Notes: generated by a model from the sequence alone, not told the origin. A stretch of DNA of 64,000 nt from Nitrospirota bacterium (GCA_963790025.1 CAWBMP010000004.1:352001-416000), one strand, 5' to 3'. Shown: positions 1 through 64,000, counted from the first letter of the stretch. Numbers and translations are program-made.

Positions 1-357
1 AAGACATATCCCGATACGCCCGGCGCATCGGCGTACGTTATACTTTACCAATATAAGGATGCCGTGGAAAGCGCCAAAACCTTCGATACAAAGGCCGTCA
101 TAGCAGCGCTTGAAGGACATAAGTATACCGGCTTGAAAGATGAGCAATATTGGAGACCCTGGGACCATCAGTCTGTCCAGACCGTTTACGCGGTTAAGTG
201 CAAACCTGCGGCAGAGATCAAGAAAGATAAATATCAAGAAGATTATTTCGAAATCATCAATACCATGAAAGGCGACGATGCCGCCATAGGCCAAAAAGAG
301 TGGGCCGATGTGAGGGCCAAGGTCGGCCTGCCTGCTTCTCTTGAGGAGGCCAAATAA
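1..357 (+). CDS. ABC transporter substrate-binding protein (branched-chain amino acid/periplasmic binding family), 5'-truncated by window edge
   Basis: Frame is open from base 1 (KTYPDTPGASAYVILYQYKDAVESAK...). The C-terminal pattern AVIAALEG...WRPWDHQSVQTVY resembles LivJ-like binding proteins. Confidence 0.65.
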   Translation, partial: KTYPDTPGASAYVILYQYKDAVESAKTFDTKAVIAALEGHKYTGLKDEQYWRPWDHQSVQTVYAVKCKPAAEIKKDKYQEDYFEIINTMKGDDAAIGQKEWADVRAKVGLPASLEEAK

Positions 358-365
358 GCAAAATC

Positions 366-456
366 CAAGGTAAAGGTAAAGATAAAGGTAGAGGTAAAGG
401 TAGAGGTAAAGATTTTATTCTTTGCTTTATCTGCCTTACTCTTTACCTTTTCCTTG
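366..456. repeat. Hexamer tandem-repeat hairpin ((A/G)AGGTA x8, then degenerate TACCTT units)
   Basis: aaggta aaggta aagata aaggta gaggta aaggta gaggta aagatt, followed by ...tgcctt actctt tacctt ttcctt g. Confidence 0.8.
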
Positions 457-472
457 TTTAGGAGAGGTAGAC

Positions 473-2941
473 ATGAGGATTGGAAGAAAGCTTAATTTGA
501 ATGCAGGCATTATACTCATCCTGATGATAGCCATAGGCGCTACCGCAGTAATCGGAATACAATTCATACAAAGCAAGGTATTTGAACTTACACAGAAGTC
601 CACGCCTTATCAGATAAGAGTGTTTAATCTGCAGAGGGCGCTGCAGGCGCACTCGGCAAATTTACTGAAGGCCGCAGCATCGGTCTCGATGGAAGAATTC
701 CAAAAGACTTCCGCTACCGCAAAGGAATCTCTCACTGAAGAGATACAGGCTGCGGAGGACGTATCCAAGTTAAGCGGCAAGGACACCTCTTCAAGCGACG
801 AAATTTCCGGTATAACAAAATCAATAATTCAGATAACAGAAAAGCGCCTGACACTGGAACAGGCCACAAATGCGGCGATGGAAACCATGAGAGGACATCT
901 TGTCGAGGCATCAAAGAGGTTAAATGCATTGGATGCCAATATAAGAAAGCTCCAGCAGGGTGCGACAGGAACGATGGTATCCAGCATCGATCGAACAGGC
1001 GCAGCGAACCAGCAGGCAATCAATTTCGCAATTATACGGGATGGATTGAAAGACCTTATGATCGGCGCCGCTCAACTGCCTGCCATAGAGGACCGGCGGT
1101 CTGCGTCTACGATAAAGAGCAATGCGGAAACAACGTCCGTTACTGTTCTTGCTGCAATCAAAGCTACGAAGTGGGCCGGTAAAACAGGGGAAGAGGTGGA
1201 AAAGAAATTCAGGCTGGCAAGCAATACGTTAGTTGAAGCAGGCAATGTCAAGCTGAAATACTTTTCGACTGAAGACGATTCGGTCAAAGAAAAGGCGGAC
1301 AAACTGGCCAAGGATGCCGGATATGAACTGTCCTACCTCCTGCCGTTCATTATAAAAGGGTTTGAAACAGCCAACGAGTCTCTTAAATCTAACAGTCATG
1401 AAATAACTAAGAGCATAGGTTCATTTTCAGAGTCTAATAATATATTGATTACAGCTTCAAACCTTATTTCGTTGAGCGGATCCATAGAGTCCAATATAAA
1501 CTACAGTTTGTCGGAAAAGAGCTCGGCGGATTTTGAAAAAACGATAACGATTATTGAAGGCGCCTTCGGTCAGGTGGATAAGACCGTTATGAAGTTGAGA
1601 GAACTGCTCGCAAAAGACAACATGGTCGAAGCCACCAGGATATATAAAGCCACGGCCGATTCCCTGATGGCGGTAAAACAAGGATTTTTAGGCAAAGAAG
1701 GTGTTGTAGAGAAAATGAGGGCTTCTCTGAAAAACATCGAAGAAGTAGCCAAATTGAATCAAAAGATGAAAGAAATCGTATCAAAACAAATAGAGGAAAC
1801 CAACAAGGAAGTAGTCACGGCCAAAACAAGCCAGGAAAGTGCCGTAGCCGCTGTAAAGGCAGCGGTTTCGACTACGGAAGGAGTAATCCTGATCATAGCC
1901 GCCATTGCTTTGGTCGCATCGTTGGCCCTGAACACAGTGATAACCCGCTCAATTACGAATCCTGTCAAAGAGCTCGAGAAAATGGCTGCGGGCTTCGGTG
2001 AAGGCGACTTCAGCATTCGCCTGGATGAATCAAGAAATGATGAGTTCGGAAATCTGGCGTTAAATTTTAATCAGGCGACAAAAAAACTGGGCGAGATCAC
2101 ATCAAAGTTGAAAGATTCGATCGTCAGATTGTCTGCGAACTCCCAAAAACTTTCAACCACGGCCGAAAGCCTTTATAGTGGGGCCATGGAGCAGGCGTCA
2201 CAGTCCGAGCAGTCGGCCACAGCGGTCACGCAGATAAGCCAAACAATAACAGACGTTGCCAAAAATGCGAGCGCTGCGGCCGGTACTTCAAAAGGCGCCT
2301 CTGATATAGCTACCCAGGGGAAGGACGTTGTTGACAGAACTGTCCGTGGAATGAACGAAATAGCAGATTCAGTAAAGGGGGCCTCCTCGACCATAGGACT
2401 GCTGAAGGAAAGTTCCGCCAAGATCGGAGATATAGTCGTGGTAATAAAGGATATATCCGACCAGACAAACCTCCTCGCCTTGAATGCAGCAATTGAGGCT
2501 GCGCGGGCAGGCGAGCAGGGACGCGGCTTTGCTGTGGTGGCAGATGAGGTCAGAAAACTTGCCGAACGCACCGGCATGGCTACACAGGAAATAGCCGATA
2601 TAATAAATGAAATACAGACTGACACTGAGAAATCTGTTTCAGCTATGGAAACTGCCCAGGTCAGGGTAGAGGAAGGGCTAAAACTTACAGGTGAGGCGAG
2701 CAATTCTCTTGAAGCGATAGTCGATGCCTCTACAAAGGGCGTGGATATGGCTCAACTGATAGCTACAGCAACCGAGGAACAGTCAGCTGCCGCAGAAGAG
2801 GTCTCCCATAGAGTAGAAGATATTGCGGATATAACAAAGAGATTAAAAAATTCTACTGCTGATATCAAGCAGGCTTCGGAGGAGCTCTCAACAGTTGCCG
2901 ATGAATTAAATCTCATGGCGTCGTGGTTTAAGTCCTCTTAA
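473..2941 (+). CDS. Methyl-accepting chemotaxis protein with a large periplasmic sensor domain
   Basis: Two TM segments, HAMP domain and [34 protein letters not shown]. Start moved to ATG 473, which follows the RBS GGAGAGG. Confidence 0.95.
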
Positions 2942-3095
2942 GATGCCGGCGCATTTATTGCCGAATAGCGTGGAGGGAAAGTCAGCCTTGCCCATCATCT
3001 CGGATTTTTTAGGGTTTGATTTTTGGGAATATTTTGTGTGTTAATAGAAATGACAGGGCGCGTCATTCTAAACCGTACCTGATCTGGAGGGAACT

Positions 3096-3299
3096 ATGCT
3101 TAGCATGCAGGATTCTTTGGTAATACTGGCGATCGTACTTGTTATCTTCGGGGGAAAAAGGTTACCCGAAATAGCAAATGGAATGGGAAAGGCCATAAAA
3201 GGTTTTAAAAAGGAGATCAACAGGCCGGATGAAATAGAAATAACTCCTCAAAAAGATGATACCGCCAATAAAGAGAGCGAAAAACAGAACGCGAAATAA
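3096..3299 (+). CDS. tatA: Twin-arginine translocase subunit TatA/E
   Basis: TM helix followed by FGGKRLPE...GKAIKGFKK; RBS GGAGG. Confidence 0.9.
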   Translation: MLSMQDSLVILAIVLVIFGGKRLPEIANGMGKAIKGFKKEINRPDEIEITPQKDDTANKESEKQNAK

Positions 3300-3321
3300 A
3301 ACGGATAGCCGCAATGGACTA

Positions 3322-3879
3322 TTATTCCCCTCCCACTTGTAGGCCATGCTGTTCAGGCGGATTCTCATTCTGGTTCTCGCAAATTGCCCTATGCAAGGCT
3401 TCGGTATCAGACTCGGGCAGTATCGACTTCCAGTCCATAAACTGGGCCTCTTTCTCAAATGAACCTAACAGATCACCGTCTTTACTGTAGTCGGCTTCCG
3501 AAACCAGGCGGTACTTTTTCTCTTGGCAATTCAGTTCCTTCCGGGCCAGCGTATATTCGTAGCGATCGTAACCCTTAGTCGTAAATCCCTGCTTCTTTTG
3601 TTCCTGCACCTGCCATTCACGGCCCCTAACATCTTTTATGATACGCTTTGTCCAAACACTGGCAATGTTTATTTTGGCCATCTCAAGTTTTAAAACATTA
3701 AAAATGGTCTTATAGGGGTATTTGACAGTTTTAGCATCATAATAATAGGAAAAATACTGGTCCCCCGCATACTGCTTCCAGTCCGCCGCGCCAGCAGCGG
3801 CACTGCACAAGATACCGGCCATCAATATTACCGCAATACAGGTTTTAGCGCCCGCGGACAGACTTTTTTTATTTGGCAT
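3322..3879 (-). CDS. Exported protein, surface-adhesin E-like family
   Basis: Signal peptide (AGA-ADW), YYYD, VW, ELNC..K, W..I.P.S..E.L...IC pattern; RBS GGAGG. Confidence 0.6.
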   Translation of the reverse strand: MPNKKSLSAGAKTCIAVILMAGILCSAAAGAADWKQYAGDQYFSYYYDAKTVKYPYKTIFNVLKLEMAKINIASVWTKRIIKDVRGREWQVQEQKKQGFTTKGYDRYEYTLARKELNCQEKKYRLVSEADYSKDGDLLGSFEKEAQFMDWKSILPESDTEALHRAICENQNENPPEQHGLQVGGE

Positions 3880-4012
3880 AGCTCCTTCACCTCCTATCAG
3901 CAGTCCCGGACGAATAATGCCCAGGTCAGAACACTCTATTATACCTCACACCCAAAAGAAAAAACCCTTATCCCTGATTTTTATCACTCATTTTATTGTG
4001 CTATAATTTCCG

Positions 4013-5239
4013 ATGCGTTTCATTGCCGACCTCCACATCCATTCAAAATACTCCCGCGCCACAAGCAGAAATCTGGAACCGGAATCACTCTGGAGATGGG
4101 CGCAGCTCAAGGGGATTACGGTTATAGGTACCGGAGATTTTACACATCCGCTGTGGATCAAAGAGCTGGTTGATAAACTGGAGCCTTGCGGCAGCGGCCT
4201 TTTCAGGCTCAGGGACGAACTGCATAAAGGAGACGTGCCGGACCTGTGTAAAGCAGAGGTTTTTTTCATGCTCACTGCAGAGATAAGCTGCATTTATAGC
4301 AAGAATAACAGGGTGCGCAAAATCCATGCTATTGTGCTTGTGCCTTCTTTTGATGATGCCGAAAAGATAAGCCGTTCGTTATCCAGGATAGGCAATCTCA
4401 AAGCCGACGGCAGGCCCATATTGGGACTTGATGCAAAGGCGCTCCTCGATATAGTTTTACATGAGTCTCCGGAAGGCATGCTGGTCCCGGCGCATGCATG
4501 GACGCCCCATTTCTCTGTTTTTGGCGCAAATTCGGGATTCGATTCCCTTGAAGAATGTTTCGAAGAATTAACGCCGCATATATGGGCCATTGAGACCGGG
4601 CTTTCTTCAGACCCTCCAATGAACTGGCGTCTTTCAGCTCTTGACAACATTACTCTAATGTCAAACTCTGATGCCCATTCGCCCGCCAAGATAGGGCGGG
4701 AGGCGAACATCTTTGATAGTGAAGTCTCTTACACGTCCATGATCAATGCCCTGAAGACGCGAAAGGGCTTTGCCGGCACTGTCGAGTTCTTTCCGCAAGA
4801 GGGGAAGTATCACTATGACGGACACCGTGCATGCGGCGTGAGTTTTACCCCGGCAGAGACTGTCAAACATGCCTCTCTCTGCCCCGTGTGCGGTAAAAAA
4901 GTTACGGTCGGAGTGATGCACCGGGTGGAGGACCTGGCTGACAGGAAGGCTGGCTTCAGACCTGCAGGTTCGCCGCCGTACATTTCTGTTATCCCCCTGT
5001 CTGAAATTATATCTGAAGTGCTCAAGACCGGCATCAGCAGCAAGGCGGTGGAAAGGATTTATTTCGACCTTCTTTATAAGCTCGGCAGTGAGATTACTGT
5101 CCTGATGGATACGCCGCTGGAAGATATCGGGAACGCCGGGTCCCGAAAGCTGAAAGAGGCTGTTGCAAAGATGCGGACCGGTGATGTAAACATTGTACCC
5201 GGCTATGATGGCGAGTTCGGCAGGATAAAAATCCTTTAA
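4013..5239 (+). CDS. Endonuclease Q family (PHP-domain) protein
   Basis: ADLHIHSKYSRATS, GTGDFTHP, PAHAWTP, SNSDAHS, GKYHYDGHRAC, CPVCG, PGYDGEFG. Confidence 0.9.
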   Translation: MRFIADLHIHSKYSRATSRNLEPESLWRWAQLKGITVIGTGDFTHPLWIKELVDKLEPCGSGLFRLRDELHKGDVPDLCKAEVFFMLTAEISCIYSKNNRVRKIHAIVLVPSFDDAEKISRSLSRIGNLKADGRPILGLDAKALLDIVLHESPEGMLVPAHAWTPHFSVFGANSGFDSLEECFEELTPHIWAIETGLSSDPPMNWRLSALDNITLMSNSDAHSPAKIGREANIFDSEVSYTSMINALKTRKGFAGTVEFFPQEGKYHYDGHRACGVSFTPAETVKHASLCPVCGKKVTVGVMHRVEDLADRKAGFRPAGSPPYISVIPLSEIISEVLKTGISSKAVERIYFDLLYKLGSEITVLMDTPLEDIGNAGSRKLKEAVAKMRTGDVNIVPGYDGEFGRIKIL

Positions 5240-6009
5240 AAAAGCAGGCTGTTATCGTTCATTATCTCCTTTGCCAGAGTGATATAACCCTGTGCTCCCG
5301 TTGAATTCGGGGCATATAGGACAGCGGGCTTGCCATGACTCGGAGATTCCGCCAATATGACATTCCGGGGGATGACAGTGTCGTATACCTTTGATTTGAA
5401 CACTCTTCGCACTTCCTCGGAAATCTGACGTGATAGGGCGAGGTGCTTATTATACATGGTAAGTAATATGCCCTCGAGATCGAGCGATTCGTTAAAACTC
5501 CCGCGTACACGCCAGAGGAGTTTGATCAGGAGGCTTAACCCTTCCACCGCGAAATACTCGCACTGGACCGGGACAATGACGGACTCTGCCGCGACGAGGG
5601 CGTTGAGCGTAAGAAGACCGAAGGAGGGCGGACAGTCGATGAATATATACTGATACTTGTTTTTAAGAGGGTTTAAAATGTTCTTAAGGGTATTTTCACG
5701 TTTGTTTTTTTCAAGAAGTTCCATCTCAGCAGCGAACAGGTCCATCGAAGTGGGCAGAACGTGGAGATTGGGAATAAGCGTCTGCACAAGGGCGTCCTCC
5801 ACCTGGGACTTGCCGATATAGACCTCATAGAGGTCCCCCTTTATCTTGTCTTTTTTAATACCGAACCCACTGGTCAGGTTGCCCTGCGGATCGGAATCTA
5901 CTACAAGGATCGGCACCTCGGACAAGGCCAGCGATGAAGAAAGATTGAGCGCCGTCGTTGTCTTGCCTACGCCGCCCTTTTGGTTCGTTATGGCGATTAT
6001 CTTACCCAC
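5236..6009 (-). CDS. parA: ParA/Soj family ATPase
   Basis: NQKGGVGKTTT deviant Walker A, DPQGN, IDCPPS, PVQCEYF, IPRNV.LAESPSHG. Confidence 0.92.
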   Translation of the reverse strand: MGKIIAITNQKGGVGKTTTALNLSSSLALSEVPILVVDSDPQGNLTSGFGIKKDKIKGDLYEVYIGKSQVEDALVQTLIPNLHVLPTSMDLFAAEMELLEKNKRENTLKNILNPLKNKYQYIFIDCPPSFGLLTLNALVAAESVIVPVQCEYFAVEGLSLLIKLLWRVRGSFNESLDLEGILLTMYNKHLALSRQISEEVRRVFKSKVYDTVIPRNVILAESPSHGKPAVLYAPNSTGAQGYITLAKEIMNDNSLLF

Positions 6010-6060
6010 GTAAATCTATTGTATCTCTAGACCGGGTGCGGCTGCGAAATGCTGCTGTTG

Positions 6061-7629
6061 TTAATCCCAGTTCCGGCTGTTCAGTTCCGGCAGTTCAGGG
6101 TTCGTGTTTTGAAGACGATACTTTTTTATTTTATATCCTATCTGCCGTGGTGTAAGGCCGAGCAGCCTTGCGGCCTTTGCCTGAATCCAGCCGGTCCTCT
6201 TGAGGGCAGCAATGATTTTGGTCCTCTCAATGTCTTCTATTGCCGAGGGAAGCGCATCTTTCATCTGCATCGCATAACGGGCCTTTATCAACTGTTCCCT
6301 TATGTTCAGAGGAAGATCTGATTGGCTTATGACCGCCCCGCCGGACATGACTACCAACCGCTCTATCGTGTTTTCGAGTTCCCTGACGTTACCGGGCCAT
6401 TCATAATTAAGAAATGAATTAAGGGCCTCAGGTGTAATGACGACAGACTTCTGGTTGTCCTGATTATATTTCCTCAGGAAGTATTCCACAAGCAGCGGGA
6501 TATCCTCCCTTTTTTCACGGAGAGCGGGGAGGAAAACGGGGACCACGTTGAGGCGGTAATAAAGGTCTTCCCTGAATCTGTTATTCGAAACGAGTTCTTC
6601 AAGGTTCCTGCTCGTTGCGGCGATGAGCCTCACATCGACCTTGAATGTTTTTTCGCCGCCCACCCTCTCGAATTCTTTTTCCTGGAGCACCCTCAGTATC
6701 TTCGGCTGAAGACCGATCGGAAGGTCACCTATTTCATCGAGGAATATAGTGCCGCCGTCCGCCAGTTCAAACCGTCCCTTCCGTGCAGCCATTGCTCCGG
6801 TGAACGCCCCTTTCTCATGTCCGAACATTTCCGATTCAAGAAGCCCTTCAGGAATAGACGCGCAGTTGAACTTTATAAACGGCCCCTGTGCTCTGGCGCT
6901 CATGTAGTGTATTGCCTTTGCCATAAGCTCTTTCCCGGTGCCGCTTTCACCGCGCAGGAGCACATTTGCTTTTGACGGGGCCACTTTGTGGATGGATTCG
7001 AACACTTCCTGCATGCGGTCGGAATTGCCGATGATATTCTTTAAGGTGTATTTACCTTTTAACTGTTGTTTGAGGTCCTCTTTTTCCTCAAGGAACGCCT
7101 CACGCTCTTTCTCGATCTCCTGGTGGAGCCTCACCGATTGCGCGATCAAAGAGGCAATGATCTTCAGCAGCCTCACATCCTCTTCAAACGATATCCGGGT
7201 TGACCCAAAAAGCCTGTCGACGCTGAGAACGCCAAGCACGTAGTTCTTAAACTTTATTGGGACGCATAAAAAAGCGATATTTTCTTTCCGTATAGTTTGC
7301 CGCGCCCCGGTCCGGTTGAGAAAGAGCGGTTCTTCACCTATATTGGGGATAACGATAGGGGACCCGTGTTTTGCGACTTGTCCAATAATACCTTCTCCAA
7401 GCCTGTATCTTCCACGCTTGATTTCTTCCTCGGACATTCCGTAGGCCGCTATTATGGAGACTACACTATTGTCCCGAAGCGCAACTGTTCCGCGGTTCAT
7501 ATCAAGGTATTCCGAGAGCATTCTCATAACGCCCCTGAGGTTGGACCTGAGATTCAGAGAGGAGCCGAGAAGCTTGCTTATCTCATAGAGAGCAGTCATC
7601 TCCAGGGTCTTGTTATCATTACGGGCCAT
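6061..7629 (-). CDS. nifA: NifA-type sigma54-dependent activator (GAF-AAA+-HTH)
   Basis: GAF domain (GEGIIG), [14 protein letters not shown], and C-terminal [18 protein letters not shown], typical of the NifA subfamily. Confidence 0.75.
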
Positions 7630-7778
7630 AAAGAACAGTTTACTAAAAATACTACAAAAATGTAAAGGTAGTTATTATATTGTCGCGGCAGTCTGAAGAT
7701 TAACTCTGGCAGCCACTACTGATGAGCCCGATGATCAAGAGCTAAAAAAAACCGGCCCACACCGGATTTGCAATAAAG

Positions 7779-7806
7779 TTGACATCATTGCATAATATTG
7801 TATATT
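7779..7806 (+). promoter_or_regulatory. Sigma70-type promoter of the tRNA pair
   Basis: TTGACA-N16-TATATT, ending 23 nt before tRNA-Gln. Confidence 0.7.
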
Positions 7807-7829
7807 TTAAAAAGCTAAGCTTGGAGCGT

Positions 7830-7903
7830 TGGGGAGTCGTCCAACGGCAGGACGACAGACTCTGGATCTGTTTATAGGGGTTCGAATCCTCTCTCCCCAG
7901 CCA
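7830..7903 (+). tRNA. tRNA-Gln(CTG)
   Basis: Acceptor stem TGGGGAG/CTCCCCA, anticodon arm ACAGA-CTCTGGA-TCTGT, GGTTCGAATCC, encoded CCA. Confidence 0.95.
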
Positions 7904-7905
7904 AA

Positions 7906-7963
7906 TAGCATTAAAGCGTTGAGCGTTATAGCGTTATGCCGTAACGCTCAATGTTTTACGCTA
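7906..7963. repeat. Imperfect hairpin made of 7-8-bp AGCGTTA units in the tRNA spacer
   Basis: tagcatta aagcgttg agcgtta tagcgtta ... taacgct caatgttt tacgcta. Confidence 0.7.
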
Positions 7964-7974
7964 AGAAACAAAAT

Positions 7975-8050
7975 GGTCCCATCGTCTAGAGGCCTAGGAC
8001 GTGGCCCTCTCAAGGCTAAAACACGGGTTCGAATCCCGTTGGGACCGCCA
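7975..8050 (+). tRNA. tRNA-Glu(CTC)
   Basis: GGTCCCA/TGGGACC stem, anticodon arm TGGCC-CTCTCAA-GGCTA, GGTTCGAATCCC, CCA. Confidence 0.95.
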
Positions 8051-8051
8051 A
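8007..8051 (+). repeat. att site, tRNA-proximal copy (3' half of tRNA-Glu)
   Basis: ctctcaaggctaaaacacgggttcgaatcccgttgggaccgccaa, starting at the 7-nt anticodon loop. Confidence 0.93.
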
Positions 8052-8084
8052 TTTTTCAATGAGTTACAAAACTACCGAAAGCCA

Positions 8085-8107
8085 GCGTGCTAATTTCGTG
8101 CTAATTT
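8085..8107 (+). repeat. Putative integrase arm-type sites (tandem CGTGCTAATTT)
   Basis: gcgtgctaatttcgtgcta recurs exactly at 17378-17396. Confidence 0.75.
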
Positions 8108-8143
8108 AAGGCTAAAACACATAGAATGTACTTTTTATATTTT

Positions 8144-9265
8144 TTAGGATTCACCCTGATCACGCTTTCCATCTGACATTTTCTTTAGTTTCCTATCCAA
8201 TATCGAGAGTGGCTGACGTAAAGCCTCCATATTGAGATGGGCATACCTCAATGTCATGCGCAGATCCTTATATCCCAGCAACGCAGCTATAAGCGACAGT
8301 TCGACATGTCCTTGTCGCAAATAAGAGGCAAAGCAGTGCCGCAAGTCATGAAATCGGAAATCATCGATCTCGGCATCTTGAATCACTTTTCTGAAAGCTC
8401 GCTGAACAGTCCTTGCCGTCAGTTGTTTATTGTTGTAATTAAAAACGTAAGGACTGTCTCTCTTGTCGCTTTCAATTATTTCTTTTAAAGCTTCAAAAGC
8501 TGACATCGAAAGCGGATTACCAAAGTTCTCATTGTTTTTCATTTTTCTGCTGGTTATTGCAATTGTCTTATCGGCAAGATTCACTTCGCTTTTCCGTAGA
8601 TTTATGAGGTTTCCCTCTCGCAAACCTGTGCATATAGCTACATTCACCATATATCTTAACCAAGGCTCTGCATTGTCCAGTCGCACAAATAGTTTTGTAA
8701 ATTCTTCTTGTGTAAGATACCTAACTCCAAGTGGTGAGTCTTCCGGAAGTTCGATGCTGGAGACTGGATTGGCGACGTTCCATTTCCATTGTTTACGGGC
8801 AACATTGAACATTCTACGAAGCAGAGTTAGTTCTTTTCTGATAGTACCGCTCTTGGGGGGCACTTGCCTTTTGGTGACCTGCCCTTCCCTCCACGCCTGA
8901 TAGTTTCCGACTTGTTTGCAGACAAGTTTAAGGGATGCATTTTCACCAAAGAACGCATATAGATGTTTAAAAATAGTTTTGTCACGCTTCTTCTGATAAT
9001 ATTCTTTCTTTTCGGTATACAGCTTATCATAACGTGAAATCATATCTTTAAGTTTTATACGACCGCTTTGTTCTAAATCGAACCATTTTTCCTCGGTGAC
9101 CAGAGTTTTGGTTTTCATCAAAATCTTTTTTGCCAGGTCACCAGTACCAGTTGACTGCCGCACCTGAATGCCGCCCACAGTAAATCGCATGTGATAAATT
9201 CCATTCCTCAAAAAGAGTCCCCTTATCATGATGTTGCTCATCTTATCCTTTTCTGTTCTGCTCAT
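8144..9265 (-). CDS. int: Tyrosine recombinase/integrase
   Basis: N-terminal arm-binding-like region (Y..RF...G...RQSTGT), TGLREGNL, FHDLRH, MTLRYAH. Confidence 0.93.
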   Translation of the reverse strand: MSRTEKDKMSNIMIRGLFLRNGIYHMRFTVGGIQVRQSTGTGDLAKKILMKTKTLVTEEKWFDLEQSGRIKLKDMISRYDKLYTEKKEYYQKKRDKTIFKHLYAFFGENASLKLVCKQVGNYQAWREGQVTKRQVPPKSGTIRKELTLLRRMFNVARKQWKWNVANPVSSIELPEDSPLGVRYLTQEEFTKLFVRLDNAEPWLRYMVNVAICTGLREGNLINLRKSEVNLADKTIAITSRKMKNNENFGNPLSMSAFEALKEIIESDKRDSPYVFNYNNKQLTARTVQRAFRKVIQDAEIDDFRFHDLRHCFASYLRQGHVELSLIAALLGYKDLRMTLRYAHLNMEALRQPLSILDRKLKKMSDGKRDQGES

Positions 9266-9593
9266 TTTTTTCTGACAGGCTCTTTAACAAAACTTTCAAA
9301 TTATCATCGAGAGAATGACTCAGAACTATAATCCGAATCCAGTCTATCTATCTGTTTTAGCAGTACATTTAGCCAAAAACATTTAGTTATTGTCTTAGCT
9401 CAGAAAAGGCTAATACAAGGAAGGCCACTTATGATAAAGGCAGGTTATGCAAGCAATAGTGATACAAAATATTACTTACTAATAACAAAGATTGTCTGAT
9501 GAAAGTATCGCACTCATTTTTTTTGATTAATTTATAAATCTGCGGCTTGAAAATATCCAATTCATACTCACCTTTGATTCCATTATTTGTCCT

Positions 9594-9622
9594 ATGACTA
9601 TCGACTACCATTGAGCTATAAT
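9594..9622 (+). promoter_or_regulatory. Putative sigma70 promoter of the island cargo operon
   Basis: ATGACT-N17-TATAAT; RBS AAGGAGG before ATG 9654. Confidence 0.55.
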
Positions 9623-9653
9623 ATTGTAGTTTTTAGATAAAGGAGGCAATTTC

Positions 9654-9956
9654 ATGAGTATTCAGAGCAACATAGTTGAGGCAATAAGGTCTAAACGAAA
9701 ACTCGAATTGAACTATAAGAATGAAGGTCTAAGATTGGTATTGCCTCATGCGATTTATATAAGCACTACGGGGAAAACACTTGTTGATGCATATCAAACA
9801 TCAGGATATTCTACTCATTTAGAAAAAATACCAGACTGGAGACAATTTGATGTGGCTAAAATTAGTAATATTACAGTGTTAGAGGAAACTTTTAACATTG
9901 CATCGGGATATAATCCATCGTCTGATAGGTATTCAAATGCAATTTCAAAAGTCTGA
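9654..9956 (+). CDS. Stand-alone WYL-domain protein
   Basis: AI..KR.LELNY....R.V.PH......G..LVDAYQ..G......WRQF.V.KI, a WYL signature; no HTH. Confidence 0.7.
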   Translation: MSIQSNIVEAIRSKRKLELNYKNEGLRLVLPHAIYISTTGKTLVDAYQTSGYSTHLEKIPDWRQFDVAKISNITVLEETFNIASGYNPSSDRYSNAISKV

Positions 9957-9973
9957 GAGACAACCGAAGCCCC

Positions 9974-10441
9974 ATGCAAAATTATAAAATTCACTTTGAC
10001 AGCTATCAAGATTTTGAATTGCGAAATGTCAAACAGCTAATGGGGGTATGTGGGCTTTATTTTATTTTCCTAAAGAAGACAGTAATACCATATCCATTTG
10101 CAAAATCAAGATTAATCTACATAGGCATGAGTGAAAAGAAAACGAATAGCATAGGCAAAAGACTTTCAGACCATTTTGATGGCATATCAGGGAATGAAGG
10201 GCTGCTCAATTACAAAAAGACAGAAGGGCTATTTTTTACTTATTTGAATTTTGAAATTCTAAAACGACTTTGGACTTATCGTATTGAGGATTTAGAGAGC
10301 TATTTTATTCTTGATTTCCTCAAGCATTATGGGGTATACCCTATCTGTAACAATAAAAGTGGTTTTGAAATTAAGAAATATGATTTGCCAATAACTTTAA
10401 CAATCGATTGGAACTATTTTGGACAGGTGCAAGATAAATGA
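9974..10441 (+). CDS. GIY-YIG family nuclease
   Basis: GLY...IYIGMS...KRL..H...DLE...PICN, with the conserved R, E and N present. Confidence 0.75.
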   Translation: MQNYKIHFDSYQDFELRNVKQLMGVCGLYFIFLKKTVIPYPFAKSRLIYIGMSEKKTNSIGKRLSDHFDGISGNEGLLNYKKTEGLFFTYLNFEILKRLWTYRIEDLESYFILDFLKHYGVYPICNNKSGFEIKKYDLPITLTIDWNYFGQVQDK

Positions 10442-10629
10442 GCGATGAGATAAAGAGTGGACAAGATATACTTCAAACCTTCTTTTCAGAAATAACGACA
10501 ATTGAAGACGTAGATTCAGAAATAGCACTCACGATACAGAATCTTTTTAATCAGGACAAATTGACAATTGCAATTATTTCACAAGAACTCGCAAGGCTTA
10601 GAGAGAAAACGGCAAATGGTAAAAGTTAG
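10438..10629 (+). CDS. Small helical hypothetical protein (63 aa)
   Basis: ATGA overlap with the upstream gene and 14-nt overlap with the ATPase start. Confidence 0.7.
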   Translation: MSDEIKSGQDILQTFFSEITTIEDVDSEIALTIQNLFNQDKLTIAIISQELARLREKTANGKS

Positions 10630-13051
10630 AAATATTGCTTTGTACGGCTTCAGGGGGGTAAGGAAGTCACTCGAAATGAATCTTGAGTCTTCCAAATCAT
10701 TACTCCTGTATGGAGACAATGGCAGTGGGAAGAGTTCTATATCTGATGCGTTTGAATGGTTCTACAGGGATAAGGTTGACCACTTAAGCAAAGAAGAAAT
10801 AGGAACGAAGGGAACTGATGCCCTGAGGAACATATTCTTGCCCGATGATAAAGATGCTCTTGTTGAATTTAAATTTACCGAACCCAAGTATGATGCGGGC
10901 AAAAAACTATTTTATAAAAAGGCAAAACTGACATCGGCATATTCACCGTCTTCAGACGATCTTAACTCTTATCTCGCTCAATCTTTATCCGAAAATCTGT
11001 TTCTACGTTATAAAGACCTTCTCCGTTTTATTTTAGCCACTAAGGCAGATAAGCTTAAAGAATTATCGCAGATCATCGGATTTGCCGAAGTCACAAAAGT
11101 AAAAACTATATTAAAAAAAGCTACGAGTGACCTTAATAGGGACTTCAAGCAAAAAAACTATGAGCAGCAGATTAGCCAAAAACAGGCTTTAATTCTTGAA
11201 CAATTGGAACAACACATCACTAATGATGAACAGTATTTCAATGCGATTAAAGAACTAGTTGCTCCTTTAGGTGTTACCGTTGAAGTCAATGATGAGAAAA
11301 ACATAGATGAAATATTGGAATTAATAAGGAAGCCCGAAGATAAGGACCCAATACTTGACCAAGCATCTTATGAAAAAGCTGTCGAGGCATTAAATAACCT
11401 GCGTGGTCTTATTAAAAGTATTCTTGCAGCATATGAGACTTTCTTCGGCAAATATCAGGCTATTATTAATGATATTAAGAAGCTTAATAAAATTAGTCTT
11501 GAGAACCTATTATCTGAAGGGTTATCTGTTCTTGAAAAAAGATTATTTGACGATGACAGATGTCCCCTCTGTTTGCAAAACAAGGAGAGGGAATCCTTAA
11601 TTGATGAATTAAGAAAACGAATCGAAGAATTAACCCTAATTAAGAAGGAGAAAGACGAATTAGAAGAAGCACAGAAATTCACACTTAACGTCTTTCAATC
11701 TGCCGTAACCGAGATTAATACGGCATTGAGGGAAAGGGCATTTTCAAAAGAGGCACACACCGAGACAAAAAAGAACATTGAACATATAAAGAAAACGCTA
11801 TCGACTTCTCTTGAAAATCTTAACAAATACACACTTAATAACCAGATCGAAATACCGAAGCCAAGTGACTTCATTGTGTATGATGAAGCTATCTTGCAGA
11901 AAGCCATATCAGTCTTTACAGAAGAGAAGACGAAAATATCTAAGCAAAAAAAGGATGACAAGAAATTCTCGGCAAACAGCAAAATAACTTTGGCAAGACA
12001 GGCATACAAAGAAATCAAAGCTCTGAAGGTTGAGGTTGAGAAATATCAGAACCAAATACTTTCAATGGAGCTTATTTGCAATAACTTCATCAAGAGGCAA
12101 AAAGAGGCGCTTACAGTATTTCTAAGGGCAATTTCAAAAGACATAAATGAATTATATTTGTATATGAATGATGCAGAGAAAGTCGACGAAATAGAGCTTA
12201 TTACTCTCGGTGACGACGATGATTTTGAGGGAATTACAATACAGTTTAAGTTTCATGGGGCAGTCGTTTCTCCTCCAGATAAGTACCTAAGTGAATCGCA
12301 TCTTAATTGTCTCGGAATATGTTTATTCTTATCATCGGTGAGGGCATTCAACAAGGTTAATAAGTTTTTTATCCTTGATGATGTAATTTCAAGCTTTGAC
12401 AGAAATCATCGTGGACGCTTCGCTCATTTATTGAAGGAGAAGTTCTCAGATTATCAGATCCTTCTTTTTACACATGAAAAAGATTGGTTTGAATATGTTG
12501 CCAATATGGTTAAGGGACTCAACTGGCTTGTAAAAAGAACAATTTGGAATCATGAAGAAGGAGCAAGCATTGAAATTCCCTTGTACGACTTAAAACAAAG
12601 AATCGATGCCAAGATTGATAAATCTGATACCTCAGAACTGGGCAATATGATAAGACAGTATCTCGAGCGATTGCTTAAAGAGGTATGCTACAGCTTAGAA
12701 GTCAAAGTTAAATTTCTTTACAATGACAGAAATGAAACCAGAATGGTTAATGAACTGTTATCTGAAATGAAAGCGAAATTGAAAGAAAGGAAGTGTGATA
12801 TTACTAACCATTTGGTATTCGATAGATTGGCATCTTCTGTTTATCTTGGAAACGTCACTTCTCACGATAGTTTATATTCTGAGAGCATCGCGGATTTAAT
12901 GATGCTATATAAAGACGTAGTTGAACTGGAAAGCCTTTTCAGATGCAATAACGATAACTGCCACAAACTTATTGCCAAGAAGCATTATGATGACGTTAAC
13001 AAGAAGATACGCTGTTCATGTGGACATTTGACATATGACTGGAAAAAATGA
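10616..13051 (+). CDS. Rad50/SbcC-type ABC ATPase with zinc hook and C-terminal HEPN-like domain (RloC/PrrC-like)
   Basis: Walker A GDNGSGKS, coiled coils around CPLC, signature LSESH, Walker B ILDD..SSFD, H-loop LFTH, then GNMIRQYLE and GNVTSH, then terminal CxxxxC...CxC. Start at ATG 10616 (MVKVRNI). Confidence 0.8.
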   Translation: MVKVRNIALYGFRGVRKSLEMNLESSKSLLLYGDNGSGKSSISDAFEWFYRDKVDHLSKEEIGTKGTDALRNIFLPDDKDALVEFKFTEPKYDAGKKLFYKKAKLTSAYSPSSDDLNSYLAQSLSENLFLRYKDLLRFILATKADKLKELSQIIGFAEVTKVKTILKKATSDLNRDFKQKNYEQQISQKQALILEQLEQHITNDEQYFNAIKELVAPLGVTVEVNDEKNIDEILELIRKPEDKDPILDQASYEKAVEALNNLRGLIKSILAAYETFFGKYQAIINDIKKLNKISLENLLSEGLSVLEKRLFDDDRCPLCLQNKERESLIDELRKRIEELTLIKKEKDELEEAQKFTLNVFQSAVTEINTALRERAFSKEAHTETKKNIEHIKKTLSTSLENLNKYTLNNQIEIPKPSDFIVYDEAILQKAISVFTEEKTKISKQKKDDKKFSANSKITLARQAYKEIKALKVEVEKYQNQILSMELICNNFIKRQKEALTVFLRAISKDINELYLYMNDAEKVDEIELITLGDDDDFEGITIQFKFHGAVVSPPDKYLSESHLNCLGICLFLSSVRAFNKVNKFFILDDVISSFDRNHRGRFAHLLKEKFSDYQILLFTHEKDWFEYVANMVKGLNWLVKRTIWNHEEGASIEIPLYDLKQRIDAKIDKSDTSELGNMIRQYLERLLKEVCYSLEVKVKFLYNDRNETRMVNELLSEMKAKLKERKCDITNHLVFDRLASSVYLGNVTSHDSLYSESIADLMMLYKDVVELESLFRCNNDNCHKLIAKKHYDDVNKKIRCSCGHLTYDWKK

Positions 13052-13107
13052 CAGCTTCATCAACTAGTGGATATTGGTCATAGGCGGCTAAAAGGAGAAC
13101 CGGTTTT

Positions 13108-15411
13108 ATGCCAGCAGCAAAGAAAACTTTAGCTATCGAACGAAAAAGCGGCACAATTTTTAGCCATATCCGTCAGAAGTGGCTTGTTGAAACACCGGAA
13201 GAGCGTGTCCGTCAAGAATATCTTTGTGTTTTAGTCAATGAATACGGATATAGTCTTGATCAAATGGATGAAGAACTCTCAGTTGTTGGCAGAGGGGCAG
13301 CAGACGCAAGAGCTGATTTTCTAATATGGCGAACGCCTCAGGAAAAGGCCGATAAGAAAACTGCGTTAGTTGTTGTTGAGTGCAAGGCTGATAATGTTAC
13401 CATCGACAGTAAGACATATTTGCAGGGCGCTAATTATGCACAGTATGAACGAGCAAAGTTCTTTGTTACTCACAATAACCGCGAAACCAAATACTGGAAG
13501 GTTGATCTTGAGCGAAGAATGCCTAATTATGATGAGATTGAAGATATTCCCCATGCAGAAGCAACCGATGAAGAGATCAAAGAAATCATTTCTCGCCTCA
13601 AGGTATTTCGTGAAGATCAATTTGCCGACCTGTTGCATCAATGTCACAACATCATAAGGAACAGAGAAAAGCTTGACCCTGCCGCAGCTTTTGATGAGAT
13701 AGCCAAGATACTTTTTGTCAAAGTCAGTTTCGAGAGGCGTCTGAAAGTTGGTCGGCAGAGAAAGAATCTTTTTTCCAAGGATTTCTTGGTTCAGCAGAAA
13801 AACCTATATGAGGACCCTATAGATACGCTGTTTACCGAAACGAAGAAAGAATACCGGGCCGATAAAATATTTGAACAGGATGAAAAGATAAATCTCAAGT
13901 TCAATACCGTCAAAGACATCATAGAGAAACTTGAGCGCTACAATCTCTCTGATACTTCAGAAGACGTAAAGGGAATCGCCTTTGAAAAGTTTTTGGGGCG
14001 GACCTTTCGCGGTGAAATAGGACAATTCTTCACTCCCCGGACAATTGTCGAGTTCATGATCAGAATGGTTGACCCCAAAGAAGGTGACATTATTTGTGAT
14101 CCCGCTTCCGGCTCAGGAGGCTTTCTGATCAGATTTTTTGAGATAGTCCGGGAACAAATATTGCTGGACGTTGACAACGAATACCGAAAATACAAGGAAG
14201 AGATCGATACAAAGAAATACACAAAGAAAAAGAAGGCTGACCTGCTGCGCAAAAAATATGAGCAGTTGCAGAGACAGATAAATCCATACGCCAGCAGAGC
14301 AGAATCGAGCAGGGAGGATCGACAGGTTTCCCGTATATGGAGGCTTGCTAACACATGCATTTACGGCTGCGATGCAAATGACAGGATGGCACGGACAAGC
14401 AAAATGAACATGATCATGCACGGCGACGGCCACGGCGGGGTACATCATCATGACGGCTTTATCAATGTGAACGGCATTTTTGAAGAGCGCTTTAACATTG
14501 TTCTTACCAATCCACCCTTCGGCGCAAATGTCGAAGAGTCAGACATAATTGAAGAATCCCATGTGGCTATTCCTGACGATATTGAAAAAAAATACAAAAC
14601 GGACTATGGAACCCTTTACAAAGAGGCCATAGATAAGGTCAGGGCTGCTGTTGGCAAATCGATTCTAAATCTTTTTGACTTGCCCAAGACGGGTAGGATT
14701 AAAACAGAAATACTGTTCATGGAACGTTGTCTTGCATTATTAAAGCCAGGGGGCAAGCTCGGCATTGTCCTTCCCGAAGGCATTTTCAATAATCCATCAC
14801 TTGCATATGTCAGGCAATACTGCGAAGAAAGAGCATTCATAAGGGCAGTAGTGTCTCTTCCCCAGGAGACATTTTTTTCATCCGGGGCAAGCGTCAAGGC
14901 TTCGCTTTTGTTTATGCAGAAATTCACTAACAAGGAAAAGGCGGGCTTCGATGCTCTAAAAACAGCAGCCTTGGCTGAAATTGAGGAAAAGAAAAAAGAG
15001 CAAAAAAACCAACTTCTCGAGATTATTGGAAAACAGAATTATAATCAAAGTGACTTTTTGCCTGAGGGGACGGAGAACTATTCAAAAGAACAGAAAGCAA
15101 AGGCTTCAGAAAAAGCTAAAGAAGGCAATATAAAACTCAGAGAAGAAAAAGACAGGGCAAAAAAAGCACTGAAGGAACTGGAAGAGATAATTCTAAAAGA
15201 AGCAAGAGCGCTTCTTAAGGAAAGATTCAGCTATCCGATTTTCATGTACGAGGCCGAAAAGGTAGGCATTACGGCGACAGGCGAGGCCGATTCCAACGAA
15301 CTTTATCCGAATGATAATATGCCCCCGGATATTGAAAAGACGTGTCTGGAAACTTATCGGGAATTCAGGGAAAATCCTAAACCTTTTATGATATTGGAGC
15401 GAGAAGAGTGA
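13108..15411 (+). CDS. Fused HsdR-N-type endonuclease and N6-adenine methyltransferase
   Basis: PEERVRQ..ADFLI..VECKA..QGANYA (PD-ExK nuclease), then GQFFTPR, DPASGSGGFL, NPPFG. Confidence 0.9.
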   Translation: MPAAKKTLAIERKSGTIFSHIRQKWLVETPEERVRQEYLCVLVNEYGYSLDQMDEELSVVGRGAADARADFLIWRTPQEKADKKTALVVVECKADNVTIDSKTYLQGANYAQYERAKFFVTHNNRETKYWKVDLERRMPNYDEIEDIPHAEATDEEIKEIISRLKVFREDQFADLLHQCHNIIRNREKLDPAAAFDEIAKILFVKVSFERRLKVGRQRKNLFSKDFLVQQKNLYEDPIDTLFTETKKEYRADKIFEQDEKINLKFNTVKDIIEKLERYNLSDTSEDVKGIAFEKFLGRTFRGEIGQFFTPRTIVEFMIRMVDPKEGDIICDPASGSGGFLIRFFEIVREQILLDVDNEYRKYKEEIDTKKYTKKKKADLLRKKYEQLQRQINPYASRAESSREDRQVSRIWRLANTCIYGCDANDRMARTSKMNMIMHGDGHGGVHHHDGFINVNGIFEERFNIVLTNPPFGANVEESDIIEESHVAIPDDIEKKYKTDYGTLYKEAIDKVRAAVGKSILNLFDLPKTGRIKTEILFMERCLALLKPGGKLGIVLPEGIFNNPSLAYVRQYCEERAFIRAVVSLPQETFFSSGASVKASLLFMQKFTNKEKAGFDALKTAALAEIEEKKKEQKNQLLEIIGKQNYNQSDFLPEGTENYSKEQKAKASEKAKEGNIKLREEKDRAKKALKELEEIILKEARALLKERFSYPIFMYEAEKVGITATGEADSNELYPNDNMPPDIEKTCLETYREFRENPKPFMILEREE

Positions 15412-16799
15412 TGCCTGCCATATCAGGCTTTCCTAAAGCGTTTGGCGTGTATTTTGACAACATTGCCAGATGGGACCCTTCAAGTTTCCATGGGATTATT
15501 TGGCATTGGCCGAAAACCCATATGTTCCCCATTGGTACCGTTATAAATCAGAGAAAAGAGAAAGTTGATCGCAGTAAATTTAATTTTACAGAGCTTCAAC
15601 CTGTAACAATCCATTTTGATGGATCTATTGCCAGGAGAAACGTTGACTCATCACGTGAATACACTATGGATCTGTATTTTGCCAGACCCGGCGACATTGT
15701 AGTGGCAAAGATTGATTTAAAAAATGGAGCTGTCGCAATTGTACCTGATCAATGGCGCAATGTTGTTGTTACTGGTCATTTTGCAGTCTATGAGCCGGAG
15801 TGTTCAAGAATTTTACCTGAATTTTTCCATCGCATTATACAGGCAAGTTTTTTTAAAGATCATCTATGGCGAAATAAGGTTGGCGCTGAAGGAAGAAAAG
15901 AAGTGAAGCTCGATTATTTTGAATCCCTTGAGATTCCCATACCGCCTCTTCCAATCCAGCAAAAGATTATCAAAAAATGGCGCACTGCTCAAAACGAAAT
16001 TAAGGAGGCGACAGAAAGAGTAAATAGCCTTGGGAAAAAACTTGCAGAAAGTGCATTAATAGATGCCGGAATTGAACTTTTACCACTGAAACAACGCTCA
16101 AAGTCATTCGGAATTTATTCGGACGAAATTGAAAGATGGGGCGTCGAATTTAACCGCTGGATATGGAAATTATCTGAACTGCTTTTCTCACATAAGTATC
16201 CCATGGTAGTGTTGTCCGATGAAGCCCTCATAAATCCGTCAGACAACGTTTTATCGTCTGATGATAAATTGGTTTCCTTTGTCCCTATGGAAGCTGTTTC
16301 AGACAAAACCGGCGAGATTTCGGCTCCACAGATTCGCAAATGTCGTGAAGTAAAGAATGGATACACACGGTTTAGTAATGAAGATGTCATATGGGCCAAA
16401 ATAACGCCATGCATGCAAAACGGGAAATGTGCTGTTGCAAGAAATCTGGAGAATGGTATTGGCTTCGGATCAACAGAGTTCCATGTGGTCAGAACAAAAA
16501 ATAAATATAGGCTTGTCCCCGATTATATCTGGACTTTGCTTCGGCTCGATCATTTACGCCACGCCGCACAGAGATATTTTATTGGCTCTGCCGGACAACA
16601 GCGCGTTCCTGCTGATTTTCTTGCAAACCTTCAAATCCCTTTTCCCCCTGTTGAGATTCAAAAAACCATTGTTAACAGTGTAAAAAAGGCTTTCTCGGAA
16701 ATTGCCCGTGAACGTGAAGCAGCTGAAAGAAAATCCTGGGAAATTAAGACTGAAATAGAAGCTATGATTCTTGGGACAAGGAAAATCGAAGATTTATGA
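15408..16799 (+). CDS. hsdS: Restriction-modification specificity (S) subunit with two TRDs
   Basis: Two repeats ending IPIPPLPIQQKI and IPFPPVEIQKTI; KITPCMQNGK, GSTEFHV, GSAGQQRVP; GTGA overlap with the upstream gene. Confidence 0.9.
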   Translation: MMPAISGFPKAFGVYFDNIARWDPSSFHGIIWHWPKTHMFPIGTVINQRKEKVDRSKFNFTELQPVTIHFDGSIARRNVDSSREYTMDLYFARPGDIVVAKIDLKNGAVAIVPDQWRNVVVTGHFAVYEPECSRILPEFFHRIIQASFFKDHLWRNKVGAEGRKEVKLDYFESLEIPIPPLPIQQKIIKKWRTAQNEIKEATERVNSLGKKLAESALIDAGIELLPLKQRSKSFGIYSDEIERWGVEFNRWIWKLSELLFSHKYPMVVLSDEALINPSDNVLSSDDKLVSFVPMEAVSDKTGEISAPQIRKCREVKNGYTRFSNEDVIWAKITPCMQNGKCAVARNLENGIGFGSTEFHVVRTKNKYRLVPDYIWTLLRLDHLRHAAQRYFIGSAGQQRVPADFLANLQIPFPPVEIQKTIVNSVKKAFSEIAREREAAERKSWEIKTEIEAMILGTRKIEDL

Positions 16800-16880
16800 C
16801 GAAAATTGAAAAACAAGCAGCCCCGGTAAAAAGCGTTATAATAACTAGAGTGGCAAGTAAATTAGCTATGGAGGTCTTAC

Positions 16881-17081
16881 ATGAGCAAGGTTATTAGTAC
16901 AAAGCCCCAGGTTATCCTGAAAAATGGCAAGCCTGATGCTGTGATAATTAACATCAAAGATTATCATAAGATGCTTGATCGCCTTGAAGACAAGGAAGAC
17001 CTTGCTGAGCTTGAGAGGATGCGTAAAGGACGGCTGAAATTCAGAAAATTTGATGTTTTCCTCTCAGAACATAAGTCATGA
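16881..17081 (+). CDS. Phd/YefM-family antitoxin
   Basis: PQVILKNGKPDAVIINIKDY..M...LED; RBS GGAGG. Confidence 0.8.
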   Translation: MSKVISTKPQVILKNGKPDAVIINIKDYHKMLDRLEDKEDLAELERMRKGRLKFRKFDVFLSEHKS

Positions 17082-17341
17082 AGTATGAGTTGTTTATCGA
17101 AGGTCGGGCAGAAAAAGATTTAAAAAAACTTGACACTTCCCTTTTTAAACTTATCATAACCGAGATTAAGAATTTAGCAGACAATCCCCACCCTCATAAC
17201 AGCAAGAAAATCACGGGCTCAAAAAATGACTGGCGGATAAGAATTGGAGATTACAGAGTCCTCTATGAAATTGACAACAAAGATCAAATAATAAAAATCA
17301 TGAGAGTGAAACACCGGCGCGAAGCCTACAGAAATAATTAA
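17078..17341 (+). CDS. relE: RelE/ParE-family toxin
   Basis: AEKDLKKL...L..NP.P...KK..G....WRIRIGDYRVLY...HRREAY; ATGA overlap. Confidence 0.9.
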   Translation: MKYELFIEGRAEKDLKKLDTSLFKLIITEIKNLADNPHPHNSKKITGSKNDWRIRIGDYRVLYEIDNKDQIIKIMRVKHRREAYRNN

Positions 17342-17377
17342 ACGGTTGTGTGAGGTCAGGACTTGCCGTATGAACCC

Positions 17378-17396
17378 GCGTGCTAATTTCGTGCTA
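17378..17396 (+). repeat. Putative integrase arm-type sites, distal copy
   Basis: Identical to 8085-8103. Confidence 0.75.
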
Positions 17397-17463
17397 CTTT
17401 AGATGTTACAATAGGTAGTAATATGTCAGTATTTGAAAAAAACAATAATTTAGATTAAAAAGT

Positions 17464-17476
17464 TAACTAATTGATT
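17464..17476 (-). promoter_or_regulatory. IHF-like binding site beside the distal att
   Basis: Reverse complement AATCAATTAGTTA matches WATCAANNNNTTR; a one-mismatch copy TTTCAATGAGTTA lies at 8054-8066. Confidence 0.55.
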
Positions 17477-17538
17477 CTAATATCAAATAGTATTTATTTT
17501 AGGTATTTCAAAAAATTTTGAGTAGCTTATTCTTATAT

Positions 17539-17583
17539 CTCTCAAGGCTAAAACACGGGTTCGAATCCCGTTGGGACCGCCAA
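17539..17583 (+). repeat. att site, distal copy (duplicated tRNA-Glu 3' half)
   Basis: 45/45 identity with 8007-8051. Confidence 0.93.
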
Positions 17584-17629
17584 ACCTTCGCAAGGACCCT
17601 TTAGGTTGAAGGCATGGTGTAAAAACCTT

Positions 17630-17740
17630 ATCAGACGCTATCGATAAAGACCTAATTGGGCATGTATTTCTTCCCTGTTGAACTTGTAGTCTTTAGGAAG
17701 CGATACATTGTATCGGTTAAAAATATCCTCAAGATTTTTT
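17630..17740 (-). pseudogene. Remnant of an antitoxin C-terminus and a PIN toxin N-terminus
   Basis: Minus strand reads NLEDIFNRYNVSLPKDYKFNREEIHA, overlapping ATG 17663, which reads MPN*VFIDSV*. Confidence 0.4.
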
Positions 17741-17803
17741 TTCGGTCTTTAGCGGATTTGAGAATTGTTATGTGCTGGCCTTTTAGAATTTTAGCCGTCT
17801 TTT

Positions 17804-18004
17804 TCAACTTTTCATCCGCCTTTTCTTCATTTCCTTAACTATGCTCTTGACATCTTCTCCCTTAAGCCACGACTGCCTTTCTTTGGGATAATCTCCGGCG
17901 CCGGTTTCAAATTGCTGTAAAAACCGTGCTATGCCTATAGGCCCTAACTCTTTGACGAACGCCTCTATGCCTTGCTTGCGTAATTTGGCATGACTCAACA
18001 ACAT
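17804..18004 (-). CDS. Small hypothetical protein, antitoxin-like
   Basis: LRKQGIEAFVKELGPIGIARFLQQFETGAGDYPKER; the TA association is inferred from context. Confidence 0.55.
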   Translation of the reverse strand: MLLSHAKLRKQGIEAFVKELGPIGIARFLQQFETGAGDYPKERQSWLKGEDVKSIVKEMKKRRMKS

Positions 18005-18032
18005 ACTTCAATAACAACTCCTTGATGTTCTT

Positions 18033-18248
18033 TTATGCAAAAATTAACTTGCCTTTTGGTTCAGGTATGGAGCGACCTAATTCTTTTGCTGTTTCTATCC
18101 ACTCCTGTATAACAACCTCGATATTAGCAAGAGCTTTCTTATAGGTAGCTCCATCTGCTGCACAGCCCGGCAACTCCGGCACCTCTGCAATAAATGCCTG
18201 ATCCTCTGCACTCCAATAAATAATGATCTCGTATTTATACTTGCTCAT
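18033..18248 (-). CDS. hicB: HicB antitoxin
   Basis: YWSAEDQAFIAEVPELPGCAADGAT...WIETAKELGRSIPEP. Confidence 0.92.
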   Translation of the reverse strand: MSKYKYEIIIYWSAEDQAFIAEVPELPGCAADGATYKKALANIEVVIQEWIETAKELGRSIPEPKGKLIFA

Positions 18249-18501
18249 CTCTCTTCTCTCCTAATTTGTATTTTAATATTACATTGCGAACCTGTTTAAC
18301 CTGATAAGGTTTTGATTTGCCGCCTATTGGCTGCAAATTAAGTATTTCCTCTACTCCCTCTTTTGTAAATATATGATGACTGCTGCGCACCCTTTCTTCA
18401 AAGCCCAAAAACTTCAGCAACCTGCGCAATCCGTCAAAAGGAATGTTGGCATCTGAAGTCCCGCGCAAAATCTGGATCAGAAGCTTCGCATGCTTCGCCA
18501 T
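18235..18501 (-). CDS. hicA: HicA toxin
   Basis: LGFEERVRSSHHIF...ILNLQP...KPYQVKQVR. Confidence 0.9.
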   Translation of the reverse strand: MAKHAKLLIQILRGTSDANIPFDGLRRLLKFLGFEERVRSSHHIFTKEGVEEILNLQPIGGKSKPYQVKQVRNVILKYKLGEKRDEQV

Positions 18502-18810
18502 ATTGATAATTATAATATATGGCTTGCTTTTCGTATATACTTTATTTGCCTTACATTCATTTTCATGTAATAAGCTTTCATACCTTTAAAACCGTGACCA
18601 AAACGTGACAGAAAATATCTTAAGCAATATAAATTATCGGAATAGATAGAAGTGATAGAAGTGTAAATCTATTTCTTATTCAATCATGTTTTAATAAACT
18701 CAAGCTGGTGGCCCAGTTACAAAAATGATTAAATTCCGCTCTCTATGATAAATGGCAATATATTTTTTACACTTTCAAGCGGAGCGACAAGGCCAATCTC
18801 ATACAAACGT

Positions 18811-20400
18811 TTATTTAATACGAAGTTCTGATTGAAAAGAGGCTTCAAGCGCCACATTCTTCACTAGCCGCTCTTTCGAATAGCCAGGATAAATATTGTT
18901 TATTATGCTTAGTATAAACTGGATATGACCTTTATCCTTTATGAAGGGCACTAATAAAGAAGCCGCCAAACTTCTGAAGAGGACGTAATCAGCGGGTAAC
19001 TCATCTTTAAAGCGCCATTTCCTGTCGACAAAGCCGATAGAGCCAGTGTCAGGTAAACTTATCAGGTTCCACAAGACGTAGTCTACAGCATTTCCATCAA
19101 CCAGGTCATAACCTTCTTCATCCTTCCGGTTTTTGGAGTAATCGGCAAGGAGGCACCCATGTAATTTTCGCATAATATTAATAATCTTATTTTCGCTATT
19201 TTGTGAAACTAACGCCCTATAAGCTTCGAAGATCAGCAGATCGCCATTCAGAAACTTATCCGTTTCGATGAGATTAAAGGCGGAATTTTGAGTATTATAC
19301 GAAGTCTTACCGGTATCTATCGGATGGCGGTTTACAAGATATTGTTTGTTTTCGTCTTTAAGAAGTGTTATCACATGGCGGTATGCCGAATTATACATTT
19401 CGCTATTGGAAAACTTCTTGATATGCCATGGCGCTCTCAAGTTCTTTTCCCCTGACTTGCTGGCAAGCACCAGAAATGAATTTGAGAAATGCCAAAAAAG
19501 CCCGGCTTTAACCAGATTCTTGAGAAAAAGAGATTCGGGGAATAAATAAAGTCTCTTGCCCGAATAATCCTCAAATGGAGTTTTTATCCAGTTGTGCAGA
19601 CTCAGTGACAGAATCTCATTGTCCTCCTTCATAAAGGTTTCCGGTAATTTATAATCGGGGAATGCATGATAAAACTGGATATTTTCAAATCCGGCTGCCG
19701 TTAGTATGGCCTGCAGTTCATTCCTGCCGAATGTGACCGCGGTATTATTTGGATACCCGATCAATCCTTCGAAATGCCTGTTTGTGTGGTCTTCCGTGCA
19801 GCCGCTGAAATATTTTGCCCCAAATTTATTCTCAATTGCTATTAATAGCACCCCGTCTTCCGCGAGGGATGATTTCAGTTTTTGCAGAAAAGCAATGCAG
19901 GAAGTTTCGGGTGAGGCATCATTTTTTGCAAGTGAGGGAATGTACTCCATTACGCCTATGAGCGTTACAAGCCCGTACTTTTCAGAACTGAATGCTATAT
20001 CCAGCATGTCGCTGCAGTACACGTTCACATTGTGAAGGTCTCTGGTACGCTTTCTTGTGACGAGGGCCCGGGGCCGGCTCCCCTCTATCGCATCAACTCC
20101 GGAAAAGCTTTCACCAAGCCACCTGGTTATAGCTCCGCACCCTGAACCGAGTTCGAGGACATATGCATCCCTGTCAAGGACATCCGAAACAGCCTTCAGA
20201 ATATTTGCTCTCCGCAGAGAAAGGTGGTACTTCGTAGGCCAATCCTTGATATAAGGAAGCAATTCCGGAGAATAACTTGTCACGTCTTTGAGGTTGCTAA
20301 AAACATTCAAAAGGTATTCTTCACTGCCATCCGAGTAATTCAGGAATGCTCCAGGACGAGTATATATACCCAATGTCTCATCGAAAACAAAGTTTTTCAT
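18811..20400 (-). CDS. Class I SAM-dependent methyltransferase
   Basis: VLELGSGCGAITRWLGE, LIGVMEY, IAIENKFG, FPDYKLP. Confidence 0.8.
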   Translation of the reverse strand: MKNFVFDETLGIYTRPGAFLNYSDGSEEYLLNVFSNLKDVTSYSPELLPYIKDWPTKYHLSLRRANILKAVSDVLDRDAYVLELGSGCGAITRWLGESFSGVDAIEGSRPRALVTRKRTRDLHNVNVYCSDMLDIAFSSEKYGLVTLIGVMEYIPSLAKNDASPETSCIAFLQKLKSSLAEDGVLLIAIENKFGAKYFSGCTEDHTNRHFEGLIGYPNNTAVTFGRNELQAILTAAGFENIQFYHAFPDYKLPETFMKEDNEILSLSLHNWIKTPFEDYSGKRLYLFPESLFLKNLVKAGLFWHFSNSFLVLASKSGEKNLRAPWHIKKFSNSEMYNSAYRHVITLLKDENKQYLVNRHPIDTGKTSYNTQNSAFNLIETDKFLNGDLLIFEAYRALVSQNSENKIINIMRKLHGCLLADYSKNRKDEEGYDLVDGNAVDYVLWNLISLPDTGSIGFVDRKWRFKDELPADYVLFRSLAASLLVPFIKDKGHIQFILSIINNIYPGYSKERLVKNVALEASFQSELRIK

Positions 20401-20412
20401 CCCTTTTTCTCC

Positions 20413-22731
20413 TTATTTGGAGATTCCGCTCACAGACAATAAAAACTGTTCGAGTTCTCTTACCGAGTCCGGATTTTCGTAAAAAATATGGTTCCCCTCC
20501 TGTATCTTTTCACTTAGTTGTTTTTTCCAGTCCGCATCATTCGCAAGCCGTACCGCCCGTTGAATATATTGCTCGCTATCGTTACAGACCAGGTCCATGA
20601 CATTCATTTTCTTGTAGTAGGCGTATGTAAAACGGCTTGCCATGCGGCTTCCGGGCCAGGTTACTATAGGACAACCAACTGAAAAAATTTCCAGGCTCGT
20701 TGTGCCGCCGCAAAAATAAGGGGTATCTAATACTGCATCTGCGCTTCTCATAAAACTGAGAAAATCATTAAAAGAAAGACGCGGCAGGAAAATGATCCTT
20801 TCTGTTACGTCCGGAATTGATTGAAGGAATCTATCCATAAGCAATGTGCTCAAGGGCTTATGCATGGCTTCGAATAAAATCAGCAGGCCATTACTGTCGC
20901 GTCGCAAAATCTCACCTAAAACTGCATCAAAATCCGGATGAAACTTGAATAGGCTTTGAGGCACAACATAAAGCCTGTTTCCGTTTGGCAATCCCACTTT
21001 TTTTCTGATCAGTTGTGTGTCGGTTAATTTAACGCTATCAGGACGGTAAAAATAGTTCGGGATATTTTTCATTCTGACGAGAGATTCCGAATATTGAGTT
21101 TCAGAGCCCTCCGTTTCAAAATCTTCACAGGATATATAAAAATCTATGTTAGGAATCCCGGTTGTATCAGGATGCCCCCACGTTACACACTGCACCGGCG
21201 CCAACCTCGAAAAAGCCAGAAAATAAGTCAGCGCGTCCATTCCGATATCCGTATAAAACAGGATATCCAGCTCACATTCGGCTATCTGCTCACGCGCCTT
21301 TCCCAAGGCTGGAACAAGCGCCACTGATTTATCGGCATTTCTTTCTATGGCGCGTGATATCTCATCGGATTTCTTTTTACCAAAAAAAACATGCACGCTG
21401 AACTGTTGACGCGATAGGTTTGCAATGACCCCCCGGAAATGTTTGCCGATAGTATGATCGTAAAAATTGCTTGAAATAAAACCAATCTTTATTTTTCCAT
21501 GCTTCGCAACTTCTTTTCCCTTTTTGCAGTGAGGCGAAACATAAAGCAAAGATGGGCAGGCATTTATATATAGTTTTGCTATTTTAACCTGCAGGTCCCG
21601 ATTGTTGAGTCCATGATACGCCAGGTAAAAATTGGCTTTGCCGACATCTGCAAGAGGATTATTCAGAATAACTCCCGATTTGAGGAAGTCATCTATTGCG
21701 TGGTCAATCTGCCGGCGATAACGTGAAATATTTTCTCTGGTCGTCATAATTACAGGCAGCAATGTAGCCAATTTTATTCTAATGCCGTCGTTGTGCTTTA
21801 ATTCAATTGCTTTCCGATAACATGCCTTAGCTTTATCAAACTTTCCCATTTTATTGAGAACATTGCCCATATTGTTATAAGCCTGATGATAATCAGGTTT
21901 GAAGGCTATGGCACGGTTGTAGCAGGCTATTGCTTCATCCAGTTTGTCCTGCTCTCTGAGCGCATTGCCTAAATTGTTGTGTGCTTCATGATAGTCAGAT
22001 TTTAACGTCAGGGCCCGCTGGTAACAGGCTATTGCTTCATCCAATTTCCACTGCTCCAGCAACACAACGCCAAGGTTGTTATGCGCCGCATGAAAATCAG
22101 GCTTCAAGGCTATGGCACGGTTGTAACTGCCTATTGCATCATCCAGTCTTCCCTGCTCTTTAAGCGCGTTGCCCAAATTGTTGTGCGCTTCATAAAAATC
22201 AGATTTTATGGCCAGGGCCCGCTGGTAACAGGCTATTGCTTCATCCAATTTCCCTTGCTCCAGCAATACAACGCCAAGGTTGTTATGCGCCGCATGAAAG
22301 TCAGGTTTCAAGGCTATGGCACGGTTGTAACAAGCTATTGCTTCATCTAACTTGCCTTGTTCCACCAACACAACGCCAAGGTTGTTATGCGCCGCATGAA
22401 AATCAGGTTTCAAGGCTATGGCACGGTTGTAACTGGCTATTGCCACATCCGGCTTTTTGAGAGCATGATATACACTCCCGGCTGTATTATGATACAAAAA
22501 AACTGTTTGGTTTATGCCTATAGCCTTTTCAATCAGCTGGACTGCTGCTTCGTTTTTCCCCATTTGATGTGCAATAAGTCCCAGTAAATGTAACGCATCC
22601 GCATTGTCAGGCTCCCTGAGCAAGATTTCATGACAAATCGGCACAGACTGTCTAAGTTCTCCAGCCTGCTGGAGTTTTAAGGCCTGTTGCATGGCGGCAG
22701 AAATATCTAAGGGCCCATTTACATTATTCAT
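20413..22731 (-). CDS. TPR-repeat O-GlcNAc transferase-like glycosyltransferase (GT41/SPINDLY family)
   Basis: About 9 TPRs; KIGFISS.F..HTIGK, RLAPVQC..WGHPDTTG, QSLFKFHP, LDTPYF.GGTTS. Confidence 0.88.
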   Translation of the reverse strand: MNNVNGPLDISAAMQQALKLQQAGELRQSVPICHEILLREPDNADALHLLGLIAHQMGKNEAAVQLIEKAIGINQTVFLYHNTAGSVYHALKKPDVAIASYNRAIALKPDFHAAHNNLGVVLVEQGKLDEAIACYNRAIALKPDFHAAHNNLGVVLLEQGKLDEAIACYQRALAIKSDFYEAHNNLGNALKEQGRLDDAIGSYNRAIALKPDFHAAHNNLGVVLLEQWKLDEAIACYQRALTLKSDYHEAHNNLGNALREQDKLDEAIACYNRAIAFKPDYHQAYNNMGNVLNKMGKFDKAKACYRKAIELKHNDGIRIKLATLLPVIMTTRENISRYRRQIDHAIDDFLKSGVILNNPLADVGKANFYLAYHGLNNRDLQVKIAKLYINACPSLLYVSPHCKKGKEVAKHGKIKIGFISSNFYDHTIGKHFRGVIANLSRQQFSVHVFFGKKKSDEISRAIERNADKSVALVPALGKAREQIAECELDILFYTDIGMDALTYFLAFSRLAPVQCVTWGHPDTTGIPNIDFYISCEDFETEGSETQYSESLVRMKNIPNYFYRPDSVKLTDTQLIRKKVGLPNGNRLYVVPQSLFKFHPDFDAVLGEILRRDSNGLLILFEAMHKPLSTLLMDRFLQSIPDVTERIIFLPRLSFNDFLSFMRSADAVLDTPYFCGGTTSLEIFSVGCPIVTWPGSRMASRFTYAYYKKMNVMDLVCNDSEQYIQRAVRLANDADWKKQLSEKIQEGNHIFYENPDSVRELEQFLLSVSGISK
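21830..22450. repeat. 102-bp tandem TPR-coding repeats with a 204-bp higher-order duplication
   Basis: Near-identical DNA units (aacgccaaggttgttatgcgccgcatgaaa x3); NNLGVVL and NNLGNAL units alternate. Confidence 0.85.
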
Positions 22732-22891
22732 TAATCACTTGAAAATATAAAAAAATTTGGCCAATCGCCGAAAGTTTAGTGCAGCAATTTTGCAGTAGCA
22801 GGCATCCGAAGGGACAGAAAACAGGAGTCGGGCTTCTGTTCTTTGAGCGCCCGACATCGTATGCTTCCTATGGCTTAGGCTACAAGGCCGA

Positions 22892-23656
22892 TTACTGGCT
22901 GAGCATATATTTTCGGTGCTGGAGATAGGCATCCTTGACCGCAATATAAGGATCGACAGCCGCTTCTTTCAAATCCTCGTATTCGCCGATATGCAATGAG
23001 GTGTTATTAAAATATTCATATGCATTGACACCAAGCATGTCCTCTATCGGGGTGATATAATCCATCGGCGTCATGTAGCCGTCACCTACAAAACCGACAG
23101 TGTCCCTCACGGTTGAAGGTCCCAAAAATGGCCAGACAATATATATACCGTTTCCTATGCCATACTTCCCTAATGTCTGGCCCAGGTCCTTATCCTGGCG
23201 CTGGAAATCCGGATTCTGCTTCATAACATCGAACAGTCCGCCTATACCAACCGAGCTGTTTATAACGACGCGGACCAGCTCTATGCCTGCCGCTTTAGGC
23301 TCTCCCTGAAGAAGTGCATTAACAAACCGTACCGGCATTTCAAGATTGCGGAAAAAATTGCGTACCGATGTCCGCGCCACCTCGGGGACTACCGCGTTAT
23401 AGCCGCTTGCAGCCGGTTTCACGAACCAAAAGTACAATTTATCATTAAACCCAAACGCAAAACGGTTCCATGGCTCAATTGGATCAGCTATTGTCTCTCC
23501 TTCAGAGGGTATTTCTTCTTCAGTCTGGGTTTCAACAGCCTCTCCCTTTAATTTTTCTTCTCCGCCCAGAGGTCCGGTGAACGGTGTTTGAGGCCACGAA
23601 GGCGCTGCCAGCGATAACAAAATGACTATAATAATTGCTACATGATGTGTCTTCAT
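22892..23656 (-). CDS. VacJ/MlaA family lipid transport protein
   Basis: DPIEPWNR..F.FND, NFF.NL, INSSVGIGGLFD, DLGQTLG..G, PFLGPST.RD, DPY...DAY.Q.R. Confidence 0.92.
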   Translation of the reverse strand: MKTHHVAIIIVILLSLAAPSWPQTPFTGPLGGEEKLKGEAVETQTEEEIPSEGETIADPIEPWNRFAFGFNDKLYFWFVKPAASGYNAVVPEVARTSVRNFFRNLEMPVRFVNALLQGEPKAAGIELVRVVINSSVGIGGLFDVMKQNPDFQRQDKDLGQTLGKYGIGNGIYIVWPFLGPSTVRDTVGFVGDGYMTPMDYITPIEDMLGVNAYEYFNNTSLHIGEYEDLKEAAVDPYIAVKDAYLQHRKYMLSQ

Positions 23657-23713
23657 GTCTTTATCCCCTTAGATATTATTATACATTTGTCGGAAACAGG
23701 ATGCATGTCCCGG

Positions 23714-24355
23714 CTATTTTTCCTCTTTACGTGAGAAATTTTTGATTTTTTCCCTAAGCATGGCGATCAAGGCATCAAATCCCTTATTTTTAATCACACT
23801 CACAAATTGTGATCGTGTCAGAGCAAGCTGGCTCACTCCGTAAATATGTATGTCCACGATACGCCACAGTGCATCCGTCTTCCTGAGACGATAATGGAAA
23901 TCGACATGCTCGTCATTCGGCTCAATCAGCTTGCTTACAACAGTAACAGTGCCCTGCTCCGGCTTTGACTCCGAAGCTATTTCAAACCGCTCCCCGGAAA
24001 ATTCACTAAAGTTCCCTGCATATGATGCAATGGTCCATTCAGTGTAAGTGTCCAGAAAAGTCTTGCGCTCCTTCTCCTTCAATGTCTTCCAGTAACTCCC
24101 AACAGACGCACCCGCCATGAAAGGAACGGCAAAAGACTCTTTGATGACCGGCTCCAGCAGCTTGTAACGTCCGGCATAGCCGAGTTCATGCCCCTTCATG
24201 GATTCCAAAAGAGATGTATTGAATCTCTTAATAACATCTGCCGGTCCCGCTTCCTCTGCGGCGGCAGAATAGACCACTGTAAAGATGAGGGCGGATAAAA
24301 GAATAAGGCCTGCAAACTGTGATGCAAATTTTTTCCCTGTGTATTGCCCTGGCAT
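23714..24355 (-). CDS. hpnM: HpnM / MlaC (Ttg2D) family periplasmic protein
   Basis: RY..LEPVI...F, YA.NF..F.GE.F, WRIVDI...GVSQLALTRSQF; divergent from hpnN. Confidence 0.8.
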   Translation of the reverse strand: MPGQYTGKKFASQFAGLILLSALIFTVVYSAAAEEAGPADVIKRFNTSLLESMKGHELGYAGRYKLLEPVIKESFAVPFMAGASVGSYWKTLKEKERKTFLDTYTEWTIASYAGNFSEFSGERFEIASESKPEQGTVTVVSKLIEPNDEHVDFHYRLRKTDALWRIVDIHIYGVSQLALTRSQFVSVIKNKGFDALIAMLREKIKNFSRKEEK

Positions 24356-24504
24356 TTAAATCATCCTCCAACTAACATTTGTTCTACTTGGTGACTAGTC
24401 TTTTCTGCTATTATAATAAATAATCGGAAATTTTTGATATTACTTTATCACAAATTCAGAAACTCCCCAATAAACTGCACTCTGGGGTTCCGTAAGGAAA
24501 GTGA

Positions 24505-27171
24505 ATGGAAAAAAATGACGGGGCACTGAAACCGGACCAGGTCCGGGGCAGGCTGATAGGATGGTGGACTGCTGTAATGCAGCGTTACGCGCCATGGGTC
24601 ATAGTCATCGTGATCGCGGCTACTGCCGGAGTGCTCTTTTATTCGGTGCGGAATTTTAGAATTAATAGTGATTTCAATAGCATGATTTCAGAGAAATTGC
24701 ACTTCCGCAAGCTCCAAATGGATTTTGACAAGGCATTCCCTCAACTCACTGATACAATTGTTATAGTGCTTGACGCGGACACCGCGGAGCAGGCAATGGC
24801 GGCGAGGAAGCGCTTTGCCGCACAGTTACGAAAAGAAAAAACTCTCTTCAGGACCATCTACGAGCCTGGAGGCGGAGAGTTTTTTGAAACAAAAGGCCTT
24901 CTATACATGAGTTTAAGTGAACTGGAAGGACTTTCCGACAAAGTTGCCGAAGCGCAGCCGCTCCTCGCATTTCTCTCGAAGGACCTGAGCCTGCGGGGGC
25001 TATTCTCGGTGCTCGGAATGGCCTTGAAGCGTGAAGAGTTAAGCAGTGCACAGGGCGGCACCATAGACAAACTGCTGGACCGTATGGGCAGCACCTTTGA
25101 TAACATAAGTGCCGGGCATCCCCGCCAAATATCCTGGGAAGAAATGATGCTCGCCGGTAAGGAAGCTGATGCTCAGCGCCGGCAGTTTATCATGACGCAG
25201 CCTGTCCTTTATGCAACCGAATCCTCTCCAGGTGAAGCGGCCTTCCAAGCTGTGAGCAATATAGCCCGGCAGCTCCAAATCGATAAGGCCCACGGAATAA
25301 CTGTGCGCGTTACAGGTGATGTTGCACTGGCCCGGGAAAACATGGCTGAAGTCAGAAACAGCACAGGCGCTGCAACGGCGGTCTCGCTTATTTTGGTTGG
25401 CATGGTCCTCTATATCGGACTTGGAGGCTCCGGACGTCTCGTGGCCGCGAGCCTTGCAACTCTGATAACCGGGCTTATATGGACAACAGGCTTTGCACTC
25501 TTTGCTATTGGCAGCCTCAACATGATATCGATTACCTTTGCAGTACTGTTCATTGGCCTCGGCATAGATTACTGCATCCAGTTCTGCCTGCGGTACAGGG
25601 AATTGGTCGTTTCAGGATGCGGGGACCACGACAGCATTGTCATTGCCGCAAGAGGTGTAGGCAAAAGTCTCGTGCTTAGTTGCATAACCATTGCCATCGG
25701 CTTCTATTCTTTTGTACCTACTGCCTATGCAGGAGTAGCCGAACTCGGACTCATATCAGGGACCGGTATGTTCATCAGCCTTTTTGCAACACTTACCCTG
25801 CTGCCCGCCTTACTGACGATTGCCCCAGTCCGCAGAAAGCAAAAGCTTCCCTTATCGCCGGGGGAAAGGGTTACCTCACTCCCCTACCGTTATTCAGCAC
25901 CGATAACCGGCGCAGCCTTTGTGCTGGGAGTCCTTTCCATAATGGTGGCACCGAAGATATTCTTCAACTATAATCCCCTTGATCTCTACCAGGAATCTTC
26001 GGAAAGCATAAGTACCATCCTGGACCTTTTCAAGGATGTCAATACCCAGCCTTGGACTGCCTCAGTGCTCGTCAGGGGAAAAGCGGAGTCACATAAGCTT
26101 GCCGAAAAATTGGGGAAACTTAAAGAAGTAAAAATGGTCGTATCCATCCTGGACTTTGTGCCCGAGCGCCAGGCCGACAAGCTCCGCATTATTTCGGACA
26201 TGTCCCTTTTCTTACCGCCAACCCTAAGTGAGGCAAAAGTGAGACACCTGAAATATGACACAAATATGGCAGCTCTGCTTAGATTTGAAAAAACTCTCAA
26301 GAAATCGCGGCTTGCATCAAGCGCATCCGGCCGAAGACTGTATGAGTCTATAGAGCATTTCAGAAAGCTGCTGACCAACCCGGTGAAAGGCAGTGAGGCG
26401 TTTTCTGTTTTGGAAACAAGCATGCTCTCCGGTCTTCCGTCGCTATTCGACATGCTCACGAAATCAATGCAGGCAACGGCCATCACCGAATCCAACCTGC
26501 CGCGCGAACTGGCAAGCCAGTACATAGCACCGGATGGTCGCTATCGTATCCAAATATTTCCGAGTGAAAACATAATGCATCCTGAAGAGTTGAAACGCTT
26601 TGTCCGGGCCTTGTATTCAGTGACCCCGGACGCGACGGATTCGCCGGTCGGCATATATGAATCCGGAAAGGCGGTCATTGCGTCATTTCAACAGGCGACG
26701 CTATCGGCCATGGCAGTTATCACCATCTTTCTCATTATTGAATTAAGGGGCATTTTTGTGACCGGACTCATCCTTACCCCTCTTGTGCTGGCTATGCTGC
26801 TGACCGGCGCGACATCCGTTCTGCTGCATATACCCCTTAATTTTGCAAATGTTATTGTCGTGCCGGTTTTATTGGGAATAGGTGTCCACAGCGGTATAAT
26901 TTTCATGCTAAGGTATCAGACGGAACCACCGCTGCATGGCAATATGCTGAAAACAAGCACGGCCCGCGCCATACTATTCAGTTCCTTGACGATGTTGATC
27001 AGTACGTGCAGCCTTTCCTTTTCACCTCACAGGGGGATCGCAAGCATGGGTATACTTCTTACTATATGTTTGTGTTTTGTCTTGGCCGGGACACTTGTCT
27101 TACTGCCGGCCCTGATTCAACTCTCAAAGCGCCGGTCCGCTTCCGTCAAAAAAACTTGCAAAAAAAGCTAA
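24505..27171 (+). CDS. hpnN: Hopanoid RND/MMPL transporter HpnN
   Basis: MMPL architecture; FAVLFIGLGID, LNFANVI..P.LLGIGV; hopanoid context. Confidence 0.88.
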   Translation: MEKNDGALKPDQVRGRLIGWWTAVMQRYAPWVIVIVIAATAGVLFYSVRNFRINSDFNSMISEKLHFRKLQMDFDKAFPQLTDTIVIVLDADTAEQAMAARKRFAAQLRKEKTLFRTIYEPGGGEFFETKGLLYMSLSELEGLSDKVAEAQPLLAFLSKDLSLRGLFSVLGMALKREELSSAQGGTIDKLLDRMGSTFDNISAGHPRQISWEEMMLAGKEADAQRRQFIMTQPVLYATESSPGEAAFQAVSNIARQLQIDKAHGITVRVTGDVALARENMAEVRNSTGAATAVSLILVGMVLYIGLGGSGRLVAASLATLITGLIWTTGFALFAIGSLNMISITFAVLFIGLGIDYCIQFCLRYRELVVSGCGDHDSIVIAARGVGKSLVLSCITIAIGFYSFVPTAYAGVAELGLISGTGMFISLFATLTLLPALLTIAPVRRKQKLPLSPGERVTSLPYRYSAPITGAAFVLGVLSIMVAPKIFFNYNPLDLYQESSESISTILDLFKDVNTQPWTASVLVRGKAESHKLAEKLGKLKEVKMVVSILDFVPERQADKLRIISDMSLFLPPTLSEAKVRHLKYDTNMAALLRFEKTLKKSRLASSASGRRLYESIEHFRKLLTNPVKGSEAFSVLETSMLSGLPSLFDMLTKSMQATAITESNLPRELASQYIAPDGRYRIQIFPSENIMHPEELKRFVRALYSVTPDATDSPVGIYESGKAVIASFQQATLSAMAVITIFLIIELRGIFVTGLILTPLVLAMLLTGATSVLLHIPLNFANVIVVPVLLGIGVHSGIIFMLRYQTEPPLHGNMLKTSTARAILFSSLTMLISTCSLSFSPHRGIASMGILLTICLCFVLAGTLVLLPALIQLSKRRSASVKKTCKKS

Positions 27172-27265
27172 ATTGCTATAAATTATTGTATATGTTACCG
27201 TATTCACTGTTTTGCCAGGAGAATGCTTCTTTTGAAAGCAAACGAAAAGGGGCGCTTTCAGCCTT

Positions 27266-28177
27266 ATGATACCCGATATGAACCTAAAGGGCAAAAGCTA
27301 TCTGGTTGTTGTTGCTGATGACATGGGCAAATCGGCATCAGTTAACCAGGCAATAGCCGAGGCCCACGATCAGGGGATTCTTACTGCCGCCAGTATTATG
27401 GCGGGGGGTGAGGCTTTTGATGACGCAGTAAAGACGATTTCCGGGCGCAGTCGGCTGTCGACCGGGCTGCACGTTACACTATGCGATGGGAAAGCTGTAT
27501 TGCCTCACGCATGTATTCCTGATATTACCGATCATGAAGGATATTTCATAAAAGATCCTGCTGCTGCAGGACTGCACTATACGAGACCGGGTCTTCTTGC
27601 GCAGATTGAGGGCGAAGTTGCCGCGCAGTTCGAGCGCCTGGAAAGGGCGGGCATCCGCCCTTGTCATGTAGACTGCCATCATCATCTTCACATGCACCCC
27701 CTTATTTTCGAAGTGCTCTGCCGGCAGGCCTTCATGAGGAATATCTTTTGGATCAGGCTGCCTAAAGAGCCGCTGTCGATTGTTATGGCATTCCGTTCGC
27801 CGTCGCGCGGCATCATGCCCTTTGTCGAATGGGCAGTCTTCGGAATACTTGGAAAATACAACTCGCGGACGGCCCGGAAGTACGGGATGCAGAGTGCCGC
27901 CCGTGTTTTCGGCCTCTCAAGTACCGGAGGCATTGATGAGAAGTTTTTTCTTGATATTTTACGTCATGCTGGTATCGCTCTCACGGAGATTTTCACTCAT
28001 CCCGACGTGGAGACACCTTCCGGCAGGCGGGAACTCGCTGCATTAATGTCCCCCAGCGTGCGTGATCTGATAAGAGAATTGGAGATATCGCCGGTAGGAT
28101 ACAAGGACCTGGAAGCGAGACGTGATAGCACCAGAATAAGCGAAAACGTACACAGAGGGATTCTTTCATTTAAATAA
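27266..28177 (+). CDS. hpnK: YdjC/ChbG family deacetylase HpnK
   Basis: ADDMG, GLHVTL, HVDCHHHLHMHP, EIFTHP. Confidence 0.85.
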   Translation: MIPDMNLKGKSYLVVVADDMGKSASVNQAIAEAHDQGILTAASIMAGGEAFDDAVKTISGRSRLSTGLHVTLCDGKAVLPHACIPDITDHEGYFIKDPAAAGLHYTRPGLLAQIEGEVAAQFERLERAGIRPCHVDCHHHLHMHPLIFEVLCRQAFMRNIFWIRLPKEPLSIVMAFRSPSRGIMPFVEWAVFGILGKYNSRTARKYGMQSAARVFGLSSTGGIDEKFFLDILRHAGIALTEIFTHPDVETPSGRRELAALMSPSVRDLIRELEISPVGYKDLEARRDSTRISENVHRGILSFK

Positions 28178-28223
28178 ACAAGGGAAGCCCTCCATGTTCC
28201 GGTTACGTTAAAAAGGAGATGCG

Positions 28224-28712
28224 GTGAAAACATATATAGTAATATTATTGGCGACCTTTAGCGCTGCCATAGGTGAAACATTATTAAGCTATGGAATGAA
28301 GAGGGGCGCGCAAGTGGACCTGGCCATGCCTTCTCAATGGGGGCATCTTGTACTGTCGGTAATACGTAACCCGTATGTTTTCGCCGGCGTTGTCTTCCTC
28401 GCTGTTTTTTTCTTCCTCTACCTTGCCGCCCTCTCATGGGCCGACCTCAGCTTTGTGATGCCGTTAACAGCGATGTCTTATATTTTTGCCGCTCTTCTGG
28501 CGAGGTATGTGCTTAGAGAGGAAGTATCCTGGTTCCGTTGGGCCGGGACCGCAGTAATCACTCTGGGTATCATACTGATTGCACTCGATAGCCGGCAGCG
28601 GTCGGAAGACAGCGGGATAGGCGGGTATCCAAAGAGCACTATCATCAGCGGAACATCCTATTCCGGCGATACCGGGGATACCGGAAAAGAAAGGAGCCAC
28701 GGACATTTATGA
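28224..28712 (+). CDS. EamA/DMT family small membrane transporter
   Basis: Four TMs; LSWADLSFVMPLTAMSY, L.E.VS..RWAG. Confidence 0.8.
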   Translation: MKTYIVILLATFSAAIGETLLSYGMKRGAQVDLAMPSQWGHLVLSVIRNPYVFAGVVFLAVFFFLYLAALSWADLSFVMPLTAMSYIFAALLARYVLREEVSWFRWAGTAVITLGIILIALDSRQRSEDSGIGGYPKSTIISGTSYSGDTGDTGKERSHGHL

Positions 28713-30694
28713 GCATTGTTCCTTTTCGTCTTAAATTCAAGGCACAGTCTGCGGAACCCGGAGAGAAGAAGCTTCCGGTTGTGAGTCCCAAAGGATTCGC
28801 CGAAAGAGTTGCCGAAGCCATACGGAAAACCCAGACATATTATGTAGAGGACCAGCACAAGGACGGATACTGGTGTTACGAGCTGGAATCAAATGTTACG
28901 ATTACTGCCGAATATTTAATGCTCCTTCATTTTTTAGGGTTGAGAGATCCCGGAAGAGACAAAAAAATAGCTCAGCACATACTGAAGAACCAGAGGGCCG
29001 ACGGGACCTGGGCAATTCACTGGGGAGGCGAGGGAGACATCAGCACAACAGTCGAGGCCTACTTCGCTCTTAAACTTGCCGGCTTTTCAGCCGATGACCT
29101 TCCGCTGAGAAAAGCCAGGGCTTTTATACTTGAATCAGGGGGCGTTGAGGCTTCGAGGGTTTTCACGAAAATATTCCTCGCGCTTTTCGGGCAGTTCTCC
29201 TGGAAGGCAATACCTTCTATTCCCGTTGAACTTAATCTTTTGCCGGCATGGTTCCCCATTAATATTTACAATTTTTCGAGTTGGGCCCGGTCTACAATTG
29301 TGCCGCTCTCGGCAGTTCTTGACCGAAAGCCGGTGAGACGTCTGCCGGGCGAAACAGGCGTCCGTGAACTCTATAAAGAACCAGGCAAAATACCGCCGGT
29401 GGCAGCACAAAAGCTCTCACCATTCTCCTGGAAACGGTTTTTTATCATCCTTGACCGCCTTATCAAGACAGTGGAAGAGATGCCGGTAAGACCGCTGAGG
29501 GAAAAAGCGCTCAAGAAAACGGAGCAATGGGTAAACGAGCATCAGGAGACTACAGGCGACTGGGGAGGAATCCAGCCGGCGATGGTCAATGGCGTACTTG
29601 CCCTTTCAGCATTGGGCTATGGTACGGCATACGAACCCGTAAAAAAAGGACTTGATGGCCTCAAAAATTTTACAATCGAAAAGGACGACGAGCTTGTTCT
29701 CCAATCCTGCATATCGCCTGTCTGGGACACGGCATTGACTGCCCTCGCAATGATGTATTCGGGTATGGATCCGGACCATCGTTCCCTTATAGCTGCCGGC
29801 GACTGGCTGATCTCGAAACAGATATTCCGGAAGGGCGACTGGAGTGTTAAGAGACCGGATCTTCAGCCCGGTGGCTGGGCCTTTGAATTTGATAATGACT
29901 GGTACCCCGATGTGGATGACACGGCAGTGGTATTGATGCTTCTGAACAGGTATGACGACAGCGAGTTTGTCAAGACTGAAAACCTGCAAAGCGGCCTCAG
30001 GTGGATACTTGGAATGCAGGGAAAAGATGGCGGCTGGGGCGCCTTTGACGTGGACAATAACGTGCGGTTACTAAACCAGCTGCCTTTCGGAGACCTTGAA
30101 GCTATGATAGATCCCAGCACGCCTGATATCACCGGAAGAGTCCTTGAACTCCTCGGCATGGTCGGATATGGGCCTTCACATGATGTCGTGCTCAAGGCAA
30201 TACGGTTCCTGAAAAAACAGCAGGAAGAGGACGGGACCTGGTGGGGAAGATGGGGCGTCAACTACATTTACGGCACCAGCGGGGTCCTCGCAGGTCTGGG
30301 CTCGATTGGGGAAGATATGTCGAAACCGTACGTAAGGAGAGCGGTCGCATGGCTGAAAAACCACCAGAAGATCGACGGCGGCTGGGGAGAGTGCTGTCAA
30401 TCATACGATGACCCAACGTTGAAATGCCAGGGGTGGAGCACCCCCTCACAGACAGCATGGGCCATTATAGGACTGATTGCCGCTGGCGAAGGCACATGCG
30501 AGGAAGTGCACAAAGGCATAAAATACTTGCTCAAAAAACAGCAGCCTGACGGTACATGGGAAGAGGAATTCTTCACCGGCACCGGATTCCCTAAATATTT
30601 CATGATCCGCTATCACAATTACCGCAATTGTTTTCCCCTTATGGCGCTCGGCAGGTTTCACAAGCTTATTGAGAGGGAAGGACCGCAACAGTGA
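28709..30694 (+). CDS. shc: Squalene-hopene cyclase
   Basis: DVDDTA catalytic motif, QW repeats, SPVWDT, GRWGVNYIYGT, GTGFP. Confidence 0.97.
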   Translation: MSIVPFRLKFKAQSAEPGEKKLPVVSPKGFAERVAEAIRKTQTYYVEDQHKDGYWCYELESNVTITAEYLMLLHFLGLRDPGRDKKIAQHILKNQRADGTWAIHWGGEGDISTTVEAYFALKLAGFSADDLPLRKARAFILESGGVEASRVFTKIFLALFGQFSWKAIPSIPVELNLLPAWFPINIYNFSSWARSTIVPLSAVLDRKPVRRLPGETGVRELYKEPGKIPPVAAQKLSPFSWKRFFIILDRLIKTVEEMPVRPLREKALKKTEQWVNEHQETTGDWGGIQPAMVNGVLALSALGYGTAYEPVKKGLDGLKNFTIEKDDELVLQSCISPVWDTALTALAMMYSGMDPDHRSLIAAGDWLISKQIFRKGDWSVKRPDLQPGGWAFEFDNDWYPDVDDTAVVLMLLNRYDDSEFVKTENLQSGLRWILGMQGKDGGWGAFDVDNNVRLLNQLPFGDLEAMIDPSTPDITGRVLELLGMVGYGPSHDVVLKAIRFLKKQQEEDGTWWGRWGVNYIYGTSGVLAGLGSIGEDMSKPYVRRAVAWLKNHQKIDGGWGECCQSYDDPTLKCQGWSTPSQTAWAIIGLIAAGEGTCEEVHKGIKYLLKKQQPDGTWEEEFFTGTGFPKYFMIRYHNYRNCFPLMALGRFHKLIEREGPQQ

Positions 30695-31683
30695 TTGCCC
30701 TTGTTACGGGCGCTACCGGTTTTATCGGTTTCCATGTGGCCCGCTTTTTGAAAGAGCAGGGGATCGAGGTCCGGGCTTTGGTCAGGGAAAATAGCGATAT
30801 CTCGCCACTGAAAGCCATGGACATCGAGCTGGTCAAGGGGGATGTCAGGGACTTGGAATCGGTCTGCCGGGCACTCAAGGGATGCCGGCAGTTATATCAC
30901 ATCGCTGCTGACTACAGGCTTTGGGTGCCTGATCCCGGCATTATGTATGCGATCAATGTTCAGGGCACACGGAATTGCATGGAAGCTGCTCTCAAAATCG
31001 GGATAGAGAAGGTCATTTATACAAGCTCAGTGGGAGTACTCGCGGCATCCTCAAAGGGGGTCCCGTCCAATGAGGAAAGCCGGGCAACCATATATGATAT
31101 GATCGGCCATTACAAACGGTCCAAGTTTCTTGCCGAGTGTGAGGTGCGATCGTTCATCAGCAAAGGGGTCCCCGCAGTTATCGTATATCCATCTACGCCT
31201 GTCGGTCCCATGGACAGGAAACCCACACCTACCGGACAGACCATCGTTGACTTCATCAATGGTAAAATTCCGGCATTCCTGGATACAGGGCTGAACTTTG
31301 TCTCTGTGGAGGATGTAGCCGCCGGCCACTGGTTAGCATCGCTGAGAGGAGAGATCGGCCGGGCATATATATTGGGAAACAAAAACCTCACACTTAAGGA
31401 ATTTTTCGAATCCCTTGCAGGCATCACAGGATGTCAGCCTCCTAAAATCCGGCTCCCTTATCTTCCGGTCCTGTTTGCCGCTTGCATCGACGAGACCATT
31501 TCGAGACTGGCTACCCGCAGACACCCGAGAATTCCGCTCACAGGGGTGAGAATGGCGCGAAAATATATGTATTTCGACGCTTCCAGGGCTGTAAAGGAAC
31601 TGCACATGCCACAGAGCCCGGTCGAGCATGCCATGGAGCGTGCGATTGAGTGGTTCAAAGAAAATAATTATAAAAGGAACTGA
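30691..31683 (+). CDS. hpnA: Hopanoid-associated NAD-dependent epimerase
   Basis: GATGFIG, AADYRLW, YKRSK, KPTPTG. Confidence 0.9.
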   Translation: MIALVTGATGFIGFHVARFLKEQGIEVRALVRENSDISPLKAMDIELVKGDVRDLESVCRALKGCRQLYHIAADYRLWVPDPGIMYAINVQGTRNCMEAALKIGIEKVIYTSSVGVLAASSKGVPSNEESRATIYDMIGHYKRSKFLAECEVRSFISKGVPAVIVYPSTPVGPMDRKPTPTGQTIVDFINGKIPAFLDTGLNFVSVEDVAAGHWLASLRGEIGRAYILGNKNLTLKEFFESLAGITGCQPPKIRLPYLPVLFAACIDETISRLATRRHPRIPLTGVRMARKYMYFDASRAVKELHMPQSPVEHAMERAIEWFKENNYKRN

Positions 31684-31689
31684 TAATTT

Positions 31690-32691
31690 ATGCGTTTTCC
31701 AGTCAGCTTATACATATCGCTTACTAAAAGTTTTATCAAGAACGCCCGGAAAGGTAACAAGCGTTTTCCGCTTGTACTTATGCTTGAGCCTACGCACAGA
31801 TGCAATCTGGCCTGTGCCGGATGCGACAGGATACGGCTGCATGATGAGATGCAGTCCCCTGATCTTTCCCTTGAACAATGCATTGATGCTGTAACGGAAT
31901 CGGACGCACCTGTCATCACGGTAACAGGGGGTGAACCTATGCTTTACAGGGATCTGATACCGCTCGTAAGAGAAATCATCAAAATGAAAAAACAGGTGTA
32001 TCTCTGTTCAAATGGGCTCCTTACCGAATCCTTTGTCGAGGAGTTCGATCCGGACCCAAACCTCACCATCAATTTTCATCTGGATGGACTGGAAGAAAAT
32101 CATGACATCATTACCAACAGGAGTGGGACTTTCCGAAAGACCATCGAGACGATAAAAAAAGCCAAGAAGAGGGGCTTCAGGGTGAGCACAAATACCTCGG
32201 TTTACAAAAACACCGACATTAAAGAGCTGGAGCGTCTGTTCGAAATGCTGACCGCGATGAATATTAACGGCATACTCATGGCTCCGGCATTCAGCTATGA
32301 AAGCGTGGAGAGCGACATATTTCTCAGCAAAGATGAGATACATGAAAAATTCAATCAAATGGCGTCCTTCTTCGAGAGGTTCCCTTTCATGAATTCACCG
32401 CTGTACGTGGACGTGCTGAAGGGCCTGAGGCATATGCAGTGCACTCCATGGGGGAACCCTACACGTAATCCCCTCGGCTGGAAATCCCCCTGCTATTTGA
32501 TTACCGATGTCTATTATCCCACCTTCCGCGAAATGATGGAAAAAACGCCGTGGGACCGTTATGGCGCCGGCAATGACCCCAGGTGTAAAAACTGTCTTGT
32601 TCACAGCGGTTACGAGGCAACAGTCATGAGGACTGCCTTTTCAAACCCTAAAGACCTCCTGAGACTTCTCCTCTGGAACCTTAAGGCTTAA
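31690..32691 (+). CDS. hpnH: Adenosylhopane radical SAM enzyme HpnH
   Basis: FPLVLMLEP..RCNLACAGC, CTPWGNPT, PCYL, DPRC.NC.VHSGYE. Confidence 0.92.
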   Translation: MRFPVSLYISLTKSFIKNARKGNKRFPLVLMLEPTHRCNLACAGCDRIRLHDEMQSPDLSLEQCIDAVTESDAPVITVTGGEPMLYRDLIPLVREIIKMKKQVYLCSNGLLTESFVEEFDPDPNLTINFHLDGLEENHDIITNRSGTFRKTIETIKKAKKRGFRVSTNTSVYKNTDIKELERLFEMLTAMNINGILMAPAFSYESVESDIFLSKDEIHEKFNQMASFFERFPFMNSPLYVDVLKGLRHMQCTPWGNPTRNPLGWKSPCYLITDVYYPTFREMMEKTPWDRYGAGNDPRCKNCLVHSGYEATVMRTAFSNPKDLLRLLLWNLKA

Positions 32692-33573
32692 GTGGGACAA
32701 TTTCTTCTGCTCTTCTTACATACGATTGCATTAAGACCGTATGTATTTGTGTTTCTGCTGGTCTATATGCTGGGCTGTTCGCTGCATCTTGGATTGAAAA
32801 GAGCATTGTTATTCCTCATGGCCGGTTACAGTATTGCATGGCTTTCGGAATACTCTTCCATTCACAACGGCATTCCCTACGGCCACTACTTCTATATCGA
32901 ACAGACTAAAGGCAGGGAAATTTGGGTGCTGGGTGTTCCCCTTATAGATTCGATGAGCTATGTATTCCTTGCCTATGCGAGTTATTCGGTGGCCCTCTTT
33001 GTTAGTGCTCCTGTTATGCTCCTGAAGAAATCGCTCTTCATTCTTGAGACAAGGGAGATCAGAAATGCTCCCGTTGTCAGAATGCTTGGGGCAGTCCTCT
33101 TTGTTTACCTCGATATTATTATCGACCCCGTAGCACTGTGCGGAAGCCGCTGGTTTCTGGGGCAACTCTACGGGTATCCCGATAGGGGTGCTTATTTCGG
33201 TGTTCCGATCTCGAACTTCGCCGGATGGCTCCTTGTGGGGTTTCTTATGATCGGCGCCTTGCAGAAAATAGATTCTTTCTTGCACCGGAAAGGTACGGCA
33301 GACTGCACAGGATACCGATACCCCTGGAGATTTCTTATAGGCCCCGGTATTTATGCCGGAGTTCTGATTTTTAATCTGGCGGTAACCTTTGCTATTCACG
33401 AATACACAATGGCATGGGCCGGGGTCTTCATGGTCCTATTGCTCTTAGTACTCATCTATTGCATAACAAGAATCAAACTAGGTGCCGAAACAACAGAAAA
33501 TGCTTTAGCGGCCCATCTTCGCGACTTTTCTCAAGACTTCGTTATTGAGAACAACGTAAAAAGCTCGGTTTAA
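32692..33573 (+). CDS. CruF-like (carotenoid biosynthesis/hydratase family) membrane protein
   Basis: E..S...GIPYG.Y.Y, GVP, DIIIDPVA, W, YFGVPISNFAGW. Confidence 0.7.
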   Translation: MGQFLLLFLHTIALRPYVFVFLLVYMLGCSLHLGLKRALLFLMAGYSIAWLSEYSSIHNGIPYGHYFYIEQTKGREIWVLGVPLIDSMSYVFLAYASYSVALFVSAPVMLLKKSLFILETREIRNAPVVRMLGAVLFVYLDIIIDPVALCGSRWFLGQLYGYPDRGAYFGVPISNFAGWLLVGFLMIGALQKIDSFLHRKGTADCTGYRYPWRFLIGPGIYAGVLIFNLAVTFAIHEYTMAWAGVFMVLLLLVLIYCITRIKLGAETTENALAAHLRDFSQDFVIENNVKSSV

Positions 33574-33709
33574 AAAAAGCCAAGACAAACCTCAGAAGTT
33601 ATCTGTTGTCAATTAAATAACAGGTATTTATTATGACAGTTATTGCCCATTTTTATTACAGTTGTAATTTTCACTAATAATCGATTATTCTATAAAGTGT
33701 TGCAAAATA

Positions 33710-34186
33710 ATGAATCAGCGATTCAATATACAACATAAAGTAATGAATGCAAGAGAGATGACATCGGCTTTGCGTATCCTGCATCTCGAAGATGATCCTT
33801 TCGACGCCCAACTCATTAAATCAATCCTTGAGAATGAAGGTATCTCCTGCCGCATATGCCTGGTAGCATCACACGATGATTTTATCGCGGCGCTCGATCG
33901 CGAAAAATTTGATATAATCGTCTCCGATTACTCATTGCCGGACTTTGACGGTTTTCGCGCACTTGCTCTGGTAAAAGAAAAACGTCCGCATATACCGTTT
34001 ATTTTCGTTACAGGGGAAATGGGCGAGGAGTTCGTTATCGAAATGCTCAAAAGCGGTGCGACGGACTATGTCATGAAAAACAATATCGCAAGGCTTGTAC
34101 CTTCCGTGCAGAGGGCCTTGAGAAAGACGACGGAGCGGTCAGAGCGAAAAAAGGTCCGGAAAAGTGACAACGGCATGAAACTATGA
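33710..34186 (+). CDS. Response regulator receiver protein (possibly a truncated hybrid)
   Basis: ILHLEDD, DIIVSDYSLP.FDG, FVTG, GATDYVMK. Confidence 0.8.
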   Translation: MNQRFNIQHKVMNAREMTSALRILHLEDDPFDAQLIKSILENEGISCRICLVASHDDFIAALDREKFDIIVSDYSLPDFDGFRALALVKEKRPHIPFIFVTGEMGEEFVIEMLKSGATDYVMKNNIARLVPSVQRALRKTTERSERKKVRKSDNGMKL

Positions 34187-34280
34187 TGAAGCATTGACTA
34201 GTATGTCCAAAAGCGATTTTGATTTGATATTTCCAGATATTCTTTTAGGCAACGGGTCAGGAATGGAAATATATGGATGA
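34161..34280 (+). pseudogene. Fragment of a second receiver domain
   Basis: Alternate frame reads KVTTA*NYDEALTSMSKSDFDLIFPDILLGNGSGMEIYG*. Confidence 0.55.
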
Positions 34281-34340
34281 GCAGTGTATAAAAAGAATTC
34301 AAAATGTGCCACAAACTCTAAAACATTAAGGAGGTATCTG

Positions 34341-35975
34341 ATGTTTAAGAATTTGAAAATAGGAGTGAGGCTGGGGATTGGGTTTGGCGCAGTAGTTGTA
34401 TTTTTGATAGCTTTAATTCTTGTCAGCATTAAGAGTATGGCAGGCATTGAACAAAAGCTTGATCGCATTGTGAAGGTCAATAATGTCCGCGCCGATCAGG
34501 CCAGAAAGATGGCGGATACTATCAGAGAGGTGTCTATTTCTCTTCGTAATATATTTTTGACAACAGAGATTCAGGAAAAGCAGAAATATATCACAGATAT
34601 TTCAAATAACAAACCAAAATATGACGAAGCCTTTAAGAAGATCGAAGAAATGACACCAAAAGATGATCCGAAGGGAAATGAGTTGGTCGAGAAACTTAAG
34701 ACAGATCGTGATAATGCCAGGCTATTGAACAACAGAGTAGTTGAGCTGTCCATGAAAAACAGGAATGCCGAGGCGATCGATTCGATGAATAAAGAAGCAA
34801 GGCCGGCAGTACGCAAGTGGTTGGAAACTATAAATGAATTGGTCCAGCATATGCAAGAACGCAACCAGATGCGCTATGAAGAAGCAGATAATGCCTATAA
34901 ATACGCAAGGTTATTTATGTTCCTTATCGGCGGGATTGCAATTACTCTCAGTATAATAATTTCATTATTGATTACACGCAGCATTGTCCTGCCGCTGCAT
35001 AAAGGCATTGAAGTTGCCGACAAGATTGCCAAGGGCGACTTGACATGCAAGGACCTGGCTGTGAAATCAAAAGATGAAACCGGCGCTTTGGCAAATGCTT
35101 TAAACATAATGAAGAAATCACTAAGCGATATGATCGGAAAGTTTTCAGATACCGCCAGCCATGTCGCCTCGTCGTCGGAAGAATTGTCAGCTACAGTGAC
35201 CCAAATAATAAAGAGGGTGGACGAACAGGCGAACAAGGCGAACCAGGTGGCGACGGCTTCTACAGAGATGTCACAAACTGTTGTCGATATAGCAAAGAAC
35301 AGCTCTAACATAGCGTCTTCATCATTGGACACCTTAAAGACAGCCAAAGATGGCGCGGGCATAGTGAGCAAAACAGTCAATGAAGTACAGGAGATAGCAG
35401 ACACCGTGGAGGATTTGGCCAAACTGATGACGTCGCTCGGAGACCGTTCAAAACAGATAGGAGACATACTCAACGTGATCAAGGACATAGCAGACCAGAC
35501 GAACCTTCTTGCCCTGAATGCGGCAATAGAAGCTGCGCGTGCAGGAGACCAGGGAAGAGGTTTTGCCGTAGTTGCGGATGAAGTCAGAAAGCTTGCGGAA
35601 AAGACCGCGCATTCGACCTCAGAGATAGGAGATATGATAAAGGCGATACAGGATGAGACCGAAAAGGCGGTTGTTTCCATGGGAGAGGGAACAAGAAAGG
35701 TCAAAGTGGGGGTTGAACTTGCGAACCAGGCAGGCGACGGGCTGCGTAAAATAGTTGACAGTGTAAACGGACTTCAGTCCATGGTGCAGCAGATAGCATC
35801 TGCAACAGAGGAGATGTCGAGTGTATCGGAGCAGATAAGCGGCGATATAGAAGTGATAGCAGCGGTATCGAGAGAGACAAGCGCGGGTTCTACTCAAATC
35901 GGACAGGAATCTGCTAACCTATCGAATATGGCGGTAGAACTAAAAAAAGATATCAGCCACTTTAGAGTCAACTGA
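34341..35975 (+). CDS. Methyl-accepting chemotaxis protein (4HB sensor, HAMP)
   Basis: [12 protein letters not shown] after [27 protein letters not shown]. Confidence 0.95.
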
Positions 35976-36076
35976 AGGTGGAGTTTCATAAAAAAACGTA
36001 GAGAAGATATAAAGGCGCAAGGTAACCGTGACATTTAATAGCAAAGCGTTCAGACCGGGCTTTTATCGAAACGGCC

Positions 36077-36835
36077 CTATAAAATGATCAGCAGCGTTTC
36101 GATTGCCTCACAGAGTCTTCGTGAAGCCATGCGTGCATTTTTTCCCATTCTGATGCATGAAGGGACAAGTACCGGATTGCCGAGGATTATCCGCAGCGCA
36201 CGCGAAAGGCTAAAGCTGCCGTTTGCGCCGGTCACGCCAAAAAGCTCCTGAGGTATCTCCTCATGGGCGCTGTCGGTAACCGCCCTGATTGCAAAAAAAG
36301 GGAGACCTGCGCGCATAGATAGCCGGGCCAGAGGAAATGTTTCCATATCGCATACCGGAAAGGAGAGGCCCTGAAGTAATCCCTTTGCGATTTCAGATTT
36401 CTTCGTCCATTGTCCGAGCGTCAAAAAGTCTCCTTCGAGCACTGCAAGATCGTGCGCCATCTTTCTGATAATTTCATGTGCACCCATGACCTCTACAAGA
36501 CAATCCTGACGTTTGATGGCTGTGACCGCTACGGCCATGTCAGGATAAAGCAGAACATGGGAAGCACCGATAAGGTCTCCTATTGCTGCCCCCTCATAAA
36601 GAGCACCGCAAAATCCGGCAGAGATAACGTACTCAGGGCTGTATTCCCGGACTACATATTTCCAGGCAGCTTCAGATATATCTATGCCTATCCCGCTTTG
36701 TACTATTATAATTTCTTTGAAAGCGGCCTGCGCAAACCAAATGATAAACGGGGAGCTTCTGATTTTTTTGGCCTTGAGGCTCTTAATTATATAGGTCACT
36801 TCCTGCGGAAACGCTGAAAAAAGTGCGACTTTCAT
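36077..36835 (-). CDS. hpnG: Nucleoside phosphorylase/MTA-SAH nucleosidase family, probable HpnG
   Basis: SGIG, ISAGFCGAL, GDL, DMET, IRAVTD; hopanoid context. Confidence 0.72.
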   Translation of the reverse strand: MKVALFSAFPQEVTYIIKSLKAKKIRSSPFIIWFAQAAFKEIIIVQSGIGIDISEAAWKYVVREYSPEYVISAGFCGALYEGAAIGDLIGASHVLLYPDMAVAVTAIKRQDCLVEVMGAHEIIRKMAHDLAVLEGDFLTLGQWTKKSEIAKGLLQGLSFPVCDMETFPLARLSMRAGLPFFAIRAVTDSAHEEIPQELFGVTGANGSFSLSRALRIILGNPVLVPSCIRMGKNARMASRRLCEAIETLLIIL

Positions 36836-36855
36836 GATATGCTTTTAAGTATACC

Positions 36856-38034
36856 ATGACTCCATACCTTACTGTGCTGCTATCCATGCTGGTCGCCTCA
36901 TCCGCTATTTACAGTATATTTGCCCTATATTGCATAATTGATTTCTTCAGGCCGGAAAAAAAAGAATTAAGAGAGATACCCGACATGCCGATTTCTATTC
37001 TTAAGCCGCTCAGCGGCAAAGACCCCGAATTACATGAAAACATTCGGAGTTTCTGCTCACAGGACTATCCGGAATACGAAGTCCTTCTTGGCGTTTCAGA
37101 CCTAGGTGATGCCGCACTAACTGTTGTTGGAGCACCCGGCGAGGTCACCGACTTTGGGAGATCAGCTTTGCAACGGCGGCCCGTCGTCAAAGTAATAGTC
37201 AGCGAGAAAAGCCTGGGCACAAACAGGAAAGTATCAAATCTCCATGGACTCGCTGAGGCGGCCGCCTATCCCCTGCTTGCCATAAGCGACAGCGATATGA
37301 GAGTAGATGCCTCCTATTTAAAACACATTGCCGGGGAATACTTCAGCACGAAAGACACCGGCCTTGTCACCTCGCTCTACAAGATATCAAATCCACTATC
37401 GGCAGGAGCTGCCTTCGAGTCCCTTGCTATGGCACTCGACCTAATACCCTCCGTTCTGGTGGCAAGACGGCTTGAAGGTGTTACGTTCGGGCTGGGCGCC
37501 TCGATGCTGCTGTCGAGGGAGGCGCTTTATGCTATAGGCGGATTTACGGCTATTGCCGATTATCTGGCAGACGATTACCAGATCGGCAACAGACTATGGG
37601 AAAAAGGATATACGATCATTCTCTCCCGTTATGTCCTGGAAGATATGGCAGGTCCCATGAGCATTGCGGCACACCTTAAGCACCAGATTCGATGGGCCAG
37701 GACCTATAGGGCATGCCGACCGGGAGGCTTCAGCGGATACGGCATTACCTATATCTTTCCGATCTCTTGTCTGCTATATATCCAGCAGGGACCGACCATA
37801 CTGTCTTTAACGGCACTTTGCACTGCTCTGGGCCTGAGATTGCTCACTGCTTTCGTGATCTTCAGGAGAGTAATCTTCTCAAGGAAATGGCTTCGGTGGC
37901 TTATAATACTTCCATTAAAAGATATCCTCGGGTTCAGTATCTGGATATTGAGTTTTTTCGGGTCAGCGGTGTCCTGGAGGGGCAGCCGTTATGAGATTTT
38001 AAAAGGGGGAAAAATCAGGAGGAGGCCTGAATGA
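36856..38034 (+). CDS. hpnI: Hopanoid glycosyltransferase HpnI (ceramide glucosyltransferase-like GT2)
   Basis: ISILKPL.G, QDYP.YE, N.KVSNL, SDSD, LADDY..G, HQIRWART. Confidence 0.85.
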   Translation: MTPYLTVLLSMLVASSAIYSIFALYCIIDFFRPEKKELREIPDMPISILKPLSGKDPELHENIRSFCSQDYPEYEVLLGVSDLGDAALTVVGAPGEVTDFGRSALQRRPVVKVIVSEKSLGTNRKVSNLHGLAEAAAYPLLAISDSDMRVDASYLKHIAGEYFSTKDTGLVTSLYKISNPLSAGAAFESLAMALDLIPSVLVARRLEGVTFGLGASMLLSREALYAIGGFTAIADYLADDYQIGNRLWEKGYTIILSRYVLEDMAGPMSIAAHLKHQIRWARTYRACRPGGFSGYGITYIFPISCLLYIQQGPTILSLTALCTALGLRLLTAFVIFRRVIFSRKWLRWLIILPLKDILGFSIWILSFFGSAVSWRGSRYEILKGGKIRRRPE

Positions 38035-38195
38035 GCAAGGAAAAAGAAATTGCGGTAACAGTCAAGCTGGTTTTCGGTGTTAATATCCCTGGTACGGTAA
38101 ATACACCCGAGAACGTACTGGCGGAGTATCTGGTTAATAAGCTGTCCGTTGATGTCAAATGGGCGGTAATCAAGGAGAGAGCCCTTTTATCATAA
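38031..38195 (+). CDS. Small hypothetical protein (54 aa), absent from the ORF track
   Basis: RBS AGGAGGAGG, ATGA overlap with the hpnI stop; MSKEKEIAVTVKLVFGVNIPGTVNTPENVLAEYLVNKLSVDVKWAVIKERALLS. Confidence 0.6.
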   Translation: MSKEKEIAVTVKLVFGVNIPGTVNTPENVLAEYLVNKLSVDVKWAVIKERALLS

Positions 38196-38202
38196 GCGGA
38201 TG

Positions 38203-38308
38203 GCAGTAAGGAAGTAAAAGCAAAAAAATAGTAGTAAGCAGGCAGTATGCAGTAAAAACAAAAAGACAAAAAATTAAGTCTTGGTCTTTGCTGCCTGCTG
38301 CTTTCTGG
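38203..38308. repeat. Degenerate heptamer (GCAGTAA) hairpin between convergent genes
   Basis: gcagtaa, gtagtaa, gcagtat, gcagtaa ... ttgctgc ctgctgc tttctgg. Confidence 0.55.
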
Positions 38309-38311
38309 CTC

Positions 38312-40750
38312 TCAATAAAGCAGGTAATTGGCCCTAAGTTTTAGAAAATTTTCGAGCCGGCCCTGCCAGAGTAATGCAACGTCATGCGGGTCCTTGCCTT
38401 CTTTTATGGCCTGTAGCACGTCTCCTGCACCGATAAGGCCCAAAGTACTGTGAAGCTGAAAATCCCGGGGATAGAGCCGGTACAGCGCGCTTACGATCTC
38501 TACTCCCATAACTGTAGAATCCAGCTTCTGGCGATCAATAAGCGCAATCTTAACGCCACGGCATGTCTTGTTCTTATATATATCGCTGCCAGGCATAAAA
38601 GTCACAGGCGTAAACTTTACGCCTGCAATTCTGCGGCTTTTCAAATATTCAGCAAGCTTGCCGCCATCGATCCACGGGGCCCCAAGAAGCTCGAAGGGGA
38701 TCTCAGTCCCTCTGCCCACACTCACGTTCGCGCCCTCAACCATCGCTGTGCCGGGATATAGGATGGCTTCAGAAAGGCTGCGAAGGTTCGGAGAAGGATT
38801 CACCCACCTGAGGCCGGTTTCATCATACCAGTAATTACGCTGATATCCCTCCATCTTTATTACGTGCAGTTTTGCGCCGATGCTGTATTCGCCATTAAAC
38901 ATTTCTGCAAGCTCGCCGACAGTCATGCCGTGACGGACCGGCAGTGGGAAATATCCGGTGAAACACTTCAGGCTGCTGTCCATTACCGGCCCTTGCACCA
39001 GTGAACCGGTAATCGGGTTCGGACGATCAAGAACGTAAAAGTCGATTCCTTTTTGTGCGGCGGCCTCCATTGCATATCCCATAGTGCTTATGTACGTGTA
39101 GAAACGGACTCCCGCGTCCTGGACATCAAACACCAATGCATCCAGGCCTTTGAGCATTCTGTCGGTCGGCCTCCTGACCTCTCCATAAAGGCTGTATACC
39201 GGCAACCCTGTTGACGGCTCTCTCGTGGAACTGACATTATTGTCTGCCTTGCCGAAGAGGCCGTGTTCGGGACTGAATACTGCAGCCAGCTTTACCCCGG
39301 GCGCCTTGTAAAAAAGATCAAGTGTGCGTCGTCCTTCTGCATCCAGGCCTGTATGATTTGTGATAAGTCCCACTCTTTTCCCAAGCAGAGGTAAGAACTT
39401 TTCTGCCTCAAGCACATCGATGCCTGTCAGGACACTGCTGCCGTGCAAGCCGGTCGCCCCACCCGAAAAAGCGACATTTTTTTGCAAACGGGAAGCGGCA
39501 CGGGGATAGTCCAGTAAGCAAAAATAGCTGGAGAGCGACGGCCTCGAGGCCATAATCCTTTCAGCTGAAACAGGACCTATAACATCAGCAACAAGGGCTT
39601 TAATATTCGCCCGTAAGGCCTTCGCATCTCCCTTGCCGGCCGGGTGGACCCGGTTGGCAAGGACAATAATATATACTTTTGAGACAGGATCTATCCATAG
39701 CGCCGTCCCTGTATATCCAAGATGTCCGAAAGAGCCCACCGGCGGCAGTTCATTCCGATTTGAAGCGAGTGGCGGTCCAATGTCCCACCCAAAACCGCGC
39801 AGTTCCATCTTGCCGGGTGGAGATTGTGGAATAGTCATCTTCTCAACTGTGGCAGCCTTCAGAATATGCACACTGCCGGCACTGCCGCCGTTCAGGAGCA
39901 TCAGGGCGAAACGGGACAGGTCATCAGTGCTGGAAAAAAGTCCTGCATGGCCTGCCATGCCCCCCATCCTCCGGCACACGGGGTCATGCACCCTTCCCCA
40001 AAGCATCTCTCCCTGACAGTATTCAGTTGGCGCAATCCGGTTATGCAAGCTCCATGATGGTTTAAAAACAGTATCGGTCATCCCCAACGGCCTGAAAATT
40101 TTATTTGCGCAATACACGTTGAGCGGATGTCCCGAGACTCTGCGGACAATCTCGCCCAGTATTTGAAAATTAATATCACTGTAAATAAAACATGTACCCG
40201 GAGGGCAGACCGGTTTCTCGCGTACAATCATACGCATAGCGGTTTTGTATCCGGACCACGCCGCTTTCAGATCCAGGTCGGGCCTGAGTCCGGAATAATG
40301 TGTGAGCAACTGGCGCACGGTGATCATCTTTTTTCCCTTTACTCTGAACGCGGGCCAATAGCGGGCAACCGGAGCATCGAGCCGGAGTTTGCCCTTTTCC
40401 GCCAGTTGCATTATTGCAGTAGTGGTGGCGACAACCTTGGTTAAAGATGCCACGTCAAAAATGGTATCCTCGGTCATAGGCAATTGGATGGGATCAAGGG
40501 AACGATGTCCGAAGGCGCGGCGGTAAAGAACACCTTCCGGCGTTCCTATCATCACAACCGCTCCCGGTATATTGCCTTCGCTAATTTCTTTTTCTACAAT
40601 ATCCTGAATGGGAGCAAGTCTCCTTGCGACTTGCTCCATTTGCTGTTGCTGGACCTGCTGCGAGGGGACCTTGTCCACAGCAGCCCATGCCGGCATAGCG
40701 ACCGAGGCTGTCATGACAAGCAGGGCGGCAAAAATAGAGCACCTCATCAT
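38312..40750 (-). CDS. Serine hydrolase (beta-lactamase fold) fused to a NamZ/DUF1343 exo-beta-N-acetylmuramidase
   Basis: FDVASLTK (SxxK), YSD, GHLGYTG; then GLITNHTG, FSPEHG, FDVQDAG.RFYTY, LDRPNP, PSPNL. Confidence 0.88.
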   Translation of the reverse strand: MMRCSIFAALLVMTASVAMPAWAAVDKVPSQQVQQQQMEQVARRLAPIQDIVEKEISEGNIPGAVVMIGTPEGVLYRRAFGHRSLDPIQLPMTEDTIFDVASLTKVVATTTAIMQLAEKGKLRLDAPVARYWPAFRVKGKKMITVRQLLTHYSGLRPDLDLKAAWSGYKTAMRMIVREKPVCPPGTCFIYSDINFQILGEIVRRVSGHPLNVYCANKIFRPLGMTDTVFKPSWSLHNRIAPTEYCQGEMLWGRVHDPVCRRMGGMAGHAGLFSSTDDLSRFALMLLNGGSAGSVHILKAATVEKMTIPQSPPGKMELRGFGWDIGPPLASNRNELPPVGSFGHLGYTGTALWIDPVSKVYIIVLANRVHPAGKGDAKALRANIKALVADVIGPVSAERIMASRPSLSSYFCLLDYPRAASRLQKNVAFSGGATGLHGSSVLTGIDVLEAEKFLPLLGKRVGLITNHTGLDAEGRRTLDLFYKAPGVKLAAVFSPEHGLFGKADNNVSSTREPSTGLPVYSLYGEVRRPTDRMLKGLDALVFDVQDAGVRFYTYISTMGYAMEAAAQKGIDFYVLDRPNPITGSLVQGPVMDSSLKCFTGYFPLPVRHGMTVGELAEMFNGEYSIGAKLHVIKMEGYQRNYWYDETGLRWVNPSPNLRSLSEAILYPGTAMVEGANVSVGRGTEIPFELLGAPWIDGGKLAEYLKSRRIAGVKFTPVTFMPGSDIYKNKTCRGVKIALIDRQKLDSTVMGVEIVSALYRLYPRDFQLHSTLGLIGAGDVLQAIKEGKDPHDVALLWQGRLENFLKLRANYLLY

Positions 40751-42084
40751 GAAGGCAGCTGTGACATAATCCCTTGTCCCGGAACAGAGGGCTTGGCCCG
40801 CCCCCCGGAGATTGCCGGCTGTTTCTTCAATCCGGCGCCGGTATAGACGTTACGCGGGTTCCATAGCATCCAGCCATCGGAGCCGAATTCCTCTGCCGCT
40901 TTTATCTGTTCCCGGATTTCCGGCCCGTTAAAATGCCTTCTGTCAAAAGCATAATCTTTGAATGCCTGGAGCCAGGGCCTGAACCTGACCGCCGGAATCT
41001 GCACACGCTCACCTGATTTTTTGAGTGAACGATAGACTATTTCATATGGATGTGCTACGGGATTTCTATATCCCGGTATTCCGAACTGGAAGCCCGAGGG
41101 ATAAAGCATTAGTGAAATGTAATCAACACATGGTGCGATCTTATCAAGGCGCTGTCCGATCTGTGTATCATCGAGGTTCCAGGATACATAACCGAAAATA
41201 TCGGCGGCAACAAAAACATTATAAGGCGCAAGCCTCCGCCGCGCTTCGGCAAGGAAACCGGATATATATTTCACACGGTTCTCCTCGTCATTCCGCACCG
41301 AGAACTTAAGGCCCTTCCTGTCAGGAAACCTTACATAGTCGAACTGTATCTCATCAAAACCGCTCCGGGCAGCTTCGACTGCGATATCAATATTATAATC
41401 CCACACCTCGCGCCTTGAAGGGTCCATCCATATGAGGTTCTCCCGGTCCCGCCATATTCCGCCTTCCTGTGTTCTTACGGCAAGATCAGGCCGTGCTGTG
41501 CCAAGTGTATCGTCCTTGAACACCACAATACGTGCAATAGTGTAAATGCCCTTCTGTTTTAATGACAGAAGCAGGCCCTTTATATCCTTAACAATTGTCA
41601 ACCTTTGAGCTCCTATTTCAGCAGCAAGAGGGATTGAACTTTTATAAGTAATTACGCCCCTGTCCCCTTTTACATCGATTACCAGTGAATTGACCTCGGT
41701 CTGCTCGATCAGTTTAAGCGCCGCGCCCCGCAGCGTCCTGTCCCCTATGCCGTAAAAAGTGAGATAGAGCGCCCTCGGTGTAAAAGGACGCAATTTTATC
41801 TGTACCGGCGTGGTCATGAGTGTCGAAACTACTGGCTGCTCTGCACTCAGGTATCCGTAAGCCCTCGCCGCGATTCTATTTCCGCCGCCCCTTAGCGTGA
41901 ACCTGCCGTTTTCATCTGCACGAACGATGTCATTATCCGCAGTGACAATGGCGCCTCCTATGGGTTTCTGCGTGAAGCTGTCGACAACCCATCCTGTCGT
42001 AAATCCCATCGCATAAGCCGGGATTAATAAAAACGATACTGTTGTTAGGAAGATTGCCGCCTTGCCCGTTCTCCTGATCATCAT
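40747..42084 (-). CDS. Putative glycoside hydrolase (DUF4015-like) with an N-terminal carboxypeptidase-regulatory-like domain
   Basis: VIDVKGD.G, IARIVVFKD, GFDEIQFDYVRFP, MLYPS, RPWLQAF, WNP.N.Y. Confidence 0.8.
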   Translation of the reverse strand: MMIRRTGKAAIFLTTVSFLLIPAYAMGFTTGWVVDSFTQKPIGGAIVTADNDIVRADENGRFTLRGGGNRIAARAYGYLSAEQPVVSTLMTTPVQIKLRPFTPRALYLTFYGIGDRTLRGAALKLIEQTEVNSLVIDVKGDRGVITYKSSIPLAAEIGAQRLTIVKDIKGLLLSLKQKGIYTIARIVVFKDDTLGTARPDLAVRTQEGGIWRDRENLIWMDPSRREVWDYNIDIAVEAARSGFDEIQFDYVRFPDRKGLKFSVRNDEENRVKYISGFLAEARRRLAPYNVFVAADIFGYVSWNLDDTQIGQRLDKIAPCVDYISLMLYPSGFQFGIPGYRNPVAHPYEIVYRSLKKSGERVQIPAVRFRPWLQAFKDYAFDRRHFNGPEIREQIKAAEEFGSDGWMLWNPRNVYTGAGLKKQPAISGGRAKPSVPGQGIMSQLPS

Positions 42085-42179
42085 TCATAGCACCTCGTTT
42101 AATTTATATTGTTCTCATTAACTAATCGGCAAATATACCTAAAACTTTACCTGTCACGCCCAAAGCCTTCCTGTCCAGC

Positions 42180-42998
42180 TTAGCGGGCCCTCCCTGCAAC
42201 AATTTCAGCAAACCTCTTCCCACTGTCCTGATTTACCATCAGATAACGCGGAAGGGCCTCTATTTTGTCCGAAGGACCTGCTGGCCGCCTCTCCAGGCTG
42301 AATGCGGCGATGTAGCCTGCTTCAGCTGCTTTATGAGTCAGAAAATCGTCATAAATCCCGAAGGGCCAGGCCAGCATATCGATTTTGACCCCCAGTTCCT
42401 TCTCCAGCTTTCGTTTGGATTTTTTTAACTGCATGTCGACGAACTTATCATATTCGGACGGGGAAAGCCCCTTTTTATCTCTTTTGAAATTTGGGTGCCA
42501 GTAGGTGTGTCCCTGCAGGTCGAAGAGTCCGGTCTTTTTAAGGTCCCTGAGCTGGTCCCACGTCATGGTATAAGACGCATGTGATACAGCCGATGGATAT
42601 ACGAAGACTGTTACCGGAATATGATACTTCCTGACGAGAGGCAGCATGTCGCTGTAAACGGATTTGTGGGCGTCATCTTCAACAATAACGACTGCCTTTG
42701 CAGGCGGCGGGAGCACAGTCTTCCCGAGGCAGTAATCCACAAGCTGCCTGAGCGGGATTACTGTATAGCCGTTGTCTTTCAGGTATCTCAGATTAGATTC
42801 GAAAACTGCGGTAGTCACGGTCATGCTGTCGGCAACTACAGGACCAAAACGGTGATAAAGGAGAATAGGGACCCCTCTGCCCTCCCCGGAAGTCTTATCC
42901 TTCACAGCTCCTTCTGCCGGCGGCAGGCCTAACAAAAGGATGATCAGCAATAAGAACAAAAAACTTTTTTTCACTCTTGCGCGTGCGTCCTTGCCCAC
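42180..42998 (-). CDS. Polysaccharide deacetylase (CE4)
   Basis: PILLYHRF, EDDAH, HTYWH, AWPFG. Confidence 0.85.
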   Translation of the reverse strand: MGKDARARVKKSFLFLLLIILLLGLPPAEGAVKDKTSGEGRGVPILLYHRFGPVVADSMTVTTAVFESNLRYLKDNGYTVIPLRQLVDYCLGKTVLPPPAKAVVIVEDDAHKSVYSDMLPLVRKYHIPVTVFVYPSAVSHASYTMTWDQLRDLKKTGLFDLQGHTYWHPNFKRDKKGLSPSEYDKFVDMQLKKSKRKLEKELGVKIDMLAWPFGIYDDFLTHKAAEAGYIAAFSLERRPAGPSDKIEALPRYLMVNQDSGKRFAEIVAGRAR

Positions 42999-43135
42999 CT
43001 CTATTTGTATTTATATTTTCATCTCTTTCAATGATAAAAAGCAATAGAATTTTTTTTAATTATGAATAGAGGTCAAACTTCGATTAAAGTCTGCTATAAT
43101 GCAAATAGAAGAATCTCAAGCGCAAGGAGGGACAT

Positions 43136-43357
43136 ATGGCAGTTAAAAAAGTTGCAAAAGCCGCGAAGGCTCCGGCTTCATCCAAAACAAAAAAGAGCGC
43201 AAAGAAAACTGCTCCAAAAAAACAAAAAGAGCTTAAAGCCGGTGCGCGTTACGTATGCAGTGTTTGCGGGCTGGCGATGACAGTGGACAATGCCTGCGGC
43301 TGTACCGATTTTTGTGATATCATCTGCTGCGGCGAGCAGATGAAACCGTCAAAATAA
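43136..43357 (+). CDS. Small Lys/Ala-rich protein with a desulforedoxin-like Cys cluster
   Basis: RBS AAGGAGG; Y.CSVCG...V...CGC...C.IICCGEQM. Confidence 0.75.
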   Translation: MAVKKVAKAAKAPASSKTKKSAKKTAPKKQKELKAGARYVCSVCGLAMTVDNACGCTDFCDIICCGEQMKPSK

Positions 43358-43369
43358 ACATCACTTTTA

Positions 43370-43413
43370 TTGGAGGTTAGAGGTACCTCCAACTTCTAAC
43401 CTCTAACCTCCAA
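43370..43413. repeat. Heptamer repeat hairpin
   Basis: ttggagg ttagagg ta cctccaa cttctaa cctctaa cctccaa. Confidence 0.8.
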
Positions 43414-43441
43414 CCCTTAAAAATGGTATTATAGCCTCAGT

Positions 43442-43912
43442 ATGACACCCGAGGAAAAATTGAGGGCTTTAAATATTGCCCTGCCTGAAGCGCCGATACC
43501 GCTGGGCTCCTATATCCCCTGCGTCGTTACCGGCAACCTGCTCTTCCTGAGCGGCATGCTTCCCCTCAGGGACGGCAAACTGACGCGAACAGGGAAGGTC
43601 GGGGTATCTTTGTCTTTGGCTGAGGCACAGGAAGAAGCCAGACTGGTTGTAATCAATGCGCTTGCAGCCGTAAAGAGTCATGCCGGAAGCCTGGACAGGA
43701 TCCGTCAGTGCATAAAAATAAACGGTTACGTATCATCTTCTCCGGATTTTACCGAACAGCCGAAAGTGTTAAATGCGGCATCAGATTTTATGTTTGAAAT
43801 TCTGGGCGAGGCAGGCAGGCATGCAAGGGCATCAGTTGGCGTTGCCGTACTCCCCCTCGACGCACCGGTCGAAATAGATTTTATTTTCGAGCTGTATCCT
43901 CCGATCGCCTGA
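43442..43912 (+). CDS. RidA/YjgF family protein
   Basis: P.GSY.P....G.LLFLSG, F.EQP.V.N.AS, GRHAR..VGV..LP.DAPVEI. Confidence 0.9.
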   Translation: MTPEEKLRALNIALPEAPIPLGSYIPCVVTGNLLFLSGMLPLRDGKLTRTGKVGVSLSLAEAQEEARLVVINALAAVKSHAGSLDRIRQCIKINGYVSSSPDFTEQPKVLNAASDFMFEILGEAGRHARASVGVAVLPLDAPVEIDFIFELYPPIA

Positions 43913-43913
43913 A

Positions 43914-46010
43914 ATGAACCCTGATGAGCATTTATCAATACTAAGGCGCATTTCGCAGTGGATCCTTTTCATAACGTTAGGTATCAGCGTCGTGTCTTTG
44001 CTGGGATGGTTTTTCGGGTTCCTCATTGTTGCAAGCATAAACCCTCACTACGTTCCAATGGCTCCGAGCAGCGCATTGTGTTTTTTCATATTGAGCATTT
44101 CATTGCTTGACTATGTGTTCCGTCCCGGGGACCGCACCAGACGGATTGTAGCTGTCGTTGGTCCAATCCTGACTTTTCTCATCTCGCTGATGATACTCAT
44201 TGGTTTTCTTCTCGGTACGGCGTCTGATGTCGAACTTATATGCTTTCAGCCCCTCATAACTATGGGTAATATTCCCACAGGTCATATGTCCCCTATTACA
44301 GCTATAGTCTTTTTAATAGCGTCGGCAGGGGCTTTGTTCCTGGTCTTTTCTTACGAGGGAAGACAACGTTTCAAAAATTTTGCCGCTTTTCTTGCGACAG
44401 CCGTGGTTTCAATCGGGTTTATTATTGTTCTCGGATATTTGTATGGTACGCCTCTATTGTACGGCGGAAATATAATACCCGTGGCCCTTACCAGTGCGAT
44501 TGCGTTTGAGCTTATCGGCCTGGGAATAATAACTGCGTCGGGGACCGGGGTCCCGCCGGTAAGAGTTTTTACAGGTCTGACAGTAAGCAATCGATTAATG
44601 CGGGCCTTTCTTCCTGCAATAATTGTTTTTGTTTTGCTCGATGGATTGCTCTATAACACTGCATTCCGTGGTGGTGTCAATCCTGCATTGATATCATCCT
44701 TAATTACGATTTTATCAATGATTGTTGTCGGTATAATAATATCGAAAATATCAAAAACGATCGGGGGCGAAATAGACCGTGCACATGCCGAGCGCAACAG
44801 GGCAGAGGAATTGCTGAAGATGGATGAAGACCGGCTCGAGACGTTATTGAAACTCGCACAGATGAAAGCTGAATCGGAAAAAGAGCTTGCTGCTTTTGCC
44901 CTTGCAGAAGTTGTCAGGCTCACAAAAAGCAGGGGCGGATACCTGCATTTCTTTAATGAGGATCAACAAACCATAAAACTTTATTTGTGGTCTGATGATG
45001 TGCTCAAATCGTGTGCGGCAACGCCGGGCGTGCATTATCCGCTTGATAAGGCCGGCGTTTGGGGGGACAGTATTCGTTTCAGAAAACCGGTAATACATAA
45101 TGACTATCAAATGCTGTCCGATAAAAAAGGCTATCCTGAAGGACATTTTCATTTAGTCCGTCACCTGGGCGTACCTATTTTTGATGGAGATCGTATAGTT
45201 GGAGTCGCCGGGGTCGGCAATAAAGAAGAGCCTTACGATGAGTCTGATATCCGTCAGATCAGTCTTTTCATGAATAATATGTGGGCAATATTAAAACACC
45301 AGCGCTCAGAGCTGGAACGCGAGCGGCTCAATCGTGAACTCGATGCCTTCAGCTACTCAGTCTCGCATGACCTGCGTGCACCCTTGCGGCATATGTCGGC
45401 CTTTGTAGGACTGCTGCAAAAAAGATTGGAGAAGCACCAAGACGCAGACACTCAACATTATATGGCTGTAATAGCCGGGTCGTCAAAAAAGATGGGAATG
45501 CTTATCGATGATCTGCTAGCCTTCTCGCGGATGGGGCGCACGGACCTGCGACTGAGGAAAGTGAATTTTCATACCCTTGTTGAAGAAGTTGTCAGCGAAA
45601 TTCAGGACGAGGTAAAAGACCGGGATATTACATGGAAAATGGGAGAACTGCCCTATGTATATGGCGACCAGTCGCTGCTGAGGCTAGCCCTGGTTAACCT
45701 CATCCATAATGCCGTAAAATACACCCGCCCCAAGCCCCAGGCTGAAATCGAGATCGGGTGCAAAGAGGAGGGAGACGAATTCATTTTTTTTGTCAAAGAC
45801 AATGGCGCAGGGTTTGATATGAAATATGCGGACAAGCTTTTCGGCGTATTCCAGCGCCTCCATCCCCAGAACGAATTTGAAGGCACAGGAATTGGCCTTG
45901 CCAATGTCCTGCGCATCATATCCCGTCACGGCGGAAGGACCTGGGCCGAGGGTTCCGTGGGACTCGGAGCTACATTTTACTTTACTCTTCCGAAGACGGA
46001 TAAGCCGTAA
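43914..46010 (+). CDS. Membrane sensor histidine kinase with a GAF domain
   Basis: Multiple TMs, GAF, FSYSVSHDLRAPLR, NL..NAVKY, DNGAGF, GTGIGLA. Confidence 0.92.
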   Translation: MNPDEHLSILRRISQWILFITLGISVVSLLGWFFGFLIVASINPHYVPMAPSSALCFFILSISLLDYVFRPGDRTRRIVAVVGPILTFLISLMILIGFLLGTASDVELICFQPLITMGNIPTGHMSPITAIVFLIASAGALFLVFSYEGRQRFKNFAAFLATAVVSIGFIIVLGYLYGTPLLYGGNIIPVALTSAIAFELIGLGIITASGTGVPPVRVFTGLTVSNRLMRAFLPAIIVFVLLDGLLYNTAFRGGVNPALISSLITILSMIVVGIIISKISKTIGGEIDRAHAERNRAEELLKMDEDRLETLLKLAQMKAESEKELAAFALAEVVRLTKSRGGYLHFFNEDQQTIKLYLWSDDVLKSCAATPGVHYPLDKAGVWGDSIRFRKPVIHNDYQMLSDKKGYPEGHFHLVRHLGVPIFDGDRIVGVAGVGNKEEPYDESDIRQISLFMNNMWAILKHQRSELERERLNRELDAFSYSVSHDLRAPLRHMSAFVGLLQKRLEKHQDADTQHYMAVIAGSSKKMGMLIDDLLAFSRMGRTDLRLRKVNFHTLVEEVVSEIQDEVKDRDITWKMGELPYVYGDQSLLRLALVNLIHNAVKYTRPKPQAEIEIGCKEEGDEFIFFVKDNGAGFDMKYADKLFGVFQRLHPQNEFEGTGIGLANVLRIISRHGGRTWAEGSVGLGATFYFTLPKTDKP

Positions 46011-46028
46011 GAACGCCGGAGCCAAAGC

Positions 46029-47705
46029 TTATTTAAGTGTAATTTGCTGCTGTATAGACAAGGCCTCCGTATATTCTTCCCATAGCCGCATTTTCGTGAC
46101 GTCCGGCGCGGCCTCTCCCTCAATAAAATCCCAGGGCAGCATTTCGTTGGGACCCCTCTTCCTGAAAACGTAATAATCCATATCTATTCCGGTCTCAGAA
46201 CATGCCTTTTTCAGATCATCGGTCTTTGCCATCGCCTCGATGATCTTATACACCCTCCGGTCACCCCTCGAAAAAAGGCCTTGCATATGTGCGTATTTGG
46301 GCACATCGTGAAAAATTTTAACATTCCCCTCATCAGTGAGCGCTTTTTTTATGAACTTCAACTTTCCTTTTACGGCACTGAGTGTGTCCATGGCGTGCCA
46401 CTGAAAGGGAGTCAACGGCTTGGGTACAAAAGTACTTATACTTAACACAATTGATCCCTTTTTGGATTGTTTCCTGATTTTCTTCACAAGATTTACGATT
46501 CCCAAAATATCTTCCTCAGTCTCCGTGGGCAGTCCTATCATAAAATAAAGCCTCAGGTTCTCTAAACCTGCTTCAAGTATACGCACCGATGTATTGAGGA
46601 TATCGGTTTCACTTATTTTTTTACTTATCACCTTTCGCATCCTTTCAGTCCCGGCCTCCGGCGCTATTGAGATGCTTTTATGTCCCTTCATGAGCCCTAT
46701 CAGTTCCAGGCTTTTTTCGCTGGCCCGCAGGGAGGTGATTGAAAAGTCCACTCCAGGGATGCCTAATATTTCTTTTATATGCGCGTAATCAGTTAAAGAT
46801 GGTCCTATCAGCCCTATTTTATCGGTATAGTGCTTCGCATGTATGATTTCATTTTTGACAACGGCGCTTTCTTTTTTTCTAAGCGGACGATACATATGTC
46901 CCACAAGACAGAACCTGCAGCTCCAGGGGCATCCACGCATTGTCTCGATAAGGTACATATTGGAGAATTCAGATTGCGTGCTGACAATGGAAGTGGTGAC
47001 GGACTCTGACGAGAGTTCCCTGATACACCGTCTCTTTACCGTTGCCGGGGCATTACGCAAGGGGGTCCTTTCTGCAAGTGTGCCGTCATCATGATACCGC
47101 ACGGTGTAGCAATCGGGCACATAGACCCCCTCTATGAAAAGGGCGGCGTTTTTCACAGCGTCCTTCACCGTCCCGGTATGCATTACTGCCTTATATATTT
47201 CGAGAAACTCATTCAGCGACTCCTCGGCATCTCCGATAAACATAATATCAAATACAGGCGCAACAGGTTCCGGATTGAAGGAAGGGCAAACGCCCCCAGC
47301 GATAAGAAGTGGGTGAAAACGGTTTCGCCCGGACGACAGGAATGGTATTTTTGCAGTGTCCAGAATCTTTAGTATGTTTGGATAGTCATTTTCAAAAGGA
47401 ATAGAAAAGGCCGCTATGTCAAATTTATTAACAGGTCTTTTACATTCGAGGGAAAAAAGGGGCGTTCCCGTCCTTTTATGCAGCGCCAGGTCCTCTTCAT
47501 CCGGTAAAAATGCACGCTCGCATACAACATCGTCTCTCTTGTTCAACAGGCCGTAAACACCTTGAAAACCTAAATTGGCCATGCCCAGCCGGTAGATATT
47601 AGGATAGATAAGGCATATCGAGATTCTTCCGCCAAAGTCTTTGAAAACAGTGCCCTGCTCGACGGAAAGCAAGGCATCAGCTCTTTCGATAAGAGTGCGG
47701 TTCGT
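46029..47705 (-). CDS. Radical SAM protein (B12-binding/YgiQ-like family); start uncertain (ACG 47705 or TTG 47672)
   Basis: YPN.Y..GM.NLG, RGCPWSCRFC, APEAG, YFMIGLP.ET, FVPKP.TPFQW. Confidence 0.85.
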   Translation of the reverse strand, partial: TNRTLIERADALLSVEQGTVFKDFGGRISICLIYPNIYRLGMANLGFQGVYGLLNKRDDVVCERAFLPDEEDLALHKRTGTPLFSLECKRPVNKFDIAAFSIPFENDYPNILKILDTAKIPFLSSGRNRFHPLLIAGGVCPSFNPEPVAPVFDIMFIGDAEESLNEFLEIYKAVMHTGTVKDAVKNAALFIEGVYVPDCYTVRYHDDGTLAERTPLRNAPATVKRRCIRELSSESVTTSIVSTQSEFSNMYLIETMRGCPWSCRFCLVGHMYRPLRKKESAVVKNEIIHAKHYTDKIGLIGPSLTDYAHIKEILGIPGVDFSITSLRASEKSLELIGLMKGHKSISIAPEAGTERMRKVISKKISETDILNTSVRILEAGLENLRLYFMIGLPTETEEDILGIVNLVKKIRKQSKKGSIVLSISTFVPKPLTPFQWHAMDTLSAVKGKLKFIKKALTDEGNVKIFHDVPKYAHMQGLFSRGDRRVYKIIEAMAKTDDLKKACSETGIDMDYYVFRKRGPNEMLPWDFIEGEAAPDVTKMRLWEEYTEALSIQQQITLK

Positions 47706-48997
47706 TATAACTTCTTCCTCAAAAAAGTGGGTATATCCAAAATGTCCTCCGCTGGAAACTCGGAATTCTCCATAAATGCCCGATTTCCTCTGTCCGGATG
47801 TTCCAGATTGATCGAACCAGCAGAACCAGGCTGTTCCGGGCTAATGGGAAGGTCGTCGGATGGTTCTTTTATTGGAGGCACTGAAAGGTCCTCGCCTGAT
47901 ACTTCGGTCCCCTTTTGATAGTCATAGTCTTTTGACGGCATGCCAATGTTTTTTGACAGTATTCTCTCGGAACCTCGCAGGTAGAGCGGGTCTTTTTTCG
48001 GCGTCCACTTCTTGATCCGCGGCAGTTCGGCCTTTTCAACCCTGTCCTCAAGCCCTGTAGCAATTACAGTAACCTGGACCCCTTCCCCCATATCAGGATT
48101 TATGACTGCGCCCAGAATAATGTTGGCCTCATCATGAGCGGATTCATGGATCAGGGATGCAACCTCCTGAACAGCGTCGAGCGACATTGTCAGGCCGCCG
48201 GTAATGTTGATCAGAATGGCTTTTGCCCCTTCGATTGATGATTCTTCAAGGAGGGGATTGGATATTGCCTTCTTGGCGGCTTCGAGGGCCCCGCATTCGC
48301 CCTCTGCGCTGCCCATCCCGATTACAGCCCTGCCGGAGTTCTCCATTATCGCCTTTACATCTGCAAAATCAAGGTTGATAAGACCAGGAACAAGTATCAA
48401 ATCGGATATCCCCTGTATCGCCTGCCTGAGGACATCATTGGCGATTGAGAATGACTTCAGCAAAGGGGTGCCTTTTTCAACTACAAGATGTATGCGGTCA
48501 TTCGGAATAACAATGAGAGTATCAACACACTTCTTAAGCTCTCTTATGCCCTCCTCCCCATTGATCGAGCGCTTTCTGCCCTCGTAATAAAACGGCTTGG
48601 TAACTACACCGACGGTAAGTATCCCCAGTTCATGCGCCAGATTGGCAATGACCGGTGCTGCACCGGTTCCGGTGCCCCCGCCCATGCCGGCAGTAATAAA
48701 TATCATATCTGCGCCTTCCACTACGCTCATAAGGGAATCCTTATCATCCAGGGCTGCCTGCCTGCCGATAACAGGGTTAGACCCGGCCCCAAGGCCTTTT
48801 GTCAGAGAATCCCCGATCTGCACTTTAACAGGGGCAAGGGAAGACTCAAGGTGCTGCTTGTCGGTATTTACTGCTATGAATTCTATGCCGAAAATATCGG
48901 CGGAAACCATGCTGTTTATAGCATTTCCTCCACCTCCGCCAACACCTATGACCTTGATCTTGGCAACCAGTCTGCTCACTTCATCCAATTGAAACAT
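47705..48997 (-). CDS. ftsZ: Cell division GTPase FtsZ
   Basis: GGGGGNA, GMGGGTGTG, NLDFAD, C-terminal LDIPTFLRK. Confidence 0.98.
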   Translation of the reverse strand: MFQLDEVSRLVAKIKVIGVGGGGGNAINSMVSADIFGIEFIAVNTDKQHLESSLAPVKVQIGDSLTKGLGAGSNPVIGRQAALDDKDSLMSVVEGADMIFITAGMGGGTGTGAAPVIANLAHELGILTVGVVTKPFYYEGRKRSINGEEGIRELKKCVDTLIVIPNDRIHLVVEKGTPLLKSFSIANDVLRQAIQGISDLILVPGLINLDFADVKAIMENSGRAVIGMGSAEGECGALEAAKKAISNPLLEESSIEGAKAILINITGGLTMSLDAVQEVASLIHESAHDEANIILGAVINPDMGEGVQVTVIATGLEDRVEKAELPRIKKWTPKKDPLYLRGSERILSKNIGMPSKDYDYQKGTEVSGEDLSVPPIKEPSDDLPISPEQPGSAGSINLEHPDRGNRAFMENSEFPAEDILDIPTFLRKKL

Positions 48998-49010
48998 AAC
49001 TCCCCCTGTA

Positions 49011-50309
49011 CTATTTCCTGACTATTTTTCTGAACCACCCGGTCATTTTGACAACAATCCTGTTAAAGACATTAGATGAAAACATAGATTTTCCCACCGG
49101 CATCAGGGACCCGGCGCCGTATGTGACAAGCCCTATACCCGTAGCATATACCGGGCTATTGAATTCCTCCGTCAGCCCCTGAATACCTGCACCCCCGCCC
49201 TCGTGTCCCGGGTCCCGATAATATGCCCCTACCGGGTATCCTATCCTGACCGGCATCGACAGGATAGCCTCAGCCATCCGGTCAAAGCCCGATAGCAATG
49301 ATGAGCCACCAGTGAGTATGACTCCAGAAACAGCGATGTTGTTGCGCTGGATCGCCTGTATTTCCTGCCTGACAAGTTCAAGGAGCTCTTCGCTCCTCGG
49401 CTGAAGTATCTCGGAAACATATTTCCTGGGGATTGTCCTGACCTGGCCGTCAATAGCAACAACATCCACGTCCGTCATATCGTTCATTTCTGATGAAGGG
49501 GAAAAAGGGGCCACTGCCCCATACTTCTTTTTTATCCTCTCCGCCTCCGGAAAAGGCACTCTCAGCCCGACAGAAATATCGTTGGTGAAGTGGTTGCCGC
49601 CGATGCCGAGAACAACCGTATGCCTGAGCCATTCGTCTTTGTAAAGAGCTATATCGGTGGTGCCTCCGCCGATATCAACAAGAGCCACACCCATGTCCCT
49701 CTCATAAGAAGTAAGTGTGGCCTCTGCCGAGGCTAGCGGCTGCAGCACGATATCGACGACCTCAAGACCTGCCCTTTCGCAGCATTTCAGAAGGTTTTGC
49801 ACTGAAGTGACCGCCCCCGTGACAATGTAAACATTAACTTCCAGCCTGACGCCCGCCATCCCGACGGGATCTTTTATCCCATCCTGTCCATCGAGAATAA
49901 AATCAGTTGGAAGCACGTGAAGTATTTCCCTGTCGAGAGGAACATATACAGCACTCGCGGAATCTATGGCCCTCTCCACATCCTCGCTGGTCACTTCTTT
50001 CCCCTTAATACCGATCGCGCCATAGCTGTTGAAACTTTTTATGTGGCTGCCAGCTATGCCGACATAAACCTCCCGTACCCCTGTATCCGTCTTTTCTTCA
50101 ATATCGGCAATTGCTTTCTTTATCGAATTTGCGGTGGCTTCAATATCGATCACAACACCTTTCCTCAGTCCATTCGACGGGTGGCTGCTGACCGCGAGCA
50201 CTGCTATGCCATTTTCACTGACCTCGCCCATAATCGCGCATATCTTTGTCGTCCCGACATCGAGTCCGACTATGATATTTCCGCCGTCATTTCTTTTTCT
50301 TCTTTCCAT
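49011..50309 (-). CDS. ftsA: Cell division protein FtsA
   Basis: GLDVGTTK, DIGGGTTD, LTGG; start set to ATG 50309. Confidence 0.95.
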   Translation of the reverse strand: MERRKRNDGGNIIVGLDVGTTKICAIMGEVSENGIAVLAVSSHPSNGLRKGVVIDIEATANSIKKAIADIEEKTDTGVREVYVGIAGSHIKSFNSYGAIGIKGKEVTSEDVERAIDSASAVYVPLDREILHVLPTDFILDGQDGIKDPVGMAGVRLEVNVYIVTGAVTSVQNLLKCCERAGLEVVDIVLQPLASAEATLTSYERDMGVALVDIGGGTTDIALYKDEWLRHTVVLGIGGNHFTNDISVGLRVPFPEAERIKKKYGAVAPFSPSSEMNDMTDVDVVAIDGQVRTIPRKYVSEILQPRSEELLELVRQEIQAIQRNNIAVSGVILTGGSSLLSGFDRMAEAILSMPVRIGYPVGAYYRDPGHEGGGAGIQGLTEEFNSPVYATGIGLVTYGAGSLMPVGKSMFSSNVFNRIVVKMTGWFRKIVRK

Positions 50310-51081
50310 TATCGTCCGCCGTTGTCTCGCTGCTCTGCGTCTCCTCATGCACAGGTTTAACAATAATTTTATTGGCAAACCTGAGGTCTATATACTCCAC
50401 GTTCATGTTTCTTTTCTGTATTTCATCTCTCACAAAAGCAAGCCGCTCCAGTTTCTTTTCAAAGTCCCCCATGCCGACCTTGATAATTATTTTATCAATT
50501 TGCAGGGTAATGTCTTCCGGCCTCCGCCCTGTAATTTCAACATCCCCTTCAGAAACTATGACTCTTTTATCACGAAGCACCCTAACAAATCTGACGGCCT
50601 CTGCATAAGTTTCCCTGTTCTTGACAGGATCAATACCTTTAATCACCGGCAAAAGCAAGACCGTCCCTTCTTTCATCTGTTCGAGCACATAGCCCTCATT
50701 ATCTATCAGGAAAGGTTTGTCATTGATGCTCAGCAACGCAACCGGCACACGTTCTGTTACTTTAATAAGGACCCTGCCGGATAATTCTTTCCGGACTGCG
50801 GCATCCTTAATCCACGGAGACTGCTTAAGGCCGCTGTAAATGTCCCTGCCCGAAACACCGAAAAGTTCACCGTTTTTTCTGATCTTGCATATAGCGGTCA
50901 ACTTTTCATTTTCAAGATGGTGGTTTCCGATAAAAACTATTTCACTCACAAGCAAATAGTGCTTTACCAGGAAAAAGACGGCAAGGCACAGCACTAAAGT
51001 GAGCAGCGGAGGTAAAATTAAGAAATGTAATCGCTTCTTTTCTTTGCGCCTCTGCAATGTCCTGATATTGCGTATCGCCAT
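50287..51081 (-). CDS. ftsQ: Cell division protein FtsQ/DivIB
   Basis: TM plus POTRA, ER.P.A, YIDLRF; lies between ddl and ftsA. Confidence 0.88.
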   Translation of the reverse strand: MAIRNIRTLQRRKEKKRLHFLILPPLLTLVLCLAVFFLVKHYLLVSEIVFIGNHHLENEKLTAICKIRKNGELFGVSGRDIYSGLKQSPWIKDAAVRKELSGRVLIKVTERVPVALLSINDKPFLIDNEGYVLEQMKEGTVLLLPVIKGIDPVKNRETYAEAVRFVRVLRDKRVIVSEGDVEITGRRPEDITLQIDKIIIKVGMGDFEKKLERLAFVRDEIQKRNMNVEYIDLRFANKIIVKPVHEETQSSETTADDNGKKKKK

Positions 51082-51110
51082 TTCCCAATTCGCAGTGACT
51101 CACACTGTCA

Positions 51111-52055
51111 CTATTTTTCACCGTGCAGTGCTGATTCAAGTATCTTCTCGATAAGGTCCGGGAACTCCATATCAGCCAGCTTCGCAATTTTAGGCAAAAG
51201 ACTCGTCTCCGTCATTCCAGGGATCGTATTGACCTCGAGCAAAAAAGGATTATCGGACTCGTCCAGAATCAAATCAACCCGCGTCGCACCCCTGCACCCA
51301 AGCGCGTTATGGGCGCTAAGGGCCAATTCCTTAAGATAATCATATGCCGAAGGAACAACTTGAGGCGGTAATATGTAATTTGTAAGCCCCGGTGTATATT
51401 TTGCCTCATAGCTATAAAACTCCCTTAATGGTCTGACTTCGACACCGCCGAGCGCCATCTGACCGAGCACTCCGATCTGTATCTCTCTCCCTTTTATATA
51501 GCGCTCGGCCAGAACTCTTTCACCATATGCGAATGCCTGCTTTAATGCCCCTTCAACCTCCGCCTCTTCCCTCACTATGCTGACACCTATGCTCGATCCT
51601 TCGGTGGCCGGTTTGACAACCCAGGGCAGAGGGAAACCTGCAGTGGCGCAGATTACCGGAGTATTGCTCCTTCCACGGTCTTCCGCCTCTTTTCGTCTTA
51701 CAACAATAAACGGAGCTACGGGGATATTATGAGAAATAAACGCCATCTTTGAGGCCTCTTTATCCATTGCCAGCGCAGATGCAAGGACACCTGAACCCGT
51801 ATACGGGATACCCATGACCTCGAGCATGCCCTGAATGGCCCCGTTTTCACCGTGCCCACCGTGGAGCGCGATAAAAGCGATGTCCACACCCTTTTCTCTG
51901 ATGGTATGACAAACAGTGTCAGACACATCAATAAAAACCGCATCATATCCCAAATCCATAAGTGCCTTGCAGACGGCGCTGCCGCTTTTAAGGGAGACCT
52001 CCCTTTCCGCAGATGTGCCTCCGGCAAGTACCCCTATGCGTTTTTCAGTTATCAT
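51111..52055 (-). CDS. ddl: D-alanine-D-alanine ligase
   Basis: [34 protein letters not shown]. Confidence 0.97.
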
Positions 52056-52252
52056 TTATTATTAAGCCTCTTCTATGACTGCCGAATCCAAATATTGGAT
52101 ATCAAAATATGATATTTTTTATTAATGCAACATCCAACGAAATGTGCATGCATATTATAAAATTTTTCTATTCATTTGCGCTATCAGGAGGATAGTGAGC
52201 TGATTTGCCTGGCCGCTATATTACCGCTGTCGGAATATCTGACAGAAAAGCA

Positions 52253-53443
52253 TTATTTCCTATCCCTCCATAAAGGTATAGGATAAATATATCTACTGGT
52301 CGCAATACTGAGCGGCCATATCGTCTCATGTTCACCCTTAATGACCTGCAGGACAAGAGTATTCATAAAGTTCTGGTTCTGGTACCCATCTTTGTCCTCG
52401 AATTTTACCGGACCGAAAGCTGTCATCATGTTTGTTGCCTTAAGCGCATCACGGATGTCGTCGGGTTTCATGCTTCTTGCCCTCTGGAGCGCATCCTTTA
52501 TCACATAGAGCGCTGAATAAGCTGCTGCCCCGTGATATGACGGGTAGGCGCCGTATTTTGCCTTATACTTGTCAGCATATTGCTTCGAACCGGGATAATT
52601 GAGGTTGGGGCTCCACAGCGTGGCAGTAATAACATATTCGGCGGCGTCTTTCGCATTCTCAATGAATTCAGGGATGGCAAATCCCGCAGCGCCACCGGCA
52701 AAAAGCTTTGCATCGATCCTCAGCTCCTTTATCTGCCGCATAAGCAGGGCGGCATCCATGACATAAGAAACCATGTAAATAACATCAGGCCTCTCAGACT
52801 TGACCTTTGAGAGTATGGGTTTGAAATCTACAGCTCCCGTTGCGTACTTCTCCTTAAGCAGGACCCTTATGCCTATCCTTGCCGCCTGCTTCGCCATATT
52901 CTCGGCCCCGGAAGTCCCGAAGTCGGAACTCTCATATAATATTGCCATAGTTTTGGGCTTCACCACCTGTTGAAGAAACGATATAACGCCATCTGCGTAG
53001 TGGGCATTGGCAGGATTCAGCCTGTAAACATATTTATAATGTTTCTGTGTGATATCATCTGCCGAGCTGACAACCACGAGGTAAGGCACCTTTCTCTCTT
53101 CCGCAACTGCCGCTACCGCCTTTGCGCAATGCGATGCATACTCACCGACTATGACAGGCTGTTTTTTTACATCTATCATTTTCTCGACAATCGACCGGGC
53201 GATTTCCGGTTTTCCCCCTGAGTCTTCAAAAGTTAAGACAAGTTTCCTTCCCTTTACGCCGCCTTTGGCATTAATCTCCTGTGCAGCTATCTCATACGAT
53301 CTTTTCTGTATGTCGCCGAATTTGGCCTCTGATCCGGTCAGCGGCAGCGGGATGCTCAGACTAATAGGCTCTGCAGCATATACGCTGACGGAAAGCATAC
53401 TAAAAACGAAAAACCCAATCATAAAGAGCGACAGACGTTTCAT
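52253..53443 (-). CDS. Branched-chain amino acid ABC transporter substrate-binding protein
   Basis: Signal peptide, PLTG, IN..GGV.GR, DF..IL.KVK..PD. Confidence 0.88.
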   Translation of the reverse strand: MKRLSLFMIGFFVFSMLSVSVYAAEPISLSIPLPLTGSEAKFGDIQKRSYEIAAQEINAKGGVKGRKLVLTFEDSGGKPEIARSIVEKMIDVKKQPVIVGEYASHCAKAVAAVAEERKVPYLVVVSSADDITQKHYKYVYRLNPANAHYADGVISFLQQVVKPKTMAILYESSDFGTSGAENMAKQAARIGIRVLLKEKYATGAVDFKPILSKVKSERPDVIYMVSYVMDAALLMRQIKELRIDAKLFAGGAAGFAIPEFIENAKDAAEYVITATLWSPNLNYPGSKQYADKYKAKYGAYPSYHGAAAYSALYVIKDALQRARSMKPDDIRDALKATNMMTAFGPVKFEDKDGYQNQNFMNTLVLQVIKGEHETIWPLSIATSRYIYPIPLWRDRK

Positions 53444-53486
53444 GGAACCCTCCTCATTAGGTCAACATAATTCATCCCCACACCGT

Positions 53487-53858
53487 CTATGCGGTTATGT
53501 TCACCGTAGATCCGGTAATAGGGGATGCCGGCATGTTCATCATATTGAAATACGCCGTAAAAAAATATTGGGTCCGGCCGGGATTGTGTTCGGTGGCGTT
53601 AGATCGCTGGACAGCCTGAAGATTAGACGATGCGGACAACAACGCCTCCAGCGGCGGCTCCGGATTTGTCAAGCCGAGCAGCGACTGGGCCAAGGCCTGG
53701 TTGGCCTGAAGAACGCCCGTGCGTTCAACCTCCTGGAGGTTGCTCATAGCGGGAGATATGGCATCCAGGCCCTTGGGCGCCCCGGCGGTGTTCTGTGCCG
53801 GAATCCCAATCACGTTGTAGACGTTATACGGCGATATGCCTGAAATGGACACAAACAT
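53487..53858 (-). CDS. Hypothetical low-complexity protein with a C-terminal GSTVNITA motif
   Basis: RBS GAGGAG before ATG 53858 (MFVSISG). Confidence 0.55.
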   Translation of the reverse strand: MFVSISGISPYNVYNVIGIPAQNTAGAPKGLDAISPAMSNLQEVERTGVLQANQALAQSLLGLTNPEPPLEALLSASSNLQAVQRSNATEHNPGRTQYFFTAYFNMMNMPASPITGSTVNITA

Positions 53859-53948
53859 TCTCCTCTCTGCCGTTCTATGCAAATTATCGCATAATTAAGG
53901 GAAAAAATAAACTTGCCGACCCTCCTTTTGTGGAAACATTTGCAAGTG

Positions 53949-54563
53949 TTATATGCTGGCCAGATAGAATGCCATCTCGATAGCAGCTCCGATCAGCGCG
54001 GCCTCTTCTTTGCTCATCTCGCCTAAGCTCCCCCGTCTTTCTGTCATTCTCCGGAAACGCGTGAAGTCTGTCGGTAATGCTTCGGTGTCTATCAAATACG
54101 CGATCCCCTGGATAATCTCACCTATTCTTTCCGGAGATTTTGCCTCTCCTTCCAGTTTGGCGAAATACTGAATCTTGATTTTTGCCCTGATAACGTCGAA
54201 CTCAACATCCTTTACGCGATGAAGCGCGAGAATAACGTAATCGCCCAAGGCTTGCCAGAATAGTTCGTCGTATCCTTGCCATTTTGGCAGGGAGAAGCGC
54301 AGGAATGCCGGCCTCTTTCTTCCTATTTGCGGGATGCATTTTTCAGGCGTGACAACTAAATCCCCAAGTTTGTTTTCGCCTATCTCATCAAGCATCCCAT
54401 ATAGCTTGCGACGCTGTTGTTTCCGAAAAAGCTTCTCGATCTGCTCCAATACGTTGCCCTGACCGGGTTGAGTGCCTACTCTTCCGAGAATAGCCTCGAC
54501 AATAGGCACCACCTTGCCTACTTCCTCTTTAAATATCTCATTCCTGTTGGCCACTTTCTTCAT
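53949..54563 (-). CDS. Hypothetical protein
   Basis: 204-aa ORF with ATG start and no recognised motif. Confidence 0.6.
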   Translation of the reverse strand: MKKVANRNEIFKEEVGKVVPIVEAILGRVGTQPGQGNVLEQIEKLFRKQQRRKLYGMLDEIGENKLGDLVVTPEKCIPQIGRKRPAFLRFSLPKWQGYDELFWQALGDYVILALHRVKDVEFDVIRAKIKIQYFAKLEGEAKSPERIGEIIQGIAYLIDTEALPTDFTRFRRMTERRGSLGEMSKEEAALIGAAIEMAFYLASI

Positions 54564-54768
54564 AATCGTCCCTGGATATGACTACCGCTGAATAAAGTAT
54601 ACCTCAATAAACCATATACTGCGAGCTATTAATGGACCTTTCAGACATTACTTACCTCTTGCCGCAAAGGGACAATCTGCCGCACCCTTAACAAGGCCCC
54701 TGAAATCAGGCCGTACATCTGATATACTTATTATAGATTTTTCGTATTTTTAGCAAGGAGGAACGACT

Positions 54769-55332
54769 ATGAAAATGCCGGATCGTTGCAGAGTTCTTAC
54801 AGTGCTTTTAGTTTGCGCCTTTGTGTTTTCCTTACCGGCGACTTCGTCGCATGCGAAGACAAGAGGAGAGATTAACGCCAGCGTCAAAGCAGCCATAAAC
54901 CGCTTCAAGAAGGAAATTAAGGGCGGAACTGAATATATGAAGGGCGCCAAAGGAATGCTCGTTATGCCGAACATAACCAAGGCGGGGTTCGTGATCGGAG
55001 GGAAATACGGTCAGGGTGCATTGCTGGTTAACAGCAGGACGGACGGCTATTACAGCCTTGCAGAAGGTTCGGTGGGATGGCAGATTGGCGCCGAGCAGTA
55101 CGATATGGTAATACTTTTTATGACCGATGAAGTGCTCAATAAATTCAAACGCAGTGAGAACTGGGAAGCCGGCGTTGACGCCGAAATCACACTTATCACC
55201 AAAGGCGCGGAACTGTCTGTCGAGACACTGCGAAGCCAGCACCCGATCGCCGGCTTTATCTTCGGTCAGAAGGGCCTGATGGGTGGATTGTCTGTCAAGG
55301 GGGCCAAGTTCACCAAGATACATCCCGATTAA
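54769..55332 (+). CDS. YSC84/SYLF lipid-binding domain exported protein
   Basis: Signal peptide; AKG.LV.P...KAGF.IGG.YG.G, GSVG.QIG, GLMGG.S..G.K. Confidence 0.85.
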   Translation: MKMPDRCRVLTVLLVCAFVFSLPATSSHAKTRGEINASVKAAINRFKKEIKGGTEYMKGAKGMLVMPNITKAGFVIGGKYGQGALLVNSRTDGYYSLAEGSVGWQIGAEQYDMVILFMTDEVLNKFKRSENWEAGVDAEITLITKGAELSVETLRSQHPIAGFIFGQKGLMGGLSVKGAKFTKIHPD

Positions 55333-55350
55333 TATCTATTTTAACAGCAC

Positions 55351-56724
55351 TTATCGGGGTATCCCCTTCAGTATCGCTTCTCCCATTTTATAAACATCCC
55401 CGGCCCCGAGTGTCAGGAGCACATCGCCCGGGGCTATCTCGCGGCAAATTGTTTCGACCATTTTCTTCCGGTCGGTTTCGTAATGTATAGCGCCGCAACC
55501 GGCACTTTCGATTTTTCTTAAAAGGACTCCTGAAGTGATTCCCTCTATAGGTTGTTCCCCGGCCGGATAGATGTCCATCAGATAAAGCCTGTCCGCATCC
55601 GTGAAGCTCACGGCAAACTCGTCCATCGAGTCCCTTGTTCTCGTATACCGGTGAGGCTGAAATAAAACGAAAATCCTGTTATTTGCGTAGCACTCCCTGG
55701 CCGCTTTGAGTGTGGCCGCTATTTCCGATGGATGGTGCCCGTAATCGTCATACACTTTTACACCCTTCGCCTCTCCCTTAAACTCGAATCTGCGGTGTAT
55801 ACCGCTGAATTTGTCAAGGGCCTTTGAAATGACATCGACCGGAATTTGCAGTTCCATAGCAGTTGCGATTGCGGCAAGGCTGTTCAACACATTGTGCCTG
55901 CCTGGAATAGGGATTGTAAAGTTCCCCAGAGAGCGCCCATGCATAACAGGCTCAAAGCTCATTTTTGTTCCCTGGCTTCTGACGTTGCGCGCATATATGT
56001 CCGCAGCATCTGTAAGACCGTATGTCAGTGCCTTCCGTTCAATAAAAGGGAGAATTTCTCTCACATAGATATTATCTATACAAACAACGGCAATTCCATA
56101 GAATGGCAGCTTGTTGATAAAGGAAAGGAAAGCGAGCTTCAAAGTTTCAAGGTCCTTAAAAAAATCCATATGCTCTTTGTCTATGTTCGTAATGACCGCG
56201 ATTGTCGGGTTAAGCTTCAGAAAAGATCCGTCGCTTTCGTCGGCTTCGGCAACAATATAATCACCCTGCCCAAGCTTTGCGTTACTGCCGATAGCATTGA
56301 GTTTTCCGCCTATAACCACTGTCGGGTCAAGCCCCCCCTCACCCAGTGTTGTAGCAATAAGTGATGTCGTGGTTGTCTTTCCGTGGGCCCCTGCTACCAG
56401 GATGCCGTATTTAAGCCTGCCCAACTCGGCAAGCATTTCCGCGCGGGGAATGACGGGAATAGATCTGCGTTTAGCCTCGACCACTTCCGGATTGAGCGCG
56501 GAGACAGCCGAAGATATTACCACCACATGAGCATGGTCTATATTTTCCCCGGCATGTCCTATAAACACTTTTAACCCGAGACTTCTCAACCTGTTCGTCG
56601 TCTCGGTTTCCCTGAGGTCCGAGCCTGTTACCTCGTACCCTAGATTGTTCAGTACCTCAGCAATTCCGCTCATACCAACACCGCCTATGCCGACAAAATG
56701 AACAATCCTGTATTTTTTAAACAT
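55351..56724 (-). CDS. murC: UDP-N-acetylmuramate-L-alanine ligase
   Basis: HFVGIGGVGMSGIA, GAHGKTTTT, EADESDGSF, DDYGHHP, FQPHRYTR. Confidence 0.98.
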   Translation of the reverse strand: MFKKYRIVHFVGIGGVGMSGIAEVLNNLGYEVTGSDLRETETTNRLRSLGLKVFIGHAGENIDHAHVVVISSAVSALNPEVVEAKRRSIPVIPRAEMLAELGRLKYGILVAGAHGKTTTTSLIATTLGEGGLDPTVVIGGKLNAIGSNAKLGQGDYIVAEADESDGSFLKLNPTIAVITNIDKEHMDFFKDLETLKLAFLSFINKLPFYGIAVVCIDNIYVREILPFIERKALTYGLTDAADIYARNVRSQGTKMSFEPVMHGRSLGNFTIPIPGRHNVLNSLAAIATAMELQIPVDVISKALDKFSGIHRRFEFKGEAKGVKVYDDYGHHPSEIAATLKAARECYANNRIFVLFQPHRYTRTRDSMDEFAVSFTDADRLYLMDIYPAGEQPIEGITSGVLLRKIESAGCGAIHYETDRKKMVETICREIAPGDVLLTLGAGDVYKMGEAILKGIPR

Positions 56725-56745
56725 ATAACCCCCGTAAAAAACAGG

Positions 56746-57855
56746 CTAATGCCTGTTTTGTTTCTTCTTTATCAGGCTCAATGCTATATCGACTACTTTT
56801 TCCGCCGCGTCAATCCTGCCGAATACCACAGAAGCATTCTGCATTTCCCGGCGCGTATGTTCGTCCGCGTAAAGTTCCCTTATATTGTCAGCCAGCACCT
56901 CTCCGGTTAATGTCTTGTCCAGTATCATCTTCGCAGCGCCCATGTCCTCAAGTTTTCTTGCATTATATTCCTGATGGTTGGATGCGGCATAAGGATAAGG
57001 AATTAAGACAGCCGGTTTGCCTATGGCCGTGATTTCGGCCAAGGTTGTCGCCCCGGCCCTGCAGATCACCAAGTCGGCGACGGTATACGCCTCTGCCATC
57101 TGATATATAAAAGGCACCACAATGCCCTTGAATCCCAGCCTTCTGTAAACCTCCGTCACCTTTTCACAATCTTTCTCACCGGTTTGATGAAGGAACTGAA
57201 TATTTTGCCTTAAATCCAGCAAGTAATTCAACGCATCGATCATGGCGCTGTTTATGCTGCCGGCACCGAGACTCCCGCCGGAAATAAAAACAGTAAACAG
57301 GTCTTTTTCAAGAGCAAACAATGCATTCGATTTTTGCTCATCTTTAGCCAGTATCTGCCTCCTTATGGGATTCCCGGTCAGGAATGTATTTTCGCCGGGA
57401 AAAGAATTGATGCTTTCCTGATAGGTGACGGCTATGGCGTCAACGAACCTGCCCAGAAATTTATTGGCAAAACCGGGTACCGAGTTCTGTTCCAGAATCA
57501 TGGTCGGTATACCTTTAATGCAGGCTGACAGCAACATGCCTGCGGACGCATAACCGCCGACACCGACAACTAACGTGGGCCTTACAGACCTGATTATTCG
57601 TAAGGAATCGAAAATTGACAGCAAGAAAACAGCAAGCGCATTAACTTTCCCGAAGAGAGATTTACCGACCAGTCCCTCGGCCCGCACAAATTTAATTGTA
57701 TACCCCTCCCTGGGGATTACACGCGCTTCTATTCCGTGAGCAGTGCCGACAAAGAATATCTCAGTCCGGGATTCCCTCTGCCTGAACTCTTCTGCTACCG
57801 CAATACCTGGAAAGAGATGCCCTCCCGTGCCGCCGCCTGCAATTACAACTTTCAT
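56746..57855 (-). CDS. murG: MurG glycosyltransferase
   Basis: GGGTGGHLFP, EQN..PG, GNPIR, GGSLGA, RAGA.T.AE, HQ..NA. Confidence 0.98.
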   Translation of the reverse strand: MKVVIAGGGTGGHLFPGIAVAEEFRQRESRTEIFFVGTAHGIEARVIPREGYTIKFVRAEGLVGKSLFGKVNALAVFLLSIFDSLRIIRSVRPTLVVGVGGYASAGMLLSACIKGIPTMILEQNSVPGFANKFLGRFVDAIAVTYQESINSFPGENTFLTGNPIRRQILAKDEQKSNALFALEKDLFTVFISGGSLGAGSINSAMIDALNYLLDLRQNIQFLHQTGEKDCEKVTEVYRRLGFKGIVVPFIYQMAEAYTVADLVICRAGATTLAEITAIGKPAVLIPYPYAASNHQEYNARKLEDMGAAKMILDKTLTGEVLADNIRELYADEHTRREMQNASVVFGRIDAAEKVVDIALSLIKKKQNRH

Positions 57856-57900
57856 CTATAAATACCCAACAATCCATTGTCCTTAATCATGCAGGGCCCA

Positions 57901-59196
57901 TCAGCGAAATCCAAAAGAACGGCGCCTTTTGTTTGCCTGCCGATTATGCGTACTGTAACCATAACCTCTCTGCCACTGAGACCTGGAAGTTACGCCTTGC
58001 ACACGGCCTCTACTCTGTGCGGATGCCGTAACATAAACCGGATTCAAGGACTGATGACGCGAGGTAAGATTGTCCTGCATTTCGACTCCCTGTCGCTTGT
58101 TCTTTGAAACGTTCAGCAGCAGGCCTACGGCCGTCATATTAATAATAAGAGAGGAGCCCCCATAACTTATAAACGGCAGCGGCAGCCCTTTTGTGGGCAG
58201 CAAACCTGTGACCACTGCAAAATTGAAGATGGCCTGAATGGCTATCATCATGGATAAACCGTAAGCAAGGTAGTAGTGAAAAGTTTCATTTGCTTTCCGT
58301 GCAATTGAAATACCTCTCAGAAAGAATATGAAGAAGAGGAGCGCTACCACTGCGGCCCCTATAAAGCCTACCTCCTCTCCGATCATTGAAAAAATGAAAT
58401 CGGTATGCACTTCAGGAAGAAAGAAAAGCTTTTGTTTACCCTCACCAAGACCGACACCGCTCAGTCCGCCGCTGCCCAAGGCAATAAATGATTGAACAAG
58501 CTGAAAGCCACTGCCTTGCGGGTCTCTCCACGGGTCAAGAAATGCGGTGACCCTCTTCAGGCGGTAAGGTTCCGATATGAGCTTAATAACCACAGGGAGG
58601 GCCAATATTCCAAGGGAAAACAGATAGCGCAATCTTATACCTGCAAGAAACAACATGGACATGGTGAGCAGGGCAAGGCTCATTGTAGCGCCAAAGTCGG
58701 GCTGTTTCAGAAAGACCGCCTGGAATACCCCCATAATAAGTATAGGGGTAAGAAACGAAGTGAATTTTTCCCTGCTGAACTGCGCCATGCTCATGTAGCT
58801 CGACAAAAAAATCACCATGCACAATTTCACAAGCTCCGAAGGTTGAAACGAGGAAGGCCAAATTCTTATCCACCTTCGGGCCCCGCCTGCTGTAATTCCT
58901 AATTTTGTGAAAACCAGGAGCAGACAAAAAAGTGACATAACTAGCAGGGGGATGGACAATTGCCGCACCAGCCTGAGTGGTATTTTAAAAGCTATAAACA
59001 TGGCAATAGTCCCGAGCGCCACCGTTAACAGCTGTTTTTTAATAAAACCGAACTGGCCGAGCATGACACCCTTCTTATGGTATTTTTCCAACAGATCGGG
59101 AGAAACAACAGAGGTGGAACTGTAAACCGCGGTCAAGCCGACGAGTATCAGCAGGAGTACAATAAAAAGGAGCCATCTGTCATATGACTGTTTCAC
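57901..59196 (-). CDS. ftsW: Cell division SEDS protein FtsW
   Basis: GARRW, FQPSEL.K, QPDFG, LPEVHTDF, PTKGLPLPFISYGGSS. Confidence 0.96.
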   Translation of the reverse strand: MKQSYDRWLLFIVLLLILVGLTAVYSSTSVVSPDLLEKYHKKGVMLGQFGFIKKQLLTVALGTIAMFIAFKIPLRLVRQLSIPLLVMSLFCLLLVFTKLGITAGGARRWIRIWPSSFQPSELVKLCMVIFLSSYMSMAQFSREKFTSFLTPILIMGVFQAVFLKQPDFGATMSLALLTMSMLFLAGIRLRYLFSLGILALPVVIKLISEPYRLKRVTAFLDPWRDPQGSGFQLVQSFIALGSGGLSGVGLGEGKQKLFFLPEVHTDFIFSMIGEEVGFIGAAVVALLFFIFFLRGISIARKANETFHYYLAYGLSMMIAIQAIFNFAVVTGLLPTKGLPLPFISYGGSSLIINMTAVGLLLNVSKNKRQGVEMQDNLTSRHQSLNPVYVTASAQSRGRVQGVTSRSQWQRGYGYSTHNRQANKRRRSFGFR

Positions 59197-60605
59197 AGGT
59201 TCCCCACATGCTCCTTGAATTCTCTTCCCCTGTGCTCAAAATCCCTGAACATGTCGAAGCTGGCACAGGCCGGTGAAAGGAGAACAACATCTCCTGGAGA
59301 GGCAAGTTCCTTCGCCTTTGCGACGGCATCACCGAGGCTATCCTCCATAATTATCCGGGTGCTGTTATCAAGCGCCTTTTTGATTTTATCACTTGCCTCA
59401 CCGATGAGAACAAGTGTTTTTACTTTATCCTTGATCAAGGGCATCAATTCGGTAAAATCTCCATCCTTGTCCCTTCCTCCGGCAATGAGGATAACAGGTC
59501 CGCTAAAGCTCTCGAGGGATTTGATTACAGCACCGACATTGGTCCCTTTCGAATCATTAATGAACGCAACACCGTCTATCTCACGCACAAACTCCAGCCT
59601 GTGTTCAAGTCCGGGAAATTCGGCCAATGCATCAGCAACTGCACCAGGAGCACAACCGGACAAAAGCGCCATTACCGATGCTGCCATTGCATTTTCGATA
59701 TTATGCACCCCCTTGATTCTAAAGGCAGGGGGATGGAGGACGAAGGATGAAAATCCAGACAATTCGAAATGAATAACACCATTCCTGTAATACGCGCCAG
59801 GCACCTCCCTCTTTCTGCTGAAGTAAAATATTGCCGGTCTCTTGCTTAAAGGCAATTGTCTTTCTATTCTCCTCACTATCTCCACGGTAACCGGATCATC
59901 CGCGTTCAGTACAATGAAGTCATGTTCGTCCTGGTTCAGAAAAATCCTGCACTTTGCGTCGATGTAATCGGTCATGGACACATAACGGTCCAGGTGGTCG
60001 GGAGTTATATTGAGAATGGCTGCCCCTTTAGGTTTGAAGGTACGTACGGTTTCGAGTTGGAAACTGGACACTTCGGCAACAATAAACTCGGGTAATTGAT
60101 TAAATGGCCCTTTAAACTGTTTATTGTCCCAGCCCTTTATTCTCATCAGTTCATCGGTCAGGGCATTACCGATATTACCACCCAGAAGCGTCGCGTGACC
60201 TGCCTTCTTCAACATGGCATCCAACAGAGAGGTAGTGGTTGACTTGCCATTGGTGCCTGTTATGGCTAGGAAGGCTGTTATACGGCTGCCTACCGCCTGG
60301 TACGCAAGTTCAAGCTCGCCGATTATAACGGCGCCTTGTTCCGCAGCTGCCTTCAACGGGGCGACCGAGAGCGGTACGCCCGGGCTGATTACTATGAGGT
60401 CAGCTTCCCTGAACAGTTCCGCTGGATGACTGCCCAGCGCAGAACGTATGCCGGGCAGGAGTTCCCCAATATATGGTCCCAGCTCTTCAGGCTTTTTTTT
60501 ATCGGTGACGGTAACCGACGCGCCGAGCTTATGAAGCAGGTTCGCCGCACCAACCCCGCTCCTCGCAAGGCCGACAACAACGACCTTCTTCCCATTTAAG
60601 TCCAT
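59193..60605 (-). CDS. murD: UDP-MurNAc-L-Ala-D-glutamate ligase
   Basis: GLARSG, TGTNGKSTTT, EVSSFQLE, NDSKGTN, LSPACASFD. Confidence 0.97.
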   Translation of the reverse strand: MDLNGKKVVVVGLARSGVGAANLLHKLGASVTVTDKKKPEELGPYIGELLPGIRSALGSHPAELFREADLIVISPGVPLSVAPLKAAAEQGAVIIGELELAYQAVGSRITAFLAITGTNGKSTTTSLLDAMLKKAGHATLLGGNIGNALTDELMRIKGWDNKQFKGPFNQLPEFIVAEVSSFQLETVRTFKPKGAAILNITPDHLDRYVSMTDYIDAKCRIFLNQDEHDFIVLNADDPVTVEIVRRIERQLPLSKRPAIFYFSRKREVPGAYYRNGVIHFELSGFSSFVLHPPAFRIKGVHNIENAMAASVMALLSGCAPGAVADALAEFPGLEHRLEFVREIDGVAFINDSKGTNVGAVIKSLESFSGPVILIAGGRDKDGDFTELMPLIKDKVKTLVLIGEASDKIKKALDNSTRIIMEDSLGDAVAKAKELASPGDVVLLSPACASFDMFRDFEHRGREFKEHVGNL

Positions 60606-61703
<1,098 letters not shown>

Positions 61704-61709
61704 ATTATA

Positions 61710-62792
61710 TCACCTCAATTTTAATGTTGTAAGACTAAATAAAGCAAGGATTATACCGACAATCCAGAATCGAACGATGACTTTGGGCTCCTGCCATCCC
61801 TTTAGTTCGAAGTGATGATGAAGTGGCGCCATTTTAAATATCCTCTTACCTGTAAGCTTGAAAGACATCACCTGCATGACGACTGAGATCGTTTCTATAA
61901 CAAAAATGCCGCCTACTACGGCCAGTACGATTTCGTTTTTTGTGACTACTGCAACAGTTCCCAAAGCACCGCCCAGCCCAAGAGAACCCACATCCCCCAT
62001 AAAGACTTCAGCCGGGTACGAATTGAACCACAGAAAGCCGAGGGCCGCCCCTGCCATCGCGCCGCAAAATACTGTCAACTCGCCGATTCCCGGGAGATAT
62101 AACACCTGCAGGTACCTGGCAAATACTGCATGGCCCGAAACATAAACAAGCGCGACGTTGGTCAGCGCTGCAATGGCAACGAGCCCGATGGCAAGACCGT
62201 CTATTCCGTCGGTGAGATTCACAGCGTTGGAAGAGCCGACTATAACGAAAACTGAAAAAGGTATATAAAATAAACCAAGGTCAAAAAGCCACTTCTTAAA
62301 AAAGGGGACGCTGAGCACCGTATTATAAGGATCGCGAGGGTTTACATAAAAGAAGATACCGATGACAAGGGCGATCAGCACCTGTGCCCCGAATTTATAC
62401 CAGGCACGCAATCCGCTGGGATTTCTTTTTACCGCTTTGAGATAATCGTCGACAAAGCCTACTGCCCCGAAGCCGAGCAGTGCCAATGATAATACCCACG
62501 TATATGCATTTCTGAAATTGCCCCAAAGGACTACCGATATCATAATGGCCAGGACAATAATAATGCCTCCCATTGTCGGTGTACCGGCCTTGGCAAGATG
62601 GGTTTGGGGCCCATCGGACCGTATCTGCTGCGTCATGCTGATTTGCTTGAGCCATCGGATTATCTTCGGAGCTATAATGAGCGTTAGGATGAGTGAGGTC
62701 AGCGATGCCAGTGTTGTCCTGAACGTGATGTACCGGAACACATTTAAAGGAGTCCAATAATTGTGGAGGCCGTATAGCAATTCGTAGAGCAT
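61710..62792 (-). CDS. mraY: Phospho-MurNAc-pentapeptide translocase
   Basis: K.GTPTMGG, DDYLK, NAVNLTDGIDGL, FMGDVGS, MAPLHHHFE. Confidence 0.98.
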   Translation of the reverse strand: MLYELLYGLHNYWTPLNVFRYITFRTTLASLTSLILTLIIAPKIIRWLKQISMTQQIRSDGPQTHLAKAGTPTMGGIIIVLAIMISVVLWGNFRNAYTWVLSLALLGFGAVGFVDDYLKAVKRNPSGLRAWYKFGAQVLIALVIGIFFYVNPRDPYNTVLSVPFFKKWLFDLGLFYIPFSVFVIVGSSNAVNLTDGIDGLAIGLVAIAALTNVALVYVSGHAVFARYLQVLYLPGIGELTVFCGAMAGAALGFLWFNSYPAEVFMGDVGSLGLGGALGTVAVVTKNEIVLAVVGGIFVIETISVVMQVMSFKLTGKRIFKMAPLHHHFELKGWQEPKVIVRFWIVGIILALFSLTTLKLR

Positions 62793-64000
62793 TATTTTCT
62801 CACTGTTTTATTTATGCTCCCTGCCGTTTCTGCGGCTTTGACAGGCAGCGCAAACGCGAGGGCCTCTTCCATCCTCATTCCGCGCGATCCTTTTATCAAA
62901 ACGACGTCTCCCTGCCTGACAAGCCCGGCAAGCTCCATGCCTGCATCTTTCGCACTGCCCACAGCTAGGCCCTTCCCCTGAAAAACCTCCACCGCCCGCG
63001 ACATTAATGGGCCGACGCCTATAAGAATGTCAACGTGCAACCCTGAAAGCAACGTGCCCAGCTTTAAATGAGCTTCCGGGCTGCAGGGACCAAGTTCCAG
63101 CATGTCGCCGAGCACGGCAATGGCCCTCTTGCGCACAGGCCCTTCCTTTACGCGCCTCACCAGTTCTCTGACCGATTCTTCCATGGATGAAGGGTTGGCA
63201 TTATAAGCATCATTGATATATGTGACGTTCCCGTGTTCCATAACTTCCAGCCTCATTGGAACACCGTTAAAGGCTTCGAGGCCCTTTTTGATGGCATCGA
63301 GATCAGAGCCCATAGAATACGCAGTGGCCGCTGCCGCAAGGGAATTATATACATTAAAATGCCCTGAAAGTCTGGACTCGACCACAATCCGGCCGCCGCC
63401 TGCGCACAGCGTAAATCTTGTTCCCCTGTCCGAAAGCCCTATCCCTTCCGCCCTTACTTCTGCCGTGCCGGTTTCGATACCGAAGTGTATGAGCTGTCCC
63501 CTAAATCTATTTTCAATGCCTGCCATGAGAAATGAATCATCCGCATTTACAATCAATTTTTTCACATAAGGCAATAACTCAAGTTCCGAATCCCTGACTG
63601 TGTCCAACGATCCGAACCCTTCGAGGTGCTCTTGCCCGATATTGGTAATAACTCCTGTCTCCGGCAACCCGATAGCGCAAAGCTCATCGATATCGCCGGG
63701 TTTATTGGTCCCCATTTCAAGCACCATTACCCCTGTATCCTCCCGCACCTTAGTTATGGAAAGGGGCATACCGATATGGTTGTTGAAATTGCCCGACGTT
63801 TTAAGCACACTCAGGCTTACTCCTAGAATTGATGCGATAAGCTCTTTAGTCGTGGTCTTGCCATTGCTGCCGATAACACCGATAACGCTGCCCTTGAACC
63901 CTTTTCTTACTGAACGCGCTATGGCATGCAAAGCGGTGAGAGTATCATCAACAATAATTATGCTCTTACCGGGGTACCAGCGAGTTGCTGCTGACACCCC
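62792..64000 (-). CDS. murF: UDP-MurNAc-tripeptide D-Ala-D-Ala ligase, 5'-truncated by window edge
   Basis: GSNGKTTTKE, NNHIG.P, EMG, DAYNANP.S, GDMLELG, KGSRGM. Confidence 0.96.
   Translation of the reverse strand, partial: GVSAATRWYPGKSIIIVDDTLTALHAIARSVRKGFKGSVIGVIGSNGKTTTKELIASILGVSLSVLKTSGNFNNHIGMPLSITKVREDTGVMVLEMGTNKPGDIDELCAIGLPETGVITNIGQEHLEGFGSLDTVRDSELELLPYVKKLIVNADDSFLMAGIENRFRGQLIHFGIETGTAEVRAEGIGLSDRGTRFTLCAGGGRIVVESRLSGHFNVYNSLAAAATAYSMGSDLDAIKKGLEAFNGVPMRLEVMEHGNVTYINDAYNANPSSMEESVRELVRRVKEGPVRKRAIAVLGDMLELGPCSPEAHLKLGTLLSGLHVDILIGVGPLMSRAVEVFQGKGLAVGSAKDAGMELAGLVRQGDVVLIKGSRGMRMEEALAFALPVKAAETAGSINKTVRK

Follow-up and report, generated by a model that had tools for sequence, protein, structure and literature searches.

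A widespread, apparently unnamed gene trio encoding a GIY-YIG protein, a 63-residue protein and a hooked Rad50-like ATPase is a candidate anti-virus system on an integrase island of a Nitrospirota bacterium

We have analysed a window of 64,000 nucleotides from a Nitrospirota bacterium, in which an integrase island carries three adjacent genes for a GIY-YIG protein (155 aa), a 63-aa protein and an ATPase (811 aa). In 50 of the 52 loci that could be scored, these genes share order and strand and lie at a constant distance from one another, and the trio looks like a widespread, apparently unnamed gene set and a candidate anti-virus system. We regard it as fairly probable that positions 9654-13051 form an autonomous, mobile anti-phage cassette, a defence variant resembling RloC, Lamassu and SbcCD, which lies beside an independent motor-less restriction-modification (R-M) system and a toxin-antitoxin (TA) pair. 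The features of the region are as follows, with the evidence in brackets.

7975..8050, +, tRNA-Glu(CTC), the integration target (ARAGORN); its 3' half, 8007-8051, is attL
8144..9265, -, tyrosine integrase of the island (Pfam Phage_integrase, E 6.3e-33)
9594..9622, +, putative sigma-70-like promoter, a consensus match ahead of the WYL gene (ATGACT-17-TATAAT, 10/12)
9654..9956, +, 100-aa stand-alone WYL-like protein, optional fourth gene of the cassette (Pfam WYL, PADLOC WYL)
9974..10441, +, 155-aa protein with a predicted GIY-YIG nuclease fold, the most conserved cassette gene (model, fold matches, conserved residues)
10438..10629, +, 63-aa acidic protein of pI 4.4, predicted to be an anchor at the neck of the ATPase (co-conservation, complex model)
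10616..13051, +, 811-aa SMC/Rad50-like ABC ATPase (Pfam SMC_N, E 8.8e-13; PADLOC LmuB)
12578..12940, +, predicted HEPN-fold C-terminal domain of the ATPase, about residues 655-775 (R680-x3-E684 … S749-H750)
12941..13048, +, four-cysteine zinc-ribbon-like C-terminal tail of the ATPase (conserved C777, C782, C800, C802)
13108..15411, +, 767-aa fusion of an HSDR_N_2 (PD-D/ExK) nuclease-type domain and an N6-adenine methyltransferase (Pfam, PADLOC)
15408..16799, +, 463-aa specificity (S) subunit with two target-recognition domains (Pfam Methylase_S, PADLOC Specificity_I)
16881..17081, +, Phd/YefM-type antitoxin (Pfam PhdYeFM_antitox, 32.4 bits, cut-off 29.8)
17078..17341, +, ParE/RelE-type toxin (Pfam ParE_toxin, E 5.1e-16, 59.5 bits, cut-off 23)
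17539..17583, +, attR, right island end, the second 45-bp copy of the 3' half of tRNA-Glu (repeat search, 100% identity)

The original prediction of an island with an integrase alone was borne out by our analysis, which now gives this 9.5-kb element sharp ends, set by an exact 45-bp direct repeat of the 3' half of tRNA-Glu (8007-8051 and 17539-17583) and by a G+C content of 35-45% within the island versus 45-52% outside; HicAB (18033-18501) lies beyond the island end. The eight co-oriented genes that it described are real, their coordinates, strands and overlaps (ATGA at 10438-10441, 14 nt at 10616-10629, GTGA at 15408-15411 and ATGA at 17078-17081) all being read in the DNA. The remaining intergenic gaps of the run measure 17, 56 and 81 nt, and no terminator-like site was detected in them on the + strand. 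The ATG of the ATPase gene (10616) sits within a longer ORF starting with a TTG at 10568. As for the promoter at 9594-9622, it should be read as a putative consensus match only, since sigma-70-like sites were no commoner in the region than in shuffled sequences (27 found versus 25.5 expected). The island is made of three separable modules arranged head to tail, namely 9654-13051, 13108-16799 and 16881-17341.

The conservation of the first module was assessed at 65 related loci, 13 of which are cut at a contig end or carry an N-terminally truncated ATPase, so that 52 were scorable, with both the ATPase N-terminus and the upstream DNA present; the counts include two near-duplicates (L006 and L008) and come from loci that are not phylogenetically independent. 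The co-conservation observed shows the arrangement to be beyond chance for three of the eight genes only, and the view of the GIY-YIG, small and ATPase genes as one module stands. Scoring the neighbours of the ATPase homologues returned the 63-aa and GIY-YIG genes as constant companions, but not the WYL gene, the R-M genes or Phd/ParE. Hosts of the trio are found among Nitrospirota, Brocadia, Calditrichota, Bacteroidota, Alphaproteobacteria, Chloroflexota, Patescibacteria, Melainabacteria, Methanoperedens and Aenigmatarchaeota, and the ATPase was present in none of 30 related genomes, which points to a patchy, mobile distribution. Elsewhere, the trio is accompanied by OLD nucleases, R-M systems of several types, KwaB, Shedu, SMODS/SLATT, TIR/ThsB, SIR2 with HerA, ApeA, HEPN/MNT and an AAA_13 protein. 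The combination had been put forward as one without a name, in agreement with our finding that no model of PADLOC-DB 2.0 or NCBIfam 20.0 covers the GIY-YIG or the 63-aa protein and that the trio is not named in PADLOC 2.0, NCBIfam 2026 or the literature, as far as searched.

The GIY-YIG protein is 52-81% identical across loci and basic (pI 8.9). Its predicted model (pLDDT 89.7) displays a single fold over residues 1-150, and the eight best matches of a VIA structure search among 48,161 chains were all GIY-YIG enzymes, with Z-scores that are middling, 6.6 at most (2lwf 6.6, T4 EndoII 6.4, UvrC 6.2, Eco29kI 5.0, I-TevI 4.7, PD-T4-3 4.5, Hpy188I 3.1 and HIGLE 3.0). Residues Y29, Y49, G51, R63, H67, E108 and N126 are invariant in all 31 sequences of the protein, their catalytic-type roles being assigned by order and pattern and not by residue-level superposition. 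The protein misses the Pfam gathering score (GIY_YIG_2, E 0.009, 16.4 bits versus a cut-off of 22.4), and an indirect Pfam link comes from its distant profile matches, 12 of 30 scanned hitting GIY-YIG, eight of them above its cut-off. Both the modelled fold and the motif tests favour an active GIY-YIG nuclease.

The ATPase contains a set of invariant motifs, with Walker A at residue 33, a CPLC zinc hook at 316-319, the signature motif at 558 and Walker B at 586; the hook, unchanged in 20 of 20 aligned homologues, is flanked by helical arms between the two halves of the head, and each of the short coiled-coil arms spans about 150 residues. Its PDB profile matches were SMC and Rad50 heads. In PADLOC, the LmuB model PDLC03859 matched with an E-value of 2.6e-20 over profile positions 2-593 of 611, no curated cut-off being shown, and this model is not specific, since it also matches a true AAA_13 protein (E 2.7e-14) and a paralogue (8.8e-31). 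The C-terminal domain, with a predicted model of pLDDT 81.6, gave HEPN proteins as best Foldseek matches (2q00 with E 0.02, 1o3u and 2hsb) and VIA Z-scores of 9.2 for Roquin, 8.0 for HEPN 4nqf, 7.9 for Csm6, 7.5 for sacsin HEPN and 7.1 for AbiA, values that are not decisive alone, because the domain is helical and a Z below about 13 can be generic. R680, E684, S749 and H750 are conserved among ATPase homologues. The canonical HEPN Rx4-6H motif is absent from the domain, in which N746 and not an Arg stands ahead of the conserved His750 (G-N-x-x-S-H). In the available part of PMC2610378, the anticodon nuclease (ACNase) triad of PrrC/RloC is given as Arg-X3-Glu-X36-52-(Ser)His; the spacer from R-x3-E to His in the ATPase is 65 residues versus the published 36-52. 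An hhalign comparison of the HEPN-domain profile with the true AAA_13 protein (L043) found no sequence similarity. Overall, the model and the conserved residues support a HEPN domain with an RloC-like R-x3-E…S-H motif. The ATPase is thus SMC/Rad50/LmuB-like, hooked and predicted to bear a HEPN-fold domain, which upholds the earlier proposal of a Rad50-type ATPase that seems to carry its own effector. The zinc-ribbon tail is naturally missing from ATPase variants of 775-782 aa (L024, L028, L029, L031 and L058), and variants of 651-674 aa (L020, L042, L059 and L061) have no HEPN domain. These HEPN-less variants represent a modular effector swap; those of L020 and L061 are followed by a 491-aa protein combining a Cas4-like PD-(D/E)xK with an RNase-H fold.

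The 63-aa protein gave no family match in PADLOC, Pfam, NCBIfam or PHROGs. In the complex model it lies on the part of the ATPase coiled coil next to the head, with an ipSAE of 0.72 (0.72, 0.72 and 0.74 in the individual runs), the best value of three controls being 0.00. Its modelled contacts involve ATPase residues 155-176 and 473-505, and the runs share at least 92% of the contacts, with a partner pLDDT of at least 80. Among solved complexes, 116 of 157 attained this ipSAE mark, versus 2 of 215 mismatched pairs; these counts hold only roughly here, because the runs relied on custom alignments and three chains. The complex model did not bring the 63-aa protein into confident contact with the GIY-YIG protein. 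We predict from this model that the 63-aa protein serves as an anchor on the ATPase neck.

The original prediction joined the WYL gene to the trio in a single four-gene block, of which the last three genes proved co-conserved, whereas WYL homologues occur in only 13 of 65 loci and adjoin the cassette in 7. The WYL-like protein scores below the cut-off of Pfam WYL (E 0.0019, 18.6 bits versus 21.8) and matches PADLOC WYL with E 2.9e-5; among the 11 family members scanned, seven have WYL matches at E 0.05 or better, one of which, that of L028, lies above the Pfam cut-off (25.8 versus 21.8 bits). Elsewhere a KTSC or another 75-aa protein occupies the place of this gene. On its distribution among the loci, the WYL-like protein is an optional accessory of the cassette.

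In the second module, the 767-aa fusion matches Pfam HSDR_N_2 (E 3.5e-21) and N6_Mtase (E 9.7e-34) and PADLOC MTase_I (763 bits), its motifs D70…E91-x-K93, DPASGSGGF and NPPF being readable, while the S subunit matches Methylase_S in two stretches (E 1e-16) and Specificity_I (E 2.7e-71). No helicase or translocase ORF was found between 8052 and 17583, and the nearest SWI2_SNF2 type I R-like gene lies more than 1 Mb off on the same contig. As read from sequence, 13108-16799 is an independent motor-less R-M system of BcgI/type IIG-like character, for which cleavage is predicted; with BcgI, which we take to be its likeness, and with type IIG systems it would share a PD-(D/E)xK-type domain fused to a gamma-type N6-adenine methyltransferase, a separate S subunit with two target-recognition domains, and no translocase. 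An assignment to type I R-M was rejected, given that the island has no HsdR translocase and that the M protein itself carries HSDR_N_2. MADS was also set aside for the island, the MAD2 and MAD5 models of NCBIfam matching 13108-16799 partially and far below their cut-offs (273 versus 720 and 35 versus 400 bits, respectively) and the other mad genes being absent; the ATPase matches mad3 only at E 8e-9. By its profile matches, 16881-17341 is a Phd/ParE addiction pair, whose toxin also exceeds the cut-off of NCBIfam RelE_StbE (33.3 bits, above 27.9).

In the mechanism that we infer, which extends to the defence function, the trigger, the substrates and the membership of the GIY-YIG protein in the complex, ATPase dimers joined at the CPLC hook would bind DNA ends or structures that are specific to phages. 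SbcD/Mre11 binds SbcC/Rad50 through its C-terminal domain at the base of the coiled coil, and the modelled location of the 63-aa protein, on the coiled coil close to the head, would match that site; this protein might help to couple the heads to the GIY-YIG nuclease, which would take the part of Mre11/SbcD. The sensing of DNA and the turnover of ATP would then license the GIY-YIG nuclease to cut DNA, and the same licensing could allow the HEPN domain to cut RNA, probably tRNA, by which infection would be stopped. A more specific proposal, possible in our view though somewhat short of an even chance, is that of a distinct unnamed immune system that combines two known strategies, in which an SbcCD/Mre11-Rad50-like DNA sensor, with a GIY-YIG protein in place of the phosphoesterase and with the Rad50-binding tail turned into a free 60-residue anchor, is wired directly to an RloC-type anticodon-nuclease domain, and in which the swappable WYL, KTSC and 75-aa proteins are ligand or nucleic-acid sensors that tune it. 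If true, the sensing or cutting of foreign DNA would be coupled to translation shutdown in one machine. KTSC is named for the C-terminus of lysyl-tRNA synthetases, a name that hints at a link to tRNA-Lys, the classic target of PrrC/RloC.

In the original prediction, the eight genes were one multi-layer system with the first block guarding the R-M. On such a reading, the WYL, GIY-YIG, 63-aa and ATPase proteins would be a latent back-up, like PrrC with EcoprrI, restrained by the adjoining R-M and firing when a phage disables it. Co-orientation, overlaps of 4-14 nt or gaps of 17-81 nt and the lack of + strand terminator-like sites between the genes are in line with this proposal. According to the available parts of PMC2610378 and PMC3710099, a linked type Ic R-M enzyme keeps PrrC silent, and linkage to type I or III loci is known for a few of the RloC genes. 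Moreover, R-M hallmarks of types I, II, IIG and III occur within 5 kb of the trio in 15 of 45 genome loci, with R-M directly adjoining it in L002 (where a methylase gene and a ResIII gene flank it), L012, L018, L026, L034 and L042, among others. However, no R-M hallmark occurs within this distance in the other 30, the linked types vary, and OLD, Shedu, CBASS-like, Kiwa or Thoeris genes are found at other loci. Neither the MTase nor the S gene of the window has a close homologue at the 65 related loci, the best tblastn matches reaching 18-30% identity in 6 of them, and at none of these loci does a Phd/ParE pair stand beside another cassette. We therefore consider the eight-gene system unlikely, and its guarding role was further weakened by the scarce and mixed R-M linkage. 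The trio may be coupled to restriction in trans in a PrrC/RloC-like manner, R-M being near about a third of the genome loci.

The likeness to Lamassu/ABC systems noted beforehand is seen in the order of effector, small middle gene and ATPase, and the best PADLOC match of the ATPase is LmuB, over nearly the whole profile. This could suggest a Lamassu (ABC-3C) subtype with the GIY-YIG protein as LmuA, the 63-aa protein as LmuC and the ATPase as LmuB, in which DNA-end sensing would free an effector that oligomerises and degrades DNA. In the available text of 10.1101/2025.04.02.646746, many LmuB have a CxxC hook, as here, and long LmuC is proposed to derive from the SbcC-binding C-terminal domain of SbcD, an origin that the modelled position of the 63-aa protein on the coiled coil would fit. 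Nevertheless, the nuclease fold fills the 155-aa protein and leaves no room for the LmuA C-terminal domain, PADLOC gave 0 matches of the LmuA models to this protein and 0 of the LmuC models to the 63-aa protein, the LmuB model also recognizes the true AAA_13 protein, LmuB is not described with a HEPN effector of its own, and GIY-YIG proteins are not among the Lamassu effectors in the portions of the literature covered by the search, all of which makes a Lamassu subtype improbable. Even less probable, and indeed very unlikely, is a trio devoted to mobile-element maintenance, DNA repair, TA function (basic GIY-YIG toxin and acidic 63-aa antitoxin) or SbcCD-like end processing for the island. While the cassette is carried on integrase islands, the ATPase is similar to Rad50 and SbcC, which act in repair, and a basic nuclease followed by a small acidic protein with a stop/start overlap is TA-like, the 63-aa protein is confidently modelled on the ATPase and not on the GIY-YIG protein, the 800-aa ATPase is always part of the trio, the neighbours are overwhelmingly defence genes, and absence from 30 of 30 related genomes is unlike a housekeeping repair function.

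The autonomous anti-phage cassette that we favour shares traits with three known systems. As in RloC/PrrC, for which we rely on the available part of PMC2610378, a Rad50-like ABC ATPase, a coiled coil with a CxxC hook and a predicted C-terminal HEPN-type RNase domain are united in one polypeptide, with an R-x3-E … S-H pattern that resembles the published triad, and R-M or defence neighbourhoods are frequent. RloC is, however, a stand-alone gene, whereas this ATPase is always preceded by GIY-YIG and 60-aa genes, some members have no HEPN domain at all, and the triad spacer is longer. The family models of RloC/PrrC do not place the ATPase among their members, there being no Pfam AAA_13 match at E 0.01 or better; PADLOC PDC-S06 matches it partially with E 7.6e-7, versus 5.6e-176 for the true member in L043. 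With Lamassu/ABC-3C (LmuA-LmuC-LmuB; DdmABC) the cassette has in common the layout of nuclease effector, small middle protein and hooked SMC/Rad50-like ATPase, the best PADLOC match, a swappable effector and a home in defence islands, but it has as effector a minimal GIY-YIG protein that lacks the C-terminal domain of LmuA, its middle protein has only about 60 residues, and its ATPase bears an additional HEPN plus zinc-ribbon module. As in SbcCD/Mre11-Rad50, finally, a zinc-hook ABC ATPase has its partner nuclease encoded just upstream, SbcD likewise being encoded just before SbcC, and the 63-aa protein is modelled at the base of the coiled coil, the binding site of the SbcD/Mre11 C-terminal domain (10.1101/2025.04.02.646746, available text). 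In contrast to SbcCD, the cassette has a GIY-YIG nuclease where SbcCD has a calcineurin-like phosphoesterase, the predicted anchor is encoded separately as a 63-aa protein, and short arms and a patchy, island-borne distribution are combined with an added HEPN domain.

Comparison of loci across genomes and metagenomes supports a smaller unit than originally proposed, namely a cassette formed by the 155-aa GIY-YIG gene, the 63-aa 'anchor' gene and the 811-aa zinc-hook ATPase gene, which together with the optional WYL gene occupies positions 9654–13051. The ATPase family comprised 356 matches, with proteins of ~808 aa, its closest members being the homologues P0002 (79%) and P0003 (70%). Gene neighborhoods were compared in 65 loci, 45 from species genomes and 20 from metagenomes, drawn from contigs other than those of P0002 and P0003; 13 of them were unscorable owing to an ATPase cut by the contig end or truncated N-terminally. 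As determined by tblastn and profile search, the GIY-YIG and 63-aa genes lie directly upstream of the ATPase gene, on the same strand and at a fixed spacing, in 50 of the 52 scorable loci, the two exceptions being a degraded ATPase (L040) and a distant homologue with 26% identity (L045). The GIY-YIG gene of one locus, L016, is reduced to a remnant. Conservation is highest in the small predicted nuclease, at 52–81% identity; the ATPases of those loci show 36–60%. The cassette has hosts in numerous phyla of bacteria and in two lineages of archaea. The ATPase was absent from all 30 genomes examined within the genus, family and order to which the window belongs, a fact that fits horizontal spread.

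The original prediction had joined all eight genes of the island into one multi-layer anti-phage system, a reading unsupported by these data. Of the 65 loci, 13 carry a WYL-like gene, which is adjacent and co-oriented in seven, while the window MTase and S genes found just 18–30% identical matches in six loci and the Phd/ParE pair had no match in any of the 65. The place of the WYL gene is taken by a KTSC-domain protein in eight loci (Pfam E down to 1.5e-27), and by an unrelated 75-aa protein, encoded upstream of the cassette or just after it, in seven others. The cassette, with its three or four genes, is a credible candidate for a defence system. The KTSC protein (PF13619, ~71 aa) was located in L001 (1984–2196), L004 (2114–2326), L010 (6141–6353), L018, L042, L044, L052 and L053, often with its gene ~5 nt ahead of the GIY-YIG gene. 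Since the KTSC domain takes its name from the C-terminal domain of lysyl-tRNA synthetase, its occurrence beside an RloC-like nuclease is intriguing.

The surroundings of the cassette were scanned against Pfam using, from the 45 genome loci, 205 flanking proteins with lengths of 150 aa or more and 27 small ones. These flanks are rich in defence genes, including KwaB, Shedu SduA, SMODS/SLATT, ThsB/TIR, SIR2 with HerA, ApeA, HEPN/MNT, Schlafen/AlbA and an AAA_13 protein, as well as OLD-family nucleases in L004, L006, L008, L010 and L029. Restriction–modification (R-M) hallmarks of differing types appeared in 15 of the 45 genome loci, and R-M genes abut the cassette in the window and likewise in, for example, L002, L012, L018, L026, L034 and L042. 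Hence, the cassette is a resident of defence islands that often, though not regularly, stands next to restriction genes. In L043, a bona fide AAA_13 gene (693–2951; RloC/PDC-S06-type, E 3.4e-135) is located directly upstream of a WYL–GIY-YIG–63-aa–ATPase cassette, so two related ATPase systems can coexist side by side. The R-M pair of the window (13108–16799) encodes an M protein with an HSDR_N_2 domain (D70…E91-x-K93), motif I and NPPF, and an S subunit with two TRDs. The island encodes no translocase and is separated by more than 1 Mb from the nearest type I R-like gene, an arrangement that fits a motor-less system, probably of the type IIG/BcgI kind. The Phd/ParE genes (16881–17341) are an ordinary toxin–antitoxin (TA) pair.

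Regarding the island itself, the eight co-oriented ORFs lie exactly where the original prediction had placed them, and the overlaps it described were read directly at 10438–10441 (ATGA), 10616–10629 (14 nt), 15408–15411 (GTGA) and 17078–17081 (ATGA). Its view that these genes make up the cargo also held, since together with a tyrosine integrase they account for the whole island, whose limits (8052–17583) are set by two identical 45-bp copies of the tRNA-Glu 3′ half, in direct orientation, at 8007–8051 and 17539–17583. The eight-gene set occupies a low-G+C stretch beside the integrase and the tRNA-Gln and tRNA-Glu genes, and good Shine-Dalgarno sequences precede both the WYL and the methylase genes. 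The putative promoter at 9594–9622 is a guess from the sequence, with a 10/12 consensus match of a kind found 27 times in the region versus 25.5 in shuffles. A second, imperfect direct repeat (27 nt, 93%), which includes a tandem GTGCTAATTT-like unit, lies just inside either end of the island at 8082–8108 and 17375–17401, and may represent putative arm or accessory binding sites of the integrase. Further features around the island were the following:

9429–9611, minus strand: 60-aa ORF between the integrase and WYL genes, without family match
18033–18501, minus strand: HicB/HicA TA pair, with HicB above the Pfam cut-off and HicA weak (E 3.3e-4)
18811–22731, minus strand: 529-aa protein with a class I SAM-methyltransferase domain and 772-aa TPR/GT41 glycosyltransferase protein, just past the island

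The 60-aa ORF may encode an excisionase-like protein, or may be spurious. The HicAB genes are outside the island, immediately beyond attR, and thus on the chromosome side of the integration site, and the two genes at 18811–22731 are chromosomal and unrelated to the cassette.

The 811-aa ATPase matched Pfam SMC_N, SMC/Rad50 heads in the PDB and, over almost the whole profile, the PADLOC LmuB model (E 2.6e-20). Its Walker A, signature, Walker B and H-loop are all invariant, and a CPLC hook is situated midway between the two halves of the head. Residues ~655–775 form a HEPN-like helical domain in the model (pLDDT 81.6), directly followed by a four-cysteine ribbon. This domain lacks the Rx4-6H motif and conserves R680-x3-E684 together with S749-H750. 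The anticodon-nuclease triad described for PrrC/RloC is Arg-X3-Glu-X36-52-His, often with Ser ahead of the His (PMC2610378); the pattern in the ATPase is alike, but its spacer of 65 residues is longer than X36-52. The C-terminal part of the protein varies in nature. The ATPase match ends near query residue 662 in six loci, and complete short forms of 651–674 aa without the HEPN and ribbon modules occur in L020, L042, L059 and L061, while the ribbon alone is missing in five loci (775–782 aa). The gene following the HEPN-less ATPase in L020 (2735–4207) and L061 (4556–6028) encodes a conserved 491-aa protein with Cas4-like PD-(D/E)xK and RNase-H-fold (RNase_H_2) domains, which looks like an alternative effector module. 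The HEPN module is therefore exchangeable, whereas GIY-YIG and anchor remain constant, which suggests that the latter two are part of the core that senses and processes, comparable to SbcD alongside SbcC, with HEPN as an effector that can be swapped. The genome under study encodes a second SMC-like ATPase of 821 aa, 24% identical (G000:C2:89480–91609; minus strand in locus L067, 1183–3645), with matches to PADLOC LmuB (E 8.8e-31) and, just over the cut-off, to Pfam AAA_13 (36.8 bits). It is preceded by a 177-aa ribbon-helix-helix protein, without GIY-YIG or 63-aa genes, and may be another ATPase-based defence gene.

The 155-aa protein matched only GIY_YIG_2 in Pfam, below threshold, and had no match in PHROGs. 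Its profile retrieved 111 proteins from 1.84 billion representatives, and 12 of 30 distant matches scanned hit Pfam GIY-YIG, eight of them above its cut-off. The best eight matches to its AlphaFold model (pLDDT 89.7) among 48,161 chains were all GIY-YIG enzymes, with Z from 6.6 to 3.0. HEPN proteins likewise dominated both the Foldseek and the VIA fold-comparison top lists of the ATPase C-terminal domain (Z up to 9.2). Both fold assignments are based on the make-up of these lists and the VIA Z-scores; searches of either profile against the PDB by sequence and profile stayed at chance level (E at least 0.6), and Foldseek alone gave no match at E ≤0.001 for either model. All 31 family sequences compared share Y29, Y49-x-G51, R63, H67, E108 and N126, and the protein is taken to be an active GIY-YIG nuclease, as predicted from motifs and model.

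The 63-aa protein is acidic (pI 4.4), had no match in Pfam, PADLOC, NCBIfam or PHROGs and found only unnamed clusters of 59–62 aa in the ESM Atlas (scores 0.81–0.85). A three-chain model comprising ATPase residues 1–780, the GIY-YIG protein and the 63-aa protein docks the latter on the head-proximal coiled coil (ATPase 155–176 and 473–505) and adjoining head loops. The interface scored an ipSAE of 0.72, 0.72 and 0.74 across three runs, against a maximum of 0.00 in three controls. Of 157 solved complexes, 116 attain the mark used, as do 2 of 215 mismatches; such counts are a rough guide for a model with custom alignments and three chains. The runs shared at least 92% of contacts, with partner pLDDT of at least 80. 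The modelling supports the predicted binding of the 63-aa protein to the ATPase, and showed no confident contact between the 63-aa and GIY-YIG chains.

We propose that hook-linked ATPase dimers would recognize phage DNA ends or structures, with the 63-aa protein occupying the neck at the position of the SbcD/Mre11 C-terminal domain and the GIY-YIG protein cleaving the DNA. An ATP-driven rearrangement might then free the HEPN RNase, probably onto tRNA, halting translation, while WYL, KTSC or the 75-aa protein could modulate expression or activation. Long LmuC has been proposed to originate from a split of the SbcD nuclease from its SbcC-binding tail, with the latter encoded immediately ahead of the ATPase (10.1101/2025.04.02.646746). 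The order of the cassette, nuclease, small anchor and hook ATPase, reproduces that layout but with another nuclease; its natural nuclease/anchor split mirrors the proposed step. If the trio works in defence, it would represent a second, independent path from a Rad50-type DNA sensor to an immune machine, and would provide RloC-type enzymes with an 'associated DNase', whose absence was remarked on by the RloC authors. Being compact (~3.1 kb), highly conserved and present from archaea to Bacteroidota, the cassette is easy to test. For the window, the eight genes are better annotated as a stack of three modules carried by a tRNA-Glu island than as one eight-gene system.

Membership of known systems was considered in several cases. 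RloC/PrrC was rejected on the lack of an AAA_13 match and on a PDC-S06 E-value of 7.6e-7 versus 5.6e-176 for a true member; hhalign of profiles A1 and A3 (the latter of the HEPN domain) against the AAA_13 protein of L043 gave an alignment of the ABC signature/Walker B region alone (probability 89). The cassette is not recognizable as Lamassu: neither LmuA nor LmuC models were matched, the 155-aa protein leaves no space for the C-terminal domain of LmuA, and the LmuB model lacks specificity. It is not a member of SbcCD, since its nuclease is from a different family, and MADS, considered for matches to MAD2, mad3 and mad5, was discarded with MAD2 and MAD5 scores far below their cut-offs. Neither the GIY-YIG nor the 63-aa protein has a model in NCBIfam 20.0 (June 2026) or PADLOC-DB 2.0, and the accessible portions of the literature on Lamassu, RloC, GIY-YIG and zinc-hook/SMC-like/HEPN defence do not describe the trio; the ABC-ATPase/ABC-3C survey (Krishnan et al. 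2020), outside that scope, may list the clade. The cassette is apparently unnamed so far and a new candidate among Rad50-like ATPase defence machines. With the ATPase, hook and ACNase-type HEPN of RloC, and the nuclease, anchor and ATPase of Lamassu/SbcCD, it resembles a blend of both and, if the trio works in defence, would join RloC, Lamassu and SbcCD, families treated apart until now.
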